NCBI GenBank assembly: GCA_963706595.1
Contig: OY970166.1
Span: 4,608,001 to 4,672,000, forward strand
DNA length: 64,000 bases
Direction of reading: 5' to 3'
Origin: an uncultured cyanobacterium
GTDB lineage: Bacteria; Cyanobacteriota; Cyanobacteriia; Cyanobacteriales; Nostocaceae
Shown: positions 1-64,000 of the stretch, one piece after another
How positions within the stretch are numbered: the stretch's first letter is position 1
Layout of the letters: each line of letters starts with the position of its first letter
The notes under the pieces: model-generated
Seen by the model: the letters and a program-made list of their open reading frames with translations, nothing else
The model's database searches: none
Told to the model about the DNA's origin: nothing
Translations under genes and position numbers: made by a program

Positions 1-161
1 TGACACTATGGCATCAACATTATCTCAAGTATGTTCTCAAATATTAAGATAGAATTTTCGTGGAGCCAATAAATGTTAAAAAGTGCCGATTTTGTTTGGC
101 TCGAATAAATAATTTGTTTACGAGTATACTGTTAGTTTAAAAGATTCATTATCCATTACTT

Positions 162-2405
162 ATGTCTACTATTAATCAACTTTTAAAGTTCGCTAAACCT
201 TATCCCGGTAGAATTATTTTAACTATAATATTGGGATTTTCTGGAGCTTTATTTAATGGCATCAGCACAGCAATGATTGTGCCTATAATTTTAAACATTG
301 TCGGGCAAGAAATAGATGTAACAAATGCTCCGCCTATTATCAAATCCATAATATCGCCCTTTGATAGTTTCCCAGAAAATTACCGGATGGTGATGATGGC
401 AGGAACAATTATCTTCATAATTTTCCTCAAAAACGCAGCTAGTTATGCTAGTAGCTTGGCATCTAGTTCTGTATCTCGTACACTCACATCAGATATGCGA
501 AGGGCCGGTGTACAGTTACTACTAGATATTGACATAACTTATTTTACCAAGATGAAGCTTGGTGATTTAATGACACAGGTTAACGGAGAAGTTTCGCGGG
601 CTGCTACTTCTTTAAATAACATAATTAAATTAATCATAAATGTAATTACAATTTTCGTGTTTCTATTTATTTTATTATCAATATCTTGGCAGCTAACGAT
701 TGCATCCACAGTTTTACTAGCTTTTGTAACATTAGTAAATCAGTATGCAATTTCGCGCTCAAAATATTTTGGTAAACAACTAACGCAAATGTCTCAAATT
801 CAGACATCTACTCTTATAGAAACATTAAGTGGAATTCGCTTAGTTAAGGCAACCGCCAATGAAGAAAAAACATATCAGAAAATTGACCAGCTAATTCAAA
901 ACCGCGAAACAGCAGAATTTCAATCTCAAGTTAATTCTAATATTATTGGTCCTACAAGTGAAGTGGCTGGACTGGTATCTATATTACTAATTGTCTTTAT
1001 AGGAAAAATTATATTTGCCGATCAAGTTGATTCGTTCTCAGCCATTCTGCTGACATATTTATTGGTACTACTCCGACTACTTCCTGTTGTTTCGCAGTTA
1101 AATGGTATTCGCAATAGCTTTGCTAATAATTCAGCTAGTGTAGATGTTGTGGCTGACTTTTTAAGGCGGGATAATAAGCCTCTAATGGCTAATGGTGATA
1201 TAGTCTACACCACATTTAAGGAGGGGTTACATTTTAAAAATATATCTTTCGCGTACCCCGGTAATGATAAATTAGTGCTGAAGGATGTAGATTTATATTT
1301 ACCAAGAGGTGCTACTCTGGCTTTGGTCGGTAGTTCTGGTGCAGGTAAATCTACTCTGGCTGATCTTTTACCAAGATTTTATGATCCTATTTCTGGCCAT
1401 ATTGCTATTGATGGGGTAGATATCCGGAAGTTTCATCTCAAGTCTCTGCGAAAGGCTATGGGTATTGTTAGTCAAGATACCTTCCTGTTCAATGATTCGA
1501 TAAAAAATAACATAGCCTACGGAAAAGCAGAAGCTAGCGATGAAGAAATTATGGCAGCTACCAAGCGCGCCAATGCCTATGAATTTATTAGCAAATTACC
1601 CCAAGGGTTGGATACTTTGATAGGCGATCGCGGTGTCATGTTATCTGGTGGACAGCGCCAACGTCTCGCCATAGCAAGAGCTTTACTGCAAGATCCAGAA
1701 ATTTTGATTTTAGATGAAGCTACCTCAGCATTAGATACTGTTTCGGAGCGTTTAGTGCAAGCAGCAATCGATGATTTAAGCCGCGATCGCACAACCTTAG
1801 TAATTGCTCACCGCCTTTCTACTGTCCAAAAAGCTGATCAAATTGCCGTATTTGATCAAGGACGAGTCGTAGAAGTGGGAACCCATGATCAACTCTTACA
1901 AAAAGGTGGTTACTATTCGCGCCTCTATTCCATGCAATTTGGTGAACAGGTAGATAATACCAGCAAATCTAACCAATTATTGATTCGCATCTCTTACGAA
2001 ATTCGGACAAGACTGAATGCTATAATTGGTTGTCTGCGATTATTAAATGATGGCATGGTAGATGATGCCAAAGAACGGCAAGAATTACTGGACGAATCAT
2101 ACAAAGCAACATTGAGAATTATTACGAATATTGAAATTTTTCAGGAAAGTATTAAACTACACAATAACTGGCAATCATCGCCATTCATTAGCAAAAATCA
2201 GACAATCAATGATCATGATCAAAAGTTAAGGCAAATATTTGATGAACTTCAGATAAAACTCAATAATATGATCAACTACCTAGTTTTACTCGCAGATGAT
2301 TTAGTAGATAATGGACAACAAGAAAATAAATTAATTACTGATTCTTATAATTTAGCTATTTACTTACTTGAACAAGTAGAAATATTAGAAAAAATCAAAG
2401 CCTGA
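162..2405 (+). CDS. ABC transporter permease/ATP-binding protein (MsbA/HepA-like exporter) with C-terminal HisKA-like extension
   Basis: N-terminal TM helices, Walker A GSSGAGKST, LSGGQRQR signature, ILILDEATS Walker B; ~150-aa tail beginning ISYEIRTRLNAIIG. Confidence 0.9.
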   Translation: MSTINQLLKFAKPYPGRIILTIILGFSGALFNGISTAMIVPIILNIVGQEIDVTNAPPIIKSIISPFDSFPENYRMVMMAGTIIFIIFLKNAASYASSLASSSVSRTLTSDMRRAGVQLLLDIDITYFTKMKLGDLMTQVNGEVSRAATSLNNIIKLIINVITIFVFLFILLSISWQLTIASTVLLAFVTLVNQYAISRSKYFGKQLTQMSQIQTSTLIETLSGIRLVKATANEEKTYQKIDQLIQNRETAEFQSQVNSNIIGPTSEVAGLVSILLIVFIGKIIFADQVDSFSAILLTYLLVLLRLLPVVSQLNGIRNSFANNSASVDVVADFLRRDNKPLMANGDIVYTTFKEGLHFKNISFAYPGNDKLVLKDVDLYLPRGATLALVGSSGAGKSTLADLLPRFYDPISGHIAIDGVDIRKFHLKSLRKAMGIVSQDTFLFNDSIKNNIAYGKAEASDEEIMAATKRANAYEFISKLPQGLDTLIGDRGVMLSGGQRQRLAIARALLQDPEILILDEATSALDTVSERLVQAAIDDLSRDRTTLVIAHRLSTVQKADQIAVFDQGRVVEVGTHDQLLQKGGYYSRLYSMQFGEQVDNTSKSNQLLIRISYEIRTRLNAIIGCLRLLNDGMVDDAKERQELLDESYKATLRIITNIEIFQESIKLHNNWQSSPFISKNQTINDHDQKLRQIFDELQIKLNNMINYLVLLADDLVDNGQQENKLITDSYNLAIYLLEQVEILEKIKA

Positions 2406-2526
2406 ACTATTCATAAATCAGATAGCATTCACCTCGGACTCAATGAGGGTAGACCAAATAGAAATTTGACGATTATAGGTAATAATGGCTAATATAAAAT
2501 ATCAGAGAATAATCGGGTGAGGAATC

Positions 2527-3666
2527 ATGAAAAAGATAGCTATCTTTTACCCATATTTTATGGGTGGTGGTGCAGAAGCAGTGGGATTATGGATTATCCA
2601 AGCATTGAAAGATAAATATGCTCTGACATTATTTACTTTGGGAGAAATTAAACTTGAAAAACTCAATGCCATGTACGGAACAACTATATCAAACGAAGAT
2701 ATAGAGATTCTGACTATTCTGCCTAAATTTTTTGACATTCTTTGTTATTTCATGATGAGCAGAAATAATAATTTCCAAATGTTATTTTTTCATACTTTAA
2801 TTCGTATTTTTAAACAAAATAGCCACGAATATGACCTAGTTATGTCTGCATACAATGCGATGGATATGGGTCAAAAAGGAATTCAGTACATACATTGGAT
2901 CAAAGTTCTTGAGGGTAAACCTTTTCATAGAAAAATTTCGGCTTTTTCTCAGGAACAGCTAATGGAAAACATCTCTGTTGCCAATTCTTACTGTGTTGCA
3001 GATTATGTCAATAAGCACTATGGAATTAATGCTAATGTTGTGTATCCTCCTGTTGTTATAGACACCCCTGATATTGCCTGGAGTGATAAAGAATATGCAT
3101 TCATTTGCAGTGGCAGAATAGTAGAACCTAAACAGCCTCATAAAGTCATCAAAATTCTCAAACAAGTGCGTGAGAGAGGCTTTGATATTAAGCTACATAT
3201 CACAGGTGGAGGTGGTGGTATTTATGAATGGAAATATAATAATTTAGTCAAAAAAATGGTGAGAGAAAACTCATCTTGGATAACCTTACATAAAAATCTT
3301 CCTTATCAAGCATATGTTAAAATATTAGCTAATTGTAAGTACGGGATTCACTATAAAAAAGAACCTTTTGGTATTTCTATTGCCGAAATGGTTAAAGCTG
3401 GTGCTATTCCTTTCGTGAGATATGAAGGCGGACAGGTAGAAATAGTCGGTCAGAATAATGAAGAATTATTTTTTAATACAGAAGCAGAAGCAGTAGAAAA
3501 AATTATTGCCGTTTTAAGTAGTTCAGCAAAACAAACCCAAGTAATTGCATCTTTGAATAACCAAAGAAATTTATTTTCTACCCAAAGGTTTATGTCAGAA
3601 ATAGATGATTTAGTTACGTCTTACTTTGACATTGACACAAAATTATCAATCTTAAATTCAAAGTAG
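2527..3666 (+). CDS. Glycosyltransferase family 4 (GT-B)
   Basis: N-terminal GGGAE motif, EPFGISIAE (ExF/G-x7-E) motif. Confidence 0.85.
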   Translation: MKKIAIFYPYFMGGGAEAVGLWIIQALKDKYALTLFTLGEIKLEKLNAMYGTTISNEDIEILTILPKFFDILCYFMMSRNNNFQMLFFHTLIRIFKQNSHEYDLVMSAYNAMDMGQKGIQYIHWIKVLEGKPFHRKISAFSQEQLMENISVANSYCVADYVNKHYGINANVVYPPVVIDTPDIAWSDKEYAFICSGRIVEPKQPHKVIKILKQVRERGFDIKLHITGGGGGIYEWKYNNLVKKMVRENSSWITLHKNLPYQAYVKILANCKYGIHYKKEPFGISIAEMVKAGAIPFVRYEGGQVEIVGQNNEELFFNTEAEAVEKIIAVLSSSAKQTQVIASLNNQRNLFSTQRFMSEIDDLVTSYFDIDTKLSILNSK

Positions 3667-3725
3667 AAAGGTCATATTATAAATTATGATTCATTGCTAT
3701 TTATACTAGTAAATAACTAAAAATA

Positions 3726-4598
3726 ATGAAATCAATTATTAATTACCATGTTATTGATTCTACAAATATTGGAGATTTATTTTCAGCCCCCACGAAATAT
3801 TTTAGTTTTCCTGGTTATACTGTCGAACAAGCTGATATCCGAAACATAAATGTTAATGAGATCAGAGACAAACATATTATTGTGGGTGGAGGGGGACTTC
3901 TATATAAACCATTTTTAGATTCTTTTGCAAAACTGATTGAGTCTAAAGCCAATATAAAATTAATTGCTTGGGGAATTGGCCAGCAGAGTTATGGTAGTGG
4001 TTTTACAAATCAGGAATTGCAGAATTTTAACTATTCTCAATACCTGAAAGATTTTGACTTAGTTGGTATTCGGGATTTTAACTATAAAGATAATTGGGTA
4101 CCTTGCGCTAGTTGTATGCACCCAGCATTTGATAAAAAGCAGGAGATTAAACATGAATTTGTAGTTTTTTCGCATAAAAAATTTCAAATAAAAATTGGTA
4201 ACTTCCCTCAAATGACTAATAATAATCAAGATATTGAGGAAATATTGGATTTTTTGGGTTCGGGAGAAACTATATTAACCAGTTCATATCATGGAGCATA
4301 TTGGGGAACACTACTTGGGAGAAAAGTTTTGTCTTTTCCATTTAGCAGCAAGTTTTATACACTAAAACATTCTCCCGGAATTTACCCTATTCAAAAGTGG
4401 ATACAGCCAAAAAGAAAACTGTCGCTATTCAATAAAACCTTGTTTGAGTACAGTGATCAAAACAAGTTTTCCTGTAATATTGATAATTGGCAAGATTATC
4501 TCAAAAGCTGTCAAGTTTATTCTGAAAGTCTTCACGAAAATCGTGAACGTAATCATTGGTATCACGCTCAAATAATGAATATTTTATCTAATGCCTAA
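3726..4598 (+). CDS. Polysaccharide pyruvyl-transferase-like protein
   Basis: NIGD, IVGGGGL, VGIRD and TSSYHG motifs typical of this fold. Confidence 0.65.
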   Translation: MKSIINYHVIDSTNIGDLFSAPTKYFSFPGYTVEQADIRNINVNEIRDKHIIVGGGGLLYKPFLDSFAKLIESKANIKLIAWGIGQQSYGSGFTNQELQNFNYSQYLKDFDLVGIRDFNYKDNWVPCASCMHPAFDKKQEIKHEFVVFSHKKFQIKIGNFPQMTNNNQDIEEILDFLGSGETILTSSYHGAYWGTLLGRKVLSFPFSSKFYTLKHSPGIYPIQKWIQPKRKLSLFNKTLFEYSDQNKFSCNIDNWQDYLKSCQVYSESLHENRERNHWYHAQIMNILSNA

Positions 4599-4624
4599 AA
4601 AACATAAAAAAATATATAATATAT

Positions 4625-4876
4625 ATGAAAAATCTCAGTTTTAAACGGCATTATATTTTCTATATTCCAGAAGATTTACCAAAAGCACAAGCTCATCTAG
4701 TTTCATCTAAAAATGCGGTAAACTTATGGCTGAAAGATGTTTTAGAAACTAGCCGTATAAAAGTAAAAGCTTATGTAGATATAATCAAATTTCTCAAGCA
4801 GTTTTATTGGGAAAATCAAGCCGTAAAAATTCTCAGTTGCGTTGATAAAACTCTAATTAATCAAATTATAAATTAA
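4625..4876 (+). pseudogene. Probable internally deleted glycosyltransferase remnant (83 aa)
   Basis: N-terminus HYIFYIPEDLPKAQAHLV and C-terminus KQFYWENQAVKIL resemble the two ends of cyanobacterial GT4 proteins; far too short to be intact. Confidence 0.45.
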
Positions 4877-4877
4877 C

Positions 4878-5837
4878 ATGGATATAAAAACTATTGGTAT
4901 GATTAGCAGCTATGGCAATCTTGACAAAAGAGGTGATTGGCTGTGGCAACAAACCCCCCATCCATTAGGTATTTGGGGTAATATCCAAATGCAGGCGATC
5001 GCATCAAAACCAGATTTTCTGTTGCTGTATCAGTTTAACTTTCCCAAACCTCCCAAGCAACAATCTTGGTGGGATAATTTTCGCAAAAAACAACAAAAAA
5101 CTGCATTAAATCTTGATTCTTTGCTACGCGGAGTCAGCAAGGAAAGGATAATTTATTTGTTGCGGGAACCACCATTAGATGAAGTTGTAGAAAAACATCG
5201 TAGAGCATACCAGCAAGCTCAGAAATACTGCGGCTATGTTTCTGGACCTGATGATTTTGCGCCTCATCCCGACTATATGCCTGCTATTTGGTATCATGGC
5301 AACTCGTTTCAGGAATTAAATGAAATGCCACCACCGCCAAAAGTTTCTCCTTGCAGTTGGATCACTTCTGGTATTAGTCGTACTGCGAACCATCGTCAAA
5401 GATTAAACTTTTTACAGTCTTTACAGTCTAGCGACATTAAATTTGATTTGTATGGGCGCGATTTACCAACATGGGCAAAAACATCTGGTGAGTTGGGTAA
5501 TAAATGGCATGGAATGGCACCGTATTATTATAATCTTTCGATTGAAAACTATGCTGATAACAATTGGTATGTGAGTGAAAAATTATGGGATGCTTTGTTG
5601 GCTTGGTGTTTACCTATTTACTATGGTGGACCAGCAGCTGATAAATTATTACCACCAGGTAGTTTTTTGCGGTTACCTAGTTTAGATGAAAAAGGTTTGG
5701 CCTACATCCAGGACGTGACTGCTACTCCTGATGCTTGGTATGCTGCTAAAGATGCGATCGCAGAAGCTAGACAAATTATTTTACATAAATTAAACCTACT
5801 CAACTGGTTATCAGAATTTACTGGTAAATATTCTTAA
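4878..5837 (+). CDS. Glycosyltransferase family 10 (fucosyltransferase-like)
   Basis: YYYNLSIEN...YVSEKLWDALLAWCLPIYYG GT10 motif. Confidence 0.85.
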   Translation: MDIKTIGMISSYGNLDKRGDWLWQQTPHPLGIWGNIQMQAIASKPDFLLLYQFNFPKPPKQQSWWDNFRKKQQKTALNLDSLLRGVSKERIIYLLREPPLDEVVEKHRRAYQQAQKYCGYVSGPDDFAPHPDYMPAIWYHGNSFQELNEMPPPPKVSPCSWITSGISRTANHRQRLNFLQSLQSSDIKFDLYGRDLPTWAKTSGELGNKWHGMAPYYYNLSIENYADNNWYVSEKLWDALLAWCLPIYYGGPAADKLLPPGSFLRLPSLDEKGLAYIQDVTATPDAWYAAKDAIAEARQIILHKLNLLNWLSEFTGKYS

Positions 5838-5855
5838 TAAATTGGGGATTTTTAT

Positions 5856-6860
5856 ATGGATGGTATTTGTACTCTCGCCAACGACCGAGTTTATGAACAA
5901 GTCATTGCTTTACTCAACAGCATAGAGGCAATTTATGGGCAAGAAATGCCAGTTTGTATCTATCCTTATGACGACAATATAGCAAAACTTAGTGCAGAAA
6001 TTGCTCATCGTCCCCAAGTGCAACTTTACGATGATCGAGAATCGATTCAGAGATGGGATGAGTTTATTTGCCAGATTTGGGACGCACATCCCACAGCCGC
6101 AGAACATTGGTCAAAATTAGGTAAGGATAAATATCATCGAGTCGGTACTCATAGACGTTATGGTGCTTTTGATGGGCCATTTGACCGTTTCGTTTATATG
6201 GATGCCGATACTTTATTAATGAGTCCATTAACGGCAATTTTCAACCAGTTGAATAATCATGACTGGGTAGTATATGATTTCCAATACACAGATTTATCTC
6301 ATGTGTATCATCAAGCCTCGGCAAAGTTAACAGAAATATTTACACCACAACAACTGCAAACAGAAATATTTTGTTCGGGATTTTATGCTTCTAAAAAAGG
6401 GGTATTTGATGCCAAAATGCGAGAATCGTTACTAGAAAAACTTCGTCAAGGAGAAGCCGAAATACTTTATGATATGGCTCCTGACCAAACTATTCTTAAT
6501 TATATGGTCATGCGCTCAAAAATCTCTAGCTATAATTTTGCTCTGGAACTTCCCGAATCTGAAAAAACAGGATGTTGTGTAGTTTCTGAGCATTTTCAGA
6601 CTCAAGATAATATATTGTATGACAAAGGTAAACAATTAACTTATCTTCACTATATCGGCTTGAGTTCTAAATTATTTGTGCGAGTTTGTGAGGGAGAAAA
6701 TATTGATTTTCCCTATCGGGATGTTTTCTTACATTATCGCTATCTGCATGAACCAGACAAGCGTCCAAAATTTACAACTAAAGCCAAGGCTTATAACGCC
6801 CCTCCCAGTTTAGCTACAAAAGTTTTAAAAAAGTTAGGATTAACCAGTGGAGGTAAATAA
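5856..6860 (+). CDS. Npun_R2821/R2822-family nucleotide-diphospho-sugar transferase-like protein
   Basis: GICTLAND start, YMDAD DxD motif, DQTILNY; paralog of the next gene. Confidence 0.75.
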   Translation: MDGICTLANDRVYEQVIALLNSIEAIYGQEMPVCIYPYDDNIAKLSAEIAHRPQVQLYDDRESIQRWDEFICQIWDAHPTAAEHWSKLGKDKYHRVGTHRRYGAFDGPFDRFVYMDADTLLMSPLTAIFNQLNNHDWVVYDFQYTDLSHVYHQASAKLTEIFTPQQLQTEIFCSGFYASKKGVFDAKMRESLLEKLRQGEAEILYDMAPDQTILNYMVMRSKISSYNFALELPESEKTGCCVVSEHFQTQDNILYDKGKQLTYLHYIGLSSKLFVRVCEGENIDFPYRDVFLHYRYLHEPDKRPKFTTKAKAYNAPPSLATKVLKKLGLTSGGK

Positions 6861-6861
6861 G

Positions 6862-7803
6862 ATGAATCGCGGAATTTATATTATTGCTAATGACAAGGTT
6901 TTAGATCAGGCGATCGCACTCTTAAATAGTATCAGATTGCATGACGCAGATACACCAATTATCATAATCCCTTATGATGATAATTATCACCAGATAGCCG
7001 AAACACTTAACCAACATTATGGAGTAAAAGTTTACGAAGATTTAGATTTTATTGACCGTCTAGCGGGAAAGCTACATGAAACTTTTGGGGGCAAGTTTTT
7101 CGCTCGTCCCAATCAATTTCGGAAGCAGGCTTGTTGGTTTGGACCTTTTGATGAGTTTTTGTACATTGATACCGATATTGTCGTTTTTGAGAAGATTATT
7201 GATAATCTGAATTATTTGGCGGAATCAGATTTTATTTGTTGCGACTATCAACATTTAGGTGGGATTAAGAATGTTTTTAGTTCCCAGGTATTAGAAGATA
7301 AAATATTTACGGAAGCAGAAGTTAAAGAGATTTTTAACGGTGGGTTTTGGGGTTCCAAGAAAAACTTAGTCTCGGAAAATGATTTATATGAAACTTTTGC
7401 CGAGTGTGCAGCCCATCCAGAATACTTTGACTTTTCCGAAAAGACCTCGGATCAACCAATTATTAACTATATGTTGCTGAAGCGGATTCCACGTCGCTTT
7501 AATGTAGTTCGGAGAGAGGGTAAAGCACCGGGAAATTGGGCGGGAACTCCACACTTTCAGGCTGAAGGCAATATTCTCTTTGATCCTACAGTCAATCAAC
7601 CGCTACAATATCTCCACTGGGCGGGGATTCGGATTCAACCCGGCTGTCCTTACTGGGAAACTTGGGAACATTACCGCAACCTAAATCCAGCGTTACCTGC
7701 GGCGAATATACCCGCACCTGTAGAAAAAAGTCAGTTGCAAGGAACTCTCGAACAGGTGAAAAATCAACTTCGTAAACTGAAAAAAAGCGTTTTAAGTGAT
7801 TAA
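6862..7803 (+). CDS. Npun_R2821/R2822-family sugar transferase-like protein (paralog)
   Basis: GIYIIAND, YIDTD DxD, DQPIINY; ATG at 6862 follows GGAGG. Confidence 0.75.
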   Translation: MNRGIYIIANDKVLDQAIALLNSIRLHDADTPIIIIPYDDNYHQIAETLNQHYGVKVYEDLDFIDRLAGKLHETFGGKFFARPNQFRKQACWFGPFDEFLYIDTDIVVFEKIIDNLNYLAESDFICCDYQHLGGIKNVFSSQVLEDKIFTEAEVKEIFNGGFWGSKKNLVSENDLYETFAECAAHPEYFDFSEKTSDQPIINYMLLKRIPRRFNVVRREGKAPGNWAGTPHFQAEGNILFDPTVNQPLQYLHWAGIRIQPGCPYWETWEHYRNLNPALPAANIPAPVEKSQLQGTLEQVKNQLRKLKKSVLSD

Positions 7804-7998
7804 TTCCAGCCCAGTGCGATGGGCTTCACCCCGCCTTTGGCGATCGCATCTGAATTTTTTGACAACTAAATAGTTGCGATCGCACCCTACGATTCGCTAG
7901 GATCTGTAAGCTTTAGGTTATAAGCAAAGCTGCTGGTGATTGTGAGCTATGCTGCTAAAACCCAAGTTAATCAGATTTTACAGGAAAAAACGAAACCG

Positions 7999-8457
7999 AT
8001 GGCGAAACGTGTACAGTTAGTTTTAAATCAAGATATTAGCAAGCTGGGAAAATTAGGCGATTTAGTAGACGTAGCTCCCGGCTATGCTCGTAATTATCTC
8101 ATTCCCCAGAAATTGGCAACCCATGCTACTCCAGGTATTCTCAAACAAGTAGAACGCCGTCGCGAGAAAGAGTTTCAACGCCAACTAGAACTTCGTCAAC
8201 AAGCTTTAGAACAAAAAGCAGCTTTAGAAAAAATTGGCAGCTTGCAAATTTCCAAACCCCTTGGTGAAAACGAAGCAATTTTCGGGACAGTTACGACTCA
8301 AGATGTCGCTGAAGCAATTCAGGCGGCTACCAGTCAAGAAATTGATCGTCGTGGAATTACCATTCCTGATATTAACCATCTGGGAACTTACCAAGCCGAA
8401 GTCAAGCTACATTCTGACGTAACGGCTCAAGTTAATATTGAAGTTGTAGCCAGTTAA
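7999..8457 (+). CDS. rplI: 50S ribosomal protein L9
   Basis: [17 protein letters not shown] motifs; adjacent to dnaB; start taken at MAKRV. Confidence 0.97.
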
Positions 8458-8460
8458 GTG

Positions 8461-8575
8461 GTAGAGACGCGATGAATCGCGTCTGTACAAGAATTGCTGG
8501 TAGAGACGCAATGAATCGCGTATAAGGAATTGCTGGTAAAGACGCGATGAATCGCGTCTCTACAAGGAATTGCTG
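8461..8575. repeat. Three tandem REP-like palindromes GTAGAGACGCGATGAATCGCGTCTCTAC with near-identical linkers
   Basis: Direct reading; related copies at ~50599-50626 and ~57981-58005. Confidence 0.85.
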
Positions 8576-8604
8576 AGTGAATCCCATCCAAGTTGAAGTC
8601 GCTT

Positions 8605-9960
8605 ATGTCGGAAGAACTGAGTTTTCAAGGCGATGGTAGCGATCGCCTACCACCCCAAAATATTGAAGCAGAAGAAGCGATTTTGGGCGGAATTTTACTT
8701 GATCCAGAAGCCATTGGAAGAGTGAGCGATCGCCTCTTACCAATAGCCTTCTACATCAGCGCTCACAAAGATATCTATCAAGCCGCCCTGCGCCTCCATG
8801 CTCAAGGTAAACCCACAGACTTACTCTCAGTTACAAGTTGGCTAGCCGATAACGATATTCTCGCCCGGATTGGGGGCAGAAACAAATTAGCCACTCTCGT
8901 AGACCGCACAGTGTCAGCCGTTAACATTGATGCCTTAGCCGGGCTGGTAATGGAAAAATACCTGCGACGGCAGTTAATTAAAGCTGGTAACGAAATTGTC
9001 CATCTTGGTTACGAGACAGAAACCGAATTACCCACAGTTTTAGATCAAGCCGAACAGAAAGTTTTTGGTGTGACTCAAGATCGTGTCCAATCAGGTCTAA
9101 CTCACATTTCTGATACCCTGATTAATACCTTTCAAGATATTGAAACTCGTCACCAAGGCATTGCTCTCCCCGGTATTCCTTGCGGCTTCTATGATTTAGA
9201 TTCCTTAACCAGTGGCTTCCAGCGTTCTGATTTAATTATTATCGCCGGTAGGCCATCAATGGGGAAAACGGCATTTTGCTTAAATCTCGCTCACAATATC
9301 GCGGCTGGTTATAAATTACCGATAGCCTTTTTCAGCTTGGAAATGTCTAAAGAACAGCTAGCACAAAGACTATTAGCTAGTGAAGCGAAAATTGAAACTG
9401 GTTATTTGCGGAGTGGGCGCATTAGTCAAACACAATGGGAACCTTTAAGCCGTGCTATTGGTATGCTTTCAGAGATGCCCATTTTTATTGATGACACATC
9501 CAATATTACCATTACCCAAATGCGTAGTCAGGCTAGGCGACTGCAAGCAGAACAAGGAACTGAATTAGGATTAGTTGTGATAGATTATTTGCAATTAATG
9601 GAAGGTGGTGGTGATAACCGCGTCCAAGAATTATCAAAAATTACCCGTTCTCTCAAAGGTTTAGCCCGTGAATTATCTGTACCAGTGATTGCCCTCTCAC
9701 AGTTGAGTCGTGGAGTGGAAGCACGCACCAATAAGCGCCCCATGCTCTCAGATTTGAGGGAAAGTGGCAGTATTGAGCAAGACGCGGATTTAGTTATGAT
9801 GTTATACCGCGATGATTATTATAATCCTGACAGTCCTGATCGGGGGATTGCAGAAGTCAACATAGCTAAACACCGCAACGGTCCCACAGGTACGGTTAAA
9901 CTTTTATTTGATCCGCAATTTACAAAGTTTAAAAACTTAGCCAAACAAGGCAATTATTAA
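8605..9960 (+). CDS. dnaB: Replicative DNA helicase, no intein
   Basis: AGRPSMGKT, VIDYLQL, LRESGSIEQDAD uninterrupted. Confidence 0.97.
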   Translation: MSEELSFQGDGSDRLPPQNIEAEEAILGGILLDPEAIGRVSDRLLPIAFYISAHKDIYQAALRLHAQGKPTDLLSVTSWLADNDILARIGGRNKLATLVDRTVSAVNIDALAGLVMEKYLRRQLIKAGNEIVHLGYETETELPTVLDQAEQKVFGVTQDRVQSGLTHISDTLINTFQDIETRHQGIALPGIPCGFYDLDSLTSGFQRSDLIIIAGRPSMGKTAFCLNLAHNIAAGYKLPIAFFSLEMSKEQLAQRLLASEAKIETGYLRSGRISQTQWEPLSRAIGMLSEMPIFIDDTSNITITQMRSQARRLQAEQGTELGLVVIDYLQLMEGGGDNRVQELSKITRSLKGLARELSVPVIALSQLSRGVEARTNKRPMLSDLRESGSIEQDADLVMMLYRDDYYNPDSPDRGIAEVNIAKHRNGPTGTVKLLFDPQFTKFKNLAKQGNY

Positions 9961-10079
9961 TAATTCGTAATTCGTAATATTTCCTGCGGAAACGCTGCGC
10001 GAACGTAATTCGTAATTGGGCATTGGGGAAGAAGAAATAGGTTGTACTTTCCTAGACTCCAATCCCCAGCCCCTATTTT

Positions 10080-10604
10080 CTACTTAACGCCCAGCAATTC
10101 AACGTCAAATAGCAAAGTAGCATTAGGTGGAATTGCACCACCAGCACCACGGGAGCCATAACCTAAATCGGAAGGAATGATTAGCTGACGACGACCGCCT
10201 ACTTTCATAGTGCTGAGTCCTTCGTCCCAACCTTTAATCACTTGTCCGATACCGATTTTAAACTCGAAGGGTTTACCGCGATCGCGTGAACTATCAAACT
10301 TAGTACCATTTTCTAAAGTACCAGTGTAGTGAACTACAACCGTTTGTCCAGGTTGAGGAGTCGCGCCAGTTCCTTCTTCTAATTCAATATATTTCAGTCC
10401 AGATGGGGTTGTGACGACGTTGGCATCAGAAGACATAGTATTGCTCGCAATCAAGGTTTGGTTTTGTGTGACACTCGTGGGTGCTGGTGTAGTTTCGGTC
10501 AAATTAGCAGCAAGAGCAGAGTTGACATTATTGTTAACTTGTGCTACTACCAAAACTACAATACAGATCAGCATGAAACCCACGCTGAGTAAAATTGATT
10601 TCAA
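10080..10604 (-). CDS. FKBP-type peptidyl-prolyl isomerase with signal/TM segment
   Basis: [36 protein letters not shown]. Confidence 0.95.
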
Positions 10605-10687
10605 AATTAGCCCTCCCTAATTAGGCAATCTGGCATTATTTAAGATTACCAACAGGACACAATTCAGTGTAAATCAGAAAGCCGCTT

Positions 10688-11011
10688 TTAGCGCCAAAGC
10701 TTATTTTCTAAATCACGCAGTTGACGCTCTAAACGGTCAATTCTCCCCCGTAATTCATCCACTTCAGACTGACGAGCCACGCCCAAATCCTGCATCATAT
10801 TCCGCATTTGTCGCTGCATTTGGTCTTCCCAGTTTCCCTGCTCTGACTTTAATTGCTCCACAACGTCATCCATAACCGCCTTAGCTTGCTCAGGATCGAG
10901 TTTACCGTCCTTAACCAAATCATCGCTAACTTGCCGCATTTTTTCCGCTACCAAAGACGTTGTACCAATACCGAGCATCATTAACTGTTGCAACCAGTTA
11001 TTACTATCCAT
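10688..11011 (-). CDS. Phasin-family/coiled-coil protein
   Basis: LGIGTTSLVAEK...DLGVARQSEVDELRGRIDRLE; start at MDSNN after GGGAG. Confidence 0.7.
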   Translation of the reverse strand: MDSNNWLQQLMMLGIGTTSLVAEKMRQVSDDLVKDGKLDPEQAKAVMDDVVEQLKSEQGNWEDQMQRQMRNMMQDLGVARQSEVDELRGRIDRLERQLRDLENKLWR

Positions 11012-11152
11012 ACTCCCTTCCTCTTCATGATTTCCCACTAGCTGACTCTGGCTATTGAGTGTATACAATCAAGCTATGCTGGAAAAGTGGTTATTTTAGC
11101 CTACATCTCTATTTTGGCAAATTCGTAAACACAACAGAGGGAATTCAAGAGT

Positions 11153-11461
11153 GTGGTTATAGAACTACTGAAGTTTCAGGTTGCGCCGGAAATGCGAGAA
11201 AATTATATCCAGAAGGATGCAGAAATTTGGACAACCGGGCTGGCTAAGTATCCGGGGTTTTTAGGAAAAGAAGTTTGGATTAACCCCAATGATCCCACAG
11301 AACTGATTTTAATTATTCGTTGGGCAACAAAAGAACAGTGGAAAGCCATACCCTTAGAAGATTTACAGATAATTGAAGACAAATTCACTCAAGCAATGGG
11401 AAAATCATATCCCATTGTCGAGTCAGCCGAATATCAGGTCCGAAAATTTCCCTATTCGTAA
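11153..11461 (+). CDS. TIGR03792-like ABM-fold (dimeric alpha-beta barrel) protein
   Basis: VIELLKFQV...YPGFLGKEVW pattern. Confidence 0.7.
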   Translation: MVIELLKFQVAPEMRENYIQKDAEIWTTGLAKYPGFLGKEVWINPNDPTELILIIRWATKEQWKAIPLEDLQIIEDKFTQAMGKSYPIVESAEYQVRKFPYS

Positions 11462-11630
11462 GTAATCATAGTTCCAAATCACATAGTCAAATAGAGTCTA
11501 GGCATCATTGAACAACAGGTGTGGTCAAGAATTGAAGAAGAATCTTGGCGTTTGTTGTGGGGGTAAAACCCGGATCTCAAAGTAACGCCAATTTATGACA
11601 CCGTAGACAAGGGAGGAGGGGGAGTTTGAG

Positions 11631-13361
11631 CTAATTTATTTCTTGGCGACGATGATGGGCGGCTTGTAATAATAAGGACTCTGCAAAAGCGATCGCATCT
11701 GTGGCAGATTTCCCACCGGCTAACTGCGCTAGTTCTTCGCGGCGATGGCTGAGATTTTCTAAATTAGTGACTCGCACCACAGTGCGCTGCTCAGTATTAC
11801 GACCTTGGGTAATTGTTTGTTTATCTACACGAAAATGTCGATCAGCCATGGCGGCAATTAAAGGCTGATGGGTGACACATAAGACTTGGTTATTTTGACT
11901 AAGCTGATGTAATTTTTCGGCGATCGCCTGAGCAACTCTCCCAGAAACTCCGACATCAATTTCATCAAATACCATTGTTTCGGCGGCATCCACTTGACAA
12001 AAGCAGGCTTTTAGTGCTAATAAAAACCGACTCATTTCCCCACCAGAGGCGATCGCAATCAAAGGTTGCAGTGGTTCCCCAGGATTCGGGCTAAACATAA
12101 AGGTAATTTTGTCTGCACCTGCGGCTGTGGGGGAAGTAGCCGCTATCTCCACCTGAAACTTCACCTTTTCCATCGCTAAAGGCTTCAATTCACACAGCAA
12201 TTGAGATTCTAAATGTGCGGCGGTTTGACGACGCAATTTTGTTAACTTGGCACAAGCTTGATTTAGCTGGACAAAACACGCTGTTTCCTGTTGTTCTAGA
12301 CTTTCAATCGATTGTTCGCTATCATTGAGTTCTCCTAATTCACCTTGAATGCGTTGATAATATGCGATCGCTTCTGTAAGAGTCGGTCCATACTTGCGAC
12401 AAATTTGTTTTAACTCTTGAATCCGTTCTTCTACTTCTTGCAAACGTTGGGGATCAGCTTCCAAACTACTTCCATAAGCATTAATTTGTCTTCCCACCTC
12501 AATCATCACAGTTTGAGCATCCCTAACCAAATCCAACAAAGGTTGCAGTTGGACATCGTACTCTACCATGTCAGTTAATGTCGCTTCGCTGTCCCCCAAT
12601 AAATCTGCGGCGGCTGGGGTTTCATTATCGTTTTGATACAAGGATTGATACACCTTGTAGCTCATCTGTTGCAATTCCACTACATGATTGAGGCGTTCTC
12701 GTTCCTGCACCAGTTGTTCCCATTCCTGGGGATCATGGAGATTAGCGCCTCCCAATTCTTGTATTTGATAAGTAAGTAAATCCAATTGCTGGAGACGTTC
12801 CCGTTCTGATGTCCGGCGTTTTTCTAATACTTGATGGGCTTTTTGGTAAGCTATAAAAGCCGTGGCGATGATTTGACGCTGTTGTAGCAGCGAGTCGCCA
12901 CCATACACATCTAACCATTCTCGGACTTGGGCGGATTGTCCCACCTGTACAGTTTGACCTTGGGCGGTAATTTCCACAAGGCGATCGCGCAAACCGCCCA
13001 TAATTTGCCGATTTACCAACACCCCATTCACCCGCGACCGACTGCGGATATTACTAGTAGTTGCAGTAATTTCTCGGCTGACTATTACACAGTTATCTTC
13101 AATTAAATCGATTTCCTGTTCCATCAACCAAGCCGTTAAAGCCGGATTAGATGTAAAAGTAGCTTCTACCATTGAGCGATTCGTCCCCGTGCGAATGACT
13201 CGACTAGAGACTTTACCACCCAAAGCCGCATCAATAGCATCTAAAATAATCGATTTTCCCGCGCCGGTTTCACCTGTCAAGACATTGAGTCCAGCCCCAA
13301 ATTCCAGTTCCAGTTGGTCAATTAGGGCAAAATTTTGGATTCGCAGGTAAAGCAACATCAA
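11631..13361 (-). CDS. recN: DNA repair protein RecN
   Basis: LTGETGAGKS, ASGGEMSR, FDEID, CVTHQP. Confidence 0.96.
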   Translation of the reverse strand: MMLLYLRIQNFALIDQLELEFGAGLNVLTGETGAGKSIILDAIDAALGGKVSSRVIRTGTNRSMVEATFTSNPALTAWLMEQEIDLIEDNCVIVSREITATTSNIRSRSRVNGVLVNRQIMGGLRDRLVEITAQGQTVQVGQSAQVREWLDVYGGDSLLQQRQIIATAFIAYQKAHQVLEKRRTSERERLQQLDLLTYQIQELGGANLHDPQEWEQLVQERERLNHVVELQQMSYKVYQSLYQNDNETPAAADLLGDSEATLTDMVEYDVQLQPLLDLVRDAQTVMIEVGRQINAYGSSLEADPQRLQEVEERIQELKQICRKYGPTLTEAIAYYQRIQGELGELNDSEQSIESLEQQETACFVQLNQACAKLTKLRRQTAAHLESQLLCELKPLAMEKVKFQVEIAATSPTAAGADKITFMFSPNPGEPLQPLIAIASGGEMSRFLLALKACFCQVDAAETMVFDEIDVGVSGRVAQAIAEKLHQLSQNNQVLCVTHQPLIAAMADRHFRVDKQTITQGRNTEQRTVVRVTNLENLSHRREELAQLAGGKSATDAIAFAESLLLQAAHHRRQEIN

Positions 13362-13486
13362 GCCAAATTCTCCATGAGGGCAGATGCCGAAACTTTTAAG
13401 TTACACAAAACTAAGCACTATCTTTTCGTTACCTGCCTTTGGTGCATACATATTTTAATGATACAACCCTTGGGGACAGAAAATCT

Positions 13487-13582
13487 GGCGTTGCTGATTT
13501 GAAGTGATGATGTCAAAACCCCTGTAGAGACGTTCCATGGAACGTCTCTACATTTAAATTCATACTTGGTTTCAGCAACGCC
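13487..13582. mobile_element. 96-bp MITE with GGCGTTGCTGA terminal inverted repeats and 8-bp target-site duplication GAAAATCT
   Basis: TIRs at both ends; TSD at 13479-13486 and 13583-13590; internal palindrome GTAGAGACGTTCCATGGAACGTCTCTAC; second copy starts at 30940. Confidence 0.85.
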
Positions 13583-13802
13583 GAAAATCTCTACTTGGTT
13601 TCCAGTGCCGGAAGTGGACAAAACCGACTGGACTGACACAGCTAAAATAGTGCATGATGATTTTCTTGTGGAACAGGCATCTTGCCTGTTATGGGCAGGC
13701 CAGACAGCTTACCCCACAATTTTATCCCTGTTAGAAGGATGCTTGTTTGTAAACTTATTGTTACAATAATTTACAAGCTTAATCCGACCGTTGGCTGACT
13801 TC

Positions 13803-15821
13803 ATGATTGTTAAGACACTTCCCCCGACTTCCCGAAACACCGAGGACGAACCACAAGTGACTGAAGTATTCACAAAAAATGGCAAATCAACTTTGGTTGT
13901 TCGTTCACCAAAACGCATAATTGACCAAAGTTTAGAGACTGATGCCATACTTTACGATCCCCAAGAGATAGGAGAATATTATCGCCACCGCCCCCTGAAA
14001 GTTTTGCGGCGGATTTTCGCAGTTTTAGGGCCGACTATTTCCTTTGTTTTTGGGTTGTGGTGGGACAGCCGGCGGGGAATAGCCGTGAAAAAAGACCAGC
14101 GTCGAGCCGTGCAGTTGCGAGAATTACTGACGAAACTGGGACCGGCTTACATCAAAATTGGACAGGCTTTATCCACTAGACCGGATTTGGTTCCCCCCGC
14201 ATATCTAGAAGAATTAACGAGGTTACAAGACCAATTACCGCCCTTTGCTAACGAAATTGCTTACCAATTTATTGAGGAAGAATTAGGCGCACCACCCCAG
14301 GAGATTTACGCCGAACTCTCCCCCCAGCCCATTGCGGCCGCTTCTTTGGGGCAAGTTTATAAAGGTAAACTAAAAACTGGTGAAGAAGTCGCCATTAAAG
14401 TCCAACGCCCTGATTTAAGAGAAAAAATTGCCATTGACTTGTTTATTTTGCGCCAACTGGCCGCTTGGGTAAAAAACAGAGTTAGACGAATCCGCAGTGA
14501 CTTGGTTGGTATCCTCGATGAATTAGGCGATCGCATCTTTGAAGAGATGGATTATATTCATGAGGGAGAAAATGCCGAACGCTTCTTTGAGTTATATGGT
14601 CATATAGAAGACATTTACGTTCCCAAGATTTACTGGGAATACACCAATCGGCGCGTGTTGACGATGGAGTGGATAAACGGCACAAAATTAACCCAAACCG
14701 CCGAGATTAACGCCCAAGGTATAGATGCCCGTTATTTGATAGAAGTGGGTGTGCAATGCTCTCTGCGCCAGCTACTAGAACACGGATTTTTCCATGCTGA
14801 CCCCCATCCTGGTAATTTGTTAGCTACACCAGAGGGTAAACTGGCTTATCTCGACTTTGGGATGATGAGCGAGGTGCAACCGCCCCAAAGATATGGTTTA
14901 ATTGAGGCGATCGTTCACGTTGTTAACCGCGACTTTGAAGGTTTAGCCAACGACTACGTAAAGCTAGATTTTTTATCCCCAGAAACAGATTTAACCCCAA
15001 TTATTCCTGCGTTTGCGAGAGTGTTTGCTGATGCTCAAGGAGCCAGTGTTGCTGACTTAAACATCAAAAGCATCACTGATGAACTTTCAGCTTTGATGTA
15101 TGAGTATCCTTTCCGCGTTCCTCCCTACTACGCGTTAATTATTCGCTCCCTGGTAACTTTGGAAGGTATTGCGATATATATAGACCCGGAATTTAAAGTT
15201 CTCAGTGAAGCATATCCTTATGTTGCGAAACGCCTGTTAACCGACCAAGCACCACAATTAAGAACATCTCTGCAAAATTTGTTGTTTAAAGATGAAAAAT
15301 TCCGGTGGAATCGGTTAGAAAACTTGCTACGCAATGCTAAGAAAAATCAAGATTACGACTTTAATCTAGTTTTAGACCAGGGAGTAGAATTTCTCTCTTC
15401 TGAACGTGGTTCATTTATTCGTGACAGGTTGGTAGATGAATTTTTGAATGGAATCAATGCTGTCAGCAAAAATGTTATGCACAATTTCACTTATGTGCTG
15501 CGAGAAAGAGTAGGTTTGACAGCAGTTAATGAAACTCCTGGGGCGACAGTTGAACAACAACAAACCTTAGAGCATATTAAAAATATTTTAACTATTCTCC
15601 GAGAAACCCGTGGTTTTGACCCACTACAACTAGCGCCCCAACTCGCCCAATTGTTAGTTAATCCAGGTGTTCAGCGTTTGGGTCAACAAATTACCAATCG
15701 CCTGACGCAGAAAGCCCTCGCTCGGTTAATTCGGGAGTTATTAGCGGCGGAAGAAGTTAATAACAATCAAGGTCGGGCGTTAGCGAAACCTGCCAGAGCA
15801 TCCTTACCAGCAAGGGTGTAG
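13803..15821 (+). CDS. ABC1/UbiB (AarF) family atypical kinase
   Basis: IKIGQ, AAASLGQVY, VAIKVQRP, FHADPHPGN, LDFGM. Confidence 0.93.
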   Translation: MIVKTLPPTSRNTEDEPQVTEVFTKNGKSTLVVRSPKRIIDQSLETDAILYDPQEIGEYYRHRPLKVLRRIFAVLGPTISFVFGLWWDSRRGIAVKKDQRRAVQLRELLTKLGPAYIKIGQALSTRPDLVPPAYLEELTRLQDQLPPFANEIAYQFIEEELGAPPQEIYAELSPQPIAAASLGQVYKGKLKTGEEVAIKVQRPDLREKIAIDLFILRQLAAWVKNRVRRIRSDLVGILDELGDRIFEEMDYIHEGENAERFFELYGHIEDIYVPKIYWEYTNRRVLTMEWINGTKLTQTAEINAQGIDARYLIEVGVQCSLRQLLEHGFFHADPHPGNLLATPEGKLAYLDFGMMSEVQPPQRYGLIEAIVHVVNRDFEGLANDYVKLDFLSPETDLTPIIPAFARVFADAQGASVADLNIKSITDELSALMYEYPFRVPPYYALIIRSLVTLEGIAIYIDPEFKVLSEAYPYVAKRLLTDQAPQLRTSLQNLLFKDEKFRWNRLENLLRNAKKNQDYDFNLVLDQGVEFLSSERGSFIRDRLVDEFLNGINAVSKNVMHNFTYVLRERVGLTAVNETPGATVEQQQTLEHIKNILTILRETRGFDPLQLAPQLAQLLVNPGVQRLGQQITNRLTQKALARLIRELLAAEEVNNNQGRALAKPARASLPARV

Positions 15822-15846
15822 GATTAGCAAGAGAAATTAAAATCCT

Positions 15847-15908
15847 GTAGGGGCGGGTTTACAGATATCATTCACCATTAACGAAGATATTGGTAAACCC
15901 GCCCCTAC
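15847..15908. repeat. REP-like inverted pair GTAGGGGCGGGTTTAC ... GTAAACCCGCCCCTAC
   Basis: 16-bp perfect inverted repeat between convergent genes. Confidence 0.85.
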
Positions 15909-15925
15909 CTTGGGTATGCCCTACT

Positions 15926-16840
15926 CTAGTTGCATTTGTAGAAAGTTCTGTTTAACAGAAGATTGCGTACCCGGATACAGTCTGGTAAAATGCGAAAACC
16001 TAAGAAATTAGCACCATGTTTGAGTTCAAATAACTGACTTTTCACAGGATGAATTTTTAATCTTAATTGAGATAAATATTCTACAACCTGCAAACGGGCT
16101 TCAGCTAAAAAGTTCCAATCATCAGAAAATAAAGCAAAGTCATCGACGTAGCGCAGGTATTTTCTAGCTTTGAGTTCTTCTTTCACAAAATGGTCAAAAC
16201 TATTTAAATAAACATTAGCAAAAAACTGGCTAGTAAGATTACCAAGCGGTAAACCCCGCCGTCTTTGTAGCGGTGTGAATAAATTATCCCCTGCAAAATG
16301 TTCAGCTATTGGTAACTGTGCGTTGCTGTTGTCAATCATCATATCTATTAACCACAGCGTATCTGCACATTTTAATTTATGACGCAGCAAGGTTTTAAGA
16401 AATTCGTGGTCAATGCTGGGAAAATATTTTTGGATATCGCACTGAAGTACATAGCGACTGGAACGAGCAAATTTGGTAAATCGCCGCAAGGCGCGATGAG
16501 TACCGAAACCTACGCGATTCGCGTAAGAATCACCGATAAAGCTGGATTCAATTAGAGGTACAATAATATTACATAAAGCATGATGTACTACTCTATCTCG
16601 GTAGGGAGCAGCAGAAATCATGCGAATTTTTGGCTCTTTAATGTAAAAGGTTCTATATTCACCCGGCTGATAAGTTTGATTAGTTAGTTCTGTTTGTAAT
16701 TTGGCTAATTCAGCTTCTAAGTTATAGTTAAAATCTAAAACATTTTCTCGGAATCTTTTACCCCTTTGGGCTTTTTTAGCGGCTATTAGGAGATTTTCAA
16801 AATTGATAATTTGATGATAAAGATTACCGTGACGTTTCAT
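15926..16840 (-). CDS. DGR-type reverse transcriptase, apparently C-terminally truncated
   Basis: [30 protein letters not shown] (DGR SQ motif), RYVDD, FLGF; ends ~20 aa after FLGF; abuts avd. Confidence 0.9.
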
Positions 16841-17197
16841 TTAATTTTTTACAGATTTTTGATAATTACTTTGTTGTTTAATCCAGCCACCTAAATCCAT
16901 ACCAATTTCATTAATTAATTTGCCTGCATATTCATATCGGTGGATGGGAATTAAATCAAAATCAAATAATATCCTAGTTTGATATTTTAAAATATCTATA
17001 ATGCTTTTAAGTGGTTCTAACACACTGAGTTTTTCTTGGCGATAGCGAGCAGTTAATAAACCCTCTAGCAAATCATATAATTGATTTGTCATTCTGTCAC
17101 CCAAGGTAAATTTATGAATTTTGGGCAACCGAGTCAGAATTGGGATGTACCATTTAATCAAGTCGTAGGTTTTTTGGATGATTGGTAATTCTTCCAT
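16841..17197 (-). CDS. avd: DGR accessory variability determinant (four-helix bundle)
   Basis: ELPIIQKTYDL...LPKIHKFTLGDR...INEIGMDLGGWIK; lies between target gene and RT. Confidence 0.9.
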   Translation of the reverse strand: MEELPIIQKTYDLIKWYIPILTRLPKIHKFTLGDRMTNQLYDLLEGLLTARYRQEKLSVLEPLKSIIDILKYQTRILFDFDLIPIHRYEYAGKLINEIGMDLGGWIKQQSNYQKSVKN

Positions 17198-17360
17198 TTA
17201 AATTTGAGAAATTTCGCTGTTTGGTTTACATGACAGATTTTATATGTTATACTAAATTATAAGAGTGTATATCTGTAAAAAATTGATCGCTCCGTTTCAC
17301 TACGCTAGGAAAGGGCAAAGAGGAACAAGAGCAAAGAGCAGAGGGCTAGAGTGCAAAGGG

Positions 17361-18845
17361 CTAAAGAGTCCTCGCCGCCGCACCACTACAGACAACCCGA
17401 AAACCGAGATAGTAGTTCGCGTGGTCTGGGTTGTGGTTGCCGCGACGGGCAGAACGACAGTTCTCAGGATAGTTGCCCGACGAACCACCGCGCAGCAGCC
17501 GTCTGTTTTGATTATCATTATCAATCCATTCACTACCGTTATCAGGCGCACGTTCGTAGTTACTGTGCCAAGTATCTAGACACCATTCCCACAGATTTCC
17601 GTGCATATCATACAGTCCAAAGGCATTAGGAGGAAAGCTGCCTACAGGTGTTGTTTTTCGCCGATACTGTCCTTCAGGGCTATTACCATAAGTGTAGTTA
17701 CCATCATAGTTAGCCACTTCAGTTGTAATTATATCACCAAAATGGAAATGTGTGACAGTGCCTGCACGACAAGCATATTCCCATTCCGCCTCACTGGGTA
17801 GTCGGTAATCAAGACCTATTTTTTGAGACAGTCTCTGGCAAAACTCAACTGCATCATACCACGAAATACTCTCTACAGGAAGATGATCATCCCCTTTAAA
17901 ATGAGATGGTCGAATCTCTAGTTTTCTCTTAATTTGTGGAAAAGATGCAGCCACTCTTGCCCATTGTGCTTGAGTTACTAGGTATCTTCCCATATAAAAG
18001 GATGGAACTGTTACTTGGTGTTCGGGGCGTTCATCATCGCCGCTTCCTTCCTCTTTTTCGGAAGCACCCATCATAAAAGTATCACCAGGAATCTTAACCA
18101 TTTCTAGGTTTACACCCTGACCTAAATCTTCTATGAAGCCTTTAGCGTGTTTTGATATAAATTCCTCGTGAACAAATACTTGATTCTCGTATTCTGTTTT
18201 AAATAGTCCTTTTTTTACTTCAACTCGCTTAATGTCCGTTTTTAGCTTTACTATTTCAAACTTAAACTCAAATTTCTGTAATTTTGACTCAGGTTCAATT
18301 GGGGATGGCGAAGGAACGGGCTGAGGATTGGAAACAGGGTTACGAGGTGGCAAAGGTCTCAGCTTACCAAGGGCTGGTTTTTCATTTGCAGGTTGATTAG
18401 TTAAGTGGCGATAAAGGTTTTCATAGCCTTCATCATTATGAGCAAAATAATGAGTAGTTCCTTGCAAAGGCTTAGGGATATCCTCAAATTTACCCGATTC
18501 TAGTAATACAGGTATAAACCTGTGATTTAATGCCCCTGCATTGAAAAGGTCTTGAGATGTCAGATGTCCTTCCCATCGCACACCATTTCCTCGTCCTGGT
18601 TCTTCTTCACCTTTGCAACGACGTTTATAGATTGCTGTACATATTACTAAAACAAAATTCGCTTGCTCAATCTGTCTTTCCATCCACCGAGGCCAGCCTT
18701 CGGGAGGCGCTAATTCATATTGGTCAAGATTGCAGTCAATTCCCGATTTACGTAGCTTATCCGATAATGCTAATACGCTTTGTTTATGTTCAGGCGAGTC
18801 CCAACTATAGCTAATAAAGACTTTTGGCGGAGTCTGATTTGACAT
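17361..18845 (-). CDS. DGR target protein: N-terminal SEFIR domain, Pro-rich linker, C-terminal FGE-sulfatase (CLec-fold) domain
   Basis: PKVFISYSWDSPEH...GWPRWM (SEFIR); RLPSEAEWEYACRAG, NAFGLYDMHGNLWEW, RGGS...GFRVV (FGE/CLec); start at MSNQ. Confidence 0.9.
   Translation of the reverse strand: MSNQTPPKVFISYSWDSPEHKQSVLALSDKLRKSGIDCNLDQYELAPPEGWPRWMERQIEQANFVLVICTAIYKRRCKGEEEPGRGNGVRWEGHLTSQDLFNAGALNHRFIPVLLESGKFEDIPKPLQGTTHYFAHNDEGYENLYRHLTNQPANEKPALGKLRPLPPRNPVSNPQPVPSPSPIEPESKLQKFEFKFEIVKLKTDIKRVEVKKGLFKTEYENQVFVHEEFISKHAKGFIEDLGQGVNLEMVKIPGDTFMMGASEKEEGSGDDERPEHQVTVPSFYMGRYLVTQAQWARVAASFPQIKRKLEIRPSHFKGDDHLPVESISWYDAVEFCQRLSQKIGLDYRLPSEAEWEYACRAGTVTHFHFGDIITTEVANYDGNYTYGNSPEGQYRRKTTPVGSFPPNAFGLYDMHGNLWEWCLDTWHSNYERAPDNGSEWIDNDNQNRRLLRGGSSGNYPENCRSARRGNHNPDHANYYLGFRVVCSGAAARTL
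17385..17500 (-). repeat. DGR variable repeat (VR) at the 3' end of the target gene
   Basis: Encodes LLRGGSSGNYPENCRSARRGNHNPDHANYYLGFRVVC; variable codons (GGC AAC TAT, CGT, GGC AAC CAC AAC, CAC, AAC TAC TAT CTC) fit descent from AAC/AAT/ATC. Confidence 0.75.
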
Positions 18846-19102
18846 ATTTTTAAAAAGGTAAAGATAAACCAAGTAGGGTGTGTTGTCGCGCAGCGCAACG
18901 CACCACAAACAATTCATAACTAATTTCCATAATCTACCGAGATATACTGACTCAAAAGACAAATACTATATTTTTAAACATTTTTCAAGTGTGTACCTAG
19001 CATAGCACTTCTCTACATAGCTATAAATACAGATCCAGCTAAAATATTGAAATTTGTAAGGACTTTAATTACTTTCTAAAAATAAAAATGGATTTGAGTT
19101 TT

Positions 19103-19287
19103 TAGAACTTACGCATTGTACAAATTAACATGGTATGCTGTTACCAAAAATAGCCAATTCCTGGCTTTGATGATGATATTTAGTAAATGTACTCGTGTGG
19201 TAAGGGTTTAGCATTGCTAAACCCCTACGAAATATGTATTTTTTAGTGTGTACATATTTGGTATTTATTGTCAATGCGTAAATCCTA
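19103..19287. mobile_element. MITE with TAG(A/G)A(C/T)TTACGCATTG inverted ends (IS630-like) and internal REP-like palindrome
   Basis: tagaacttacgcattg ... caatgcgtaaatccta; internal gtaagggtttagcattgctaaacccctac. Confidence 0.7.
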
Positions 19288-19321
19288 ATTTTGATGCTCA
19301 TCGAGAAATGAATAAAAGATC

Positions 19322-19354
19322 AGATCCCCGACTTCTTCAAGAAGTCGGGGATCT
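19322..19354. terminator. Perfect hairpin AGATCCCCGACTTCTT-C-AAGAAGTCGGGGATCT (dispersed repeat/terminator)
   Basis: 16-bp perfect stem just downstream of the 19366-19827 gene. Confidence 0.7.
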
Positions 19355-19365
19355 AAGCATCTCGA

Positions 19366-19827
19366 CTATAAAATAAAATATCTGGCAATAATGACGGTGA
19401 TTAATAATGTTAAATAAAACGGGTAAACAGAAAAAGAAAGACTAGAGGTAAATAATAAATTGACAACATTCATGCCTTTTGGTGGCTTCAGCATAAAAAG
19501 CTGATTAATTGTCACTTCGCCTGAATGTAAATCTTTGACAAAATCGTTATATATCTCCCGAAAGCTGCGTTCTTGACCCAAATAATATGAATCTAGTAAA
19601 AAGAACAGCACAATGGGGATAAGAGATATCCAAGCATAAGTAGGCTTATTCTTATCCGCTAATACGACTAAAGTTGCCGAAACCAGAGAAATACACCAAG
19701 TTTTGCAGCTGGCGCTATTATTTGCCATCCGCGCAATAACCCCTTGCAAAATATTCAGATAACTCTGCACAGAGTTAGAATCAGGGTCTACCTTATGTGG
19801 TTGTGACTGCGGATTAAAGTTACTCAC
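19366..19827 (-). CDS. Small multi-pass membrane protein
   Basis: YLNILQGVIARMANNSASCKTW...FFLLDSYYLGQERSFR; about three hydrophobic helices; GTG start. Confidence 0.75.
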   Translation of the reverse strand: MSNFNPQSQPHKVDPDSNSVQSYLNILQGVIARMANNSASCKTWCISLVSATLVVLADKNKPTYAWISLIPIVLFFLLDSYYLGQERSFREIYNDFVKDLHSGEVTINQLFMLKPPKGMNVVNLLFTSSLSFSVYPFYLTLLITVIIARYFIL

Positions 19828-19920
19828 GGAAACTTTTCGCTACTGTTGTGGTATTTTAATTCTTATTGTATATCGTTGACGCTGCTTTGATTGAATCCAA
19901 AATGGATAAAATCGAGCTAA

Positions 19921-20228
19921 GAGGGTGTTTGAAAAGTCGTAGAGTATACCCTAGACCCCTCTCCAAACCTCTCCCCGAAGCGGAGAGAGGCTTTGAAACC
20001 CCCATTCCAGCAACAAAAGTTTTTCCTTTTCCCTCTCCTTGTAGGAGAGGGCTAGGGAGAGGTAAGGAAGGGAGGCTATGGGGGGTTAGGTTTGTGTTAG
20101 CGATATAGCGGTTCTCGGTTGAGTGAGATACAAGAACCCCACCCCCAACCCCCTCCCCGCAAGCAAGGAGGGGGCTATGATGTATTTCATTCAAGTGCAT
20201 ACCGCTATAATACTTTTCAAACAACCTC
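19921..20228. mobile_element. IS5/IS1031-like MITE (GAG...CTC ends, TAA TSD) containing a nested TATAGCGGT...ACCGCTATA MITE (20104-20209)
   Basis: gagggtgtttgaaaagt ... acttttcaaacaacctc flanked by TAA at 19918-19920 and 20229-20231. Confidence 0.8.
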
Positions 20229-20234
20229 TAAGAC

Positions 20235-20669
20235 TTAATCTGAGTCTCTATGGTGGTCATTTCTGTCACGTTTAAGACTTTCTTCTAAAGCTTGAATCTG
20301 TTCTCTCCGGGCTTCTAATTCCAGAGAACGACGTGCTAAATCTTGATTTTGTAAAGTTAGAGATTGTCGCCAACTTTCAGCGATTTCTGCTTCTTTTTGC
20401 AAGTCAGTCGGTGTCATCCCAATGCTGAGAAAAGTTTGGACTAAATTTACTACCCAGTTCCTAGCATCTGCTAAACTTTCAATTTCACCTGTAGGGGAAA
20501 CCTGCACTAAAACCAGCAAATTCTCACTCACGGGAGTTGTTTTGCTCAACAAAACAAAACTTTCTTCTGGAATAACTACCCAAAGGTTTTGACTTTCTTG
20601 ACGTGCTAACAAGCGTAACTGATATTTGTCTGAAAATTCATTTTTATTTACTTGAGCTAGATATAGCAT
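20235..20669 (-). CDS. Conserved cyanobacterial coiled-coil protein (N-terminus resembles HmpF)
   Basis: MLYLAQV...LRLLARQ...ESWRQSLTLQNQDLARR. Confidence 0.6.
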   Translation of the reverse strand: MLYLAQVNKNEFSDKYQLRLLARQESQNLWVVIPEESFVLLSKTTPVSENLLVLVQVSPTGEIESLADARNWVVNLVQTFLSIGMTPTDLQKEAEIAESWRQSLTLQNQDLARRSLELEARREQIQALEESLKRDRNDHHRDSD

Positions 20670-20830
20670 GGCGTTCGATTCAGATTTGAATTGCCAAAAT
20701 ATTTTTAAGTTTAAATTTAATCTAAGTAGGTACAGGGCGGGCAAGATGCCCACCCCACAAGATTTATCATCTTAAGATGTGTACCTGATTTGCTGTCAAA
20801 GTGCTGTAACTCAACTGTTACCCATTACAG

Positions 20831-23800
20831 CTATAGTAAACTACTCAAGCGATCGCGCAAAATTTCGGCTTGTTTCTCAGCTTCTGCTAAAGATTCTCTC
20901 GCTCCCTTTACCACATCAGCCGGGGCTTTATCCACAAACTTAGGATTGCTTAATCTTGCACTCAAAGAATTAGCCTCTGCTTCCACTTTGTTGAGGCTTT
21001 TTTCCAGTTTGGCACGCAAAGTAGCAATATCTACCACATCACCACTCAAAGGAATTACCACTTGTACAGTTCCCACAACCCCAGAGATGGCATTTTCAGG
21101 TGCTTGTGGCTGTGGTAATTTGGTCTGTAACATGGCTTTGGGAGGGGTTGGTGGGAAAAACTTCGCCCAGAACTTTTGTCTAGCCTCCGCTTTCAGGAGT
21201 ATTTGGATAACAAACCAAGATGTATAACCCAAACCAACTATTTCCAAGAATTTACCGATAACGGGAATTTGATAAACCGTATTCCCCGCAACCAAACCTA
21301 TCCTCGCAAAGACAAGCCCCGCGATAACAAAACCAATTGTCTTCAAACCCCTCTGAGGTTTTTTCTCCACAACTTCAGCGCTGGTTTCCTCTGGAATAGC
21401 CGCTTGTTGAACACCAGCACTTCGGCTGCGCTCAGTACAAGCAATAGTTAAATTCTCCACCTTGGCCAAATCTTGAATATAAGCCTGTCCAGCAGTGAGG
21501 ATTTGCTGTTCTTGGGGATTCTCAGTTTGTAAATTAGCGGTGATTTTCGCCCCTGGCTTAATATCCGCCTCGGCGCGTAAATTCCGAATTGTGCGAATTG
21601 TGCCAATTAGTAATTCAAACTGGGCTTCTAAATCAGGATTAATCAGGTTATTATCGGCTTCAGGATAGGCTTGTAAAGCTAAAGTTTGTAAGGAATCGGC
21701 TGGTTGTTGGGTGAGAGTTTGCCAAATTTCCTCAGTAATATGAGGCATTAAAGGATGCAGTAATTTTAAAATCCCTTCCAATACATAGCCCAGAATTTGT
21801 TGGGCTACCTGGCGCGATGCTGGGTCTGCATCTTTTTGTAACCGGGATTTGACTAATTCAATATACCAGTCACAGAAATCACCCCAAATAAATTCATACA
21901 GACCTTTTGCAGCTTCACCTAAACCATAGTTATCAATGTAATTACTCGTTTGGTTGATAACTTGATGATAACGGGAAATCATCCAGCGATCGCTTAATTC
22001 TGTAGCAATTGGTTCACCCAGTTGTGCTGGAGTTTGTCCATCCAAATTCATCATTACAAATCGGGCTGCATTCCACAACTTATTCGCAAAGTTGCGCGAA
22101 GCTTCCACCGATGCAGACTCATCCTTTTTGCGGTCATACTCCAAGCGGATATTTTGACCCGCACCCGCAACTTCTTTAATTAAGGTATAGCGCAGCGCAT
22201 CAGTCCCATATTTGTCAATTAATAACAGTGGGTCAATCCCATTACCTTTAGTCTTTGACATTTTCTGACCATTTTCATCCAGCACTAAGCCGTGGATGTA
22301 AACATCATTAAATGGCATTTTCCCAGTAAAGTGTCCCGCCATCATCGTCATTCTGGCTACCCAGAAAAAGATGATATCAAAGCCAGTGACTAAAGTACTG
22401 TTAGGGTAATAAGTTGCTAAATCCTGAGTTTGTTCAGGCCAGCCCAAAGTAGAAAACGGCCAGAGTCCAGAAGAGAACCAAGTATCCAATACATCTGGGT
22501 CTTGTTCTAACTTGACATCTGCCCCAAATCGTGATTTAGCTTTTTCCCAAGCCTCATCGACTGATTTGGCGACGATAAACGGCGTATTATCGGTAATTTC
22601 ACCACCAGTTTCACTGACAGCATACCAAGCCGGAATTTGATGACCCCACCACAATTGACGAGAGATACACCAATCTTTTAACTTGACTAACCAATCACGA
22701 TAAACCTTAGTCCAGCGTTGGGGGACAAACTCTGGAGAATTTTGATTATCGAGAAATTTTAAGGCTTTATCAGCCATTGGGCGAATTTTGACAAACCACT
22801 GAGTAGATAATAATGGTTCAACTGGTACTTTACCGCGATCGCTATAAGGAACAGTATGCTTATAATCCTCCACCTTCACCAGCACACCATCGGCTTCTAA
22901 GCGAGAAACCACATTTTTTCGAGCCACAAAGCGGTCTTGTCCTTGGAACTCCCCAGCGTTATCATTGAGAGTCCCGTCCTTATTCATAATATTGATTGAC
23001 GGCAGATTGTGACGCTTACCCATTTCAAAATCATTCGGGTCATGGGCTGGAGTCACTTTTACACAACCAGTCCCAAATTTCGGGTCAACAAACTCATCAC
23101 CAATAATCGGAATTTCCCGATTCATAATTGGCAGAGTTAAGGTTTTGCCAATCAAATGTTTATATCTGTCATCATTGGGATTAACCGCCACACCTGTATC
23201 ACCCAGCATAGTTTCTGGTCGAGTTGTCGCCACTTCCACAAATCCAGAATTATCACTGAGGGGATAGCGGAAATGCCAAAGATTCCCATCAACTTCTTGA
23301 TTATCCACTTCCACATCAGACACCGCCGACATAGAAGCCGGACACCAATTGACTAAGTATTCGCCACGATAAATTAATCCTGATTCGTAGAGACTGACAA
23401 AAGCTTCCAGAACAGCTTGCGATAAACCTTCATCTAAAGTGAACCGTTCCCGTGTCCAGTCAACGGAGACACCCAGGCGTTTTAACTGATTCACAATTGT
23501 ACCCTCAGAATCGGCTTTCCATTGCCAAGCCCGTTCTAAGAATTGTTCGCGTCCCAGTTCGTAGCGAGTTTTACCTTCTTTTTTGAGTTGTTTTTCCAAC
23601 ATCGTGTGAACGGCGATGCTGGCGTGGTCGGTTCCCGGAACCCAGAGAGTATTGCGCCCTTTCATGCGGTGGTAGCGGATGAGGGTATCAATTAAGGCGC
23701 TTTCAAAGGCGTGACCCATGTGTAAACTGCCGGTGACGTTGGGAGGGGGAATCACGATGCAGTAAGGTTCACCGGGGTGATTGGGGTCAGCTTTATAGAC

Positions 23801-23887
23801 TTGGTTTTCTTCCCAAAATTTTTGCCATTTGGCTTCGGTGGTGAATGCGTCGTAGAGACTAGGGAGGTTGGTAATGTTTGCGGTCAT
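20831..23887 (-). CDS. valS: Valyl-tRNA synthetase with inserted CAAD membrane-anchor domain
   Basis: [18 protein letters not shown], two-TM CAAD segment ([19 protein letters not shown]) before the C-terminal coiled coil. Confidence 0.97.
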
Positions 23888-23941
23888 GCTGGGAATACTA
23901 ATTGTGGAGGGACTTTAGTAAATTTTGCCATAGGGGGGAGA

Positions 23942-24430
23942 GGGGTTGATGGAAAAAACGAACCGCCAAGTCGCCAAGTACGCCAAGAGAGGGGAGCCAA
24001 GTCAGGAAGTAGATAGGCTGGCTTATGCTGTGATTGGAGCAGCGCTTGAGGTACATCAACTGTTGGGGCCTGGGTTTTTGGAGCAAGTGTATAAGGAGGC
24101 GTTGATTATAGAATTGTTCAGGCGCGGGATACCTCATGAATTTGAAAAGCCTGTAACAGTAAATTACAAAGGACATGAAGTAGGTACAGGGAGATTAGAT
24201 TTTTTAATAGCCAATTGTCTCATTGTGGAATTGAAAGCTGTCCAGAACCTAGCCCCAATACACGAAGCCCAAGTCCTCTCTTACCTAAAAATGACCAAAC
24301 ACCCACTCGCCCTCCTCATCAACTTTAACGTCCCCCTCCTCAAAGACGGCATCAAACGAATCATCCTCACCTCCTAACTCCTCCCTTGGCGTACTTGGCG
24401 ACTTGGCGGTTCGTTTTTTCCATCAACCCC
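23942..24430. repeat. Perfect 46-bp inverted repeat (23942-23987 / 24385-24430) bracketing the GxxExxY gene
   Basis: GGGGTTGATGGAAAAAACGAACCGCCAAGTCGCCAAGTACGCCAAG and its exact reverse complement. Confidence 0.95.
23949..24377 (+). CDS. GxxExxY family protein (PD-(D/E)XK nuclease superfamily)
   Basis: LGPGFLEQVY, GRLDFL...IVELKAV, HEAQVLSYL, LLINF. Confidence 0.92.
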   Translation: MEKTNRQVAKYAKRGEPSQEVDRLAYAVIGAALEVHQLLGPGFLEQVYKEALIIELFRRGIPHEFEKPVTVNYKGHEVGTGRLDFLIANCLIVELKAVQNLAPIHEAQVLSYLKMTKHPLALLINFNVPLLKDGIKRIILTS

Positions 24431-25672
24431 CCGCATAGCCAAAAGCGCCGAACCAAAAGCAGCCTCAGTATGCACCGAAGAAACCACAGACACCCCTAAA
24501 ACACCTTCCCGAATCGCACACCAAGCACTATTCCCCGCCCCACCCCCAGCCGTATAAACACGAATTAACCTATCCGCACCCATTTCCTGCAACAAACCAT
24601 ACCCACGCCCCTCAATCCTAGCCATACCTTCCAACAACCCATGCAAAAACGCCACAGGATCATCAGGACGTGGTGATAATCGTGGTAGTAAATCGGGATC
24701 ATTAATGGGAAAGCGATCGCCTGCTCGCAACAAGGGATAATAATCTAACCCACTGGCTGTAGTAACATCAATCTCGCCGCTAAACCTTTCCAACTCAGCC
24801 GCACTAAAAAAATGCTTTAGCACAGCCCCCCCAGTATTAGAAGCCCCTCCAGTCAGCCATAAGTTCCCCAATCGATGACTGTAGATACCGTATCGTGAAT
24901 CCTCCACACGCGTCCGACTCAATAATTTAACTACCAACGTTGAACCTAAAGAAGTCACAGCTTCCCCCGGCGATTTAGCCCCACTAGCCAAAAAAGCCGC
25001 AATACTATCAGTTGTCCCAGCACAAACTAAACAATCATCAGGAAAATTGAACTGAGTGGCAATTTCCGGGCGTAATTTGGCTATAGGAGTACCAGGAGTT
25101 AAAACTTTTGGTAGCTGAATCGGTAATTGTAATTTCTCCAGCCATGCTGGATATTTTAACTGCTCCACATCATAGCCCAGCTTTAACGCGTTGTGATAAT
25201 CGCTAATTCCCAAATAGCCATGTAGCAGAAATCCTAACCAATCGGCTTGATGCAGAAAATATTTCGCCTGACTAAAACTAGGTTGTTGCATCATCCACAA
25301 CAATTTAGCCAAACTTGAAGTAGCGCTTAATACATTATGATGCGGTGGTGCAATATTTTTCAACTGCTCCAGCACCACTGCTCCCCGTGCATCGTTGTAC
25401 AGTAAAGGTGCATCTACAGGCTTACCAGCAGCATCAGTTAGCAAGACTGTGGATGACGTACCATTAATAGCGATCGCCTTGACTTCTCGGCGCAATTTCT
25501 CAGGTATTTTTGCCAGCAGTGTAAATAAAGCCGTCTCCCAAGCAGTTGCTAAATCCGAAACAGCCTCATCTAGCCAAGGATACTTGATTTCTGCTTCGGT
25601 GCTGGCTTCACGATTAATCACCACACCCCTAACGCCAGAAGTACCAAAATCGATCCCCAAATAAAAATTCAT
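24374..25672 (-). CDS. FGGY-family carbohydrate kinase
   Basis: LGIDFGTSG, GTTDSIAAFLA, SLGSTL; C-terminus reads through the inverted repeat. Confidence 0.9.
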   Translation of the reverse strand: MNFYLGIDFGTSGVRGVVINREASTEAEIKYPWLDEAVSDLATAWETALFTLLAKIPEKLRREVKAIAINGTSSTVLLTDAAGKPVDAPLLYNDARGAVVLEQLKNIAPPHHNVLSATSSLAKLLWMMQQPSFSQAKYFLHQADWLGFLLHGYLGISDYHNALKLGYDVEQLKYPAWLEKLQLPIQLPKVLTPGTPIAKLRPEIATQFNFPDDCLVCAGTTDSIAAFLASGAKSPGEAVTSLGSTLVVKLLSRTRVEDSRYGIYSHRLGNLWLTGGASNTGGAVLKHFFSAAELERFSGEIDVTTASGLDYYPLLRAGDRFPINDPDLLPRLSPRPDDPVAFLHGLLEGMARIEGRGYGLLQEMGADRLIRVYTAGGGAGNSAWCAIREGVLGVSVVSSVHTEAAFGSALLAMRGVDGKNEPPSRQVRQGRS

Positions 25673-25819
25673 AGTTTGATAAATTTTTTAATAGTGGCTA
25701 CCGGTTAATCACGGCTTTTGTTGCATCTTGTTACAAGATATTCCACATTCTTGGCAAAACAGGGAAAAGTAGTAAACGAACGGTTCAATATTGATTTCAA
25801 GCTCAGGAGGGTTCCGACC

Positions 25820-25915
25820 ATGCCTATATCAGATACTCAAGTGTACATTGCTCTAGCTGTAGCCCTGATTCCAGGAATTCTAGCTTGGCGTTTAGCTACA
25901 GAACTTTATAAGTAA
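25820..25915 (+). CDS. psaM: Photosystem I subunit XII
   Basis: [31 protein letters not shown] with AGGAGG RBS. Confidence 0.95.
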
Positions 25916-26471
25916 CGCCACTTTCTGACTTTATCAGTGGGGCAGATTAAAAATCGCTCCACTGTCAAACAACAATCAGGCTCTTCCTGGTTGTTGTCTT
26001 GACAATCCCAAAAATACAGCGCCGACAGCATCTAAAAATCAATTCGCCGCTATATCCAGAAATTTCTAAGTATATATAATTACTATTGATTTGTGGTAAC
26101 TGCTTAATTTGTGAGTGAAAATCTGGCAGAAATAACATGGCGACTAAAAATATTTGTTGAGTACAATGGGACACCTCTAAATTTTCCAGACAGAGGAAAA
26201 ATAGGGAGAATTATTCATAAATATCACCACAACTTGGAATTGACATAATCTTTTAAAAGAATAATAATCGGTCAAACCGGGTGCTAGTCACTGGATACCA
26301 GAAGCTTTTGAATACCAAATACTTACGTAGATTGCGTTAGTTTTTAACCTTCAACATACGTGTAGCAATTTGGCAAAAATGAAGTAATATGACAGCTAAA
26401 TCAAGGTGTTATCAGTGCCAGTGTGCTTTCTATGATGTTGCCATTCAATCAGTAAGGTTCTATTTAGCATA

Positions 26472-26882
26472 ATGAACGCGAGTCAACCGTCTAGACCACC
26501 GCTACAACCTCTACAAAAACGCCGGGCTGTTCCTCGCCCAAAACGGCATCTTCGTCAACGTTCCTACCAGGTTATGGCCCTGGAAACCACGGCAAAGATA
26601 GCGGTTAACTTGGCAATCTCCGCAGCAGCAGTATCTGCCTTAGTGCAACTTGTGCCTCAGCACTGGACACAACAAGACAGATTGCGCGAAGTCAATACTG
26701 AAGTTAAACTGATGGAAGAACGTGTCGAAGGTTTGCAGACGGAATTTAAGCGTAATTTCGATCCCCATCAAGCTCATAGTATTAGACAACAGCAAGCCTA
26801 TAAATTTGACCCTCATCAACTTCCAGTAGTGTTCGTGAATCGGGATGGTAAGGAAGTTGAAGTATTAGAGTTATTACCCTAA
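26472..26882 (+). CDS. Bitopic coiled-coil protein, FtsL/DivIC-like (slr1601-like)
   Basis: Basic N-terminus, single TM, coiled coil, FDP motif. Confidence 0.55.
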   Translation: MNASQPSRPPLQPLQKRRAVPRPKRHLRQRSYQVMALETTAKIAVNLAISAAAVSALVQLVPQHWTQQDRLREVNTEVKLMEERVEGLQTEFKRNFDPHQAHSIRQQQAYKFDPHQLPVVFVNRDGKEVEVLELLP

Positions 26883-27068
26883 AAACAATATTCAGAATTT
26901 ATATGGAAAAATCGACTTTTCTGACGGGCGCGATCGCCTGTAAATACAGGATTTTTGTATGCAGTACCATCGGCTGATAGTTATGAGGGACACTCCAATT
27001 CACAAAAATACACGGTATGCGGGAAGCTCAGTCACTTCAGTGCTGAGAGGTAAGCGACACGAGCGATT

Positions 27069-27251
27069 TTAATCGCCTTCAATCTTTACCTCATCAATAA
27101 GTCTATCAACAAACTCTCTTAATCGTTCTTGCCAGTCAGGGATAGTTTTTAGTTTGTCCTTGACACTGGGCAGAACTTTAAAACAAACGGGGTTTTTATC
27201 AAACGGTTGATTGCTTGTAAAGCCTAGTTTATGCTTTTTTTGAAACGGCAT
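27069..27251 (-). CDS. Small (60 aa) protein divergent from tnpB, inside the element
   Basis: MPFQKKHKLGF...IPDWQERLREFVDRL; beta-alpha-alpha-like pattern. Confidence 0.6.
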   Translation of the reverse strand: MPFQKKHKLGFTSNQPFDKNPVCFKVLPSVKDKLKTIPDWQERLREFVDRLIDEVKIEGD

Positions 27252-27307
27252 TACTATTGGCTTTCTATATTGATATACTAATATATAATAACATGGGAAG
27301 TTGAAAA

Positions 27308-28585
27308 ATGCTTTACGGATGTCAGCAAAATTTAATTAGTCCAGACAACAAACTAAAAGCTTTGCTTGAATATGTTTGTACAGAAGCAAATAACTTGATT
27401 AATTGTGGAGTTTATTACAGTCGTCAATATTATTTTAAGACTGGCAAATTTCCTAGCAAAGCTGATTTACATAAACAATTAGGCACTATTCAGAAAAACA
27501 AGCACTATCAAGCTTTGTACTCTGATACAGCGCAGCAAATATTAACTGGAGTGGCTGAGTCCTTTAAGTCCTACGTGGGGCTGCTAAAAGGTATAAAAAA
27601 AGGAACTGTTACTCAAAAGCCAAGATTACCAAATTACAGAGTATCGGGTGGTTTAGCATTAGCAACTTTCACCGGACGCTCTCTTCAATTAAAAGACGGA
27701 AAAATACGGTTTCCGCTAGGTAGTTTGGTGAAAACCTGGTTTGGTGTGGATGCGTTTTATCTCCCAATGCCATCAAACCTGGATTTTAAATCTATTAGAG
27801 AAGTGAGAATCTTACCGCGAAACAGGTGTTTTTATGCCGAGTTTGTTGATCAACAACAGAGAGAAACTATCGAACTTGATAAATCAAAAGTTTTAGGGAT
27901 TGACCACGGAATAAACAATTGGCTAACCTGTGTTTCTAATGTAGGTACGTCCTTTATTGTGGATGGATTACATCTCAAAAGCTTAAATCAGTGGTACAAC
28001 AAATCGGTCGCCAAAATCAAAGAGAATAAACCTCAAGGTTTTTGGTCTAACAGACTTGCGGCAATCACAGAAAGGCGTAATAGACAGATGCGCGAGGCTG
28101 TAAATAAAGCAGCGAGAATTGTAATCAACCACTGCTTAGAAAACAAAATTGGTTCAATTGTTTTTGGTTGGAATACAGGTCAGAAAGACAGTGCTGATAT
28201 GGGTAAAAAGAACAATCAAAAGTTTGTTCAAATCCCCACAGCCAAACTAAAAAACCGGATTGAACAGTTCTGTGAAGAATCCGGAATAGATTTTATTGAA
28301 ACCGAAGAAAGCTATACCTCAAAATCATCGTTTTTAGATAATGATGTTCTACCTACATTTGGTGCAAAACCCGAAAGGTGGAAAAGTAGTGGTATCAGAA
28401 CAAATCGCGGTTTGTTTAAAACTTTAACTGGAATCAAAATAAATGCAGATTGTAACGGTGCTGCAAATATTATCCGCAAAGTAGCTACAATATTTAAGTT
28501 TAACTTAAGTGGAGTAGGTAGAGGCTGTTTGAGTCAGCCTAAGAAAGTTCTTTTATGGACTCTTCAGAAATCTCAGTGTCTTTAG
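27308..28585 (+). CDS. tnpB: RNA-guided endonuclease TnpB
   Basis: LGIDHGINN (RuvC-I), TEESYTSK, NADCNGA (RuvC-III). Confidence 0.92.
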   Translation: MLYGCQQNLISPDNKLKALLEYVCTEANNLINCGVYYSRQYYFKTGKFPSKADLHKQLGTIQKNKHYQALYSDTAQQILTGVAESFKSYVGLLKGIKKGTVTQKPRLPNYRVSGGLALATFTGRSLQLKDGKIRFPLGSLVKTWFGVDAFYLPMPSNLDFKSIREVRILPRNRCFYAEFVDQQQRETIELDKSKVLGIDHGINNWLTCVSNVGTSFIVDGLHLKSLNQWYNKSVAKIKENKPQGFWSNRLAAITERRNRQMREAVNKAARIVINHCLENKIGSIVFGWNTGQKDSADMGKKNNQKFVQIPTAKLKNRIEQFCEESGIDFIETEESYTSKSSFLDNDVLPTFGAKPERWKSSGIRTNRGLFKTLTGIKINADCNGAANIIRKVATIFKFNLSGVGRGCLSQPKKVLLWTLQKSQCL

Positions 28586-28700
28586 ACCTGAGAAGCTTAA
28601 AATTAAAAATTCCTCAGACTTTTTTGGCATTTTTAATTGTGATTTACCCATATTCTCAGTGAAACACAGAACCACCCCCAGGTGGGCTGAACACAATCGA

Positions 28701-29420
28701 TTAATCGAGATTTTCCGGAAACAACAGCTCATTTAACCAATTTTCTAGCTGTAAACGCAATCGGTAACCAGACATATTTTTGCGATCTAGTCCGGGTAGT
28801 TGAGTCAGGGCGCGACGATAATCAGCGATCGCACAATTCCAATCACCCCAAAGATGATAAGTTCTGCCCCGTTCTGCCCAAATATGACCTTCTAACTGCC
28901 CGAAAAGCATTGCCACCTCAAAAGTCTCAATCGCCTCTTCGTACTGCCCCAAATCACGTAAAGTAATCCCTCTGTTAATCCGCGCCCGCACATAACTAGG
29001 ATTTAAATCAATTGCTTGGTCGTAATCAGCCAGTGCGGCGGCGAATTCCTCACACGCTGCATGGTAATTGGCTCGATTGTTATAAGCGCTAGCTAAATTG
29101 GGGTTTAATTGCAGTGCTGTGTTGTAATCACCCAAAGCTTTTGGCATTTCGCCACTCTGAAAATAAATCAAGCCCCGGTTGTTGTAATCAACGGAGTTTT
29201 GCGGACGGCGCGCGATTAATTCGGTGAGTAAGGCGATCGCCTCAGTATAATTTCCTTGTCGAGCTGAACTCAAAGCACAAGAGCGTAAGTAGTCGTCTCC
29301 TAAAGCAGATCCACCCTTACCGTTTTTCTCATGCTCATTAGCATAAACAGTACTATTTGACACAAACTTGTATCGATTATTTGGCTGGTTTCCAGAAGCT
29401 AAAAATGAATGAATATTCAT
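28701..29420 (-). CDS. Tetratricopeptide repeat protein
   Basis: Repeated YNNRG/A...ALADY...AI.LNP units. Confidence 0.9.
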   Translation of the reverse strand: MNIHSFLASGNQPNNRYKFVSNSTVYANEHEKNGKGGSALGDDYLRSCALSSARQGNYTEAIALLTELIARRPQNSVDYNNRGLIYFQSGEMPKALGDYNTALQLNPNLASAYNNRANYHAACEEFAAALADYDQAIDLNPSYVRARINRGITLRDLGQYEEAIETFEVAMLFGQLEGHIWAERGRTYHLWGDWNCAIADYRRALTQLPGLDRKNMSGYRLRLQLENWLNELLFPENLD

Positions 29421-29870
29421 ATTGTATTGCCTGAGCTACTTGCTCTTTAAAATCAAATTACAGTTTTAGTCGTGATGGTAGTTTTGCCCCTGTGTCAGTT
29501 CTTCAGGTGTCTATAATTACTTTCGTTTCGGTAGCAATACTGTTTTAAGCTCCGACATCAAAAAGTCGAAGACTTTACCTTACTTAAATAATTAATGCTC
29601 GAACCTAATAATTAATACGTCACCCATAAGTTAAATTCCAGAAAGAATAAATATCAATCTTCAAGACTAATCAAGTAGTGACAGCAACAAATTGGTAGAA
29701 TGCCAACAAGCCCTTCACATTTAGCTGATTGTCGGTCAGCCCCAAGTCCATAGCTACTGGCTGTTTGGCGGAGGATGAACGGCGGTAAGTGCAGGTGTGT
29801 CCCCTAACTAATGCTGTAGGCTATGGAAGAGGACAGCACTGCATAATTTTTAAGTGTTGAGAAAATTTTT

Positions 29871-30335
29871 ATGACAACAGCAATTTCCTATCAAAATGCC
29901 CCTGACTTAGCTGCTGACGATTATATAGTTATAGGTCTATCAACCTGTTTTATCAAGGAAGACGGGGAAGTTTATCAAGTTGAAGTTGTAGAACCAATTC
30001 CCTCTGCGGCTTTAGAAGCTTTGTTAAAAGGTATTCCCACGTCCTATCACCTGGCTTGTGCAACCACCCTAGAATCTGTGCTGGATGGTGATACACCTCT
30101 GTTACCCGATGGCTTTCCAGATTCAACTCAGTTTGGCGAAGAGTTTGCCCTGCGGGCATTTGCGGCGGCTCGCACCTACAAGCGTCGTGAAATTGCCAAG
30201 TCACTAATTCCCCTGGGTACAACCTACACTGATTTTAAATATTCAACTGAGCGTAAGCGGGTACTCAATGCTGCTAGAGTTGTCAATAAAGAAGACAACG
30301 TGAAACAACATTCCCACACTCACAAAGTTCTTTAA
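29871..30335 (+). CDS. Conserved cyanobacterial hypothetical protein with His-rich C-terminus
   Basis: 154-aa ORF ending KQHSHTHKVL. Confidence 0.7.
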   Translation: MTTAISYQNAPDLAADDYIVIGLSTCFIKEDGEVYQVEVVEPIPSAALEALLKGIPTSYHLACATTLESVLDGDTPLLPDGFPDSTQFGEEFALRAFAAARTYKRREIAKSLIPLGTTYTDFKYSTERKRVLNAARVVNKEDNVKQHSHTHKVL

Positions 30336-30347
30336 TTTAAAGTCATT

Positions 30348-30902
30348 ATGCTGAAACTTTACGGCGGCGCTCGTAGTCGAGCCTCAATAGTCCAGTGGTA
30401 TTTGGAAGAACTGGGCGTTGGCTATGAATTTGTGATGTTGGAGATGCAGGCGGGCGAACACAAGCAGCCTGAGTACCTGAAGATTAACCCAATGGGTAAA
30501 GTGCCAGCAATTGTCGATGGCGACTTCCACCTTTGGGAATCTGGGGCGATTTTACTATATCTTGCCGACAAATACGGCAAAACCCCACTTTCACCAGAAG
30601 AGAGGGGTATCTTTTCCCAATGGGTCTTATTTGGCAATGCTACCCTTGCTACGGGCATTTTTGTAGAAGCCAATCGAGAGAAAGAAACGCCCCGCTTGTT
30701 AACTCCCTTGAATGAGATTTTTGAGCGACAATCTTTTGTACTGGGTGATGTATTCACGGTTGCTGATGTAGCCGTGGGGTCTATCCTGGCTTACATCCCC
30801 ATCATGCTCAAGTTAGACCTGAGCGCCTATCCAGCCGTGTTGAACTATATCAAGCGCATATCTGAGCGTCCAGCGTTTCAAAAAAGCATTGGCGGCGGTT
30901 AG
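30348..30902 (+). CDS. Glutathione S-transferase
   Basis: NPMGKVP, LWESGAILLYL, FTVADV. Confidence 0.93.
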   Translation: MLKLYGGARSRASIVQWYLEELGVGYEFVMLEMQAGEHKQPEYLKINPMGKVPAIVDGDFHLWESGAILLYLADKYGKTPLSPEERGIFSQWVLFGNATLATGIFVEANREKETPRLLTPLNEIFERQSFVLGDVFTVADVAVGSILAYIPIMLKLDLSAYPAVLNYIKRISERPAFQKSIGGG

Positions 30903-30939
30903 CGAAAATCATAAATATTAATATAGGGTAGAAAAAATT

Positions 30940-31328
30940 GGCGTTGCTGATTTGAAGTATGAACACGATTTGTGATCATGTCAAAACCCCTGTAGAGACG
31001 TTCCATGGAACGTCTCTACATTTATAGCAACCGCTAAGGAGGTTAAGACATAAACGGATAATCAAACTTAGAGAATGTTTGAAAAGTTTTGGGCGAATAT
31101 AATTCGCTACTACACAGCCAAAGTCCACCTCCGTGGACTAATGAAAAAATGGGATTTTTAACCCGCGCAGGCGGGTTTAGTTTGTATAGCCGCGACTTCT
31201 AGTCGCCAGGGCTGTAATAAATTAGACTTTTCAAACAACCTCTTAGACACCATTCGGGTTTTAACCCACTCCCCACTCCCTACTCCCCACTCCCCAGCTA
31301 TCAATTCATACTTTGTTTGAGCAACGCC
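30940..31328. mobile_element. Three-level nested MITE composite
   Basis: Outer GGCGTTGC...GCAACGCC; middle TATAGC...GCTAT (31023-~31302); inner GAG...CTC (31071-31242) with TTA TSD. Confidence 0.75.
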
Positions 31329-31351
31329 AAAAAATCTACCCTATAAATTTT

Positions 31352-31843
31352 TTAACGGTAATTAGTAAATTGCAAAGCCACAGGAAAATCTTCTTGTTTT
31401 ACCCGTTGCATCACACCTTGTAAATCATCCTTAGCTTTAGCTGAAACCCGCACAGCATCACCTTGAATTGAGGCTTGGACTTTTTTAAACTCGTCCCTAA
31501 TCAATTTGGAAATTTGTTTAGCAATTTCCTGACTGATACCTTTTTTGAGGGTGATTTCTTGACGGACACGATTACCACTAGCTGATTCAACTTTGCCAAA
31601 CTCAAAAATTTTCTGAGAAAGGTTACGCTTGGCGGCTTTTTCTCGGAGGATGGTGTGAATAGAATCTAAGGTAAACTCGCTGTCAGTGCTGACATTAATG
31701 CTTTCCTCTTTTAACTCCAGTGTAGTTTGAGTATCTTTTAGGTCGTAGCGACCTTTGATATCTCGCACAACTTGATCGATAGTATTCACTAATTCTTGTC
31801 GGTCAAAGTCGCTTACAATGTCAAAGGAATATGTAGAAGCCAT
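31352..31843 (-). CDS. yajQ: YajQ family nucleotide/c-di-GMP-binding protein
   Basis: [27 protein letters not shown]. Confidence 0.93.
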
Positions 31844-31849
31844 AAACAA

Positions 31850-32017
31850 TTTTAGATTTTAGATTTTAGATTTTAGACTGGAGAACCGCCTGGGGGGAAG
31901 TCAAAAGTCACAAGTCAAAAGTCAAAAGTCAAAAAAACTTTCTTTCCCCACTCCCAACTCCCCACTCCCCACTCCCCCGGTTACTGAGCGTAGTCGAAGT
32001 AACTCCCCACTCCCCAA
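31850..32017. repeat. STRR heptamer arrays (TTTTAGA, GTCAAAA, CCCCACT) with an SDR5-like insert
   Basis: Direct reading; gttactgagcgtagtcgaagtaac at ~31980. Confidence 0.85.
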
Positions 32018-32449
32018 TTAACTAGCTTGGATAATGCTCAAGGTGATTAGAGTCGCAGAGCCAAGAGAGCCAATGACAAACATTAGCGATCGCAATAAAG
32101 GTATATTCAAAATATAAAAAATTGAGTATAGCAAACGCGCCACAACAAAGGCGATCGCTGCTACTGTTGCTCTCGAAGAATCAACACCAGTAACATAAGC
32201 CATCAATGCTGCGGTGGCAAACAACATAAATGCTTCAAAGGAATTTTGATGCGCCCAGGTGGCTCGTTGAGCATAGGGGGGCAATTTATCAAATTTGGCG
32301 CGAGGAGTAGCTAACGCCTCAAACCCAATCTGCACACGAGCATAAGCTACCAGTAAAAACGGCAGATAAATCAGAACGGCAGCAGCAGCAATAGAATACA
32401 ACAAAATAGCAGACACAGGCAGTTGAGAGACCATCATTAAACCAATCAA
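32018..32449 (-). CDS. MAPEG family membrane protein
   Basis: RATWAHQNSFE, ARLLYS. Confidence 0.88.
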   Translation of the reverse strand: MIGLMMVSQLPVSAILLYSIAAAAVLIYLPFLLVAYARVQIGFEALATPRAKFDKLPPYAQRATWAHQNSFEAFMLFATAALMAYVTGVDSSRATVAAIAFVVARLLYSIFYILNIPLLRSLMFVIGSLGSATLITLSIIQAS

Positions 32450-32567
32450 TAGTAGTTGTTAGTTAACTGTGATTAATCGGTAACAGGTAATTTGGCTAAC
32501 CCAACTACCTATTACCAACTCGCAGTTTCCTATATCTATCATTACCTGGGCGAGGACTTACTGCACT

Positions 32568-33071
32568 TTAGTCAAAGTAGAAAAGCGTTACCACTTTTCT
32601 TTGTTCTTCGGCATCTCCACAAGTTTGGAGCAGAGTCCGACTGTCGTGAAATGCAAAACAAATCAGTTGCTGACAGCGAGAAACAATCTCCTTATTACAA
32701 ATATAACTAGCTTCAGCTAAAGACAGATTATCATTACTGGGATTTTCTACCAGATGCATCACCTGCTCTAGTTGCTGGCGCGATTCATGGGGCTGGCGTG
32801 ACAAACTTTGGGGTAAAATCACCGTTAATAAATTGGGATCTGCCCGCATTGCTCCCTTAATGGCAGCTGAATTTGTACCTGTAGCTCCAGAGGTGATTAC
32901 CCGATTCCCTGATAGAACCAGGGCGTAGGTCATCATTTCAATGAGATTCTGATGCGTAATTGGCACATGGCGAGAACCCAGCAAGGCGATTCGCTTAGAA
33001 CCCGTTTGCTGGATGGTCGCCAGTTCCTGCGCTAATGTATCGAGTTTGGTAATATCTGTTGACTGGCTCAA
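32568..33071 (-). CDS. DprA/SLOG-like Rossmann-fold protein
   Basis: IALLGSR, ITSGATGTN, FAFHDS. Confidence 0.7.
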   Translation of the reverse strand: MSQSTDITKLDTLAQELATIQQTGSKRIALLGSRHVPITHQNLIEMMTYALVLSGNRVITSGATGTNSAAIKGAMRADPNLLTVILPQSLSRQPHESRQQLEQVMHLVENPSNDNLSLAEASYICNKEIVSRCQQLICFAFHDSRTLLQTCGDAEEQRKVVTLFYFD

Positions 33072-33204
33072 AGAGGGGATGTAATCAGATTAAACAACCC
33101 AGCTATTCTACCAAACAGAGTGTAAGTGAGAAGCCAACTTGAGTTACATATTGCTACATTTTCCCGATGTTGGCTTTATTAGCTGAATATCTAGGTCATT
33201 GCCG

Positions 33205-33402
33205 GAGGCAGGGGAGCAGGGGGAAAGATGCAGGGGAGCAGGGAGCAGGGAGCAGGGGTGAGTGATAAATTACTTTACATTCCCAGTTGGTGCTTAACAA
33301 CCTTTCCTCTTCTCCCCTGCGCCCTGCCCCTGCTCCCTTTCCTGTTATCTTCTCCCCCGTACCCTGCACCCTGCCCCTCTGCCTCTGCTCCCTGCTCCCT
33401 TA
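33205..33402. repeat. GGGAGCA/TGCTCCC-type heptamer repeat element with inverted arms
   Basis: Direct reading; related elements at ~35229-35385 and ~51142-51280. Confidence 0.75.
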
Positions 33403-33405
33403 CTT

Positions 33406-34536
33406 CTAAGGTAATCTCCCGGCGGGAGTTAAGCCGAGTTTAGATAACAAGCGATCAATGTCAAAATGCTCAGTCATCAACTGGCGAATACACTGAACCT
33501 TAATTGGTTCGTGTACCCGGACTTGACCAAAAGTTCGCTCAATAATTTCCACAGTAGTGAGGGTATCTAAATCAACCGATAGGATCGGGATTTCTAGCTC
33601 TTCAGCACGGGTGAGAATAAACTCTGGTGGTGGCAGTTGTCCAGTCAAAATCAGGCATTGTGTAGAACTTTCTAGGGCGGCTTGTTGAATTTCCACGCGA
33701 TCGCCTCCTGTGACTACTGCCATATTTCGGCGTTTGCGGAAATACTTCACAGCCGAATTGACGTTCATTGCCCCAATTGCCAAACTCTCTACCATCAAAT
33801 CCAGGCGATCGCGGCGACAGAGAACCTCAGCATTTAACTGGTTGACCAGTTGACCAACGCTGACACTGCGTAGCAAGTCACTTTTCGGCAGTGTTCCTAA
33901 TACGGGAATGCCTTGCTGTTCTAGAAACGGACATAATTGAGCGTCAACTATTTCTAATTCTTCAGTAGGGATATCATTAATGACAACACCCACCAAGCGA
34001 TCGCCCATCAGCTGTTTAGCAGACAATAACGCATCAGCGCAAACCAGCAAATTATAACGACATACTAGTAGTACAGACGCGTCCAACGCTTGAGCCACCT
34101 GTAACAAAGACAAATCAAACAGATGTCCTTGTGTTAAATCACCAGGACCCTCTAGCAACACTAAATCTCCTTGGGAAATTTGCAAATATTGCTGTTTTAA
34201 GAGCTGCCGATAATCGGTTTTGTCTTCACCGCGCCAGCGTTTTTGGACATTAACCTCATCCAAAGCCAGCATTGTGGCAGCAACACGGTTTGTCGGCAAG
34301 TTTAGACTATGGGCAATAAACTGGACATCTTCCTCAACTACGGTTCCGCCAGATGCACTAAAACAAGTGCCTAGCGGTTTACTGTAGGCAATATCTAGTC
34401 CTTTTTCCTGTAGCTGATGAGACAAACCCAAAACTGTTGCAGATTTACCACTATAAGTTTCGGTTGAGCCAATCAGCAAACATTTAGCAGATTTTGGCAC
34501 AGATGCGCTCCTAATTGCAAAAGGAAGTAGAACCAA
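33406..34536 (-). CDS. Phosphotransacetylase N-terminal-like (AAA_26 + DRTGG) protein
   Basis: STETYSGKS, LLEG, AVVTGGDR; true start probably GTG near 34500. Confidence 0.85.
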   Translation of the reverse strand: MVLLPFAIRSASVPKSAKCLLIGSTETYSGKSATVLGLSHQLQEKGLDIAYSKPLGTCFSASGGTVVEEDVQFIAHSLNLPTNRVAATMLALDEVNVQKRWRGEDKTDYRQLLKQQYLQISQGDLVLLEGPGDLTQGHLFDLSLLQVAQALDASVLLVCRYNLLVCADALLSAKQLMGDRLVGVVINDIPTEELEIVDAQLCPFLEQQGIPVLGTLPKSDLLRSVSVGQLVNQLNAEVLCRRDRLDLMVESLAIGAMNVNSAVKYFRKRRNMAVVTGGDRVEIQQAALESSTQCLILTGQLPPPEFILTRAEELEIPILSVDLDTLTTVEIIERTFGQVRVHEPIKVQCIRQLMTEHFDIDRLLSKLGLTPAGRLP

Positions 34537-34703
34537 GCTAGGTGTTCCCTAATTTTAGTTGGTTCCGGCAACAGGCTGGAGTGCTGACAAACTGGAATTT
34601 CCCAGAATGTACTTTTTGTGAGTATATCTTGAATCTTGCTTAATCGTATTTATACATAAAATCCTAGTAACAAATTTGTATTTAAATAGACATTTTTATG
34701 ACT

Positions 34704-35078
34704 TTATTCGTCTATACGCAACACTTTACGGTAAAAAGCTTGTGAAAAATCCGTCAAGCGATAGCGCTTATAATTTTCCATCAGTTCAATTAAAAAACTC
34801 ATAAATTCAAAACTTGCCATCATCACTTCATAGCTTAGGTCAGCATTCCCCTCAAACTGTATCCGGCAACGTGTTAAATCCGAAGGCAGAGTGGCAACAT
34901 TCCAAGAAGCTACAAAGGGAATACTGTCACTGCCTTCAATTTTGCGCTGTCCCTCCAAAACGCCTTTTTGATAGAGACTCAGGGCATAGGGTAAAAAACT
35001 ACGCTTTGCACTCTGAACATAAGGTGAGTAAACGTTTGCTTGTTGTTGATTGGCAGGCTGGAGTTGCTCAATAGACAT
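34704..35078 (-). CDS. ebsA: Type IV pilus/biofilm-suppression protein EbsA
   Basis: MSIEQLQPA...LPYALSLY...LEGQRKIEG...DFSQAFYRK. Confidence 0.75.
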   Translation of the reverse strand: MSIEQLQPANQQQANVYSPYVQSAKRSFLPYALSLYQKGVLEGQRKIEGSDSIPFVASWNVATLPSDLTRCRIQFEGNADLSYEVMMASFEFMSFLIELMENYKRYRLTDFSQAFYRKVLRIDE

Positions 35079-35812
35079 CGTTGAATATTTCTCAAGGTAG
35101 TTAACGGTTATTAATATTGTTCCCAAAAAATGTCTATTACTTACACTCAGGTTTGGTATTCCACCGGGTGGATAGTGGGTGAAGGTTGCCTTGTCTTCCG
35201 TTCTGGGTGGAGTTAGCAAATTGAAAAAGAGGCAAGGGAGCAGGGAGCAGGGGGCAGGGGGGAAAGTCGAGATGGGGATTCGACCCCACCTGGACGAGAA
35301 GCACTTTGTAGAAGTGGGGGACTCAGACCCATGTTCCGCTCCGCTTCACGGCAGGAGGAAGGGGTCATTTCCCCCTGCCTCTTCGTTGAATCCGCAAAAT
35401 ATGTAGAAATGTAGAAATGTAAAAATGTTTCAGTCATACTCTTAGCGGCTTATGCCTTTGGAATTTGGGCTTTTATATCCAATCCCAACTTGGAAATGAT
35501 CGTGATTATAGGAACTTTGTGCTAAGAAATATTAAAATTTCGGTTACAATAAGGCTGCATTGGCTTTTAACTAAGAAGCTGGAGCAATAAAAAGCAAAAA
35601 TCTGCGCTGTCAGGTGTTGGATCATGCTATTGCAGTTTTTAACCACAGCAAACTGCTACCTCGCACTTATTTGCCCCAATCGCTGACTTGACAAACTTAA
35701 TAGTGAGTCAGAATCAACGGTTGCGAGAGTCTGTGCAAGTTGCGTGTTTGAATGTGGAATTTCCTGCTTTTTTCAGGTGTATAACAATACTGGTTTTTGA
35801 ATCAAGTAACCT

Positions 35813-37222
35813 ATGCCAGCGAATTCCTGGCCCGAAGACGATTATTACGAAGAGCTTGACCCACTTAACTCCCTATTATCCGACCAATTGGCAGATGAGG
35901 AGGAGTCAGTGGTAGAGGTAGATCCCATGTCTCTACCATCCCGGTTTCAAGGACGTAGACGCAAAGCCGCTCTGGTTTTGACTGTAGTTTGGAGCGGTAC
36001 GATCGCTCTGCATTTAGCTTCTTGGGGTTCAATATTTATTCTCGGACTGACTACTGTCCTGGGATTCCACGCTTTAGTGGTCGTATTTGCTAGACCCCGG
36101 CGCTATAGCAAAGAAATGCAGGGAGATTTGCCCTCTGTATCTGTGTTAGTAGCAGCCAAAAATGAAGAAGCAGTTATTGGTAAATTAGTCAAGAATCTTT
36201 GTAGTCTAGAATATCCAGATGGGCAGTATGAAGTCTGGATTATTGACGATAACAGCACCGATCAGACACCGCAGTTATTAGCGGAACTAGCCCAAGAATA
36301 TGACCAACTCAAGGTTCTCAGGCGTTCGCCAGAAGCTAGTGGCGGCAAATCAGGAGCCTTGAATCAGGTATTGCCATTGACTAAGGGCGAAATTGTTGCA
36401 GTGTTTGATGCTGATGCTCAAGTAGTACCAGACTTACTGTTACAGGTAGCACCCTTATTCCAACGCGAAAAGCTGGGGGCGGTGCAGGTGCGAAAAGCCA
36501 TAGCCAACGCCAAGGAAAATTTTTGGACTCAGGGTCAAATGGCTGAAATGGCTTTGGATACCTGGTTTCAGCAGCAACGTGTCTCCATCGGTGGGATTGG
36601 CGAACTGCGAGGTAATGGTCAATTTGTCCGGCGTACAGCCTTAGAAAGTTTTGGGGGATGGAATGAAGAAACCATCACCGATGATTTGGATATGACTTTG
36701 CGCCTACATCTGGACAAATGGGACATTGAGTGTACATTGTACCCGGCTGTGCAGGAAGAAGGGGTGACAAATGCGATCGCTCTTTGGCATCAGCGCAGTC
36801 GGTGGGCAGAAGGTGGGTATCAGCGCTATTTAGATTACTGGGATCTAATTCTCAAAAACCGCTTGGGTGTGCGAAAAACCTGGGATATGCTGATCTTCAT
36901 GTTCACTATGTATATTCTCCCCACAGCAGCAGTTCCAGATATCTTAATGGCAGTGGCTCGCCATCGTCTACCAATGTTAGGCCCCGTAACTACACTATCA
37001 GTCAGTATGTCTGTTGTGGGGATGTTTGCCGGACTCAAGCGCATACGCCAAAATCAGGAATTCAATATTTCTACATCTTTCGCATTATTGCTACACACCC
37101 TGCGTGGATCTTTGTATATGTTGCACTGGTTGGTAGTCATGAGTGCTACCACTGCTCGGATGTCCATCAGAGAAAAGCGCCTGAAATGGGTCAAAACAGT
37201 GCATTCAGGAAGCGAAGACTAA
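35813..37222 (+). CDS. mgdA: Monoglucosyldiacylglycerol synthase (GT2)
   Basis: GGKSGALN, FDAD, ITDDLD, QRSRW, KWVKTVH. Confidence 0.85.
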   Translation: MPANSWPEDDYYEELDPLNSLLSDQLADEEESVVEVDPMSLPSRFQGRRRKAALVLTVVWSGTIALHLASWGSIFILGLTTVLGFHALVVVFARPRRYSKEMQGDLPSVSVLVAAKNEEAVIGKLVKNLCSLEYPDGQYEVWIIDDNSTDQTPQLLAELAQEYDQLKVLRRSPEASGGKSGALNQVLPLTKGEIVAVFDADAQVVPDLLLQVAPLFQREKLGAVQVRKAIANAKENFWTQGQMAEMALDTWFQQQRVSIGGIGELRGNGQFVRRTALESFGGWNEETITDDLDMTLRLHLDKWDIECTLYPAVQEEGVTNAIALWHQRSRWAEGGYQRYLDYWDLILKNRLGVRKTWDMLIFMFTMYILPTAAVPDILMAVARHRLPMLGPVTTLSVSMSVVGMFAGLKRIRQNQEFNISTSFALLLHTLRGSLYMLHWLVVMSATTARMSIREKRLKWVKTVHSGSED

Positions 37223-37504
37223 CCGCAGGGCGGAGTCAAAAGTCAAAAATCTTAGCATCCAAAGTTCAGAATTTATTCTCAATTTTGGATTTTTTTTTGG
37301 AAAAAAATTTGGTTAATTCAAAATTTTTCTAGTTTTATGGCCATTTTAAGTAAAAACGAGTCGCCCCCTCAAATGCCAGAGTTTCAAGCCGCAGTCAAAA
37401 GCTGACCTTGAACAGTGTCAACTTCCACTGTCTAGAAAATAATCTCGGTGGATTTGGTAAGTTTGTGGTGGAACTAGTGACTTATAGTGAAGGTGAAAAA
37501 ATAA

Positions 37505-37849
37505 ATGAATCCGCAACCTGATGAAGACTTGCAACGTCGCCTCCAAAATCTAGAGGCACAAATCAACTCTAAATCTGTAGCTGGGGGACAACCACCAGAA
37601 AATACACAGAATTTGCAGTCTGTATTTCTCAACTTTAAATCTCGGTTAGCCAAATTGCAGGTTTGGTTTCAAAACTTGAACGGGATAACCAAGGTGATAG
37701 TTGCCAGTACCGGGGTGCTGGTGGGATTGGCCATGCTACAAGCAGTGATGAAACTAGTCGCATCTGTAATCAGTGTGGCACTGTTGGCATTTTTAGTGTA
37801 TCTTGGGTACAAATTTTTTATATCTGGTAGCTTTCCCAAAAAGCAATAG
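37505..37849 (+). CDS. Hypothetical membrane protein
   Basis: Short coiled coil followed by two TM helices. Confidence 0.65.
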   Translation: MNPQPDEDLQRRLQNLEAQINSKSVAGGQPPENTQNLQSVFLNFKSRLAKLQVWFQNLNGITKVIVASTGVLVGLAMLQAVMKLVASVISVALLAFLVYLGYKFFISGSFPKKQ

Positions 37850-37903
37850 TATATTTTAACTGTGCCGAGAGTCACTTAAAAATAAATTCAAAGGAATTAT
37901 GCA

Positions 37904-40078
37904 ATGGCGACCCCAATTGTGAGGAGAAATACCAGTCAATCTAGCCAGCCCAACCCACCGGAGAAAGCCATGTCATTGCCCTTAAACACCAGGCGTTTGG
38001 CTGCATGGGCAACTGAAATCACCCTAGTGGTGGTGAGTGGGCTAGTTCCCTTTGGTTTTGGTGTCTATGCCAATTCTAGAAGCGATTTAAACCGCGTGCC
38101 ACTTCATCCTGTATTGGTAGTCACAGAAAGAGCGATCGCTCGACCTTTGGCGTTGCCTGTCAGCTATGGTATTCGCAACGTCGCCGCCCCGACGAATTTT
38201 TTGTGGATCATCGCCTTGTTAGCCCCTATAACCCTTTCATCGTGGCAATTATATTTGCTGGGCAAAACAGGTAGTACGCTTCCCAAGCGGAAGTTTGGTG
38301 TGCGAGTTGTCAACGAAGTCGGCAAACCAGCCGGTTTAGCCGCAGTTGTAGCGCGGGAAGGAGTTGGTCGATGGACTGTACCTGTTTCCATTGCCTATAT
38401 TCTTTGGCGCTACAGTTTTGCCTTTCCCAATTTAGGATTGTTTACATTTTTGACTGTATTAATGGTGCTGGGAGAAGGGGTAGCCCTTCCTGCACGTCGA
38501 GGTCGTCGCGCACTACATGACTGGTTAGCAGGTACGTATACAATAGATGCCACTCGTCCTTTGCCATCCTCTACTCCGGGTCATAAATCTCAGGTATCAC
38601 CGACAGTAGAGGAATTAGCCCCTGTCTCAATGTCAATGTTCACAGGTGAAACTACAAATACGGCTAATTTGTGGCAACAAATGCGACAAAACCCCAGCCG
38701 GACTTTGTTTGGGGTAGCCCTAGTCAGCATGATCGCTGTGCTGGGAACTTTAGTCGCCACCCAAGTTTATATCCAAACTCAACACAACCGCCGGGAAACC
38801 AAGCAAATCAACAGCCAAAAGTTTCTGGCACTTGTAGAAAAATTGAGTCCTAACTCTGGTGCTTCCATAGAGGAACGCCAAGGTATAATTCTGGCGATGG
38901 GTGGTATTAATGATCCTCAGTCTATCCAATTTCTCACAGACCTTCTAGTTAAAGAAACTAACCCCACCCTCCTGAATACAATTCAACAAGCTTTAGCAAG
39001 TGTAGGCCTCGAAGCTATCCCGGAATTAAAAACCAAAAATCAGTTTTTAGCAGGTGAATTAAGGGCTGTGGGCAGCGAAGCATCCCCAGACCAGGAATTG
39101 CGACAACAGCAGTTACATATTAACCAGCAGACAATCAACAAAATTCTCAGCGTCTACAGCACTCAAACCGCAGGGATTGATCTCAGTCGCGCCGAGTTAG
39201 GTCAAAGTGGCACTCCGGAAACTTCATTTTTCAACTTGGTCTTAGATAACATTGATTTGTCAGGAATCAACTTCAAATCGGCAAATCTTAACCAAGCCAG
39301 TTTTAAAGGTAGTATCTTTCGGGGGGTCGGTCAGGACGGACGCTGGGACACTTATGATGATGCGATCGCGGATTTGAGCCAAGCTCAGATGAAACAAGCC
39401 AATTTCACCGATGCTAATCTCAGTCGCGTGATCATGAACCGTAGCAATTTAAGCGGTGCTACCCTCAACAGAGCGAATTTATCCCATGCCCGTTTAATTG
39501 GCGCGGATCTGGGCAGCACCCAGCTAGTAGGAGCCAATCTGCGGGGTGCATACCTAGAAAAAGCCAGCTTAACTGGGGCTGACATAGGTGATGCCAGATT
39601 CAACGAAGCCAATTTGTACGGGGCGCGTTTAAGTCGCGTCATTGCCATCGGCACACATTTATCCTATGCCAACTTAACTAATACTGATTGGCGAGGAGCA
39701 GACTTATCAGGAGCCTATTTAGACCGGGCTAATCTCAGCAATGCCAACCTCAGCGCCACTCGACTGACTGGTGCTGTTTTGCGCTCCGCCAACTTGAAAA
39801 ATACCAACTTGCAGAATGCTGACCTGAGTTTTGTTGATTTACGGGGAGCAAATGTTGCAGGTGCTGATTTTCAAGGCACAATTCTTGCTTCTGTCCCACA
39901 AAATGCCGAAGATCAATTTGTCCAAATGCCAGATTTAGGCTCAATCTCTGCTGTCGTTGAAGGAGTTGATTTTTCTCAAGCCAAAAATTTAGATACAAGG
40001 CAAATAGCTTATTTATGTACCCAAGGCGGTCTGCATTCGAGTTGTGCGTCAGTAGGACTGGGGAGGGTTAGTCAATAG
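37904..40078 (+). CDS. hglK: RDD + pentapeptide-repeat protein, HglK-like (heterocyst glycolipid deposition)
   Basis: RRLAAW...LHDWLAGT RDD region, long A(N/D)Lxx array, ~724 aa. Confidence 0.7.
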   Translation: MATPIVRRNTSQSSQPNPPEKAMSLPLNTRRLAAWATEITLVVVSGLVPFGFGVYANSRSDLNRVPLHPVLVVTERAIARPLALPVSYGIRNVAAPTNFLWIIALLAPITLSSWQLYLLGKTGSTLPKRKFGVRVVNEVGKPAGLAAVVAREGVGRWTVPVSIAYILWRYSFAFPNLGLFTFLTVLMVLGEGVALPARRGRRALHDWLAGTYTIDATRPLPSSTPGHKSQVSPTVEELAPVSMSMFTGETTNTANLWQQMRQNPSRTLFGVALVSMIAVLGTLVATQVYIQTQHNRRETKQINSQKFLALVEKLSPNSGASIEERQGIILAMGGINDPQSIQFLTDLLVKETNPTLLNTIQQALASVGLEAIPELKTKNQFLAGELRAVGSEASPDQELRQQQLHINQQTINKILSVYSTQTAGIDLSRAELGQSGTPETSFFNLVLDNIDLSGINFKSANLNQASFKGSIFRGVGQDGRWDTYDDAIADLSQAQMKQANFTDANLSRVIMNRSNLSGATLNRANLSHARLIGADLGSTQLVGANLRGAYLEKASLTGADIGDARFNEANLYGARLSRVIAIGTHLSYANLTNTDWRGADLSGAYLDRANLSNANLSATRLTGAVLRSANLKNTNLQNADLSFVDLRGANVAGADFQGTILASVPQNAEDQFVQMPDLGSISAVVEGVDFSQAKNLDTRQIAYLCTQGGLHSSCASVGLGRVSQ

Positions 40079-40132
40079 CTAATTATTTGCTAACAATAGA
40101 TGATATATGCTAACAAATGCTAATGTAGGGGT

Positions 40133-40726
40133 ATGGCTTATGTACCACTACGAGAAGCAGTCAAAAAACTGGGACTGCACCCAAACACTTTAAGGAAGTA
40201 CGCGGACAATGGCAAGATTGAAAGCATCAAAAACGAAGCAGGACAAAGACTTTTTAACGTTGAATCCTACGTCCGTGGTGCAACTAGAACTTCCTTTGTT
40301 TGCTACTGCCGAGTTAGTTCAACCAAACAACGAGACGACCTTAGTAGACAAATTGCCTATATGCAATCACTCTACCCAGATGCCGAAATCATCAAAGACA
40401 TCGGCAGTGGAATCAACTTTAAAAGAAAGGGACTGCAAGCCTTACTGGACAGACTTATGCGGGGAGATCAGCTCACGCTTGTTGTTACCTGTCGTGACCG
40501 ACTCGCAAGGTTTGGATTCGAGCTTATTCAATACATGGTCGAGCAAAACGGTGGACAAATCGTGGTTCTCGACAATACTGTACACTGCCCAGAATCAGAG
40601 CTTACCTCGGATCTTCTCTCCATCCTCCACCTCTTCTCTAGTCGGATGCACGGACTTAGGAAGTACAGTAAAAAAATCAAGGAAGATCCGGATCTTGCTC
40701 ACAACCGCGCAGAGGCGGATGGTTAA
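40133..40726 (+). CDS. tnpA: IS607 TnpA (MerR-type HTH + serine recombinase)
   Basis: LHPNTLRKY, YCRVSSTKQRDDL, DRLARFGF. Confidence 0.93.
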   Translation: MAYVPLREAVKKLGLHPNTLRKYADNGKIESIKNEAGQRLFNVESYVRGATRTSFVCYCRVSSTKQRDDLSRQIAYMQSLYPDAEIIKDIGSGINFKRKGLQALLDRLMRGDQLTLVVTCRDRLARFGFELIQYMVEQNGGQIVVLDNTVHCPESELTSDLLSILHLFSSRMHGLRKYSKKIKEDPDLAHNRAEADG

Positions 40727-41777
40727 GCAGTGGTTTGGTGTATCCAGGTTTGTCTACAACACTACTGTCAAATTGCTGCAAGACTCTAAAGTTAAGGCTA
40801 ACTGGAAAGCGATTAAGACTGACATATTGAACGGACTACCAGAATGGAGTAAATCAGTCCCTTATCAAATTAAATCAATCGCCATCAAAGATGCCTGTAA
40901 GTCTGTCAGCAATGCCAAGAAAAAGTTTAAAAACGGTGGTGGTATTAGCAAGATGAGATTTAGGTCAAGAAAAGACACTGTACAATCTTGCTACATTCCC
41001 AAATCTGCGGTAAAAGACTTGGGGATTTACCACACTATATTAGGTCAGGCAACCTTTAAAGAAGCCTTACCCCAAAGCTTTGGCGACTGTCGTTTGGTGT
41101 TTGCGTACCGTGATTACTATTTGACAGTTCCAGAGGATGTGCCACAACAGAAGTCCGATAACCAAGGACGTGTTGTAGCACTTGACCCCGGCATCAGAAC
41201 ATTTATCACCTTCTTTTCTGAATGTAGTTTTGGTGAAATTGGAACATCTGCTAATTTGCAAATTCAGAAGCTATGTTTTCGTTTGGATAAGTTAATTTCT
41301 AAATTCACTAAAGCCAAGTGCAAACAAAGAAGAAGGATGAAGCTTGCCGCCAGTAGACTGCGAGGTAAAATCAAAAACCTTGTAGACGAATTGCACAAGA
41401 AAACTGCTCGATTTTTGGTTGATAACTTTGACATTATTTTACTGCCAACCTTTGAAACATCCCAAATGGCTAAGAAGGCGAAGCGACGGATTAGATCAAA
41501 GTCAGTGCGCCAAATGTTAACACTCTCCCACTACCGATTCCAGCAGTTTCTTAAGCACAAAGCTTTTGAGACTAATAAAGTAGTTATGGATGTCAACGAA
41601 GCGTACACATCGAAAACAGTCAGTTGGACTGGTGAAATAATCCCCAATCTTGGCGGTGCTAAATTCGTCAAGTCTCCATCTGACGGGCAGGTGATGAGCC
41701 GGGACATGAATGGTGCGCGAGGGATTTTCCTTCGTGCATTGGTTGATACACCCTCTCTTAAAGAGTGTATTTGTTAA
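40209..41777 (+). CDS. tnpB: IS607 TnpB (pro-Fanzor-like motifs); start uncertain, frame overlaps tnpA
   Basis: ALDPGIRTF, NEAYTSKT, RDMNGARGIFLR. Confidence 0.88.
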   Translation: MARLKASKTKQDKDFLTLNPTSVVQLELPLFATAELVQPNNETTLVDKLPICNHSTQMPKSSKTSAVESTLKERDCKPYWTDLCGEISSRLLLPVVTDSQGLDSSLFNTWSSKTVDKSWFSTILYTAQNQSLPRIFSPSSTSSLVGCTDLGSTVKKSRKIRILLTTAQRRMVKQWFGVSRFVYNTTVKLLQDSKVKANWKAIKTDILNGLPEWSKSVPYQIKSIAIKDACKSVSNAKKKFKNGGGISKMRFRSRKDTVQSCYIPKSAVKDLGIYHTILGQATFKEALPQSFGDCRLVFAYRDYYLTVPEDVPQQKSDNQGRVVALDPGIRTFITFFSECSFGEIGTSANLQIQKLCFRLDKLISKFTKAKCKQRRRMKLAASRLRGKIKNLVDELHKKTARFLVDNFDIILLPTFETSQMAKKAKRRIRSKSVRQMLTLSHYRFQQFLKHKAFETNKVVMDVNEAYTSKTVSWTGEIIPNLGGAKFVKSPSDGQVMSRDMNGARGIFLRALVDTPSLKECIC

Positions 41778-41950
41778 TGAATGTTAGCAAAAAAGTATCG
41801 GGTAATTAATCGTAGGTGATATACTCCCAAAATTCTACCAGAATCACTTCTTGGTTTTGCTGGTAAATTTTCACCTAATTAATCAGTAATAACGATAATA
41901 TAAGTATTCAAACGAACTTATAAAATTCAAGATGTGTGAGGTTTCCAGTG

Positions 41951-42448
41951 ATGAGGCATCTTTCTTATTTGATTCCAGCTTTAGCGGCTGGCGCGGTCTT
42001 GAGTGTAGCTATTACTATTCAACCAGCACAGGCTCAGGTAGCTTATGGTAGCTACGTCGGTGTAGGACCCACTGTTGGTCTGACTGATGGTATTCAAATT
42101 GGGGGTGTTGTAGCTGTCCGTTACAAGCTTCTAGAATCACCAATTTCTTTTCGCGCTCAAGCTTTAGTTGGCAGGAATACCGCAGTTGTACCCACGGTTT
42201 CTTATGATGTCCCTATCAACTGGCAAACTGATGCTTACTTGGGCGCTGGTTTGGTGTTGGCTGGTGGTGATAGTTCTTCTCCTGTGGGTAACAAAATCAG
42301 TTTTGCCTTACAACCAGGAGTTGATTACATTGTCCCCAATAGTAATACTGTGATTTTTGGTAACGCCATCATTGCTTTTGATGCCTACCGTGACGGTGCT
42401 GGTGGTGCGGCTATCTCTGTGCAAGGTGGTGTTGGTTATAGATTTTAA
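41951..42448 (+). CDS. Small exported outer-membrane beta-barrel-like protein
   Basis: Signal peptide (AQA), alternating beta-strands, C-terminal YRF. Confidence 0.65.
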   Translation: MRHLSYLIPALAAGAVLSVAITIQPAQAQVAYGSYVGVGPTVGLTDGIQIGGVVAVRYKLLESPISFRAQALVGRNTAVVPTVSYDVPINWQTDAYLGAGLVLAGGDSSSPVGNKISFALQPGVDYIVPNSNTVIFGNAIIAFDAYRDGAGGAAISVQGGVGYRF

Positions 42449-42586
42449 GGGTTTGTCCATAAATTTGATCCCCGCTACTACAGTACGGGGATTATTTAGG
42501 GGTTTCATTTTTTGGCAAGCCTACAACCCCATGACAGGACGTTCTGCTTGTTTTGGCTCGGAAGCAGAAATGCGAATGTGGATTGA

Positions 42587-43678
<1,092 letters not shown>

Positions 43679-43786
43679 GGATTTACAAACCTTTTTCTTC
43701 TTGATTTCTCTGTGTTCTCTGTGCCTCTGTGGTTTGTTTATTTAATGATATTGTTTCCTTGAATACAAAACCCAGAGGAGCTAATT

Positions 43787-44533
43787 ATGATCCGACTTTT
43801 AATTCTGGGTGGAACCGGAGAAGCGGCAGAATTAGCTGCCAAAGTTGCGAATATCCAGGAAATTGAGGCAATCTCATCTCTAGCCGGCCGCACCCGTGAA
43901 CCGTCAGTCCCATTAGGTGATTTGCGTATTGGCGGTTTTGGTGGTGTGGCTGGACTAGTTAAGTATCTGCATCAGATGAAAATCGATTTGTTGATTGATG
44001 CTACTCATCCTTTTGCTACTCAGATTGCTTTCAATGCGGCTGATGCGGCGATGGAAGTTAAAGTACCTCGTCTGAAGTTAATCCGCCAACCTTGGCAAGA
44101 AGTTAATGGCGATCGCTGGATTAAAGTTGATAGTATAAAAATTGCCGCCGAGGTTCTCGAAAATCAATCACAACGGGTCTTCTTAAGCATTGGTAGGCAA
44201 GAAATCGGTGCTTTTGCTCATTTGCATCAAACTTGGTTTTTAATGCGGATGATTGACCCGCCTGAAGCAAATACATTAGTACCACCAGGAATATTGTTGT
44301 GCGATCGTGGTCCTTTTAACCTCCATAATGAGAGAGAAATCCTGAATCATCATCAAATTGATACCATAGTCAGCAAAAATAGCGGTGGTGATGCCACTTA
44401 TGCCAAAATTATCGCCGCACGGGAACTACAACTCAAAGTTGTAATGGTAAACCGTCCCCCTGTACCGCCAGGAGAGCAAGTCACAGACGTAGATGAAGCT
44501 TTGGTGTGGCTACTACAGCACTTGCATCGGTGA
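43787..44533 (+). CDS. cobK: Cobalt-precorrin-6A/precorrin-6x reductase
   Basis: LILGGTGEA, IDATHPFA, VSKNSGG. Confidence 0.92.
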   Translation: MIRLLILGGTGEAAELAAKVANIQEIEAISSLAGRTREPSVPLGDLRIGGFGGVAGLVKYLHQMKIDLLIDATHPFATQIAFNAADAAMEVKVPRLKLIRQPWQEVNGDRWIKVDSIKIAAEVLENQSQRVFLSIGRQEIGAFAHLHQTWFLMRMIDPPEANTLVPPGILLCDRGPFNLHNEREILNHHQIDTIVSKNSGGDATYAKIIAARELQLKVVMVNRPPVPPGEQVTDVDEALVWLLQHLHR

Positions 44534-44591
44534 ATCAGTATTTCTGACTTTGCGCCTCTGCGCCTGGTGCGTGACACAAAACAAACATAAA

Positions 44592-44619
44592 AAACGCCCC
44601 CCATTTCTGAGAGGCGTTT
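44592..44619. terminator. Hairpin terminator downstream of psbA
   Basis: AAACGCC...GGCGTTT with a U-tract on the minus strand. Confidence 0.7.
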
Positions 44620-44641
44620 CTTATTCAGCTAAACTTAATGA

Positions 44642-45724
44642 TTAACCGTTGATAGCAGGTGCTGTTAAAGCAACTGGAGCAACATCAGCAGCAGCCAAAT
44701 CTAGGGGGAAGTTGTGAGCGTTACGCTCGTGCATTACTTCCATACCCAAGTTAGCGCGGTTGATTACGTCAGCCCAGGTAGCGATAACGCGACCTTGAGA
44801 ATCAATTACTGATTGGTTGAAGTTGAAACCGTTCAAGTTGAACGCCATTGTGCTGATACCCAAAGCGGTAAACCAGATACCGATTACAGGCCATGCAGCT
44901 AGGAAGAAGTGAAGTGAACGGCTGTTGTTGAAGGAAGCGTATTGGAAGATTAACCGACCGAAGTAGCCGTGGGCTGCAACGATGTTGTAGGTTTCTTCTT
45001 CTTGTCCGAACTTGTAACCGTAGTTTTGAGATTCGGTTTCGGTTGTTTCACGTACCAAGGATGATGTCACCAAGGAACCGTGCATTGCGGAGAACAAAGA
45101 ACCACCGAAGACACCAGCTACACCCAACATGTGAAAGGGGTGCATCAAGATGTTGTGTTCTGCTTGGAACACAATCATGAAGTTGAAGGTTCCGGAGATA
45201 CCCAAAGGCATACCGTCAGAGAAGGAACCTTGACCAATTGGGTAGATTAAGAATACTGCGGTAGCAGAAGCCAAAGGCGCAGAGTAAGCTACACAGATCC
45301 AAGGACGCATACCCAAGCGGTAAGATAGTTCCCACTGACGACCAAGGTAGCAAGCGCAACCGATCAAGAAGTGGAAAATTACCAGTTGGTAAGGACCGCC
45401 GTTGTACAACCACTCATCTAAGGAAGCTGCTTCCCAGATGGGGTAGAAGTGCAAGCCGATAGCGTTAGAGGAAGGAACAACTGCACCGGAGATGATGTTG
45501 TTTCCGTAAATCAAGGAACCAGCTACTGGTTCGCGGATACCGTCGATGTCTACTGGAGGAGCAGCTACGAAGGCGATGATGAAGCAAGTTGTAGCAGCTA
45601 GTAGGGTTGGGATCATGAGAACGCCGAACCAACCGATGTAAATACGGTTGTCTGTGCTGGTGATCCACTCGCAGAAGCGATCCCATACGTTAGCGCTTTG
45701 ACGCTGTTGTAAGGTAGTAGTCAT
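44642..45724 (-). CDS. psbA: Photosystem II D1 protein (Gln130 form)
   Basis: Canonical 360-aa D1; [16 protein letters not shown]. Confidence 0.99.
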
Positions 45725-45892
45725 TTCTATGATTGCGATATGTTGTTAATGAATCAGACGCATCGTTTGCTTGTCTGTCCTAATAAACTTAACATCTATT
45801 TACGTTTACTGTAAAGTATTAATTTTGTGATGATATTTGCTACAAACATTAGATTTACTTATATCGAGTTCCCATTACAAGGTAAATAACCC

Positions 45893-47392
45893 TTAAAAAT
45901 CAAAGTAAATATAAGGTAAGCTGCCATCAGGAGCTAATAACCATACGGAGTAGAGGCATAGGGGGACGAAGACAAGCTTGACAGGCCAGTTAAACTCTAA
46001 TTTCAGCCTGCCATTAAAGATATAGATGATACTCATAAATCCAGCTAAAATTCCCAGCAACGCAGTCAGTTGGTATTGGCTCATATTCAGGACTTCTATG
46101 TAAACTTTTTGGACAAACTGTGCATCGGCAGAATGACCCCAGAGATGCTGAATTACCCAAGAAGAGTCCTGGAGGTTGGGGAGACGAAACCAAATCCAAG
46201 AGATAAAAACCATCAGTTGGGTTAAAAACCAAGCGACAACTATACCCACAGGATTTTGCCAGAAATGTGCCAAATTTTCAAAGCGATCGCTCATCACATC
46301 TGTAAGTCGATGCACCCCCAAAGCTAAACCGTGGAATATGCCCCAAACAACAAAACCCCAGGCTGAACCGTGCCAAATACCAGCGATTAGCATCACAATA
46401 AATAAGTTCGTGCAGGTGCGAGTTAAGCCTTGACGCGAACCACCCAAAGGAAAGTAGATATAATTTCGTAACCAATCGCCTAAAGTAATATGCCAGCGTC
46501 GCCAAAAGTCAGCAATGCTGGTACTGAAATAGGGAAAGTTAAAATTTTCAGGTAAAACTAAACCGAAGAGTAAAGCACTTCCACGGGCGATGTCTACGTA
46601 ACCACTGAAATCCAAATACAACTGCAAGCCGTAAGCAAATGTAGCCAACCACAAATCAGTGCTACCCGCCCGTTGTAGATTGCCAAAACATAAATCAACG
46701 AAAATTCCCAAGTTATCTGCCAAAATTCCTTTTTTGACTGCACCCTTAGACATTAACCACAGTGCCTCACTCACTCTCTCCGCAGAGGGAAAGTGTGGTT
46801 TATGCAATTGAGATGACAGGCTGTGATAACGAGTAATTGGTCCAGAAATTAGTTTGGCAAAGAATAATTTGTACGTAGCGAATTTGAGAAACTTTTTAGT
46901 AGCTGGCGCACCGCGATAGATATCTACTAGATAAGCAATACACTCAAAAGTGAAAAATGAAATCCCTAAAGGTGCAATTAATTTAAATGCAGAATCTGGT
47001 GAATTAATTTGCAGATTCAACACATATTTAAAGAAAGCGGGCAGATATTTAAAACTTAGTAACAATAAGACATTTAAACTTACACCCAGCCACAACAATT
47101 TTAGCCGCCGACGATTCCAGTCAGTTTGGGCAAACTGCCACTCTTCATTAGAAAGTTTCCAATCAACAGCATACTGTCCGTGTGCGGTATTGTTGCCAAT
47201 CTCTAACCCTAGACGAAAGTTAATCCAAGTCAGTACTAATAATAAAGGAATGTACTGAATATTCAAAGAACCGTAAAAAACCAGGCTAGCTATCAGCAAC
47301 GTCCACATCCGTAATTTCTGGCTACCTACAGACCAGTAAATTCCCAGTACACTCAGCAAAAACAGTCCATAAAAAATTGATATGAAGTTCAT
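45893..47392 (-). CDS. MBOAT O-acyltransferase (AlgI-like)
   Basis: PLGISFFTF, DFSGY, FWRRWHITL, GIWHG. Confidence 0.92.
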   Translation of the reverse strand: MNFISIFYGLFLLSVLGIYWSVGSQKLRMWTLLIASLVFYGSLNIQYIPLLLVLTWINFRLGLEIGNNTAHGQYAVDWKLSNEEWQFAQTDWNRRRLKLLWLGVSLNVLLLLSFKYLPAFFKYVLNLQINSPDSAFKLIAPLGISFFTFECIAYLVDIYRGAPATKKFLKFATYKLFFAKLISGPITRYHSLSSQLHKPHFPSAERVSEALWLMSKGAVKKGILADNLGIFVDLCFGNLQRAGSTDLWLATFAYGLQLYLDFSGYVDIARGSALLFGLVLPENFNFPYFSTSIADFWRRWHITLGDWLRNYIYFPLGGSRQGLTRTCTNLFIVMLIAGIWHGSAWGFVVWGIFHGLALGVHRLTDVMSDRFENLAHFWQNPVGIVVAWFLTQLMVFISWIWFRLPNLQDSSWVIQHLWGHSADAQFVQKVYIEVLNMSQYQLTALLGILAGFMSIIYIFNGRLKLEFNWPVKLVFVPLCLYSVWLLAPDGSLPYIYFDF

Positions 47393-47473
47393 ATTTTAGT
47401 CATTGGTCATTGGTCATTGGTCATTAGTGATTGGGAAGTTACAATCTTTTCCCTCTGCTCCCTGCTTGGCACT

Positions 47474-50400
47474 TTACTTCATCGGCCAAGCAATCATCGG
47501 ATCATTAGCTAACCTTTTTGATACTTCGTATGCCCCAAAGCGGTTGAGATGACTGGGATCAGAAAAGTAATCATTATTTTGTGGCCAAAGTTGGCTTAAG
47601 TCTCTATATATAAAATTGGGATTACTTGCTAGAGATAACATGTGTTGCTGAAATTTTTGCTCATATTTTGTCCGCACTGGATCTAAATAATCAGAGGTCA
47701 GGGGCATATTAATAAATACCAAAGAAATATTTCGAGACTGGGTAAACTGTAAAACTTTTTGGAAGGCAGCATCTTGTTTACCTTCTATCTGGAAATATCT
47801 ATAATCATTGTCATAATTGCCTGCAACTCTAGGGTGTTGTTGATAATATTCTGTAGGGTTAAATCGCACAGATAAAGCCAAAAAACCATCAAAATCTACT
47901 GCCTGCTGGTTAATATCTATTTCTGAATCATCTGGATTTAATTGTGTCTGTGATGCCACAGCCTGATTGTATCCAACTAGAGGCATATCTAAGATTTTTT
48001 GATGTAATAAAGCCTGAATTTTATCACGATTTTGGTAGCTAATAAAAACTTCAGATGCTGCCTGATTTAGCAATTCATTTACGGCTTGATAACTGTTGAA
48101 ATTTGGTTTTCGTACTACTTTTTGCTGACCAGAAGAATTATCTGAATTTTGCGATAATTCATCACTACTTGTGGCGGACAATGCTTTCTGCAATACCTGT
48201 TGATAACCTTCTGATGCGGCGATCGCCTGAAAGGTGACATCCTCGCGATTGCTATTGAAGGCACGAGAACCATCTGCCCAAAGTATGAGTTTTGGTAGTT
48301 CTGATGGTTCTAACACCTGACGAATAATTAAATCGACAATTTGGGCTGTAGCACCGTTAATTCCAAAATTAAATACGTCAATATTGGCATAACCCTGATT
48401 TGCTAAAGCCTGAGAAAGTGCTACTGGGTCAATTCCTCTCAAGGCGCGGGAGGAACCAATAATTAAGACATCTGCTGCTTTACCGTTTTTAGCAACTCGC
48501 TGTTTATACAATGCTAGTTGTTCGTTTAATTGCCGAGAATTGAAACTGGGTATCGGCGTTAGTGAAGCTCCAGCCTTGCGCGATCGCGCTGTCAATAAAA
48601 TTGCTGCGGCGTTGGCTCTTTCTTTGAGTGGACTAGCTCTTAAAATCTGCTCTTGACCATCATCATCTTGAGTGAATCCAGAAGCATTAAAGACATCCTT
48701 TTCACTTTCAAGAGCTTGTTTTCCAGACCGATTAGTAAAAAATGCCGTTCTCTGATTCTGGTCTGCTTGAGAACTCAATGATGTCTCCTGTTGTGAGGAT
48801 GAGGGCGAAGTACTAGTTACTGGTGGTGAACTTGGTGTGGTGCGAGTAATTATGTAATTCAAAATCCCATCAGTTTGCAAAGTCAGCAATAAACCCAATG
48901 TTCCCCAAACTAGAGCTATCTTCAGCCCTTGACTATCAGGGTTTCTTGGTACTAACTGATCACTTTCTCTAAATATCTGCGTTTCTAAGAGCCATTTTTT
49001 CGCAGTGGTGACAGCAGTTGTTGTCCAATCCCGTGCTACTTCTGTAACAAAATTTTGAACTTCTTCTGAGGTTAAATCGCTACGTAAAACTGGTTCATGA
49101 TTTTCAGTGGTTAAAAGCTCACTCATATATTCCGAAGCAGCAGCAAATTCGGGGGTGGCTTCTGGAACTAAACGTTGGCGTTGGACTAAATCTTCGCCAT
49201 GATGCCAAGATGGTTCTTGATTGCCAGCCCGGCGACCGTAAACACGCACCCCAGAAATCTTGGGCATTTTTAACTGCCGCAAAAGCTGGGTGACTTTGTG
49301 AGCGACTTGTGCGCGGGCTGGGCAAATGGGCGCATCACACATAACGTGCAGCAAGTCACCTTTGCGTAGTAGCATGACACGAATACCACCTGTCTTTAAA
49401 CGCCAATCCAAATCAATATTGAGTAAGCGCTCTAGTAGAAAAATAATTGCGTCTTGATCACCATCACTGGCCAATTCCAGAGGTAATGGGGCTAGGGCTG
49501 GATGTTCTGTAGCAGGTAAATTGAGCCAGTCAATCCAAGCTGGTTGCTGATTTGAAGTTTTTTGTCCGTAAACACTGGCAGCGAGAATACCTTGGGGAGC
49601 GATCGCTTCGAGGTGGCGGGATATGATCTCTAAACATTGGGCTTTATCTGGCACGGGTTCTGTTGCTAAGGAATCAACAGCCGCAGTACAAAAAATATGT
49701 AGGGTTGATTCTTTGAGAGAAACTTGGACAGCCACCTTTAACTCTGACAACAGGGATTGTAACAGCCTGGCGATCGCCTGTACATCTCCCCACCTCGCCC
49801 AGTCCTTGAGCATCATTTCTGGAGGTCGCAGATCCACTCTGAGCAGCCAATCAGATGCTGTTTCACCAGTTACTTGGGAAATAATCACCGCATCTTGATA
49901 ACCCTCCAGTTTCAAATCCCGTAACTGCTGGGCGACTGGTTCAGCTAATAATGATGAATCGGGGCTATAGCTAGATTGACAAAAAATCAACAGGCGATTA
50001 ACTACCCCTTGATTGCCATCTTTCGGCTGATACTCCTGGGTTTTTACCTGTACCGACACACCTAACAGACTCAGACTTTGGCTGAGATAACGGGCAATGG
50101 CATTGGGGTCTCCCCGACGTGCCAAACTTTCATTAGAGACAATCAGTGATCCACCCACTTGAGCAGATTTTTCCGAGTCTTCCAGGACTTGTTCTACCTG
50201 TTCTAGATGCCTTTCTAGTTGGTTTAAATAAACGCGATGGCACCACTGGGGTCGATATTCCCCTTTCTTCCGCCCATAGACAAATACTTGGTATATTGAG
50301 GGTTGTTCGTTACTGGTTAAAAGATCCAAATCTGTTTGCTGTAGCGCGTGAAGCAAGTCAGACAGAGTGCGCCACCGTTGAGGAGACTCTAAACTTTCAC

Positions 50401-50518
50401 ACAAAATGTGGAGGTCATTTCCTCGCAACCGGACTTTTACCCCAAAAGAGTTGATTCCTGTGGCTTGGCTCACCCACTGCACTAGTGATTTCTGACTATC
50501 TAGTAATACTGTTTTCAT
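47474..50518 (-). CDS. Large membrane-anchored protein with C-terminal SGNH/DUF1574-like domain
   Basis: IIGSSR, FNFGING, DPSHLN; co-oriented with the MBOAT gene. Confidence 0.75.
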   Translation of the reverse strand: MKTVLLDSQKSLVQWVSQATGINSFGVKVRLRGNDLHILCESLESPQRWRTLSDLLHALQQTDLDLLTSNEQPSIYQVFVYGRKKGEYRPQWCHRVYLNQLERHLEQVEQVLEDSEKSAQVGGSLIVSNESLARRGDPNAIARYLSQSLSLLGVSVQVKTQEYQPKDGNQGVVNRLLIFCQSSYSPDSSLLAEPVAQQLRDLKLEGYQDAVIISQVTGETASDWLLRVDLRPPEMMLKDWARWGDVQAIARLLQSLLSELKVAVQVSLKESTLHIFCTAAVDSLATEPVPDKAQCLEIISRHLEAIAPQGILAASVYGQKTSNQQPAWIDWLNLPATEHPALAPLPLELASDGDQDAIIFLLERLLNIDLDWRLKTGGIRVMLLRKGDLLHVMCDAPICPARAQVAHKVTQLLRQLKMPKISGVRVYGRRAGNQEPSWHHGEDLVQRQRLVPEATPEFAAASEYMSELLTTENHEPVLRSDLTSEEVQNFVTEVARDWTTTAVTTAKKWLLETQIFRESDQLVPRNPDSQGLKIALVWGTLGLLLTLQTDGILNYIITRTTPSSPPVTSTSPSSSQQETSLSSQADQNQRTAFFTNRSGKQALESEKDVFNASGFTQDDDGQEQILRASPLKERANAAAILLTARSRKAGASLTPIPSFNSRQLNEQLALYKQRVAKNGKAADVLIIGSSRALRGIDPVALSQALANQGYANIDVFNFGINGATAQIVDLIIRQVLEPSELPKLILWADGSRAFNSNREDVTFQAIAASEGYQQVLQKALSATSSDELSQNSDNSSGQQKVVRKPNFNSYQAVNELLNQAASEVFISYQNRDKIQALLHQKILDMPLVGYNQAVASQTQLNPDDSEIDINQQAVDFDGFLALSVRFNPTEYYQQHPRVAGNYDNDYRYFQIEGKQDAAFQKVLQFTQSRNISLVFINMPLTSDYLDPVRTKYEQKFQQHMLSLASNPNFIYRDLSQLWPQNNDYFSDPSHLNRFGAYEVSKRLANDPMIAWPMK

Positions 50519-50824
50519 GAGCAGTTAACTTTAGTCATTGGTTATTGGTTATTGGTAATTGGTTATTGGTCAATCAAACATGAACTCAACACTTTATTGT
50601 ACAGACGCAATTGATCGCGTTTGTACGCAGGACTTGGGAACGGTAGTGCCTGTACTTGTAAACTAGAAACATAGGTCTATCATATTTTGCCGTTTTTTTT
50701 TAACAATTTTGTTACTTTGTGGGCTTGCAAAATCGGCCAAAATAGACAAGTAGGCCTGGAAGTCGCACAGATGTTGAATGCGCGCGTTTCTTTTTACTCA
50801 TTTGCCAACAACCAAAAATTAGCA

Positions 50825-51082
50825 ATGACTCCTACTACCCAAAAATCCTCGGATCATTCCGGATGCAATCTGCCTTTGTTTAGCATTCCCCAATCTTTTC
50901 TTTTACAAATAGGTACAGCGTCTATACTACTGCTGCTCACCACTCAAAAGGCTACAGTAAAAGCCCTAGAATCTATGGGACAAGCCAGTGAAGAATTATT
51001 TCGAGGCGATCGCCTGCCAATTCTCCCGTTCCCAGAGGCCGCAGGTGACAATACAAGCACCAGAGGCGGGGAAAGAGGTTAA
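50825..51082 (+). CDS. Small conserved hypothetical protein
   Basis: GQASEELFRGDRLPIL motif. Confidence 0.55.
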   Translation: MTPTTQKSSDHSGCNLPLFSIPQSFLLQIGTASILLLLTTQKATVKALESMGQASEELFRGDRLPILPFPEAAGDNTSTRGGERG

Positions 51083-51353
51083 AAAGTATATTTAAAACCT
51101 AAAATGCTCATGGTTTTACCTTGAGAATTAATTGCCGAATCAGAGGCAGGGGAACAGGGTGCAGGGAGCAAGGGGGATAATTAAAATGGAGATTCGACCC
51201 CACTTGCACAAGAACCATTTAGTAGAAGTGGGGAATCCCCATCAGGTTCCATCTTCTCCTGTTTCCTTCCTTCTGCCTCTTTGTTAAACGGACGGGATTT
51301 ATCGCGTCTTTACGATGTAAACAGTAATCAGCTTACAAGAGCAGAAAGAAATT

Positions 51354-54300
51354 ATGGGTTCTCTTTTATACAGTTTGTCTCATGCAGCGAATTTCTACCC
51401 TGCTTCGGAATTATTTTTGCGTCATCGTCTCCAAGTAGTAGAAGAATTGTGGGAATCAGTACTGCGGCAAGAATGCGGTCAAACGATGGTGGATTTATTG
51501 CGGCAATTGCGCGATTTGTGTTCGCCAGAAGGACAAGCAACAAATGACCAAGCCGCATCTGCCGTTAAGTTGATTGAACAACTCAACATCAATGAGGCAA
51601 TTCGAGCAGCTCGTGCCTTTGCGTTGTATTTCCAGTTGATTAACATCATAGAACAGGAATATGAACAACGTCAGCAATTAACCCGCTATTCTGAGGGGGA
51701 AGCCGAAAAGGTAATTCAGGAGGAGAGGTTATCAAACGCTACCCACTCCGCCAACCAAAAAGAAGATGATTCCATTCCTGAGAACAAAGGCATGGAAATC
51801 GACCTACTATCAAAAAGTTGGCTGACCAAATCAATCGGAAAACAAAAAGGTACTTTTGCGACTTTGTTTCCCCATTTATTCAAGCTGAATGTCCCACCGC
51901 AACAAATTCAACGCCTGATTTCACACTTGGATGTGCGTTTGGTCTTTACAGCTCACCCCACGGAAATAGTGCGTCACACCATCCGCGATAAACAAAGACA
52001 GGTGGTAAACCTGCTGCAAAAACTGGATGTAGTGGAAAACCGCACTGAAAGCACCCTGGGCGGATATCCTTGGGAAGCGGCAGATTTGCGAGAACAATTG
52101 CTCGAAGAAATTCGCCTCTGGTGGCGGACAGATGAACTCCACCAGTTCAAACCCACGGTGCTAGATGAAGTTGATTATGCCTTGCATTATTTCCAAGAAG
52201 TTTTATTTGATGGCATTCCTCAACTCTATAAGCGCTTAAAATATGCTCTGGGTAAAACATTTACTTGGCTAGAACCGCCGCATAAAAACTTTTGCTCTTT
52301 TGGTTCCTGGGTAGGTTCAGACCGCGACGGGAATCCATCAGTGACACCAGAAACCACTTGGCGGACAGCTTGCTATCAGCGCAAAATGGTGTTGGAACGA
52401 TATATTAAATCAGTGAAACAGCTGATTGAATTATTGAGTGTGTCGATGCACTGGAGCGATGTTTTACCAGAGTTGCTGGAATCGTTGGAGATGGATCAGT
52501 CGCAGTTAAGTGATGTGTACGATGCGCTGGCTTTGCGTTATCGCCAAGAACCCTATCGCTTGAAATTGGCTTATGTGCTGAGACGTTTGGAAAATACCCG
52601 CGATCGCAATGTAGCCTTGTATAACAGCGAAAAGTCAACAAATGAAGACTCCCCCATGTATCGTTCGGGATCAGAGTTTTTGGCAGAACTGCGGTTAGTT
52701 GAACGTAACTTGACTGAAACTGGTTTAAGCTGTCGGGAGTTAGAAACTCTGATTTGTCAAGTCGAAATTTTTGACTTTAACTTGACTCAGTTGGACATCC
52801 GTCAAGAATCAACGCGACACTCTGATGCCATCAATGAGATTCTGGAATATCTCCAAATTTTACCCCAATCTTATAACGAGCTATCCGAAGATCAGCGAGT
52901 TGCTTGGCTAACAGGGGAATTGCAAACTCGCCGCCCATTAATTCCGGCAGAATTGCCATTTTCGGAAAAAACCAACGATGTGATTGAAACTTTCCGGATC
53001 TTGCGATCGCTACAGCAAGAGTTTGGTGTCAACATCTGCCAAACATACATTATTAGTATGTGCCGGGAAGTAAGTGATGTTCTGGAAGTTTTGCTATTAG
53101 CCAAAGAATCCCGACTGTTTGACCCTGTGGTGGCAGTGGGGACTGTTCAGGTTGTCCCCTTATTTGAGACAGTAGAAGACTTACAACGCTCTAGAAGCGT
53201 CATGCGGCAGTTGTTTGAACTCCCGTTATATCGAGCTTTATTAGCAGGTGGCTATGAAGCACTCAAAGCCAGTCAAGAAGAAGGCTCTTCATTGCCGATT
53301 GTCCCCACTACAGCGTCTCCTCTCACCCCTAACTTACAAGAAGTGATGCTGGGGTATTCTGACAGCAATAAAGACTCTGGTTTTTTAAGTAGCAACTGGG
53401 AAATTCATAAAGCCCAAAAATCACTCCAGACAATCGCTGAAGGATATGGTTTGAGTTTGCGGATTTTCCACGGACGCGGCGGTTCTGTGGGACGAGGAGG
53501 CGGTCCAGCTTATGAGGCGATTTTGGCTCAACCAGGACACAGTATTAATGGGCGGATCAAGATTACTGAACAAGGGGAAGTATTAGCTTCTAAATATTCC
53601 TTGCTGGATTTAGCTTTGTATAATCTGGAAACCATTACCACGGCGGTAATTCAAGCCAGTTTACTACGAACTGGGTTTGATGATATTGAACCTTGGAATG
53701 AGATTATGGAAGAATTAGCAGTGCGATCGCGTCAACATTATCGCGCCTTAATTTACGAGCAACCAGATTTCATTGACTTTTTCCACCAAGTTACCCCCAT
53801 TGAAGAAATTAGCCAGTTACAAATTAGTTCTCGTCCAGCGCGGCGACCATCTGGAAAGAAAGATTTAAGCAGTCTGCGAGCTATTCCTTGGGTATTTAGC
53901 TGGACACAAACCCGGTTTTTGCTGCCTTCTTGGTATGGTATCGGCACAGCTTTACAGGGATTCTTGAATGAGGAAGAGGAATCAGAAGAACACCTGAAAT
54001 TGCTACGTTACTTTTACATGAAATGGCCATTCTTCAAAATGGTGATTTCCAAGGCAGAAATGACTCTAGCCAAAGTCGATATGCAAATGGCGCATCACTA
54101 CGTCCAAGAACTCTCAAATCCTGAAGATAAAGAGCGGCTAGAAAAAGTTTTCCAGCAAATTGCCGATGAATTCTATCTCACCAGAGATTTAGTTTTAAAA
54201 ATCACTGGTCACAGTCGGCTGTTGGATGGTGATCCTGTCTTGCAACGTTCCGTACAGTTACGCAATGGCACGATTGTACCTTTAGGATTTATCCAAGTTT

Positions 54301-54443
54301 CTCTACTTAAACGTCTTCGCCAATCCCGTAATATTACCGCTACCTCTGGTGTAATTCATTCTCGTTACAGCAAAGGTGAGTTATTGCGAGGCGCACTGTT
54401 AACTATTAACGGTATTGCCGCAGGGATGAGAAATACAGGTTGA
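51354..54443 (+). CDS. ppc: Phosphoenolpyruvate carboxylase
   Basis: [46 protein letters not shown]. Confidence 0.98.
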
Positions 54444-54534
54444 TCGAAAGAAGACCAAAATAAATTCCCCAAAAACCGTAGGGTGGGTTAGCACAGCGTA
54501 ACCCACCATTGCTAGAAATAGCTGAATTCAACTC

Positions 54535-54783
54535 ATGATTAAAAATAGACTTTTAACTTGCACCTTTTTAGCTTTAACATCAGGATTTTTTGGTGGTTAC
54601 ATCGGTGGACAAATCACATCGATGCTGCATAACCAGAAGTGTCAAAACCAAGCTTGGGGTTTAAAGGTGATGTGTAATGTTTGGGTAACGCCCGGAGCTA
54701 CTTGGCAAGGTAGTACAACCGGATTATGGACAGGTACAATTTTAGGAGCATTTGTTGGCGGTTCCATCACACGCCCAGAATGA
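54535..54783 (+). CDS. Small glycine-zipper membrane protein
   Basis: GFFGGYIGG and GLWTGTILGAFVGG segments. Confidence 0.55.
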   Translation: MIKNRLLTCTFLALTSGFFGGYIGGQITSMLHNQKCQNQAWGLKVMCNVWVTPGATWQGSTTGLWTGTILGAFVGGSITRPE

Positions 54784-54866
54784 TCAGGGGGCGGACTTGT
54801 TTTTTCATAGTCTTTTGGTGTCAGCAAGACTGTAAAATCTACCCATAGAGTTGAGAATAAATTGCC

Positions 54867-55172
54867 ATGCCTGCTGAAACTAATGAAGTAAATTCTACAA
54901 CCAAGGGTGCTGATGCTATTGACGAAGCGATCGCCAAGGGAATCGATTTTGATGGTTCTGCCATTCCGACTGCAAAGCTAGAACTGTATACCAAAGTCAT
55001 GGCACTAGAGGGAAATAGACAGCGTAGTGGTGTATCTAATACCATGCGATCGCGCATTGTGCGAATTGGCGCAAAACACATTCCTCAAGCAGAACTCGAT
55101 CAATTCCTTGTAGAAGCAGGTTTTGCACCCCTCAAAGAGAAAGAAGTTGCCTTTTTCTATGGCGGTAAATGA
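54867..55172 (+). CDS. DUF4090-like conserved protein
   Basis: GADAIDEAI...RQRSGVSNTMRSRIVRIG. Confidence 0.7.
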   Translation: MPAETNEVNSTTKGADAIDEAIAKGIDFDGSAIPTAKLELYTKVMALEGNRQRSGVSNTMRSRIVRIGAKHIPQAELDQFLVEAGFAPLKEKEVAFFYGGK

Positions 55173-55177
55173 GATCC

Positions 55178-56665
55178 TTATTTTTCTAAAGTTCTCACAG
55201 TCACTACTTGCGGCGGAGTGGAATCGGGTGGATAAATCAAATCTAACTGTATATTGCGCTGAGATGAAGGTAGCAGTGTAACTTGCAATAATGGTTCTAG
55301 AACCTGAGCGGTTCTATGCCATAGATGCACATAGCGTGTTTTTTCTTGTCCCTGGTCATCAACATAGCGCAATCTGACTGTACCCCGAAAAAACGGAAAA
55401 TCCAGGGATGGCTTGCGAAAACGCACACCACCTTGAGATAACTTATCTTCCTTCAAAGGTGTTTCTAGAGTCAGAGTCACCTTCTGGGTGGCGTTCGTGT
55501 TGTTGTTTAGGGGCAAGTTGAGTTTATATTCCACCCCATAATTACCATGCGCTTCATAGGCTGTATCGGCATAGCGTACCAGCATTTTCGCAGTTTGAAT
55601 TTGTGCAGTACCTAATCGACCACTCCGCAGCGTGTCTAAAGCATAGGAAATGCCTTTACCTGGTTGAGGAATTGTCAAATAGTTGGCTTGAGGATTATCC
55701 ACCAGCTTTGCTTGCCACTGGGAACCTTGGGAGACACCAGCGACACGCCCATAAATCAGTTGTCCACTGGTAGCGTCTGGAGAAGTTGGGGTTTTATCCC
55801 TTGGTCCGGCGAAGTTTCCAGTATCCAGTAATGCTTGCCATTCTACAAGAGTGGGTGCGCGATCGCTATCATCAGCATTTTTTTTGGCAAATGTAGCCAA
55901 ACTAGCTGCATAAATTTTGCCATTACTACGCAGACGCATGAAACTAGAGCGACCATTGACAGGTTTTTCTAAATGTCGCACGCGAATAGGATGATTGAGT
56001 AACATTCGACTTTTTCCGGGAGGAATTACCAGTTTGGCGGGAAAATCAGCTTGGCGAATGCCTCGAAGTACGTCACTCACAGCCCGATTGCCTGGACCTG
56101 AGTAGGCTTTACCATCATTATTTTCTACATAAGGGGGTAAGGTAGCAAAGGGTGCATCCTCCATCAAATAACTTGCTGCCTGTAACACATCCACTGTGAC
56201 AGATTTTTTCCCAGGATTATGCAGAATTACGCCTAGATAAAGTGTTTGTAAATCCTTGGGAGTATGGGTATAGTGATGAGCAAATAAATCAAAGCGTCCC
56301 TGAAAAGGAAAATTCAGGTGTGCGGCGGCTACTTTTTTCCCATTTGCAGGAAATGTAGAAAGTAAAATGCCCTCGGTTTTGACCCATTCTGGACTATTGC
56401 TATTAAATACAGGTATTGTATCCAAATTTCCAGGTAAAGCGCGGACTTCCCCAGCTTGTACTATCTCTTGGGGTGTTGGCTTTGGTGAACTTTGGGCAAC
56501 TACTGAATCATCACCAGGAAGATTTAATTTTAAAATATTACATCCACCTACTGGAGTCATCGTAAGTCCCAATAGAAGTAAAAATATAGTTTTAGGTAAT
56601 TTATTTTGAAATTGATTGAATGACATTGATGTTGATTTCCCCGAAACTGTTGATTCAAAGATCAC
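55178..56665 (-). CDS. DUF3370-like exported protein
   Basis: PVFNSNSPE, AHGNYGVEY, YPPDSTPPQV. Confidence 0.8.
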   Translation of the reverse strand: MIFESTVSGKSTSMSFNQFQNKLPKTIFLLLLGLTMTPVGGCNILKLNLPGDDSVVAQSSPKPTPQEIVQAGEVRALPGNLDTIPVFNSNSPEWVKTEGILLSTFPANGKKVAAAHLNFPFQGRFDLFAHHYTHTPKDLQTLYLGVILHNPGKKSVTVDVLQAASYLMEDAPFATLPPYVENNDGKAYSGPGNRAVSDVLRGIRQADFPAKLVIPPGKSRMLLNHPIRVRHLEKPVNGRSSFMRLRSNGKIYAASLATFAKKNADDSDRAPTLVEWQALLDTGNFAGPRDKTPTSPDATSGQLIYGRVAGVSQGSQWQAKLVDNPQANYLTIPQPGKGISYALDTLRSGRLGTAQIQTAKMLVRYADTAYEAHGNYGVEYKLNLPLNNNTNATQKVTLTLETPLKEDKLSQGGVRFRKPSLDFPFFRGTVRLRYVDDQGQEKTRYVHLWHRTAQVLEPLLQVTLLPSSQRNIQLDLIYPPDSTPPQVVTVRTLEK

Positions 56666-56903
56666 AATTTGTAACTACAAGTTCCTGGAAGCAGATTTCT
56701 AAAACACGTACATATTTATAGCCGCAGTCAGATATGTGAGGACAGTGTTGATTGTTCCAAGCGTTGAAGCAACTGGGTTTATACTCAGAAAACTCTCCCC
56801 TCTCCTTGCTAAGGAGAGGGGTTGGGGGTGAGGTTCTGTATTTTCTATAAAAAAAAAGACAGGCATTTCGCCTGTCCACAAAAGTATTGATTTAGCAAAG
56901 ATT

Positions 56904-57905
56904 TTAGAAATTAAGTTCAGCAGCTTGAACTTTTTCAACCTGCTTCTTCTTCAACACGAGCATTACTTGAGCTAACATTACAAGAGCAACAAAGGCAATC
57001 ATGCCTTGAACTCTAGTAGAGTCTTGCAATACAATTTCTACATCTTTTTGACCAAATCCACCCACATTGGGGTTATTGGTCAAAGCATCACCAGCACTTA
57101 CAGATTGTCCTTCAGAAACAATCAATTCTGGTCCTGCGGGAATGGTATCAATAGTAGTATCGCCAGCTTCGGTTTGGATATTTACTAGATATTTAGCATT
57201 ACCAGATTCATCTTCTTCTTTGGCAATCTTGCTAATTGTGCCAGTAGCGGAAGCATTGTAAATGGTATTATTGCTCTTTTCACCAGTAGGATAAACTTGT
57301 CCACGTCCCCGGTTCGCACCTAAGTGAACTGAATATTTACCGAAGTGAATATTTTTATCGGTGGCGGGGTTGGGAGAAAGAACTGGGAAGACAATTTCTT
57401 GATACTGTTCACCGGGTATGGGTCCCACAAGCAGAACATTCTCGCTGTCTTCAGTGTAGGTTTGGAAGTAAACATCGCCTACTTCTTCTTTGAGTTCTTC
57501 AGAAATGCGGTCTGCTGGTGCAATTTTGAAGCCTTCTGGTAACATCAACACAGCGCCGACGTTCAAGCCAACTTTAGAACCATCAGCACCAACTTGTTGG
57601 ATGTTGGTATCGTAGGGAATTTTCACTACCGCTTTAAACACGGTATCAGGTAAAACTGATTGGGGAACTTCTACTTCTGCTGGTTTAGCTGCTAGGTGAC
57701 AGTTAGCGCAAACAATCCGCCCTGTCGGTTCGCGGGGGCTTTCAGGATAGGTTTGTTGCGCCCAGAACGGATATGCAGCAGCGCTTTGGGGAAGGGCTAA
57801 ATCGCTAGTGAAGTAAAATGTCAAGGTAGCGATCGCTATGAGCAATGTTTTCATAATTGCTCTAGCATTGCGAGTTACACTCGCTGTGGTACGGGCATTT
57901 CTCAT
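56904..57905 (-). CDS. petA: Apocytochrome f
   Basis: YPFWAQ, CANCH, GNRGRGQ-like motif. Confidence 0.98.
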
Positions 57906-58021
57906 CTCTATAAGGACAACTATTCTCTGGTTAATTGGTCATTGGTCATTGACTTTGCACTCAAAACTTAGCACTCTCTTGTACAGACGCGATTTATCGC
58001 GTCTCAGAACTCAGCGCTTCA

Positions 58022-58561
58022 TTAAGACCACCAAGGTTCTTCGTCGGTGCGGAAGTCGGTTTCAGTCCAAGGGGTCAAAACGATTTTGTCATTTTCGGTT
58101 TTGGTGTGTGCGAGAGCCAAAGATAGAGGTGCTGGACCTCTGACCACCTTACCAGTTGCATCGTACTGAGAACCGTGACAAGGACATTTAAACTTGTTCT
58201 CTGCGACATTCCAGGGAACAACACAACCTAAGTGTGTGCAGATAGCATTAATGCCGTAATCGCCAATCGCTTCTTTGCTTTCTACGACCATATAGGTGGG
58301 GTCGCCCTTGAGTCCTTGAACTAAGGCGCGATCGCCTACGTTGTGGCTTGCGAGAAAGCCACTGACGCTAACATCGTTACCCAGCTCGTCTTTTGCTGTT
58401 GTACCGCCACCAGCGCCACCACTAGCAGGTGGAATAAAGTAGTTGACTACGGGATACAATGCACCCAGAGCCACACCTGTCACAGTCCCAAAAGTCAGCA
58501 AATTCATGAACTGACGACGGCCCATATCTGGCACGTCCATTGATTCAGAAAATTGAGCCAT
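58022..58561 (-). CDS. petC: Cytochrome b6f Rieske iron-sulfur subunit
   Basis: Tat RRQF, CTHLGC, CPCHGS. Confidence 0.98.
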
Positions 58562-58790
58562 ATTCTACGCGCTCTTTGTGTATTTTGTTAAGCATTCTTA
58601 CAAGAGTACCAGTACTTGAGCAACTCCTGTTTGAGTGGAAATGCCAACGCCTACAACGATGCTAATTTTCTTTATTCCAAGATATATTGAGCATCTCTTC
58701 TGTTAGCATTACATTTCTTTATATGTCTATCATACTTGAGTTACCGAACGTAACATCATAACTAAATGTAAAATCTAATGGAGAAAAGCT

Positions 58791-59099
58791 ATGACAGGAC
58801 AGGAATTACGGAAATTATTGCTTGACAAATGGGGATATTCTTACGATGTCCAGTTCCGGCGCACCAAGGGGAAGATATTTCTGCAAGTGATGTGGAAGTA
58901 TCTTGAGCAAGCTTCTTTTCCCTTGACTGAGGCTGAGTACCAAGAGCATCTTGACAGTATTGCTAATTATCTTCAGGCTTTGGATGGCACTGTGCAAGTA
59001 CAAACATTTATTGCTCAAACGCGCGATCGCCCCCGACTGGGTAAAGCTGTGAGTATTCCCCTCGATTTAGGTGAACGCGCCTCGGAATGGATTGTTTGA
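58791..59099 (+). CDS. DUF3067 family protein
   Basis: KWGYSYDVQ...MWKYLEQASFP; divergent from petC. Confidence 0.8.
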   Translation: MTGQELRKLLLDKWGYSYDVQFRRTKGKIFLQVMWKYLEQASFPLTEAEYQEHLDSIANYLQALDGTVQVQTFIAQTRDRPRLGKAVSIPLDLGERASEWIV

Positions 59100-59503
59100 G
59101 AGGCGATGCGATGCGATGCGATCGCCAGTCAGACTAAAAAAATGTTCAGGCTATTCAGCAAGAGTTTACCCATGTCATGATTAATAATCATGGTATAGGC
59201 AGAGTTGCACCATTATAGAAAACAGCTGCTTTACCTTCACTTTTAGCAGCACTAACAGCTTGTCTAGCTTCCTCCCACGATGGCAACGATAGAAACTCCC
59301 ATTTACCATTATTATCATTAGCAATGGCTATAGTGGTTTGCTTTTGTGTCCAATCGCTATCTGAACATTTCTTGTATTACAAGATGAATTACGGAAAGTG
59401 GGTTTTATGTTTTATTTTAAAACTTTGTGCTGAGAAGATATTATTTTTGTGTGCGTGACTTAATATGATTTCTGATTAAAAATTACAACTTTTAATCAAT
59501 TAG

Positions 59504-60790
59504 TTAGTTCCAAGGAGAAACAATTTCAGGGATTATATCAGAATTTCCCATTTCTTTTTTTAGGTAATTTACAATCTCTTCTTCCAAATGATGCTTATTT
59601 TTTAAATAATCAATTATGCTATTACATTTATTTTTCGCATCCTCTGGTGATTCGCCAAATGTTACAATATCTTCTTCATCACTGATATAGACTTTTGGCA
59701 GAATTTTACCAGTGTAAATATCTATATCAAAATCAGCAACCAGTTCTTTAATAAGAAGTCTATATAGATATATAGGCTTTCGTTTGTGGGCATTAAAATT
59801 ATTACTGGTTTCAAGAAAATTATTTCTTATATATTTGAGTTTATTCAATAAATCACTAGAAAAAACTTTATTCATTATATAGTAATCGCTAAAAATTAAT
59901 AATTCTTTAAGACTATCTAATATCTTTTCATAATCATCAAAAAATTGATTTTGCAATTTCTCTAAATTTTTATTCAAATAACGTTTTGATAAATAGTAAC
60001 TTGTGAATATACCAAGAAGGGAAGTGGTGATGATGACAATTCTAACAATTATTATGGTTCTTTTATATTGAGGTTGGTAATTAGTTTGATTAATATAAGT
60101 CCTCTTAACTTTCATATCTTCATTCAATTCAATTTCAATTAACAACCTTTCAAGATAATTCAAGCATTGTTGTAATTGAATTGAGTATTGGGAGATTATA
60201 TCAATATTTTTCTCATCATAAATACCTACTTTATTCAATGCTGTATCATAAGATTTAGAATTAATAAGATCATTTTTATATATTTGTATGTAATTAATGC
60301 CTTCTTTAGGTGAAGTAAATGATAAATAAGTTTTAATAAATTGTAATGATCTCACTTGTGCATCAATAGAGTTTCTAAATAAAACTGCTATTTCTCTCTT
60401 TTCTTTATCATCTGCTAATTTCTTTAAAAATCTATTAGTTGAAAAAGTACCTAATATGATAAATATAAAAGAAATGCTAGAGTTATCTTTAGCCCAACAT
60501 TGAATTGAAGACCAATGACTATAAATAATCTGAACAATAAAGCCAGAGGCTATAAAAATAAAACTTGACATTATAACTCCTGGCGGAGTTTCGTTAGATT
60601 CAGGAATTTTAACACCATGTACGAATGTTAATATAAATAGGCCAGTTATTAAAAATCCAATAATTGCTGGTAAAACTTGTATCATAGGGTATAAATAATT
60701 AAGAATCATCATAAAAACCGATTCAATTAATTTAAACAAATTCAGGTGGTCTGAGGTTTGTAAAGTTAGTAGCAGCATAGTGATTGTCAA
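59504..60790 (-). CDS. Very AT-rich multi-TM hypothetical protein (island cargo); true start probably ~60712
   Basis: Long ORF, three N-terminal TM helices plus one later, composition unlike core genes. Confidence 0.65.
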   Translation of the reverse strand: MTITMLLLTLQTSDHLNLFKLIESVFMMILNYLYPMIQVLPAIIGFLITGLFILTFVHGVKIPESNETPPGVIMSSFIFIASGFIVQIIYSHWSSIQCWAKDNSSISFIFIILGTFSTNRFLKKLADDKEKREIAVLFRNSIDAQVRSLQFIKTYLSFTSPKEGINYIQIYKNDLINSKSYDTALNKVGIYDEKNIDIISQYSIQLQQCLNYLERLLIEIELNEDMKVKRTYINQTNYQPQYKRTIIIVRIVIITTSLLGIFTSYYLSKRYLNKNLEKLQNQFFDDYEKILDSLKELLIFSDYYIMNKVFSSDLLNKLKYIRNNFLETSNNFNAHKRKPIYLYRLLIKELVADFDIDIYTGKILPKVYISDEEDIVTFGESPEDAKNKCNSIIDYLKNKHHLEEEIVNYLKKEMGNSDIIPEIVSPWN

Positions 60791-61886
60791 TCATTTTGGC
60801 GGAGGTTCCAGTCCATCGGCTGATCGCTGTGCTGTTAATATGTGACTCTACACACAAGCTAATAAAAGTATGTCGTGTCTGGTAGCTTTTGCGGTAAGGA
60901 ACGCCACATTTAGCTAAAATTGCCTTCCATGCACGATTAGAAAAGTTGTGATGGTCGATAAATTTACCTGTTGGACTGGTAAAAACGAAGGCTTCAGAAT
61001 TAGGTTCCTGCGTCCGAATTTCAGCTACGATAGCTTGTAATTCCGAATTAATTGGGAAATCACGCTTTGTTTGTGTTTTTAACCCTTCCTTCAGAAATAA
61101 GCCGTTTTCAGAAACAACAACCGATGCCCGAAACTGAATTACACTCTTAGTAATGTGTTTCCACTTCAACCCGATAGCCTCAGATGGTCTGCACCCTGTA
61201 AAAAAAAGGAAGCGCACATAGTTTGTATAGTGACTGTAGTAGCGATCGCTAGCAAAAGTCTGAATAATTAAATCTCTTTCTTCTTTACTGAAGGGTTCTA
61301 TATCTTTTTCTTCAGTCACACCCTTGGGTACTTTGATTTTCATGGGCGTAAAAGGGTTAATATCAATTAATCCCTCTGACATTGCCCAATTACAACAAGC
61401 TTTCAACTGAGTTAAGCAACGTTTCGCAGCATCAGGAGTTAAATTCGCCAAAAGATGATCTCGAATGGCTGATGCTTCGTCTAGCGATCGCGTTGGTAAC
61501 TTAGCGATGTGATTTCGATGTTTAGTAAAGTCTTTAGCGAAAGTACTAGGGCTGACTTGAGGTTTTTTAAACTGGCTATATTTGTCCCAAAGTTTGTCTA
61601 ACTCAGGTTTTGGTTTCTGAATTGGTGTAAGTGGTGTAACCGTACTTAAAGATGATTTAGGTTTGTATTTCTCTAAAGATTCGTCAAACCTTTCCCATAA
61701 GATGTCTTTCTCAACCTCCTCTGCTTTAAGTTCTGCTAGTTTCCGGTTACTAGGAGTATCAGCCCATCCGGTGGAAAAATAATAGCGCCTACCACCATAG
61801 TGAAATCTCAACTGTAATCGACCATTAGAGTTAATGATTGACACAGACCCCTTAGATCCTCGTTCGGTAGCAGTGTCACTGTACAT
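60732..61886 (-). CDS. Tyrosine recombinase/integrase with N-terminal arm-binding domain
   Basis: GRLQLRF...TGWADTPSN, TGCRPSE, YQTRHT, HY; immediately downstream of the tRNA. Confidence 0.92.
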   Translation of the reverse strand: MYSDTATERGSKGSVSIINSNGRLQLRFHYGGRRYYFSTGWADTPSNRKLAELKAEEVEKDILWERFDESLEKYKPKSSLSTVTPLTPIQKPKPELDKLWDKYSQFKKPQVSPSTFAKDFTKHRNHIAKLPTRSLDEASAIRDHLLANLTPDAAKRCLTQLKACCNWAMSEGLIDINPFTPMKIKVPKGVTEEKDIEPFSKEERDLIIQTFASDRYYSHYTNYVRFLFFTGCRPSEAIGLKWKHITKSVIQFRASVVVSENGLFLKEGLKTQTKRDFPINSELQAIVAEIRTQEPNSEAFVFTSPTGKFIDHHNFSNRAWKAILAKCGVPYRKSYQTRHTFISLCVESHINSTAISRWTGTSAKMIDNHYAATNFTNLRPPEFV

Positions 61887-62008
61887 ATGTATTAATGGTG
61901 TAATTCTCCCCTACTTTACACCACTTTTTTGCCTCAAGGTATCAAAAATGTCCAAAACTTCTCTCAAAATTACAACATTAGTTCTCTATCTTTCAGTCAT
62001 CACAAACT

Positions 62009-62044
62009 AAAAACCCCTGAAAAGCGATGTTTTCAAGGGTTTTT
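62009..62044 (-). terminator. Hairpin downstream of tRNA-Phe
   Basis: AAAACCCCTGAAAA-gcgatg-TTTTCAAGGGTTTT. Confidence 0.65.
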
Positions 62045-62051
62045 ATTTATA

Positions 62052-62124
<73 letters not shown>

Positions 62125-62200
62125 TGGGGGCTTTTGTCACCCACGATTAATAAATGTAGCACAACAATAATTGCTTGGCAAGAGGTTGAAGAAAAAAAGT

Positions 62201-63070
62201 TTATCTGGCTTTGAAATTCAACTTAACGGTAAAGAAAACAGCGACAAAAAACAAAAACTGCACAAGCACAATACTAGGGCCTGATGGCAGGTTAAAAAGT
62301 CCCGAAACCATAATACCAGTCAGGCTTGTGGTTGAACCGACGATAATTGATAAAACCAGAAAACGGTTAAAGTGATGACTCATCAGCTTGGCTGTGGAAG
62401 CGGGAATCACTAAAAAAGCATTGACTAGCAAAACACCGACGGCTGTAATCGCTACGGCAACAGCTAGGGAAAGTAAAATGATAAAGCCATAGCGATATAG
62501 TTGAACTGGAACACCTTGTACTTGCGCTACATCGGGGTTCAGGGTTAACAAAATTTGCTGTTGCAGGGTGGAAAATAAAAATATGCTGCTGGCTATCAGC
62601 AAAAGTAAGGTCAAAATTAAATCTGTATTGTCGATCGCCAGAATATCCCCGAACAATACTCTCATTAAATTGCCACGATAACCCGGAACGAAGCTAGTCA
62701 GGATTACGCCAATACCTAATGCTCCTGATAGCACTATACTCAGGACACTATCGCTGGCTAAATCGGTCTTGTCGATGAAGTAGAGGACAACCACGCCAAA
62801 CACTAAGGTAAAAGGCAACAGCATCCAAGTTGGATTCAACTGTAGCAATACTCCTAAGACTACGCCGATTAATGCTGCATGACCCACGGCATGGCTGAAA
62901 AAAGATAGTTGGCGCAATGTGGCAAAACTACCTAGTAAGCCTCCCAGAATTCCCATTAACACAGCACCTGCGATCGCGCGCTGCATGAAAGGAAATTGTA
63001 ACAAATTTACAAAGTCAAAGTTAGAGGCGATCGCTAGCAAGTTGATTTGGCAAACAGAGCATAAATACAT
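62201..63070 (-). CDS. Zn/Mn ABC transporter permease (ZnuB-like)
   Basis: FMQRA, HAVGHAAL, LFGDIL, VGVLLV. Confidence 0.9.
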   Translation of the reverse strand: MYLCSVCQINLLAIASNFDFVNLLQFPFMQRAIAGAVLMGILGGLLGSFATLRQLSFFSHAVGHAALIGVVLGVLLQLNPTWMLLPFTLVFGVVVLYFIDKTDLASDSVLSIVLSGALGIGVILTSFVPGYRGNLMRVLFGDILAIDNTDLILTLLLLIASSIFLFSTLQQQILLTLNPDVAQVQGVPVQLYRYGFIILLSLAVAVAITAVGVLLVNAFLVIPASTAKLMSHHFNRFLVLSIIVGSTTSLTGIMVSGLFNLPSGPSIVLVQFLFFVAVFFTVKLNFKAR

Positions 63071-63223
63071 AAGTACAATCTATATATTTTTGAGCCTGAT
63101 TTTATTGATCACAGGCAAAATTTTATCAATATCAATCAAAGATAATTTTTATAATTAGATGGAAATTTAAAACTGGCCAATATTGAGTATAATTTAAGAT
63201 AGATTACTATAGATATTCATATT

Positions 63224-63547
63224 GTGCAACACTTAGCAGGACAAGTTATCAGCACCGAAAAAGCCCAACAGATGGCGGAATTCTTTAGCTTTTTAGGAGA
63301 CCCTAATCGCCTGCGAATTCTTTCTTTTTTGGCTAATAAAGAACTGTGTGTGAGTGATTTAGCAGGATTACTAAATATGAGTGAATCTGCTGTTTCCCAT
63401 CAACTGCGAAATTTGCGAGTCATGCGATTAGTTGGCTATCGGAAGCAAGGACGTAATGTGTTTTATCATCTCCACGATCATCATATTTTTCATCTTTATC
63501 AGGCTGTAGCTGAACACTTGGATGAACCTGCTGAATCGTCAAATTAG
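63224..63547 (+). CDS. ArsR/SmtB-family metal-sensing repressor
   Basis: DPNRLRI, ELCVSDL, SAVSHQL, alpha5 DxH-x10-HxxE site. Confidence 0.9.
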
Positions 63548-63631
63548 CGAGTCAAAACTTATTTGGCTTTTACTTTTTGAATCGGGGATGTGAATTATCC
63601 AAAATTGTGAGTAACGGTATTGTTAAAAATT

Positions 63632-64000
63632 TTAATGGTGATGCTTATAAGGACTGAATCCCAGACCATAAGTTGCTAACAGATTTTGGGGTGAAAGGGC
63701 AATTTCGGGTTGACCAGTACAAACAACAGTTTGGTTAAAGCAAAGAACGCGATCGCAATGACGGCTGACCATATCAATATCATGGGAAACCTGCAACACC
63801 GTCCAACCTTCTTCCCGCTTTAATTCATTTAACAAAGCGTAAAAATCTGTTGTCCCTTGGACATCAACACCAGCGAAAGCTTCATCTAGTACCAAAAGTT
63901 GCCGAGGAATTACTAAACAATAAGCCAGCAATACCCGCTTCAGTTGACCACCACTAAGAGTTCCAATAGCTTGATGCTTAAGATGATACGCATCAGTTCG
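63632..64000 (-). CDS. Zn/Mn ABC transporter ATPase (ZnuC-like), 3' part only
   Basis: LSGGQLKR, LDEAFAGVD, VSHD, His-rich end; continues past the window edge. Confidence 0.88.
   Translation of the reverse strand, partial: RTDAYHLKHQAIGTLSGGQLKRVLLAYCLVIPRQLLVLDEAFAGVDVQGTTDFYALLNELKREEGWTVLQVSHDIDMVSRHCDRVLCFNQTVVCTGQPEIALSPQNLLATYGLGFSPYKHHH

Follow-up and report, generated by a model that had tools for sequence, protein, structure and literature searches.

The locus described here raises the question of whether a retroelement of the DGR type still rewrites the ligand-binding face of a SEFIR-domain receptor, and whether this receptor and the small membrane (TM) protein encoded beside it belong to an immune or signalling module. 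It lies within a 64,000-nucleotide stretch of cyanobacterial DNA (the window), taken from an assembly of 5.57 Mb in a single contig with 94% completeness. We read the locus, with moderate confidence, as an eroded DGR cassette joined to a Thoeris-like pair of genes for immunity or signalling.

Organization of the Locus

The initial annotation had proposed a co-oriented arrangement of TM gene, SEFIR-linker-FGE/CLec target, avd, and DGR-type RT. All four genes were found in this order, on the minus strand throughout, and the features are as follows:

19366-19827, minus strand: TM gene, 153 aa (from the ORF list)
19320-19356, minus strand: palindromic dispersed repeat directly 3' of the TM gene stop, terminator-like, with a T-rich tail after its 17-bp stem
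18846-19365, no strand: spacer between TM gene and target, 520 nt of dispersed repeats
17361-18845, minus strand: SEFIR-linker-FGE/CLec target gene, 494 aa from the conserved ATG at 18845 (Pfam, PADLOC, alignment with relative G029)
18408-18827, minus strand: SEFIR domain (TIR superfamily), residues about 7-146 (Pfam SEFIR, TIR_2)
17391-18104, minus strand: FGE-sulfatase/C-type-lectin-fold (CLec) domain bearing the variable region (VR) (Pfam PF03781, 3.1e-59)
17363-17501, minus strand: VR, with variable core 17392-17501 and a constant, IMH-like 3' end, GAGGACTC
16841-17197, minus strand: avd (accessory variability determinant), 118 aa, intact (Pfam bAvd, NCBIfam NF033474)
15926-16840, minus strand: DGR-type RT, truncated, 304 aa, of which residues 1-292 are homologous and are followed by 12 unrelated residues and a stop
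15826-15964, no strand: junction filler from the truncated RT to the 3' end of the ABC1-kinase gene, including a 62-nt palindromic dispersed repeat (15847-15908)

The target was listed as 17361-18962, and the upstream TTG at 18962 would give a protein of 533 aa. The cassette lies next to chromosomal housekeeping genes (valS, ABC1 kinase). As a counterpoint to a functional pair, 520 nt of dispersed repeats with a terminator-like hairpin lie between TM gene and target; the equivalent spacer in G029 is 129 nt. The stretch 19306-19365 has 165 BLAST matches in the genome, and high summed read depth was observed at 18802-18942 and 19225-19365 in all four runs.

Truncation of the Reverse Transcriptase and Loss of the Template

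The RT matches Pfam RVT_1 (3.8e-22) and carries the DGR-clade signature (GxxxSQ in motif 4, YxDD), with the motifs LGNLTSQ and YVDDF readable in its translation. It is 67-92% identical to full-length RTs of its family, including those of relatives G029, G041, and G070, beside which TR/VR pairs are found. Homology stops at residue 292 (position 15965), where the DNA homology to G029 also ends. The 60-residue tail that is absent (293-352) is conserved in 18/18 aligned relatives, with RTs of 352-358 aa, and no copy of it was found elsewhere in the genome; among the 120 best database matches, the shortest has at least 313 aa. The filler occupies the expected site of the RT tail, the template (TR), and a conserved post-TR element, and it has 16 other matches in the genome, of which 11 span the greater part of the 62-nt palindrome with 81-92% identity.

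No TR for the window VR was found by repeat search in 15500-20300 or by BLAST (word size 7) of the whole 5.57-Mb assembly; these searches returned only paralogue VRs and, at 62-67% identity, two unrelated TRs. With the end of the RT, the template, and the element after it gone, the DGR in the window does not look able to diversify now, and the RT has probably lost its activity, judging from its sequence. The surviving 292 RT codons show a dN/dS of 0.16 without internal stops, and avd is intact (bAvd, 1.8e-19; NF033474, DivGenRetAVD, 133.2 bits against a cutoff of 80) with a dN/dS of 0.18. This purifying selection on the RT, together with the intact avd, suggests that either the deletion is recent or the RT stump is still used.

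The window RT is the only DGR-type RT found in the assembly, which also holds two RT-less modules of target, TR, and element (locA and locB) that would need an RT in trans. The VR/TR mismatches of both modules lie mostly at adenines (13/16 in locB). Given the single contig at 94% completeness, a plasmid may carry another RT or TR. In metagenome run X1, a joint 15964->17363 occurs among contigs whose flank and RT sequences are nearly identical to those here, so that a close relative could still have a TR there.

Intact Cassettes and Erosion in Relatives

The same four-gene cassette is intact in G029 (TM gene 5504-5965, target 6095-7528, avd 7695-8051, RT 8193-9251), with a TR (about 9270-9408) and a conserved element of ~140 nt directly after the RT. 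The TR and downstream element also follow the RT directly at three loci of G070 and in G041. The cassette, including the TM gene, stands in differing chromosomal contexts in genomes G000 and G029, which argues that the TM gene is part of the unit.

At the site flanked by valS and the ABC1 kinase gene, the cassette has been retained in three species, forming an erosion series in which 292 RT codons survive in the window and about 102, with different filler, at locus L050, and neither avd nor RT is found at L052. The TM gene and the TIR/SEFIR-CLec gene are open at all three. The TM gene is 97% identical in G099; in G047, one of two other genomes of the genus that were searched, neither TM nor RT gave a match.

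Signature of Past Diversification in the Variable Region

The prototype DGR is that of Bordetella phage BPP-1, in which Avd and RT carry out adenine-specific mutagenic homing from TR to VR into a CLec fold, and IMH is distinguished from IMH*. A comparable IMH/IMH* pair is present in G029 at the 3' ends of VR and TR (GAGGACTC vs GAGCGCTC). This clade departs from BPP-1 in its gene order, target-avd-RT-TR-element, with the TR after the RT, and in having a cytoplasmic signalling protein as target where the phage has a tail fibre.

Compared with the G029 TR, the window VR has 14 mismatches in the 110-nt core. Of these, 13 fall on adenines of the TR; with adenines at 28% of core positions, the binomial P is 7e-7, for a template from another genome. 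The VR of G029 itself differs from its TR at adenines only (13/13 core mismatches), and the VRs of the window, L050, L052, and G029 show 18-23 pairwise core differences, 16-20 of them at TR adenines. These adenine-site mismatches, together with the broken retroelement, point to earlier diversification of a VR that is frozen today. The initial annotation had taken the VR to be diversified by the adjacent DGR, to be doubted if no TR with adenine-specific differences were found; such a TR is missing from the genome of the window but present in the relative G029. Thus, the adenine-specific signature holds (13/14), but no ongoing diversification is expected here.

Two further changes were observed among the targets. 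In the window VR, the conserved GGSW reads GGSS (TGG to TCG), while GGSW is kept in 9/9 other CLec paralogues with a readable frame; this Trp-to-Ser change may mean that the CLec domain itself is impaired. In a remote target of the same TR family, the reading frame is shifted, and its VR has an uncorrected 1-nt insertion.

The SEFIR-CLec Target Protein

The N-terminal domain of the target is matched more strongly by SEFIR (6.5e-18, 65.9 bits) than by TIR_2 (2.7e-15, 57.4 bits). Residues 35-317 match the PADLOC bSEFIR profile (1.9e-60) over positions 30-285 of 412; the remaining part of the profile (286-412) is unmatched, and the FGE/CLec domain is found there instead. The SEFIR domain is also homologous to PDB entry 5Y8E, 'Sefir domain protein' (7.9e-28, with the Glu aligned), and to Act1/TRAF3IP2 (5.5e-12). 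Residue E92, in a GVxWE motif, is invariant in 6/6 aligned SEFIR sequences and in 5Y8E; it may be the equivalent of the catalytic Glu of TIR domains, and the protein is putatively an NAD+-cleaving enzyme.

The Membrane Protein and Its Linkage to TIR/SEFIR Genes

The TM protein has no Pfam or NCBIfam family, and it matches all four PADLOC models of PDC-M50A (1.1e-30 to 4.6e-18). Its gene shows a dN/dS of 0.09 against G029, and an alignment of 53 family sequences has invariant residues listed as polar at Q28, R33, K42, Y82, L83, E86, and S131. The predicted structure (pLDDT 87, pTM 0.77) is a long helical hairpin (18-59, 62-102) with C-terminal helices, hydrophobic windows lie at 65-84 and 129-153, and fold searches with the model gave no informative structural match. 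By sequence profile, the 53 family members had no match to SLATT, Macro, or DUF2270 among the 25 families listed, out of 32 with matches at E<=1.

PDC-M50 is a candidate defence system of PADLOC in which A is the TM protein and B a ThsB-like TIR protein; it is a computational candidate, and no publication naming it was found. Among the 80 best TM loci, from many phyla, the nearest neighbour is a ThsB_TIR, TIR_2, or SEFIR ORF in 59, counting matches at Pfam's cutoff or above and including related loci that are not independent, and one further locus has a sub-threshold TIR-type neighbour, making 60. A TIR-type neighbour was likewise found in 10/12 loci of the TM family that were scanned, and reciprocally, 9/12 SEFIR homologues of the family have a TM homologue within 8 kb. 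The linkage of the TM family to TIR-domain genes, which the initial annotation had put forward, is therefore borne out by these neighbourhoods and by the PDC-M50 pair.

Outside cyanobacteria, TM family genes are mostly neighbours of ThsB-type TIR genes, and restriction-modification methylases, transposases, or recombinases are often encoded alongside; such genomic context is why PADLOC named PDC-M50 a defence candidate. Close TM homologues adjoin proteins matching PDC-M50B/ThsB (up to 1.8e-64). The target in the window did not match the PDC-M50B model (PDLC04688), its only PADLOC matches at E<=0.01 being bSEFIR and a weak Aga. The SEFIR/TIR_2 domain nevertheless occupies the position of the B component beside the TM gene, so that the window has the A protein of PDC-M50 and, in place of B, a protein that joins a DGR-variable CLec to SEFIR (or TIR_2).

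Relation to Known Systems

Cyanobacterial DGRs with multidomain CLec targets have been described, with RTs of clade 5E (Doré et al., 2024, PMC10907252; also PMC7517822 and Kaur et al., 2020, PMC7159879), and these papers list TIR-like N-termini, describe remote targets as well as TRs at other genomic sites, and present the targets as diversified antigen sensors. TIR-CLec targets and the antigen-sensor idea are thus already published, while a term search found the word SEFIR absent from Doré et al. 2024 (PMC10907252) and Vallota-Eastman et al. 2020 (PMC7517822). The cassette in the window shares with these DGRs the Avd, the GxxxSQ RT, the VR at the 3' end of an FGE/CLec domain, and the grafting of N-terminal signalling or effector domains on the CLec. 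It differs in its SEFIR N-terminus, in having a small membrane protein and not MoxR, vWA, or STAND as partner, and in its truncated RT and missing TR.

Protection against phage phi29 is reported for bSEFIR (Millman et al., 10.1101/2022.05.11.491447), and SEFIR is counted among NAD+-cleaving defence domains in one account (PMC12774641). The target resembles bSEFIR in its N-terminal SEFIR domain, the region after it, and the homology to 5Y8E; however, bSEFIR is a single-gene system, whereas the target has a CLec C-terminus and a TM partner gene. Thoeris systems, of which 29 putative types are given in one preprint (10.64898/2025.12.03.692087), have membrane effectors such as the Macro-TM protein of type II and the SLATT effector ThsH of type VII. 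The likeness to Thoeris lies in a TIR-family sensor adjoining a small membrane-spanning effector, and several TIR/SEFIR genes may share one effector, as suggested by G071, where one TM gene has three SEFIR genes nearby. In contrast to Thoeris, the sensor is SEFIR-CLec and not ThsB, and SLATT, Macro, and DUF2270 do not appear among the 25 families listed for the TM family. A link between a DGR-diversified sensor and a PDC-M50A membrane effector was not found in the published literature; the TM family may be one of the 29 putative Thoeris types.

Alternative Explanations

It is highly improbable, in our view, that the DGR is still active, with the 304-aa RT and Avd sufficing and the template supplied in trans, either from an unassembled replicon or as the TR RNAs of locA and locB acting on their own targets, so that the SEFIR-CLec VR or other VRs would still be diversified. 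The low dN/dS of RT and avd, the absence of internal stops, the status of the window RT as the sole DGR-type RT in an assembly of one contig at 94% completeness, and the maintenance of RT-less modules with mismatches mostly at adenines would fit such activity. Against it, the missing 60 residues are conserved in every aligned relative, none of the 120 best RT homologues is as short, no TR in the assembly exceeds 67% identity to the window VR, the same site is eroded further at L050 and L052, and the 1-nt insertion in the remote VR has stayed uncorrected. Decay of the whole module, in which the target and perhaps the TM gene would be as functionless as the DGR, seems to us improbable as well. 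The loss of the otherwise invariant Trp of GGSW, the repeats inserted between the TM gene and the target, the frameshift in the remote target, and the genome of the genus without TM or RT match (G047) agree with decay, but purifying selection on the TM gene is strong, the gene is 97% identical in G099, the target ORF is open across 494 codons, and L050 and L052 keep both ORFs after most or all of the RT was lost.

An unlikely but less remote alternative is that SEFIR-CLec and the TM protein have no antiviral function and serve regulation, self-recognition, or programmed cell death in a multicellular cyanobacterium, as a circuit tuned by DGRs. Vallota-Eastman et al. 2020 (PMC7517822) argue that the targets of cyanobacterial DGRs, TIR-like ones included, tune signal transduction, and a chromosomal cassette beside valS and the ABC1 kinase gene, at a site kept in three species, is consistent with this. 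It is opposed by the company that the TM family keeps outside cyanobacteria, namely ThsB-type TIR genes often near restriction-modification methylases, transposases, and recombinases, and by the match of the target's N-terminal half to the experimentally defensive bSEFIR family.

Proposed Mechanism and Implications

According to the reading of an eroded cassette attached to a Thoeris-like pair, the intact form is that of G029, comprising the TM gene, the SEFIR-CLec target, avd, RT, TR, and the conserved RNA element of ~140 nt. The RT-Avd complex would copy the TR with adenine-specific errors, and the mutated copy would overwrite the last ~110 nt of the target's CLec fold, varying its ligand-binding face. 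The SEFIR domain would serve as the output, oligomerising on ligand binding and possibly cleaving NAD+, either to deplete it or to produce an ADPR-type signal. The PDC-M50A membrane protein, the usual partner of ThsB-type TIR proteins, would act as the putative effector, damaging the membrane or arresting growth. In the window, a deletion with a dispersed palindromic repeat at its junction would have taken the last 60 residues of the RT, the TR, and the post-TR element, so that the VR could no longer be rewritten and would be a frozen former variant. The description as an adaptive-receptor-like system, given in the initial annotation, thus suits the intact form in G029 but not the frozen copy in the window.

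For the intact relatives, represented by locus L031 of G029, we tentatively suggest, as a possibility somewhat short of even, that the DGR rewrites the face of a SEFIR/TIR sensor which signals to PDC-M50A, giving a Thoeris-like abortive infection system, with a presumed anti-phage role, whose receptor can be diversified within a lineage. If this is true, the window, L050, and L052 would represent receptors that became fixed as the retroelement eroded, the sensor-effector pair being kept.

Gene Organization of the Cassette

Four genes of one orientation on the minus strand span positions 15926-19827 of the window, the last two of which abut.

Genes of the cassette in the window
19366-19827, minus: membrane (TM) protein, 153 aa; ORF without Pfam or NCBIfam family
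17361-18845, minus: SEFIR-linker-FGE/CLec (C-type lectin) target, 494 aa; Pfam SEFIR, TIR_2 and FGE-sulfatase
16841-17197, minus: accessory variability determinant (avd); Pfam bAvd, and NCBIfam DGR Avd above cutoff
15926-16840, minus: reverse transcriptase (RT); Pfam RVT_1, motifs LGNLTSQ and YVDDF

Alignment with the homologue of the related genome G029 places the target start at the ATG at 18845, the listed ORF start being the TTG at 18962. The ORFs, the Pfam and NCBIfam matches and the RT motifs agree, and the gene set read in the initial annotation (TM, SEFIR-CLec target, avd and DGR-type RT) is therefore correct. A syntenic and complete cassette is present in G029 (locus L031), with the TM gene, a target of 477 aa, avd and an RT of 352 aa. 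Its neighbours there are inositol monophosphatase on one side and, on the other, hisZ with a DnaJ-like gene, whereas the flanks in the window genome, G000, are valS with an hmpF-like ORF and, on the other side, an ABC1 kinase; these differences indicate that the TM gene moves as part of the cassette. The hmpF-like ORF (172 aa, 20235-20753, minus) matches only positions 1-135 of the 553 of the HmpF pilus-motility taxis model, and is kept at the same position in loci L034 and L052.

In G029, approximately 20 nt separate the RT stop from the template repeat (TR), and a conserved element of approximately 140 nt comes next; the order RT-TR-element is also found at three loci of G070 and in G041. 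The element (L031:9409-9560 and homologues; L142:3202-3350) is conserved across genera, with 70-91% identity in one comparison and 80-87% in another. Rfam searches of the window, L031 and two RT-less modules of G000 (L142 and L143) returned only two tRNAs, leaving the element without an Rfam family. In the DGR of Bordetella phage, a spacer RNA primes cDNA synthesis, and the post-TR element may, by analogy, be its counterpart.

Truncation of the RT and Loss of the Template

The RTs of this family are 352-358 aa long, and none of the best 120 database matches is shorter than 313 aa. DNA homology between the window and G029, the closest relative, ends at 15965, corresponding to RT residue 292, beyond which the window encodes 12 unrelated residues and a stop, with 60 RT residues missing. 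The conserved C-terminal tail (ENLRRAxRRL...SWFAHLEHGDTW...), found in all 18 aligned relatives, is absent from the window RT, and a whole-assembly search found no other place that encodes the lost 60 residues. Over the 292 surviving positions, the closest full-length homologue, P0121 (352 aa), shares 281 residues. Relative to G029, dN/dS is 0.16 over the surviving RT codons (1-292) and 0.18 for avd, low values which indicate that the deletion is recent relative to the divergence from G029.

The template is missing as well. A repeat search found no repeat of the variable region (VR) in the target-avd gap, at the avd/RT junction or 3' of the RT. A whole-genome search with the VR gave one match at 81%, to another VR of its family (genome positions 1870907-1871113); the remaining matches, all at 62-67%, were two unrelated TRs and the 3' ends of further CLec paralogues. 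The retroelement of the window is defective, a recently disabled copy. The architecture proposed in the initial annotation stands, including the link of the TM gene to TIR genes described below, but the working hypervariable module does not, as the window copy has lost the C-terminal RT tail and its VR has no matching TR in the assembly. It should be annotated as a defective DGR and not as an active hypervariable locus.

Adenine Signature of the VRs

All VRs were scored over a 110-nt core against the TR of G029; L050 and L052 are loci of relatives at the chromosomal site of the window.

Core mismatches of VRs against the G029 TR
G029 VR (own TR): 13, of which 13 at TR adenines
Window VR: 14, of which 13 at TR adenines; exception, GGSW to GGSS
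L050 VR: 18, of which 17 at TR adenines
L052 VR: 16, of which 14 at TR adenines
Remote G000 VR: 14, of which 12 at TR adenines; one is a 1-nt frame-breaking insertion

Between genomes, the VRs vary almost exclusively at sites that are adenines in the TR (19 of the 21 differing sites between the window and L050), which indicates that diversification continued after the lineages split. Judged by its sequence, the window VR (17363-17501) is a formerly diversified region, and it retains an intact IMH-like end. The Trp codon of GGSW has no adenines in the TR; in the window, codon TCG (17447-17449) replaces this Trp by Ser, and the nine other CLec paralogues of the genome keep it. The remote VR belongs to a caspase-CLec target (L144, G000:C1:1866000-1876000; gene 4954-6930, minus; also L002), comes from the same lost TR family as the window VR and is identical to it at the 3' end; the insertion puts the final ~30 codons out of frame.

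Erosion at the Shared Chromosomal Site

Relatives have lost the retroelement at this site to different extents. The RT remnant comprises 292 codons in the window and approximately 102 in L050, with a different junction filler, and L052 has neither avd nor RT. The TM and TIR/SEFIR-CLec genes are open in all three loci, the N-terminal domain of the target being SEFIR in the window and G029 and TIR_2 in L050 and L052. Homology of the window with L050 and L052 is interrupted between 18146 and 19287, while the TM gene and the CLec half are homologous. Comparing intact with eroded copies shows the putative sensor-effector pair to be retained longer than the retroelement.

The junction at 15826-15964 contains a 62-nt palindromic repeat with 16 other matches in the genome, 11 of them across most of the palindrome. 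An exact search of metagenome contigs for the junction filler gave 0 matches. Joints anchored at 15964 in metagenome/isolate contigs lead to 16459 in one run (X2) and to 17363 in another (X1), whose contigs also break at both VR edges (17400 and 17480); behind the X1 joint there may be a larger deletion, recombination between VR and TR, or a TR that is still intact. Dispersed repeats, one at the RT truncation junction and several occupying the TM-target spacer, have BLAST matches in the genome numbering ~11 (15847-15908), ~74 (18866-18905), ~20-53 (19086-19300) and ~165 (19306-19365).

Other DGR Components in the Genomes

Two RT-less modules of G000, L143 (G000:C1:3650800-3657800) and L142 (G000:C1:4447500-4454500), have a caspase-CLec and a 978-aa protein-CLec as targets. 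Each consists of a CLec target, a terminator-like hairpin, a promoter-like site, its own TR and the conserved ~140-nt element; over 452 nt, the modules share 86.5% identity. Most of their VR/TR mismatches lie at adenines (13 of 16 in the one termed locB), and no avd or RT remnant was found in either. An RT would have to be supplied in trans to both, and the sole DGR RT found in G000 is the truncated one of the window.

TR-plus-element matches away from any RT also occur in other genomes (G050:C1:4436785-4437382, G003:C38, G046:C76, G031:C4, G010:C1 and G101:C70), the VR/TR layout having been read for G050 only. An RT is located elsewhere in G003, G046 and G031; the RT query found no full-length RT in G050 (an 86-residue fragment only), G010 or G101 (none). 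At L141/L152 (G029:C11:8780-12040), the post-TR element comes directly after the VR of a CLec target, with no separate TR, a layout that VR/TR recombination deleting avd and RT would leave.

The TM Protein and Its TIR/SEFIR Partners

The TM protein matches four models of PDC-M50A (best 1.1e-30), the small TM component of a PADLOC candidate system whose B component is a ThsB-like TIR. Its family occurs at 17 places in 14 of 121 family genomes. A ThsB_TIR, TIR_2 or SEFIR gene was present at 10 of the 12 neighbour loci scanned (L042, L043 and L048 left out), L046 and L047 being the exceptions, and the ThsB-type neighbours match PDC-M50B. Species genomes yielded 574 TM relatives, from many bacterial phyla and some archaea. 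For the best 80 of these loci, the nearest ORF of at least 100 aa within 500 nt on each side was taken (146 ORFs; none for L064). A TIR-superfamily neighbour at or above the Pfam cutoff was found at 59 of the 80, one locus (L060) had only a sub-threshold match and 20 had none. Most commonly, a ThsB-type TIR of ~160 aa lies directly upstream of the TM gene and co-oriented with it. Other partners include SEFIR-PfkB (L053), Roc-COR-TIR (L066, L117) and an 809-aa TIR_2 protein (L059); restriction-modification methylases, transposases and recombinases are further frequent neighbours.

Conversely, homologues of the target SEFIR occupy 12 places in 8 of 121 genomes, and 9 of these (not G014:C321, G014:C327 or G085:C42) have a TM match on the same contig within 8 kb, six within 1.6 kb. 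The loci are mutually related, and these counts are not independent; a chance neighbour relation is rejected by the TIR-type neighbours in both scans and the proximity of TM genes to SEFIR places. The association of the TM family with TIR genes, stated in the initial annotation, is borne out by this neighbourhood analysis.

A divergent TM branch (~22% identity) lies between a NUDIX hydrolase and a SEFIR or TIR_2 protein (L041, L044 and L045, scanned; L042, L043 and L048, read only). At G071:C35:27202-35612, one TM gene is accompanied within 8 kb by three SEFIR paralogues, whose open frames measure 244, 686 and 1564 aa, a layout resembling several sensors with one common effector.

The TM protein is confidently predicted (pLDDT 87) as a long helical hairpin with C-terminal helices, with hydrophobic stretches at 65-84 and 129-153. 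The polar residues Q28, R33, K42 and E86 are invariant, N37, S38, D79, R90 and N94 nearly so, and all of them lie in the membrane-proximal hairpin halves. A Foldseek search of the PDB gave a best E-value of 0.47; a wide VIA-align search gave generic long-helix matches only (Z ≤ 8.8, within the stated noise range for helical models); the nearest ESM Atlas clusters are 'hypothetical protein' clusters.

Proposed Mechanism and Relation to Known Systems

The SEFIR domain matches a bacterial SEFIR structure (5Y8E, 7.9e-28) and human Act1 SEFIR (5.5e-12), and the Glu of GVxWE is invariant in 6 aligned SEFIR sequences and 5Y8E. bSEFIR is described as protecting B. subtilis against phi29 (10.1101/2022.05.11.491447), and SEFIR is among the domains listed as cleaving NAD+ upon activation (PMC12774641). 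By analogy with the sensor-to-membrane-effector logic of Thoeris systems (10.64898/2025.12.03.692087; type II Thoeris), a ligand bound at the CLec face would activate the SEFIR domain, which would use up NAD+ or produce an ADPR-type signal, and the TM protein would act as effector.

For cyanobacterial DGRs, the literature already describes TIR-like target N-termini, targets at remote positions and TRs located elsewhere in the genome, and it also interprets DGR targets as antigen sensors that are diversified (PMC7517822, PMC10907252, PMC7159879). Literature searches on DGR and SEFIR, PDC-M50, and DGR and Thoeris found neither a fused SEFIR nor a PDC-M50A partner, nor a paper naming PDC-M50, nor a link to TM effectors by title or abstract; the searches did not extend to the supplement of the Thoeris preprint, where the effector family may be listed. 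The cassette is a known kind of DGR system in a new form; the copy here is disabled, and a related genome retains the intact version. The MoxR-vWA or STAND outputs proposed for DGR targets in multicellular bacteria are large and hard to test, whereas here the CLec is fused directly to SEFIR/TIR beside one small membrane protein, whose family otherwise partners ThsB-type TIR proteins in many phyla. By this analogy, a read-out from only two genes, in which a membrane effect follows NAD+ cleavage or ADPR-type signalling, would be assayable in a laboratory host. That the pair persists after loss of the retroelement is relevant to the question of whether diversification by the DGR must be continuous or serves only to arrive at a specificity.

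Follow-up and report, generated by a model that had tools for sequence, protein, structure and literature searches.

Inverted repeat arms beside a GxxExxY gene mark a polar, same-strand G/T bias in a cyanobacterial genome

A short repeat arm, present in 282 copies in this cyanobacterial genome, is a polar site that favours G/T over A/C on its own strand, and does so on both sides. Two such arms flank a GxxExxY gene between valS and a kinase gene in the 64,000-nt window (the whole stretch of DNA that was analysed), where strand composition flips abruptly; the flip is the meeting point of two opposite zones of bias and arises because the arms face in opposite directions and their zones overlap (Table 1). 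A sequence-only reading of the window had tied this skew to the GxxExxY element as the footprint of a local DNA process, and this was borne out by the arms and by kinase orthologs that lack an arm and are unskewed. The explanation we favour, with a probability of roughly 0.45, is that the arm sets the donor strand in transformation or recombination, as in the Ssn/NTS system, and that mismatch handling favours G/T.

Table 1. Features of the valS–kinase locus, with positions given in the 64,000-nt window.
Feature	Position	Strand	Remarks
valS	20831-23887	-	5' end (23590..23887) with synonymous shift to G on + (C on coding strand)
Left repeat arm	23942..23992	+	51-nt inverted repeat, 98% complementary to right arm
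Left arm core	23962-23987	+	ACCGCCAAG-T-CGCCAAG-TA-CGCCAAG
Left arm effect			overlaps GxxExxY ORF start; + strand G/T-rich both sides of arm
GxxExxY gene	23946..24377	+	likelier start ATG 23949; PD-(D/E)XK fold
GxxExxY third positions			5' part G/T-rich, 3' part C/A-rich
Flip zone	24164..24248	.	near arm midpoint, 24186
Right repeat arm	24380..24430	-	core 24385-24410; - strand G/T-rich both sides of arm
FGGY-family kinase	24374-25672	-	3' part (24420..25000) shifted to G/T on coding strand
HIP1 palindrome	24712..24719	.	inside kinase; own weaker mirror skew, too small for flip

Recounting the four 60-nt lines first counted by hand gave identical values (G22/C7, G21/C5, G6/C26 and G5/C28). G-C, taken as left minus right over 500 nt, is 201 at the flip against a genome standard deviation of 28.9, the second-highest value anywhere in the 5.57-Mb genome; most of the other raw peaks listed at the top are tandem arrays. 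On synonymous sites alone the GxxExxY locus ranks first genome-wide. The reversal falls within one ORF, as had been claimed for about 24200: 57 of the first 100 GxxExxY codons end in G/T, as do 3 of the last 43. It also extends, as claimed, into synonymous sites of both neighbours; on the plus strand 58 of 78 are G/T in valS (23590-23860; 36.8 expected, z 5.0) and 9 of 80 in the kinase (24420-24680; 40.3 expected, z -7.3), where the synonymous skew weakens farther out to z -3.6 and then -3.3. Over 24420..25000 the kinase shift is both synonymous and amino-acid-changing, and weakens with distance.

The description of the strand running towards the centre as G/T-rich on both sides is correct overall but not at the 37 four-fold sites on the valS side (23 G, 2 T, 8 A, 4 C), which are rich in G only. 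Moreover, in several orthologs without an upstream GxxExxY gene the coding strand of valS is likewise C-rich over codons 1-50 (for example L019, 14/23; L022, 15/20; L026, 12/23), so this C-richness cannot be ascribed to the present element in particular. An assembly or sequencing artefact is ruled out, since all 10 genomes of the same genus show the pattern; the contigs of four runs contained no joint skipping the GxxExxY gene, and the locus is covered by independent assemblies. Gene-end codon effects were rejected as the cause, genome-wide gradients remaining within 0.008 and random in-gene controls at about 0; random intergenic control points gave +0.026/-0.023, an effect confined to the nearest 100 nt.

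Of the 282 arms, 241 are solo, and there are 15 close inverted pairs. Around the 241 solo arms the arm-bearing strand is shifted towards G/T by +0.167 upstream and +0.122 downstream within 150 nt. For 154 solo arms the shift is +0.211 and +0.150 in the first 100 nt and, over ±300 nt, 0.104, where the highest of 2000 orientation shuffles reached 0.050. Upstream and downstream strengths are correlated per arm (Spearman 0.62, n=168); 155 of 208 scorable solo arms are positive and 53 are not, and by side (n=89) 53 are positive on both, 14 upstream only and 7 downstream only. The bias reaches ~0.3-1 kb to each side, appears in all three synonymous classes and on both gene strands, varies from 0.077 to 0.101 across four gene arrangements without influence of neighbouring bases, and shifts transitions of both classes. 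The first proposal that neither codon usage nor the direction of transcription accounts for the skew was right. A blind scan of 49,215 10-mers returned arm words as its top words. Close converging pairs (n=13) mostly cancel, at +0.079/-0.075, leaving a small mirror component. Of 29 other GxxExxY loci, 4 have no positive flip. The proposed meta-plot over solo repeats shows no mirror at solo arms, which are biased on the same strand.

HIP1 was rejected as the cause, since 126 solo arms lying >500 nt from HIP1 still show +0.172/+0.107; its own skew in this genome is mirror-shaped, at ±0.035, and five times weaker than the arm effect. Tandem heptamer arrays were likewise discarded as a general cause, their footprints being <=0.09 and inconsistent. 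Arm strength showed no dependence on replichore (0.089, n=110, vs 0.105, n=98; p 0.41), a weak test because the genome has no replichore skew. Four arm strands showed no greater tendency to form hairpins than their shuffled versions (z +0.4 to +1.2, the left and right arms' own hairpins being +0.7 and +1.2). Among other repeats, the family flanking the DUF559 gene has a same-strand bias of +0.057/+0.053 at 140 sites, an SRM-like repeat with 16 and 13 copies in this genome has no same-strand bias, and a putatively REP-like repeat has a weak one (+0.03). The arms may themselves be among the small repeats scattered through Nostoc (Elhai and colleagues).

Comparison with relatives indicates that the arm is the cause of the skew, rather than arms choosing skewed targets. 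Third-position G/T in kinase codons 331-414 is 0.878 in 11 same-genus genomes vs 0.566 in family orthologs (26 of 28, two with repeats directly downstream being excluded). In G010 an mcrC gene adjoins an arm, and third-position G/T in its last 100 codons falls from 0.49 to 0.18-0.20; placed beside the arm, mcrC acquired the bias without a GxxExxY gene there. The bias appears to accumulate slowly; it is weaker at arms confined to G006 (0.58 vs 0.69 for shared arms) or to G021 (0.50 vs 0.75), and no weaker within 150 nt of G010-only arms (0.68-0.70, n=325). Solo-arm loci were positive in 16/22, 20/22, 16/16, 8/12 and 9/10 cases in five genomes of three further cyanobacterial families. Among 121 genomes, 19 have arms and gene, 6 arms only, 8 the gene only and 88 neither. 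On crude ORF calls, little or no bias is seen at 124 metagenome loci that are GC-rich and share the arm word (91 with paired arms), 14 of 25 solo arms being positive with a mean of +0.019.

At the valS site itself, which is also the site in 75 of the 80 closest loci, genomes of the genus combine arm types and gene halves as mosaics, and the distance to G004 falls along the kinase towards the arm (0.47, 0.23, 0.16) against 0.32-0.34 genome-wide. The mosaic arms and low-divergence tract support allele exchange at this locus; the repeated cutting or homing that had been suggested is conjectural. Genome-wide, divergence from G004 is not lower near shared arms (0.345 vs 0.321), and because of this, and because G<->T changes are unchanged in rate, arms in general are not established as recombination hot spots.

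Substitution rates near and far from arms were compared at two-fold sites of 60 loci, every pairwise comparison including the G000 lineage. The near/far ratio was 1.41 (1.02-1.95) for A>G and 0.62 (0.47-0.81) for G>A, where fixation bias predicts 1.47 and 0.64 and mutation alone 2.29 and 1.0; T>C was reduced to 0.49. C>T, at 0.85 (0.59-1.26), or 0.77 (0.54-1.0) in singletons, lay under even the fixation-bias prediction of 1.30, and deamination requires 1.73. Polarised singletons agreed with these rates, and total divergence near arms was slightly lower (0.88, 0.78-0.99). Because G>A and T>C are suppressed and C>T is not raised, fixation bias fits and the previously proposed C>T deamination of exposed 3' tails does not; with the caveats given, the ratios show a bias that behaves like fixation bias, not raised mutation, although fixation bias and weak selection would leave the same rate pattern and are indistinguishable in these data. 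Of the amino-acid changes that became fixed in the final 84 codons of the kinase, 12 gain G/T, 1 loses it and 3 are neutral, against 5/7/5 and 5/4/5 elsewhere. An apparent rise in amino-to-keto transversions depended on an assumption of reversibility and was dropped.

Under the donor-strand explanation the arm would be the putative recognition site of the GxxExxY nuclease, which would act on one strand as SsnA does on NTS, and near the arm one strand alone of incoming or exchanged homologous ssDNA would serve as donor. Alleles with G/T on the arm strand would win because G.T-type and A.C-type heteroduplex mismatches would not be corrected equally, and the outcome would be a strand-polarised biased gene conversion able to fix amino-acid changes in host genes. 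The earlier suggestion of local biased repair comes near to this. A nuclease that is specific for one strand of ssDNA, has its own repeats on either side and acts in transformation is already on record (PMC11893778), and comEC, dprA and mutL are present in 11/11 genomes of the genus. Counting against a donor-strand role are the footprints in G165 and G096, where no GxxExxY gene was found, the SRM-like repeat without bias, the arms without hairpins, unlike NTS, and the GC-rich metagenome loci with little or no bias.

The strongest competitor, though we hold it to be unlikely, is strand-directed chromosomal repair, in which a nick or protein at the arm would steer G.T correction to the arm strand on both sides, foreign DNA being unnecessary and the mismatches coming from damage, replication or exchange between one cell's chromosome copies. 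It shares the geometry and distance scale and the suppression of G>A and T>C; the DUF559-flanking repeats, whose protein family is grouped with Vsr (PMC3424549), show the same-strand bias as well, and mutL is present while mutH is absent from cyanobacteria (PMC5101192). Yet if most mismatches were already properly corrected, A>G and C>T should rise far more than the reverse changes fall, which the C>T ratio contradicts, and fold support for a mismatch nuclease amounts to a tied, weak NucS match (Z 6.2).

Two further explanations seem to us improbable to a similar degree. Weak DNA-level selection where a protein loads, either for a G/T-rich arm strand or for an opposite strand that is C/A-rich and unstructured, matches the rate pattern at A/G sites and the slightly lower divergence, but sits badly with a bias that is independent of gene strand and neighbouring bases, has pushed the protein sequence of a host enzyme towards G/T by 12 changes to 1 and has no known benefit to the host. 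Error-prone resynthesis or long single-strand exposure of one strand at each arm (nick, gap, refill) would increase A>G and C>T on that strand and fits the same-strand geometry, the shift of both transition classes and a 1.4-1.5x rise of A>G in pairwise data; with reverse rates unchanged, however, it requires 2.29x and 1.73x where 1.41x and 0.85x were observed, with reverse rates of 0.62x and 0.49x. It survives only with past bursts and constrained leftover sites, in which case G>A should exceed A>G more near arms, and this difference is slight: 177 vs 127 close to arms, compared with 447 vs 448 and 566 vs 473 away from them.

Oriented insertion of arms into already G/T-skewed sites, or chance and codon usage, is very improbable: the C-rich valS codons 1-50 of arm-less orthologs, the slightly skewed DNA around G006-only arms in both genomes (0.58) and the strongly skewed DNA around G010-only arms speak for it, and the unskewed arm-less kinase orthologs, the bias gained by mcrC, the values of 0.50-0.51 at G021-only arms and the orientation shuffles speak against it. 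Least credible is the proposal of the sequence-only reading that the centre suffers repeated double-strand breaks, whose 5' ends are resected and whose two 3' tails are deaminated, since breaks predict a mirror at each site; the polarity at this one locus and the mirror component of converging pairs are as expected, but solo arms are biased on the same strand on both sides, C>T is not raised and the bias stays with the arm when the gene is replaced (mcrC).

Ssn/NTS-SRM of Neisseria (PMC11893778) resembles the present system in its small single-domain nuclease gene with flanking repeats, hundreds of dispersed copies, a polar site and a naturally competent host (here judged from competence genes); it differs in having a GIY-YIG enzyme (cd10448) rather than PF13366 PD-(D/E)XK, and NTS that fold rather than tandem 7-mers without their own hairpin, and the accessible text of that source reports no compositional footprint. 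REP/REPIN sequences with RAYT (PMC3116915) likewise combine an enzyme gene beside a repeat family, many gene-less copies and a patchy distribution between close genomes, but RAYT is an IS200-like HUH tyrosine transposase, which the protein here is not, and REPs are palindromes mostly in doublets, whereas 241 of 282 arms are solo. A homing endonuclease element would cut an empty allele and spread with co-conversion of its flanks; the observations that bear on this are the low-divergence tract in G004 and the mosaic alleles. Replication keto skew and HIP1-centred skew involve the same base classes, but the former is absent from this genome and the latter is mirror-shaped. GC-biased gene conversion occurs at recombination hot spots. 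It too raises forward and lowers reverse rates, decays locally and carries amino-acid changes along; it sets G/C against A/T on both strands, where the arms set G/T against A/C on one strand, anchored to a polar motif. In a literature search poor in subscription papers, no account of a compositional footprint turned up for the arms or HIP1, and in the accessible text of PMC13756078 'skew' refers to sampling only.

Around ~280 sites per genome a local force alters host genes at silent and coding positions alike, and confounds analyses of codon bias, selection and phylogeny in these cyanobacteria. If the donor-strand mechanism holds, bacteria would have a strand-polarised counterpart to GC-biased gene conversion, and ssDNA nucleases with sequence specificity might be obtained from it. 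More tentatively still, the GxxExxY and DUF559 proteins might form a second, PD-(D/E)XK class of putative site- and strand-specific ssDNA or mismatch nucleases, whose dispersed sites would drive one-strand G/T conversion strong enough to rewrite protein sequence. Such a form of biased gene conversion would be without earlier description, and arm footprints could then map and date strand-specific recombination in cyanobacteria.

The GxxExxY protein is an ordinary member of its family, matching PF13366 (PDDEXK_3; 137.6 bits, E 3e-40, cut-off 22) and TIGR04256 (142 bits, E 1e-41, cut-off 35), with G43, E46, Y49, D85, E95, K97 and Y113, which include the GxxExxY motif and the D...ExK residues, invariant in 38 sequences. 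Arms and footprint form no part of the family's definition, and its function is given as unknown in the accessible text of PMC3424549; the arms and footprint provide the first functional handle found on this widespread nuclease family, naming its probable site and predicting strand specificity. The structural neighbours of the model (pLDDT 90) are PD-(D/E)XK enzymes; in the comparison made for a Cas4, lambda-exonuclease or RecB-type nuclease no one fold stood out, VIA (Z 7.6, rmsd 5.0, 103 aligned) being tied with BpuSI (Z 7.8, rmsd 2.7, 92 aligned) and NucS one among many weaker matches. The best Foldseek match was SSO0001 (E 1.0e-3), none lying at E<=0.001; no sequence relative with a solved structure was found, an atlas search returned nothing beyond the family itself, and the NucS_C profile had no match in G000. 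The Victivallales genome with L108 has just 7 arm matches. The third GxxExxY gene of G000, which lacks such a flip, lies by eye between palindromic elements with its nearest arm facing outward, and at L176 the arms seem, also by eye, to be reversed.

The GxxExxY gene of the window (source genome closed, 5.57 Mb; nearest named relatives Nodularia-like cyanobacteria) lies between two inverted copies of a short polar repeat, the arm, whose core comprises one 7-mer repeated three times and spaced 8–9 nt apart and whose left copy encodes the N-terminus of the protein. Inside this ORF the G/T (keto) strand bias switches from plus to minus close to the arm midpoint; the hand base counts that had drawn attention to it were exact on recount. 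The raw flip ranks second genome-wide, and first when synonymous sites alone are scored against genome expectations for each site class and gene strand, using 4233 ORFs from a simple purpose-written script rather than a trained gene finder. G/T occupies the plus strand at 58 of 78 synonymous sites in valS (36.8 expected) and 9 of 80 in the kinase (40.3 expected); the kinase is the cleaner case, because four-fold sites on the valS side have gained G and not T, and codons 1–50 of valS have a C-rich coding strand in several orthologs without the GxxExxY gene. The kinase has no stop ahead of the arm and continues through it for 18 extra codons, overlapping the GxxExxY stop. valS carries a CAAD insertion of the kind known from cyanobacterial synthetases. 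Most other top raw flips are intergenic tandem arrays of GGGGAGT or GGGGCAG type, set head to head so that their G-rich strands are directed at the junction; these arrays leave little footprint in genes alongside.

Features of the locus and of related sites (window coordinates unless prefixed; C1, contig of the source genome G000)
Feature	Coordinates	Strand	Remark
valS	20831-23887	-	flank of GxxExxY gene
CAAD insertion (PF14159)	21176-21360		in C-terminal part of valS
GxxExxY gene	23946-24377	+	profile match
Part encoded by left arm	23946-23992		N-terminus
Arms (51-nt inverted repeat)	23942-23992 and 24380-24430		enclose GxxExxY gene
Arm midpoint	24186
Flip	24164-24248
FGGY kinase	24374-25672	-	other flank
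Kinase extension	24374-24430		18 codons
TnpB gene, IS605-type	27308-28585		PF01385, PF07282
HIP1 sites of region	21985, 22834, 24712, 25469, 26929
Third GxxExxY gene	G000:C1:2884950-2885760
DUF559 gene	G000:C1:3384600-3385400
Tandem-array flips	G000:C1:1009300, 77196, 583666, 891841, 1092726, 4840061
mcrBC insertion of G010	L121:1-1452		mcrC ends in LTS-stop and arm

Arms are dispersed through the genome, with 180 strict copies among 227 matches (282 with a broader pattern) and no match in 2 Mb of shuffled sequence. Around solo arms, the single dispersed copies, the arm-bearing strand is enriched in G/T both upstream and downstream, at four-fold, NNY and NNR sites and whichever strand the genes are on; the first 100 nt show +0.211 upstream and +0.150 downstream, decaying over 0.5–1.5 kb. 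The bias of 0.104 compares with at most 0.050 across 2000 orientation shuffles, both sides are positive at 53 of 89 solo arms, and 241 solo arms gave +0.167 and +0.122 (155 of 208 positive). Strength upstream and downstream is correlated (Spearman 0.62, n = 168), 13 close converging arm pairs show a reduced mirror only, and gene arrangement, neighbour base and assumed replichore had no effect. A blind scan of 49,215 10-mers returned arm words as the leading same-strand words. The arm is polar and the same strand is biased on both sides, so the flip is the junction of two opposed one-strand zones and not the mark of a break at the gene centre, as the sequence-only reading had it; its claim that the skew is independent of codon usage and transcription direction stands. 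The footprint is very probably arm-polar, one-stranded and not a product of hypermutation.

The bias tracks the arm. Across kinase codons 331–414, third-position G/T is 0.878 in 11 same-genus genomes versus 0.566 in 26 of 28 family orthologs; the latter average omits two apparently intermediate orthologs that have repeats immediately downstream. Of the amino-acid differences fixed in this stretch, 12 gain G/T, one loses it and three are neutral; elsewhere in the gene the corresponding counts are 5/7/5 and 5/4/5. In G010, a relative, an mcrBC insertion parts the kinase and a right-arm copy from the GxxExxY gene. The final 100 codons of mcrC, which here adjoin the arm, are 0.18–0.20 G/T versus 0.49 upstream; mcrC and the GxxExxY gene end in an identical LTS-stop and arm, which suggests that mcrBC integrated through recombination at the arm. 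G000 has a second GxxExxY gene that likewise lies between inverted arms and shows the same flip. The third sits between tandem 70-nt palindromic units of a different arm word, without that flip and with weak reversed skew.

Across the phylum, 25 of 29 additional GxxExxY loci carry a flip of matching sign. Of the 80 closest loci, 75 represent the same valS site and are not independent. In genomes of three other families (22 of 29 arms sampled in G156, 22 of 130 in G034, 21 of 109 in G132, 12 of 26 in G165 and 12 of 37 in G096), solo loci were positive, on both sides, at 16/22, 20/22, 16/16, 8/12 and 9/10 respectively, and a search of G165 and G096 found no GxxExxY gene. A survey of 121 genomes from the phylum counted 19 with both the gene and the arm pattern, 6 with arms alone, 8 with the gene alone (and other arm words) and 88 with neither. 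Speaking against a general effect, bias is almost absent from 124 metagenome loci (mean GC 0.57; 91 with paired arms), whose solo loci are positive at 14 of 25 (mean +0.019). The bias is shown to accumulate slowly: within 150 nt, G/T is 0.69–0.76 at arms common to a relative and G000, 0.58 at arms found only in G006, 0.50–0.51 at those only in G021, and 0.68–0.70 (325 sites), without weakening, at those only in G010, each comparison covering part of the relative's arms (for G006, the first 100 listed out of 131; for G010, 70 loci that take in some of its 110; for G021, G002, G003, G009 and G004, 30 loci apiece).

Divergence by shared arms is not raised (0.88, 0.78–0.99). Near-to-far rates at two-fold sites of 60 loci (1481 and 1352 near site pairs), which assume near-stationarity and have the G000 lineage in common, were 1.41 (1.02–1.95) for A>G, 0.62 (0.47–0.81) for G>A, 0.85 (0.59–1.26) for C>T and 0.49 (0.35–0.70) for T>C. 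Fixation bias of the observed strength predicts 1.47/0.64 for A>G/G>A and 1.30/0.75 for C>T/T>C; mutation alone predicts 2.29/1.0 and 1.73/1.0. Singletons (at least three genomes) gave 1.14, 0.67, 0.77 and 0.46 in the same order, and 1.07 and 0.90 for the two directions of G<->T. G>A and T>C are suppressed near arms, and the pattern is one of biased fixation or biased repair.

By analogy with SsnA and its NTS repeat, our model case, we propose with a probability of roughly 0.45 that the arm and GxxExxY protein fix the donor strand and that mismatch handling favours G/T. The protein would recognise the arm and act on one strand; this action may set the donor strand in transformation or another strand exchange, and later mismatch handling would favour G/T. 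SsnA is described as cutting only the single strand that bears NTS and as lowering integration of transforming DNA (PMC11893778), and transformation as running via single-stranded donors and heteroduplex (PMC4059242); comEC, dprA and mutL are present in 11 of 11 genus genomes. Strand-directed repair on the chromosome is less likely. Selection is unlikely, as is, to the same degree, error-prone resynthesis. Target choice or chance is very improbable. Least probable is the break-and-deaminate account of the sequence-only reading, since deamination should raise C>T on the G/T-rich strand, where it is not elevated.

Alleles have been exchanged at the valS–GxxExxY–kinase locus, as its sequence mosaics show. 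At this one site, same-genus genomes (loci L003, L004, L007, L009 and L010) carry exchanged arm types (CGCCAAG, CGCAAAG, CACAGAG) and exchanged 5' halves of the gene, and the kinase distance of the divergent G004 to the others drops towards the arm (0.47, 0.23, 0.16); genome-wide, no such approach was found near the 6 arms G004 shares. Upstream of valS, locus L024 (G023) has three tandem copies of a unit of valS start, leader and arm, and no intact GxxExxY gene.

The function of the GxxExxY family is listed as unknown in PMC3424549. The predicted structure is confident (pLDDT 90; conserved E46, D85, E95, K97 and Y113), with PD-(D/E)XK structural neighbours (Cas4 SSO0001, lambda-type exonucleases, restriction enzymes), none clearly best; arms folded alone formed no hairpin. 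The gene with its arms is a variant of the nuclease-plus-dispersed-repeat architecture of Ssn/NTS and RAYT/REP, but falls outside both families by their own tests. Our literature search found no account of an arm-linked compositional footprint; the solo-arm geometry, controls and rate test are new here.

Other repeats of G000 also carry skew. HIP1 palindromes (containing CGATCG; 4323 sites) show mirror synonymous skew, the strand heading towards HIP1 being G/T-rich: +0.034 left and -0.035 right in 100 nt, decaying over about 1.5 kb and positive in 55 of 55 100-kb blocks. CGATCG is highest of 39 palindromic hexamers, and random in-gene sites give about 0. With arms masked, the next family in the 10-mer scan was the hairpin flanking a DUF559 gene, CCCCTCCCCGCAAGCGAGGAGGGG, with about 140 dispersed copies and same-strand bias on both sides (+0.057/+0.053). 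The GTAGAGACG/TCGCGTCTCTAC palindrome, which we take to be REP-like, has about 230 copies and weak same-strand bias (about +0.03).

Follow-up and report, generated by a model that had tools for sequence, protein, structure and literature searches.

Dispersed triple-heptamer repeats and a resident GxxExxY gene of the PD-(D/E)XK nuclease family suggest a REP-like system in cyanobacteria

Nucleases with swappable specificity are familiar from homing endonucleases and from the exchange of specificity domains in restriction-modification systems; at the locus described here, unlike in those systems, cognate sites are enriched where the gene is present rather than removed. The SDRs and MITEs of the Nostocales, treated by Elhai et al. 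in 2008, are reportedly short dispersed repeats that nest in one another and within mini-transposons, and the SDRs are said to be stem-loop units without an assigned enzyme. The repeats considered here are likewise short, dispersed and cyanobacterial, and small palindromes insert into their present copies. A closer organization is that of REPtrons (RAYT/TnpA-REP; REP/REPIN/BIME), in which, as far as the accessible text of PMC8266576, PMC3686654 and PMC3116915 describes them, the enzyme gene is mostly single-copy and vertically kept, as it is here. In the accessible text of PMC8266576, the spread of short bacterial repeats is described as unresolved even for REP/RAYT. TIRtrons (TIRYT), in the part of PMC3733652 available, share with our locus long terminal inverted repeats that surround a gene and also form dispersed families, and differ in that TIRYTs are tyrosine transposases, whereas the arms here are heptamer arrays (PMC3733652).

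The window, a 64,000-nucleotide stretch from an uncultured member of the Nostocaceae (assembly GCA_963706595.1, contig OY970166.1, positions 4,608,001 to 4,672,000), contains a GxxExxY gene framed by two inverted repeat arms, and the closest named records related to it belong to Nodularia, Anabaena and Nostoc. The features of the locus, in window coordinates, are these:

20831 to 23887, minus strand: valS, the conserved divergent neighbor marking the orthologous site; context, outside the unit.
23601 to 25000, no strand assigned: strand-skew halo, the plus strand being G-rich to mid-gene (+0.28 to +0.42) and C-rich beyond (-0.24 to -0.50).
23942 to 23987, plus strand: left arm, with a 15-bp outer part holding the start codon, the leader AACGAAC and three CGCCAAG heptamers.
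23964-70, 23972-78 and 23981-87, plus strand: left-arm heptamers, the core repeat dispersed genome-wide.
23949 to 24377, plus strand: GxxExxY gene (TIGR04256/PF13366), 142 aa from ATG.
23967 to 24029, plus strand: swappable block, comprising left-arm heptamers and the codons of the start of helix 1, from the linkage scan and residue table.
24021-23 and 24024-26, plus strand: candidate specificity residues Ala26 and Tyr27, in the swappable block.
24030 to 24375, plus strand: catalytic core, unlinked to arm type, with predicted PD-(D/E)XK residues E46, D85, E95 and K97.
24385 to 24430, minus strand: right arm, whose heptamer type co-switches with helix 1 and whose outer 15 bp appear to be a recent left-arm copy.
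24374 to 24415, minus strand: read-through tail of the FGGY-family kinase (24374 to 25672), apparently a by-product of copying that removed the native stop.

The initial annotation of this DNA, made from its letters alone, had described the exact 46-bp inverted repeat, the start codon lying within the left arm and the triple-heptamer structure of the arms, and all three were confirmed; on one strand each arm reads CTTGGCG-2nt-CTTGGCG-1nt-CTTGGCG-GTT, and the inverted repeat extended to 51 nt retains 98% identity. The reading frame begins at TTG 23946 (143 aa) or ATG 23949 (142 aa), and residues are numbered here from the TTG. The gene runs opposite to both valS and the kinase. The flanks beyond the arms are not repeated, and Rfam gave 0 matches up to E 1 across 23400-25000. 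As separate observations, valS carries a CAAD insertion (PF14159), typical of some cyanobacterial synthetases, and the window also holds a diversity-generating retroelement at 15926-18962 on the minus strand, with a reverse transcriptase (15926-16840), Avd (16841-17197; NF033474), a likely template region near 17300-17550 and a target gene (17361-18962) combining SEFIR/TIR and FGE-sulfatase.

The annotated gene is an intact member of its family, matching TIGR04256 at 142 bits (cut-off 35) and PF13366 at 137.6 bits (cut-off 22) in HMM searches. No other profile matched the protein, and the search returned no transposase or recombinase domain, as the annotation had also held. PF13366 is entered as function unknown in the family table of PMC3424549, in the accessible part of that source. 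Sequence searches found no solved homologue. The predicted model (pLDDT 88) places a helix at residues 20-40, and its best structural matches are Cas4 (SSO0001, 4IC1), lambda exonuclease, RecB-type and type II restriction nuclease domains (BpuSI 3S1S, BglII 1D2I), with only nuclease-type folds near the top; because these matches are weak (Foldseek E 1e-3; Z 7.4-7.8, rmsd 2.7-5.0 over 92-115 residues) and tied, they speak for the fold and not for a closest relative. G41, G43, E46, Y49, D85, E95 and N126 are invariant in 185/185 proteins and K97 is kept in 184/185, and the acidic-acidic-lysine motif is common to PD-(D/E)XK nucleases. The core fold and the conserved D...E-x-K motif make the GxxExxY protein a likely PD-(D/E)XK nuclease, with cleavage predicted. 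The PDDEXK_3 match spans residues 24-139 of 143, so there is no space for a methyltransferase domain. The family comprises 5,625 clusters at 50% identity (E <= 1e-10). It includes tandem double GxxExxY proteins of 266-295 aa (P0121, P0123, P0126, P0129, P0131 and P0136), and in these six, by eye, the second domain lacks the catalytic lysine motif, leaving one intact and one degenerate active site, which hints at a dimer that would need only one cut.

The perfection of the 46-bp repeat was considered as a mark of element ends and rejected, since this arm identity is the longest among 86 valS-site loci (median 21) and is better explained by recent arm-to-arm copying. The outer left sequence that carries the start codon is conserved throughout the clade, and the right side matches it in G000, G001 and G006 only; other relatives have there a T-rich stretch with the kinase stop. 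From this alignment we infer that the perfect stem reflects recent copying of the left arm onto the right. As the native kinase end already resembles the left flank, such a copy would explain the stem and the kinase read-through tail together. The kinase does run through the right arm, as initially annotated, ending ...MRGVDGKNEPPSRQVRQGRS, and the gained tail proved shorter than claimed, consisting only of the last 14 residues, starting from K. Kinases of genus relatives end in ...RGVDGFD* or ...RGVGFF*; because the stop precedes the heptamers in 6/10 genus loci, and two read through in a different frame, the tail is unlikely to be functional. At one further locus (L011, in G010), about 5.5 kb of other DNA separates the right arm from the kinase.

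The arms belong to a dispersed repeat family. Under loose criteria the arm core matches at 104 places in the 5.57-Mb genome and at 0 in 2 Mb of Markov sequence; when every related arm type is counted, the total rises to 257, compared with 0 in 1.5 Mb, and 232 of the 257 lie outside ORF calls. Among 135 distinct GxxExxY loci, 132 have full flanks, and 109 of these carry both flanking arms, compared with 17 of 5300 background windows, so that the inverted triple heptamers which the annotation proposed to seek at collected GxxExxY loci are there. The annotation had named as its counter-case a gene vertically conserved at this site in relatives without repeats; the gene is vertically conserved, and most of the loci collected do have arms. 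G034 has one gene and 80 GAG-type copies, most of those listed being identical to its own arms. In alignments of orthologous intergenic sites from five genus relatives, a solo arm may be retained, missing or of another type, and type replacement takes along tens of flanking bases (three regions, among the alignments listed); the same alignments showed neither a target-site duplication nor sharp ends. The idea that arms bracket cargo genes was rejected, as inward pairs spaced 300-1000 bp apart are near chance (4 vs 2.3), and so was a role of Y1 transposases in mobilizing arms, as none of the 6 PF01797 genes in the genome lies within 1.5 kb of an arm. Palindromic units of about 25 bp, resembling the SDR elements of the Nostocales, are inserted in the arm leader or between heptamers at seven loci (L007, L009, L010, L024, L126, L134 and L144) and at G000:C1:1151527 and 3012049, some of them in frame in the N-terminus of the gene.

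Both arms switch heptamer type together with the first helix of the protein, while the catalytic core is unlinked. When valS-site loci with CGCCAAG arms (24) were compared with those with CRCRGAG arms (33), near-complete linkage to arm type was found only at 23967-24029 and 24387-24405, the latter lying 360 bp off in the right arm; columns of the core and of valS had phi <= 0.41. The linked left block extends about 40 bp past the heptamers into the first helix, which reads L-A/V-Y with AAG arms and L-T-G with GAG arms. In six AA/CC pairs the core DNA is 94-97.5% identical, as in valS, and arm plus helix 63-72%. A core-only tree built without helix 1 joins identical proteins with different arms, and the arm-linked signal sits in helix 1. 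This concerted switching of both arms with helix 1 supports a matched protein and repeat.

The covariation of protein and repeat that the annotation had proposed to look for was found at residue level, in two phyla. A second set, outside the discovery set, comprised the best 70 of 265 matches in 121 genomes from the phylum to which G041, a Victivallales record, belongs. After loci that were broken, short or unparsed (17 cyanobacterial, 2 other) and 3 more without the motif were dropped, 117 cyanobacterial and 68 second-phylum loci were kept, and residues were compared with the arm not adjacent to the helix, the right one. Thr26 is accompanied by G at position 5 of the right-arm heptamer at 46/47 cyanobacterial and 17/18 second-phylum loci (1 mixed; 17/17 unambiguous). 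Where residue 26 is Ala, Val or Ile, position 5 is A at 46/47 cyanobacterial loci, and where it is Ala, Val or Gly, position 5 is A at 9/9 loci of the second phylum. Ser26 is ambivalent, with 3 A, 7 G and 6 mixed in cyanobacteria and 11 A and 5 G in the second phylum. Mutual information ranks column 26 first and column 27 second in both sets, and heptamer letter 4 is not accounted for by helix 1. A paralogue clade with a different leader makes the same switch, IAK/IAT accompanying AAG arms and ITG/ISG accompanying GAG arms. On the core-only tree arm state changes 27 times, and in a small test of 9 independent pairs on starred branches 6.0 went the same way and 0 the opposite (p about 0.03, or about 0.06 without Ser rows). 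By the heptamer pattern used, 22/68 second-phylum genes have no arm. At four loci (L165, L192, L201 and L207) the gene is framed by CAGGAT-type array words and in three (L170, L171 and L176) by longer CCGAG-type arrays; since these arrays escaped the pattern, the residue-letter code probably extends further.

Repeat abundance follows the gene. A count of at least 8 triple arrays is reached, in the second phylum, by 55/61 gene-bearing (median 38) vs 4/60 gene-less genomes (median 1), a co-occurrence whose formal p is inflated by kinship and incomplete assemblies. Of 41 cyanobacteria, 15 have no gene scoring above the cut-off, and these hold 0-9 copies of three patterns.

Cyanobacterial arms also carry a strand-specific G/T skew of about 1 kb. 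Measured on the arm-reading strand at third positions around 143 isolated arms, GC skew within 100 bp upstream of the arm is +0.52 in same-strand genes and +0.24 in opposite ones, against +0.08 and -0.12 at random points, and it decays over about 1 kb on both sides. Four-fold sites shift by about +0.3 and +0.2, on both chromosome strands, and seven control repeat patterns and GAT-ending arrays lacked this shift. Kinase 3' ends with an arm within 100 bp have a skew of 0.55-0.85 (12 loci, 10 of one genus), and those without range from -0.36 to 0.60 (11 loci). In G034 a gradient is again seen, around 20 of its 80 arms. Cyanobacterial GxxExxY genes flip skew between their arms, from +0.81 to -0.80, and second-phylum genes flip little (+0.19/-0.10 with arms, +0.17/-0.03 without). 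Single-strand deamination was rejected as the cause, recent singleton substitutions within 500 bp of arms showing no excess of C>T over G>A (14/93 vs 51/288, p 0.64), and an A>G excess among singletons near arms was not significant. The halo could stem from past episodic damage, from biased conversion or from a preference of arms for skewed DNA.

On balance we favor a REP/RAYT-like pair, in which the PD-(D/E)XK nuclease would bind, nick and rewrite its cognate repeats. The protein, possibly as a dimer, would recognize the heptamer triple through residues 26 and 27 of helix 1 and nick the DNA at the heptamers, after which recombinational repair would place arm copies at further intergenic positions and convert existing arms to the matching type. 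New specificity would enter by recombination as a block of left arm plus helix, after which the right arm would be converted; the left arm, which covers the start codon, may also let the gene repress itself. To our knowledge, hydrolytic PD-(D/E)XK enzymes have no means of joining DNA alone. The layout, vertical residence, purifying selection, dispersal and co-occurrence are shown, as are the switching of both arms with helix 1, left-to-right copying at the locus and, at orthologous sites, solo arms that are gained, lost or replaced by another type. Judged by these comparisons, it is the repeat that moves and changes and the gene that stays put. The annotation's analogy with RAYT/REP is upheld by the arms at collected loci, the covariation and the co-occurrence across genomes.

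A different reading, which we regard as unlikely, is that a host-serving DNA-binding or recombination-hotspot factor reads the repeats, the arms spreading passively (through MITEs or ordinary recombination) and being kept for its action. Purifying selection and vertical residence would suit such a factor, as would the skew halo that accompanies the arms and their clustering behind stop codons, 60/232 starting within 40 bp of a same-strand stop against 238/5000 random points. Flank sharing bears on it both ways: 31 of the 257 arms share both flanks with others, yet 151 share neither. Arms turn over fast and change type at orthologous sites, unlike a conserved regulon, and the share of each type across the genome tracks the resident allele, AAG being more frequent in Ala26 (12) than in Thr26 (6) cyanobacterial genomes (p 0.012; the Thr26 genome G019 is an AAG-rich exception, and Ala26 genomes still carry many GAG arms). 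Since 106 arms share one or more flanks, 31 of them both, some evidently travel within larger repeats. About 14 arms lie inside one larger repeat with shared inverted ends (G000:C1:264746, 1888709, 1937666, 2577983 and others), and two additional arm-carrying families were noted.

Still less probable is that the arms merely pair, as an RNA or single-stranded DNA hairpin controlling the gene, with helix 1 hitchhiking on the left arm. Gene and arms together form a long stem when folded (-96 kcal/mol, z -7.4), the left arm has the type of the right at 92/97 cyanobacterial and 36/36 second-phylum loci, and direct arm-to-arm copying is seen. Two loci are clearly discordant and resemble switching intermediates, L006 (Thr, with GAG on the left and AAG on the right) and L147 (Ala, with AAG on the left and GAG on the right), and in both the residue matches the left arm; as helix 1 is physically linked to that arm, hitchhiking plus selection on arm pairing is possible within the valS clade. 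The same residue-letter rule nevertheless holds in unrelated backgrounds and in the second phylum, and most arms are solo, with close doublets often of mixed type. Pairing would also leave the dependence of the dispersed arms on the gene unexplained.

The gene lies upstream of valS in 10/10 same-genus relatives, several other genera and many Nostocales, in a single orientation at 86/86 valS-site loci, and dN/dS is 0-0.15 in 14 comparisons; by these measures it is under purifying selection and long resident at the valS site, and the annotation's statements that it was inserted between kinase and valS, and that it forms a minimal mobile, homing or invertible unit, are not supported. Recent insertion of an autonomous cassette, whether mobile, homing or invertible, is for this locus largely refuted and very improbable, for although 8/25 loci compared have no gene at valS and similar genes occur elsewhere (as many as 12 in one second-phylum genome), the genome has one copy of this clade's gene, the site is the same across many genera, and adjacency to valS is old where that to the kinase is genus-level. 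The gene-less neighbors all belong to other genera and align too poorly to show a precise empty allele, and no homing pattern with empty sites was seen among them. The similar genes at other sites imply that genes relocate over long times. Contigs of four metagenome runs, in which no piece spans the stretch and rare forms are dropped, contained no arm joints. Two further GxxExxY paralogues in the genome each have their own, different inverted array family, one (G000:C1:3754748-3755134) between genes read by eye as urease subunits and the other (2885263-2885613) with a tandemly repeated upstream array. A Nostoc-like valS-GxxExxY-kinase locus in a record titled Acetobacteraceae (L136) is probably a binning artefact, and one site upstream of valS (L023, in G023) has no GxxExxY gene and three tandem arms plus one inverted arm, possibly a gene-less remnant.

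The REP/RAYT-like pair is apparently a real, widespread system with a directly testable recognition code, and one that has gone undescribed. No published description was found in the openly accessible literature, where searches by topic gave only REP/RAYT or unrelated work, and six repeat 15-mers had no match in literature text; Elhai et al. 2008 may catalogue the repeats. It offers a candidate substrate for the very large uncharacterized GxxExxY family and names residues to mutate, and an unrelated enzyme reaching a REP/RAYT-like organization gives an independent handle on how short repeats spread. We hold only tentatively, at less than even confidence, that GxxExxY proteins are cross-phylum repeat drivers and a second, independent REP-like system, with an exchangeable helix, a residue-to-base code, a one-strand nick, genome-wide rewriting and a strand-specific compositional footprint on neighboring genes. 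If true, a 140-residue nuclease whose specificity is switched by a single helix would be of interest for protein engineering, and the skew halo would extend the effect of the repeats to synonymous codon composition within about 1 kb of hundreds of cyanobacterial sites.

Set against known classes, the locus has neither the features of IS/MITE-type transposons (no transposase or recombinase domain, one clade copy, flanks not repeated) nor those of an invertible segment, 86/86 loci having one orientation among relatives. Its likeness is to REPtrons as the accessible parts of the cited sources portray them. There too the gene is flanked by inverted cognate repeats that are dispersed in intergenic DNA (here 109/132 loci and 257 arms), repeat abundance is tied to a gene that is not itself mobile (here 55/61 vs 4/60), close inward-facing doublets are in excess (here 13 under 300 bp vs about 2 expected), and syntenic genes may be flanked by different repeat classes, as in Nunvar's orthogroups (PMC3686654). 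The differences, within the same sources, lie in the enzyme, HUH/Y1 there and PD-(D/E)XK here, and in the repeat, a 20-50 nt palindrome with a GTAG-type tetranucleotide there and direct heptamer triples with neither here; most arms here are also solo, specificity tracks a swappable N-terminal helix, and a strand-skew halo is present. By analogy, then, the heptamer system works like a REPtron in its organization, and its enzyme family and repeat form place it outside the REPtrons themselves.
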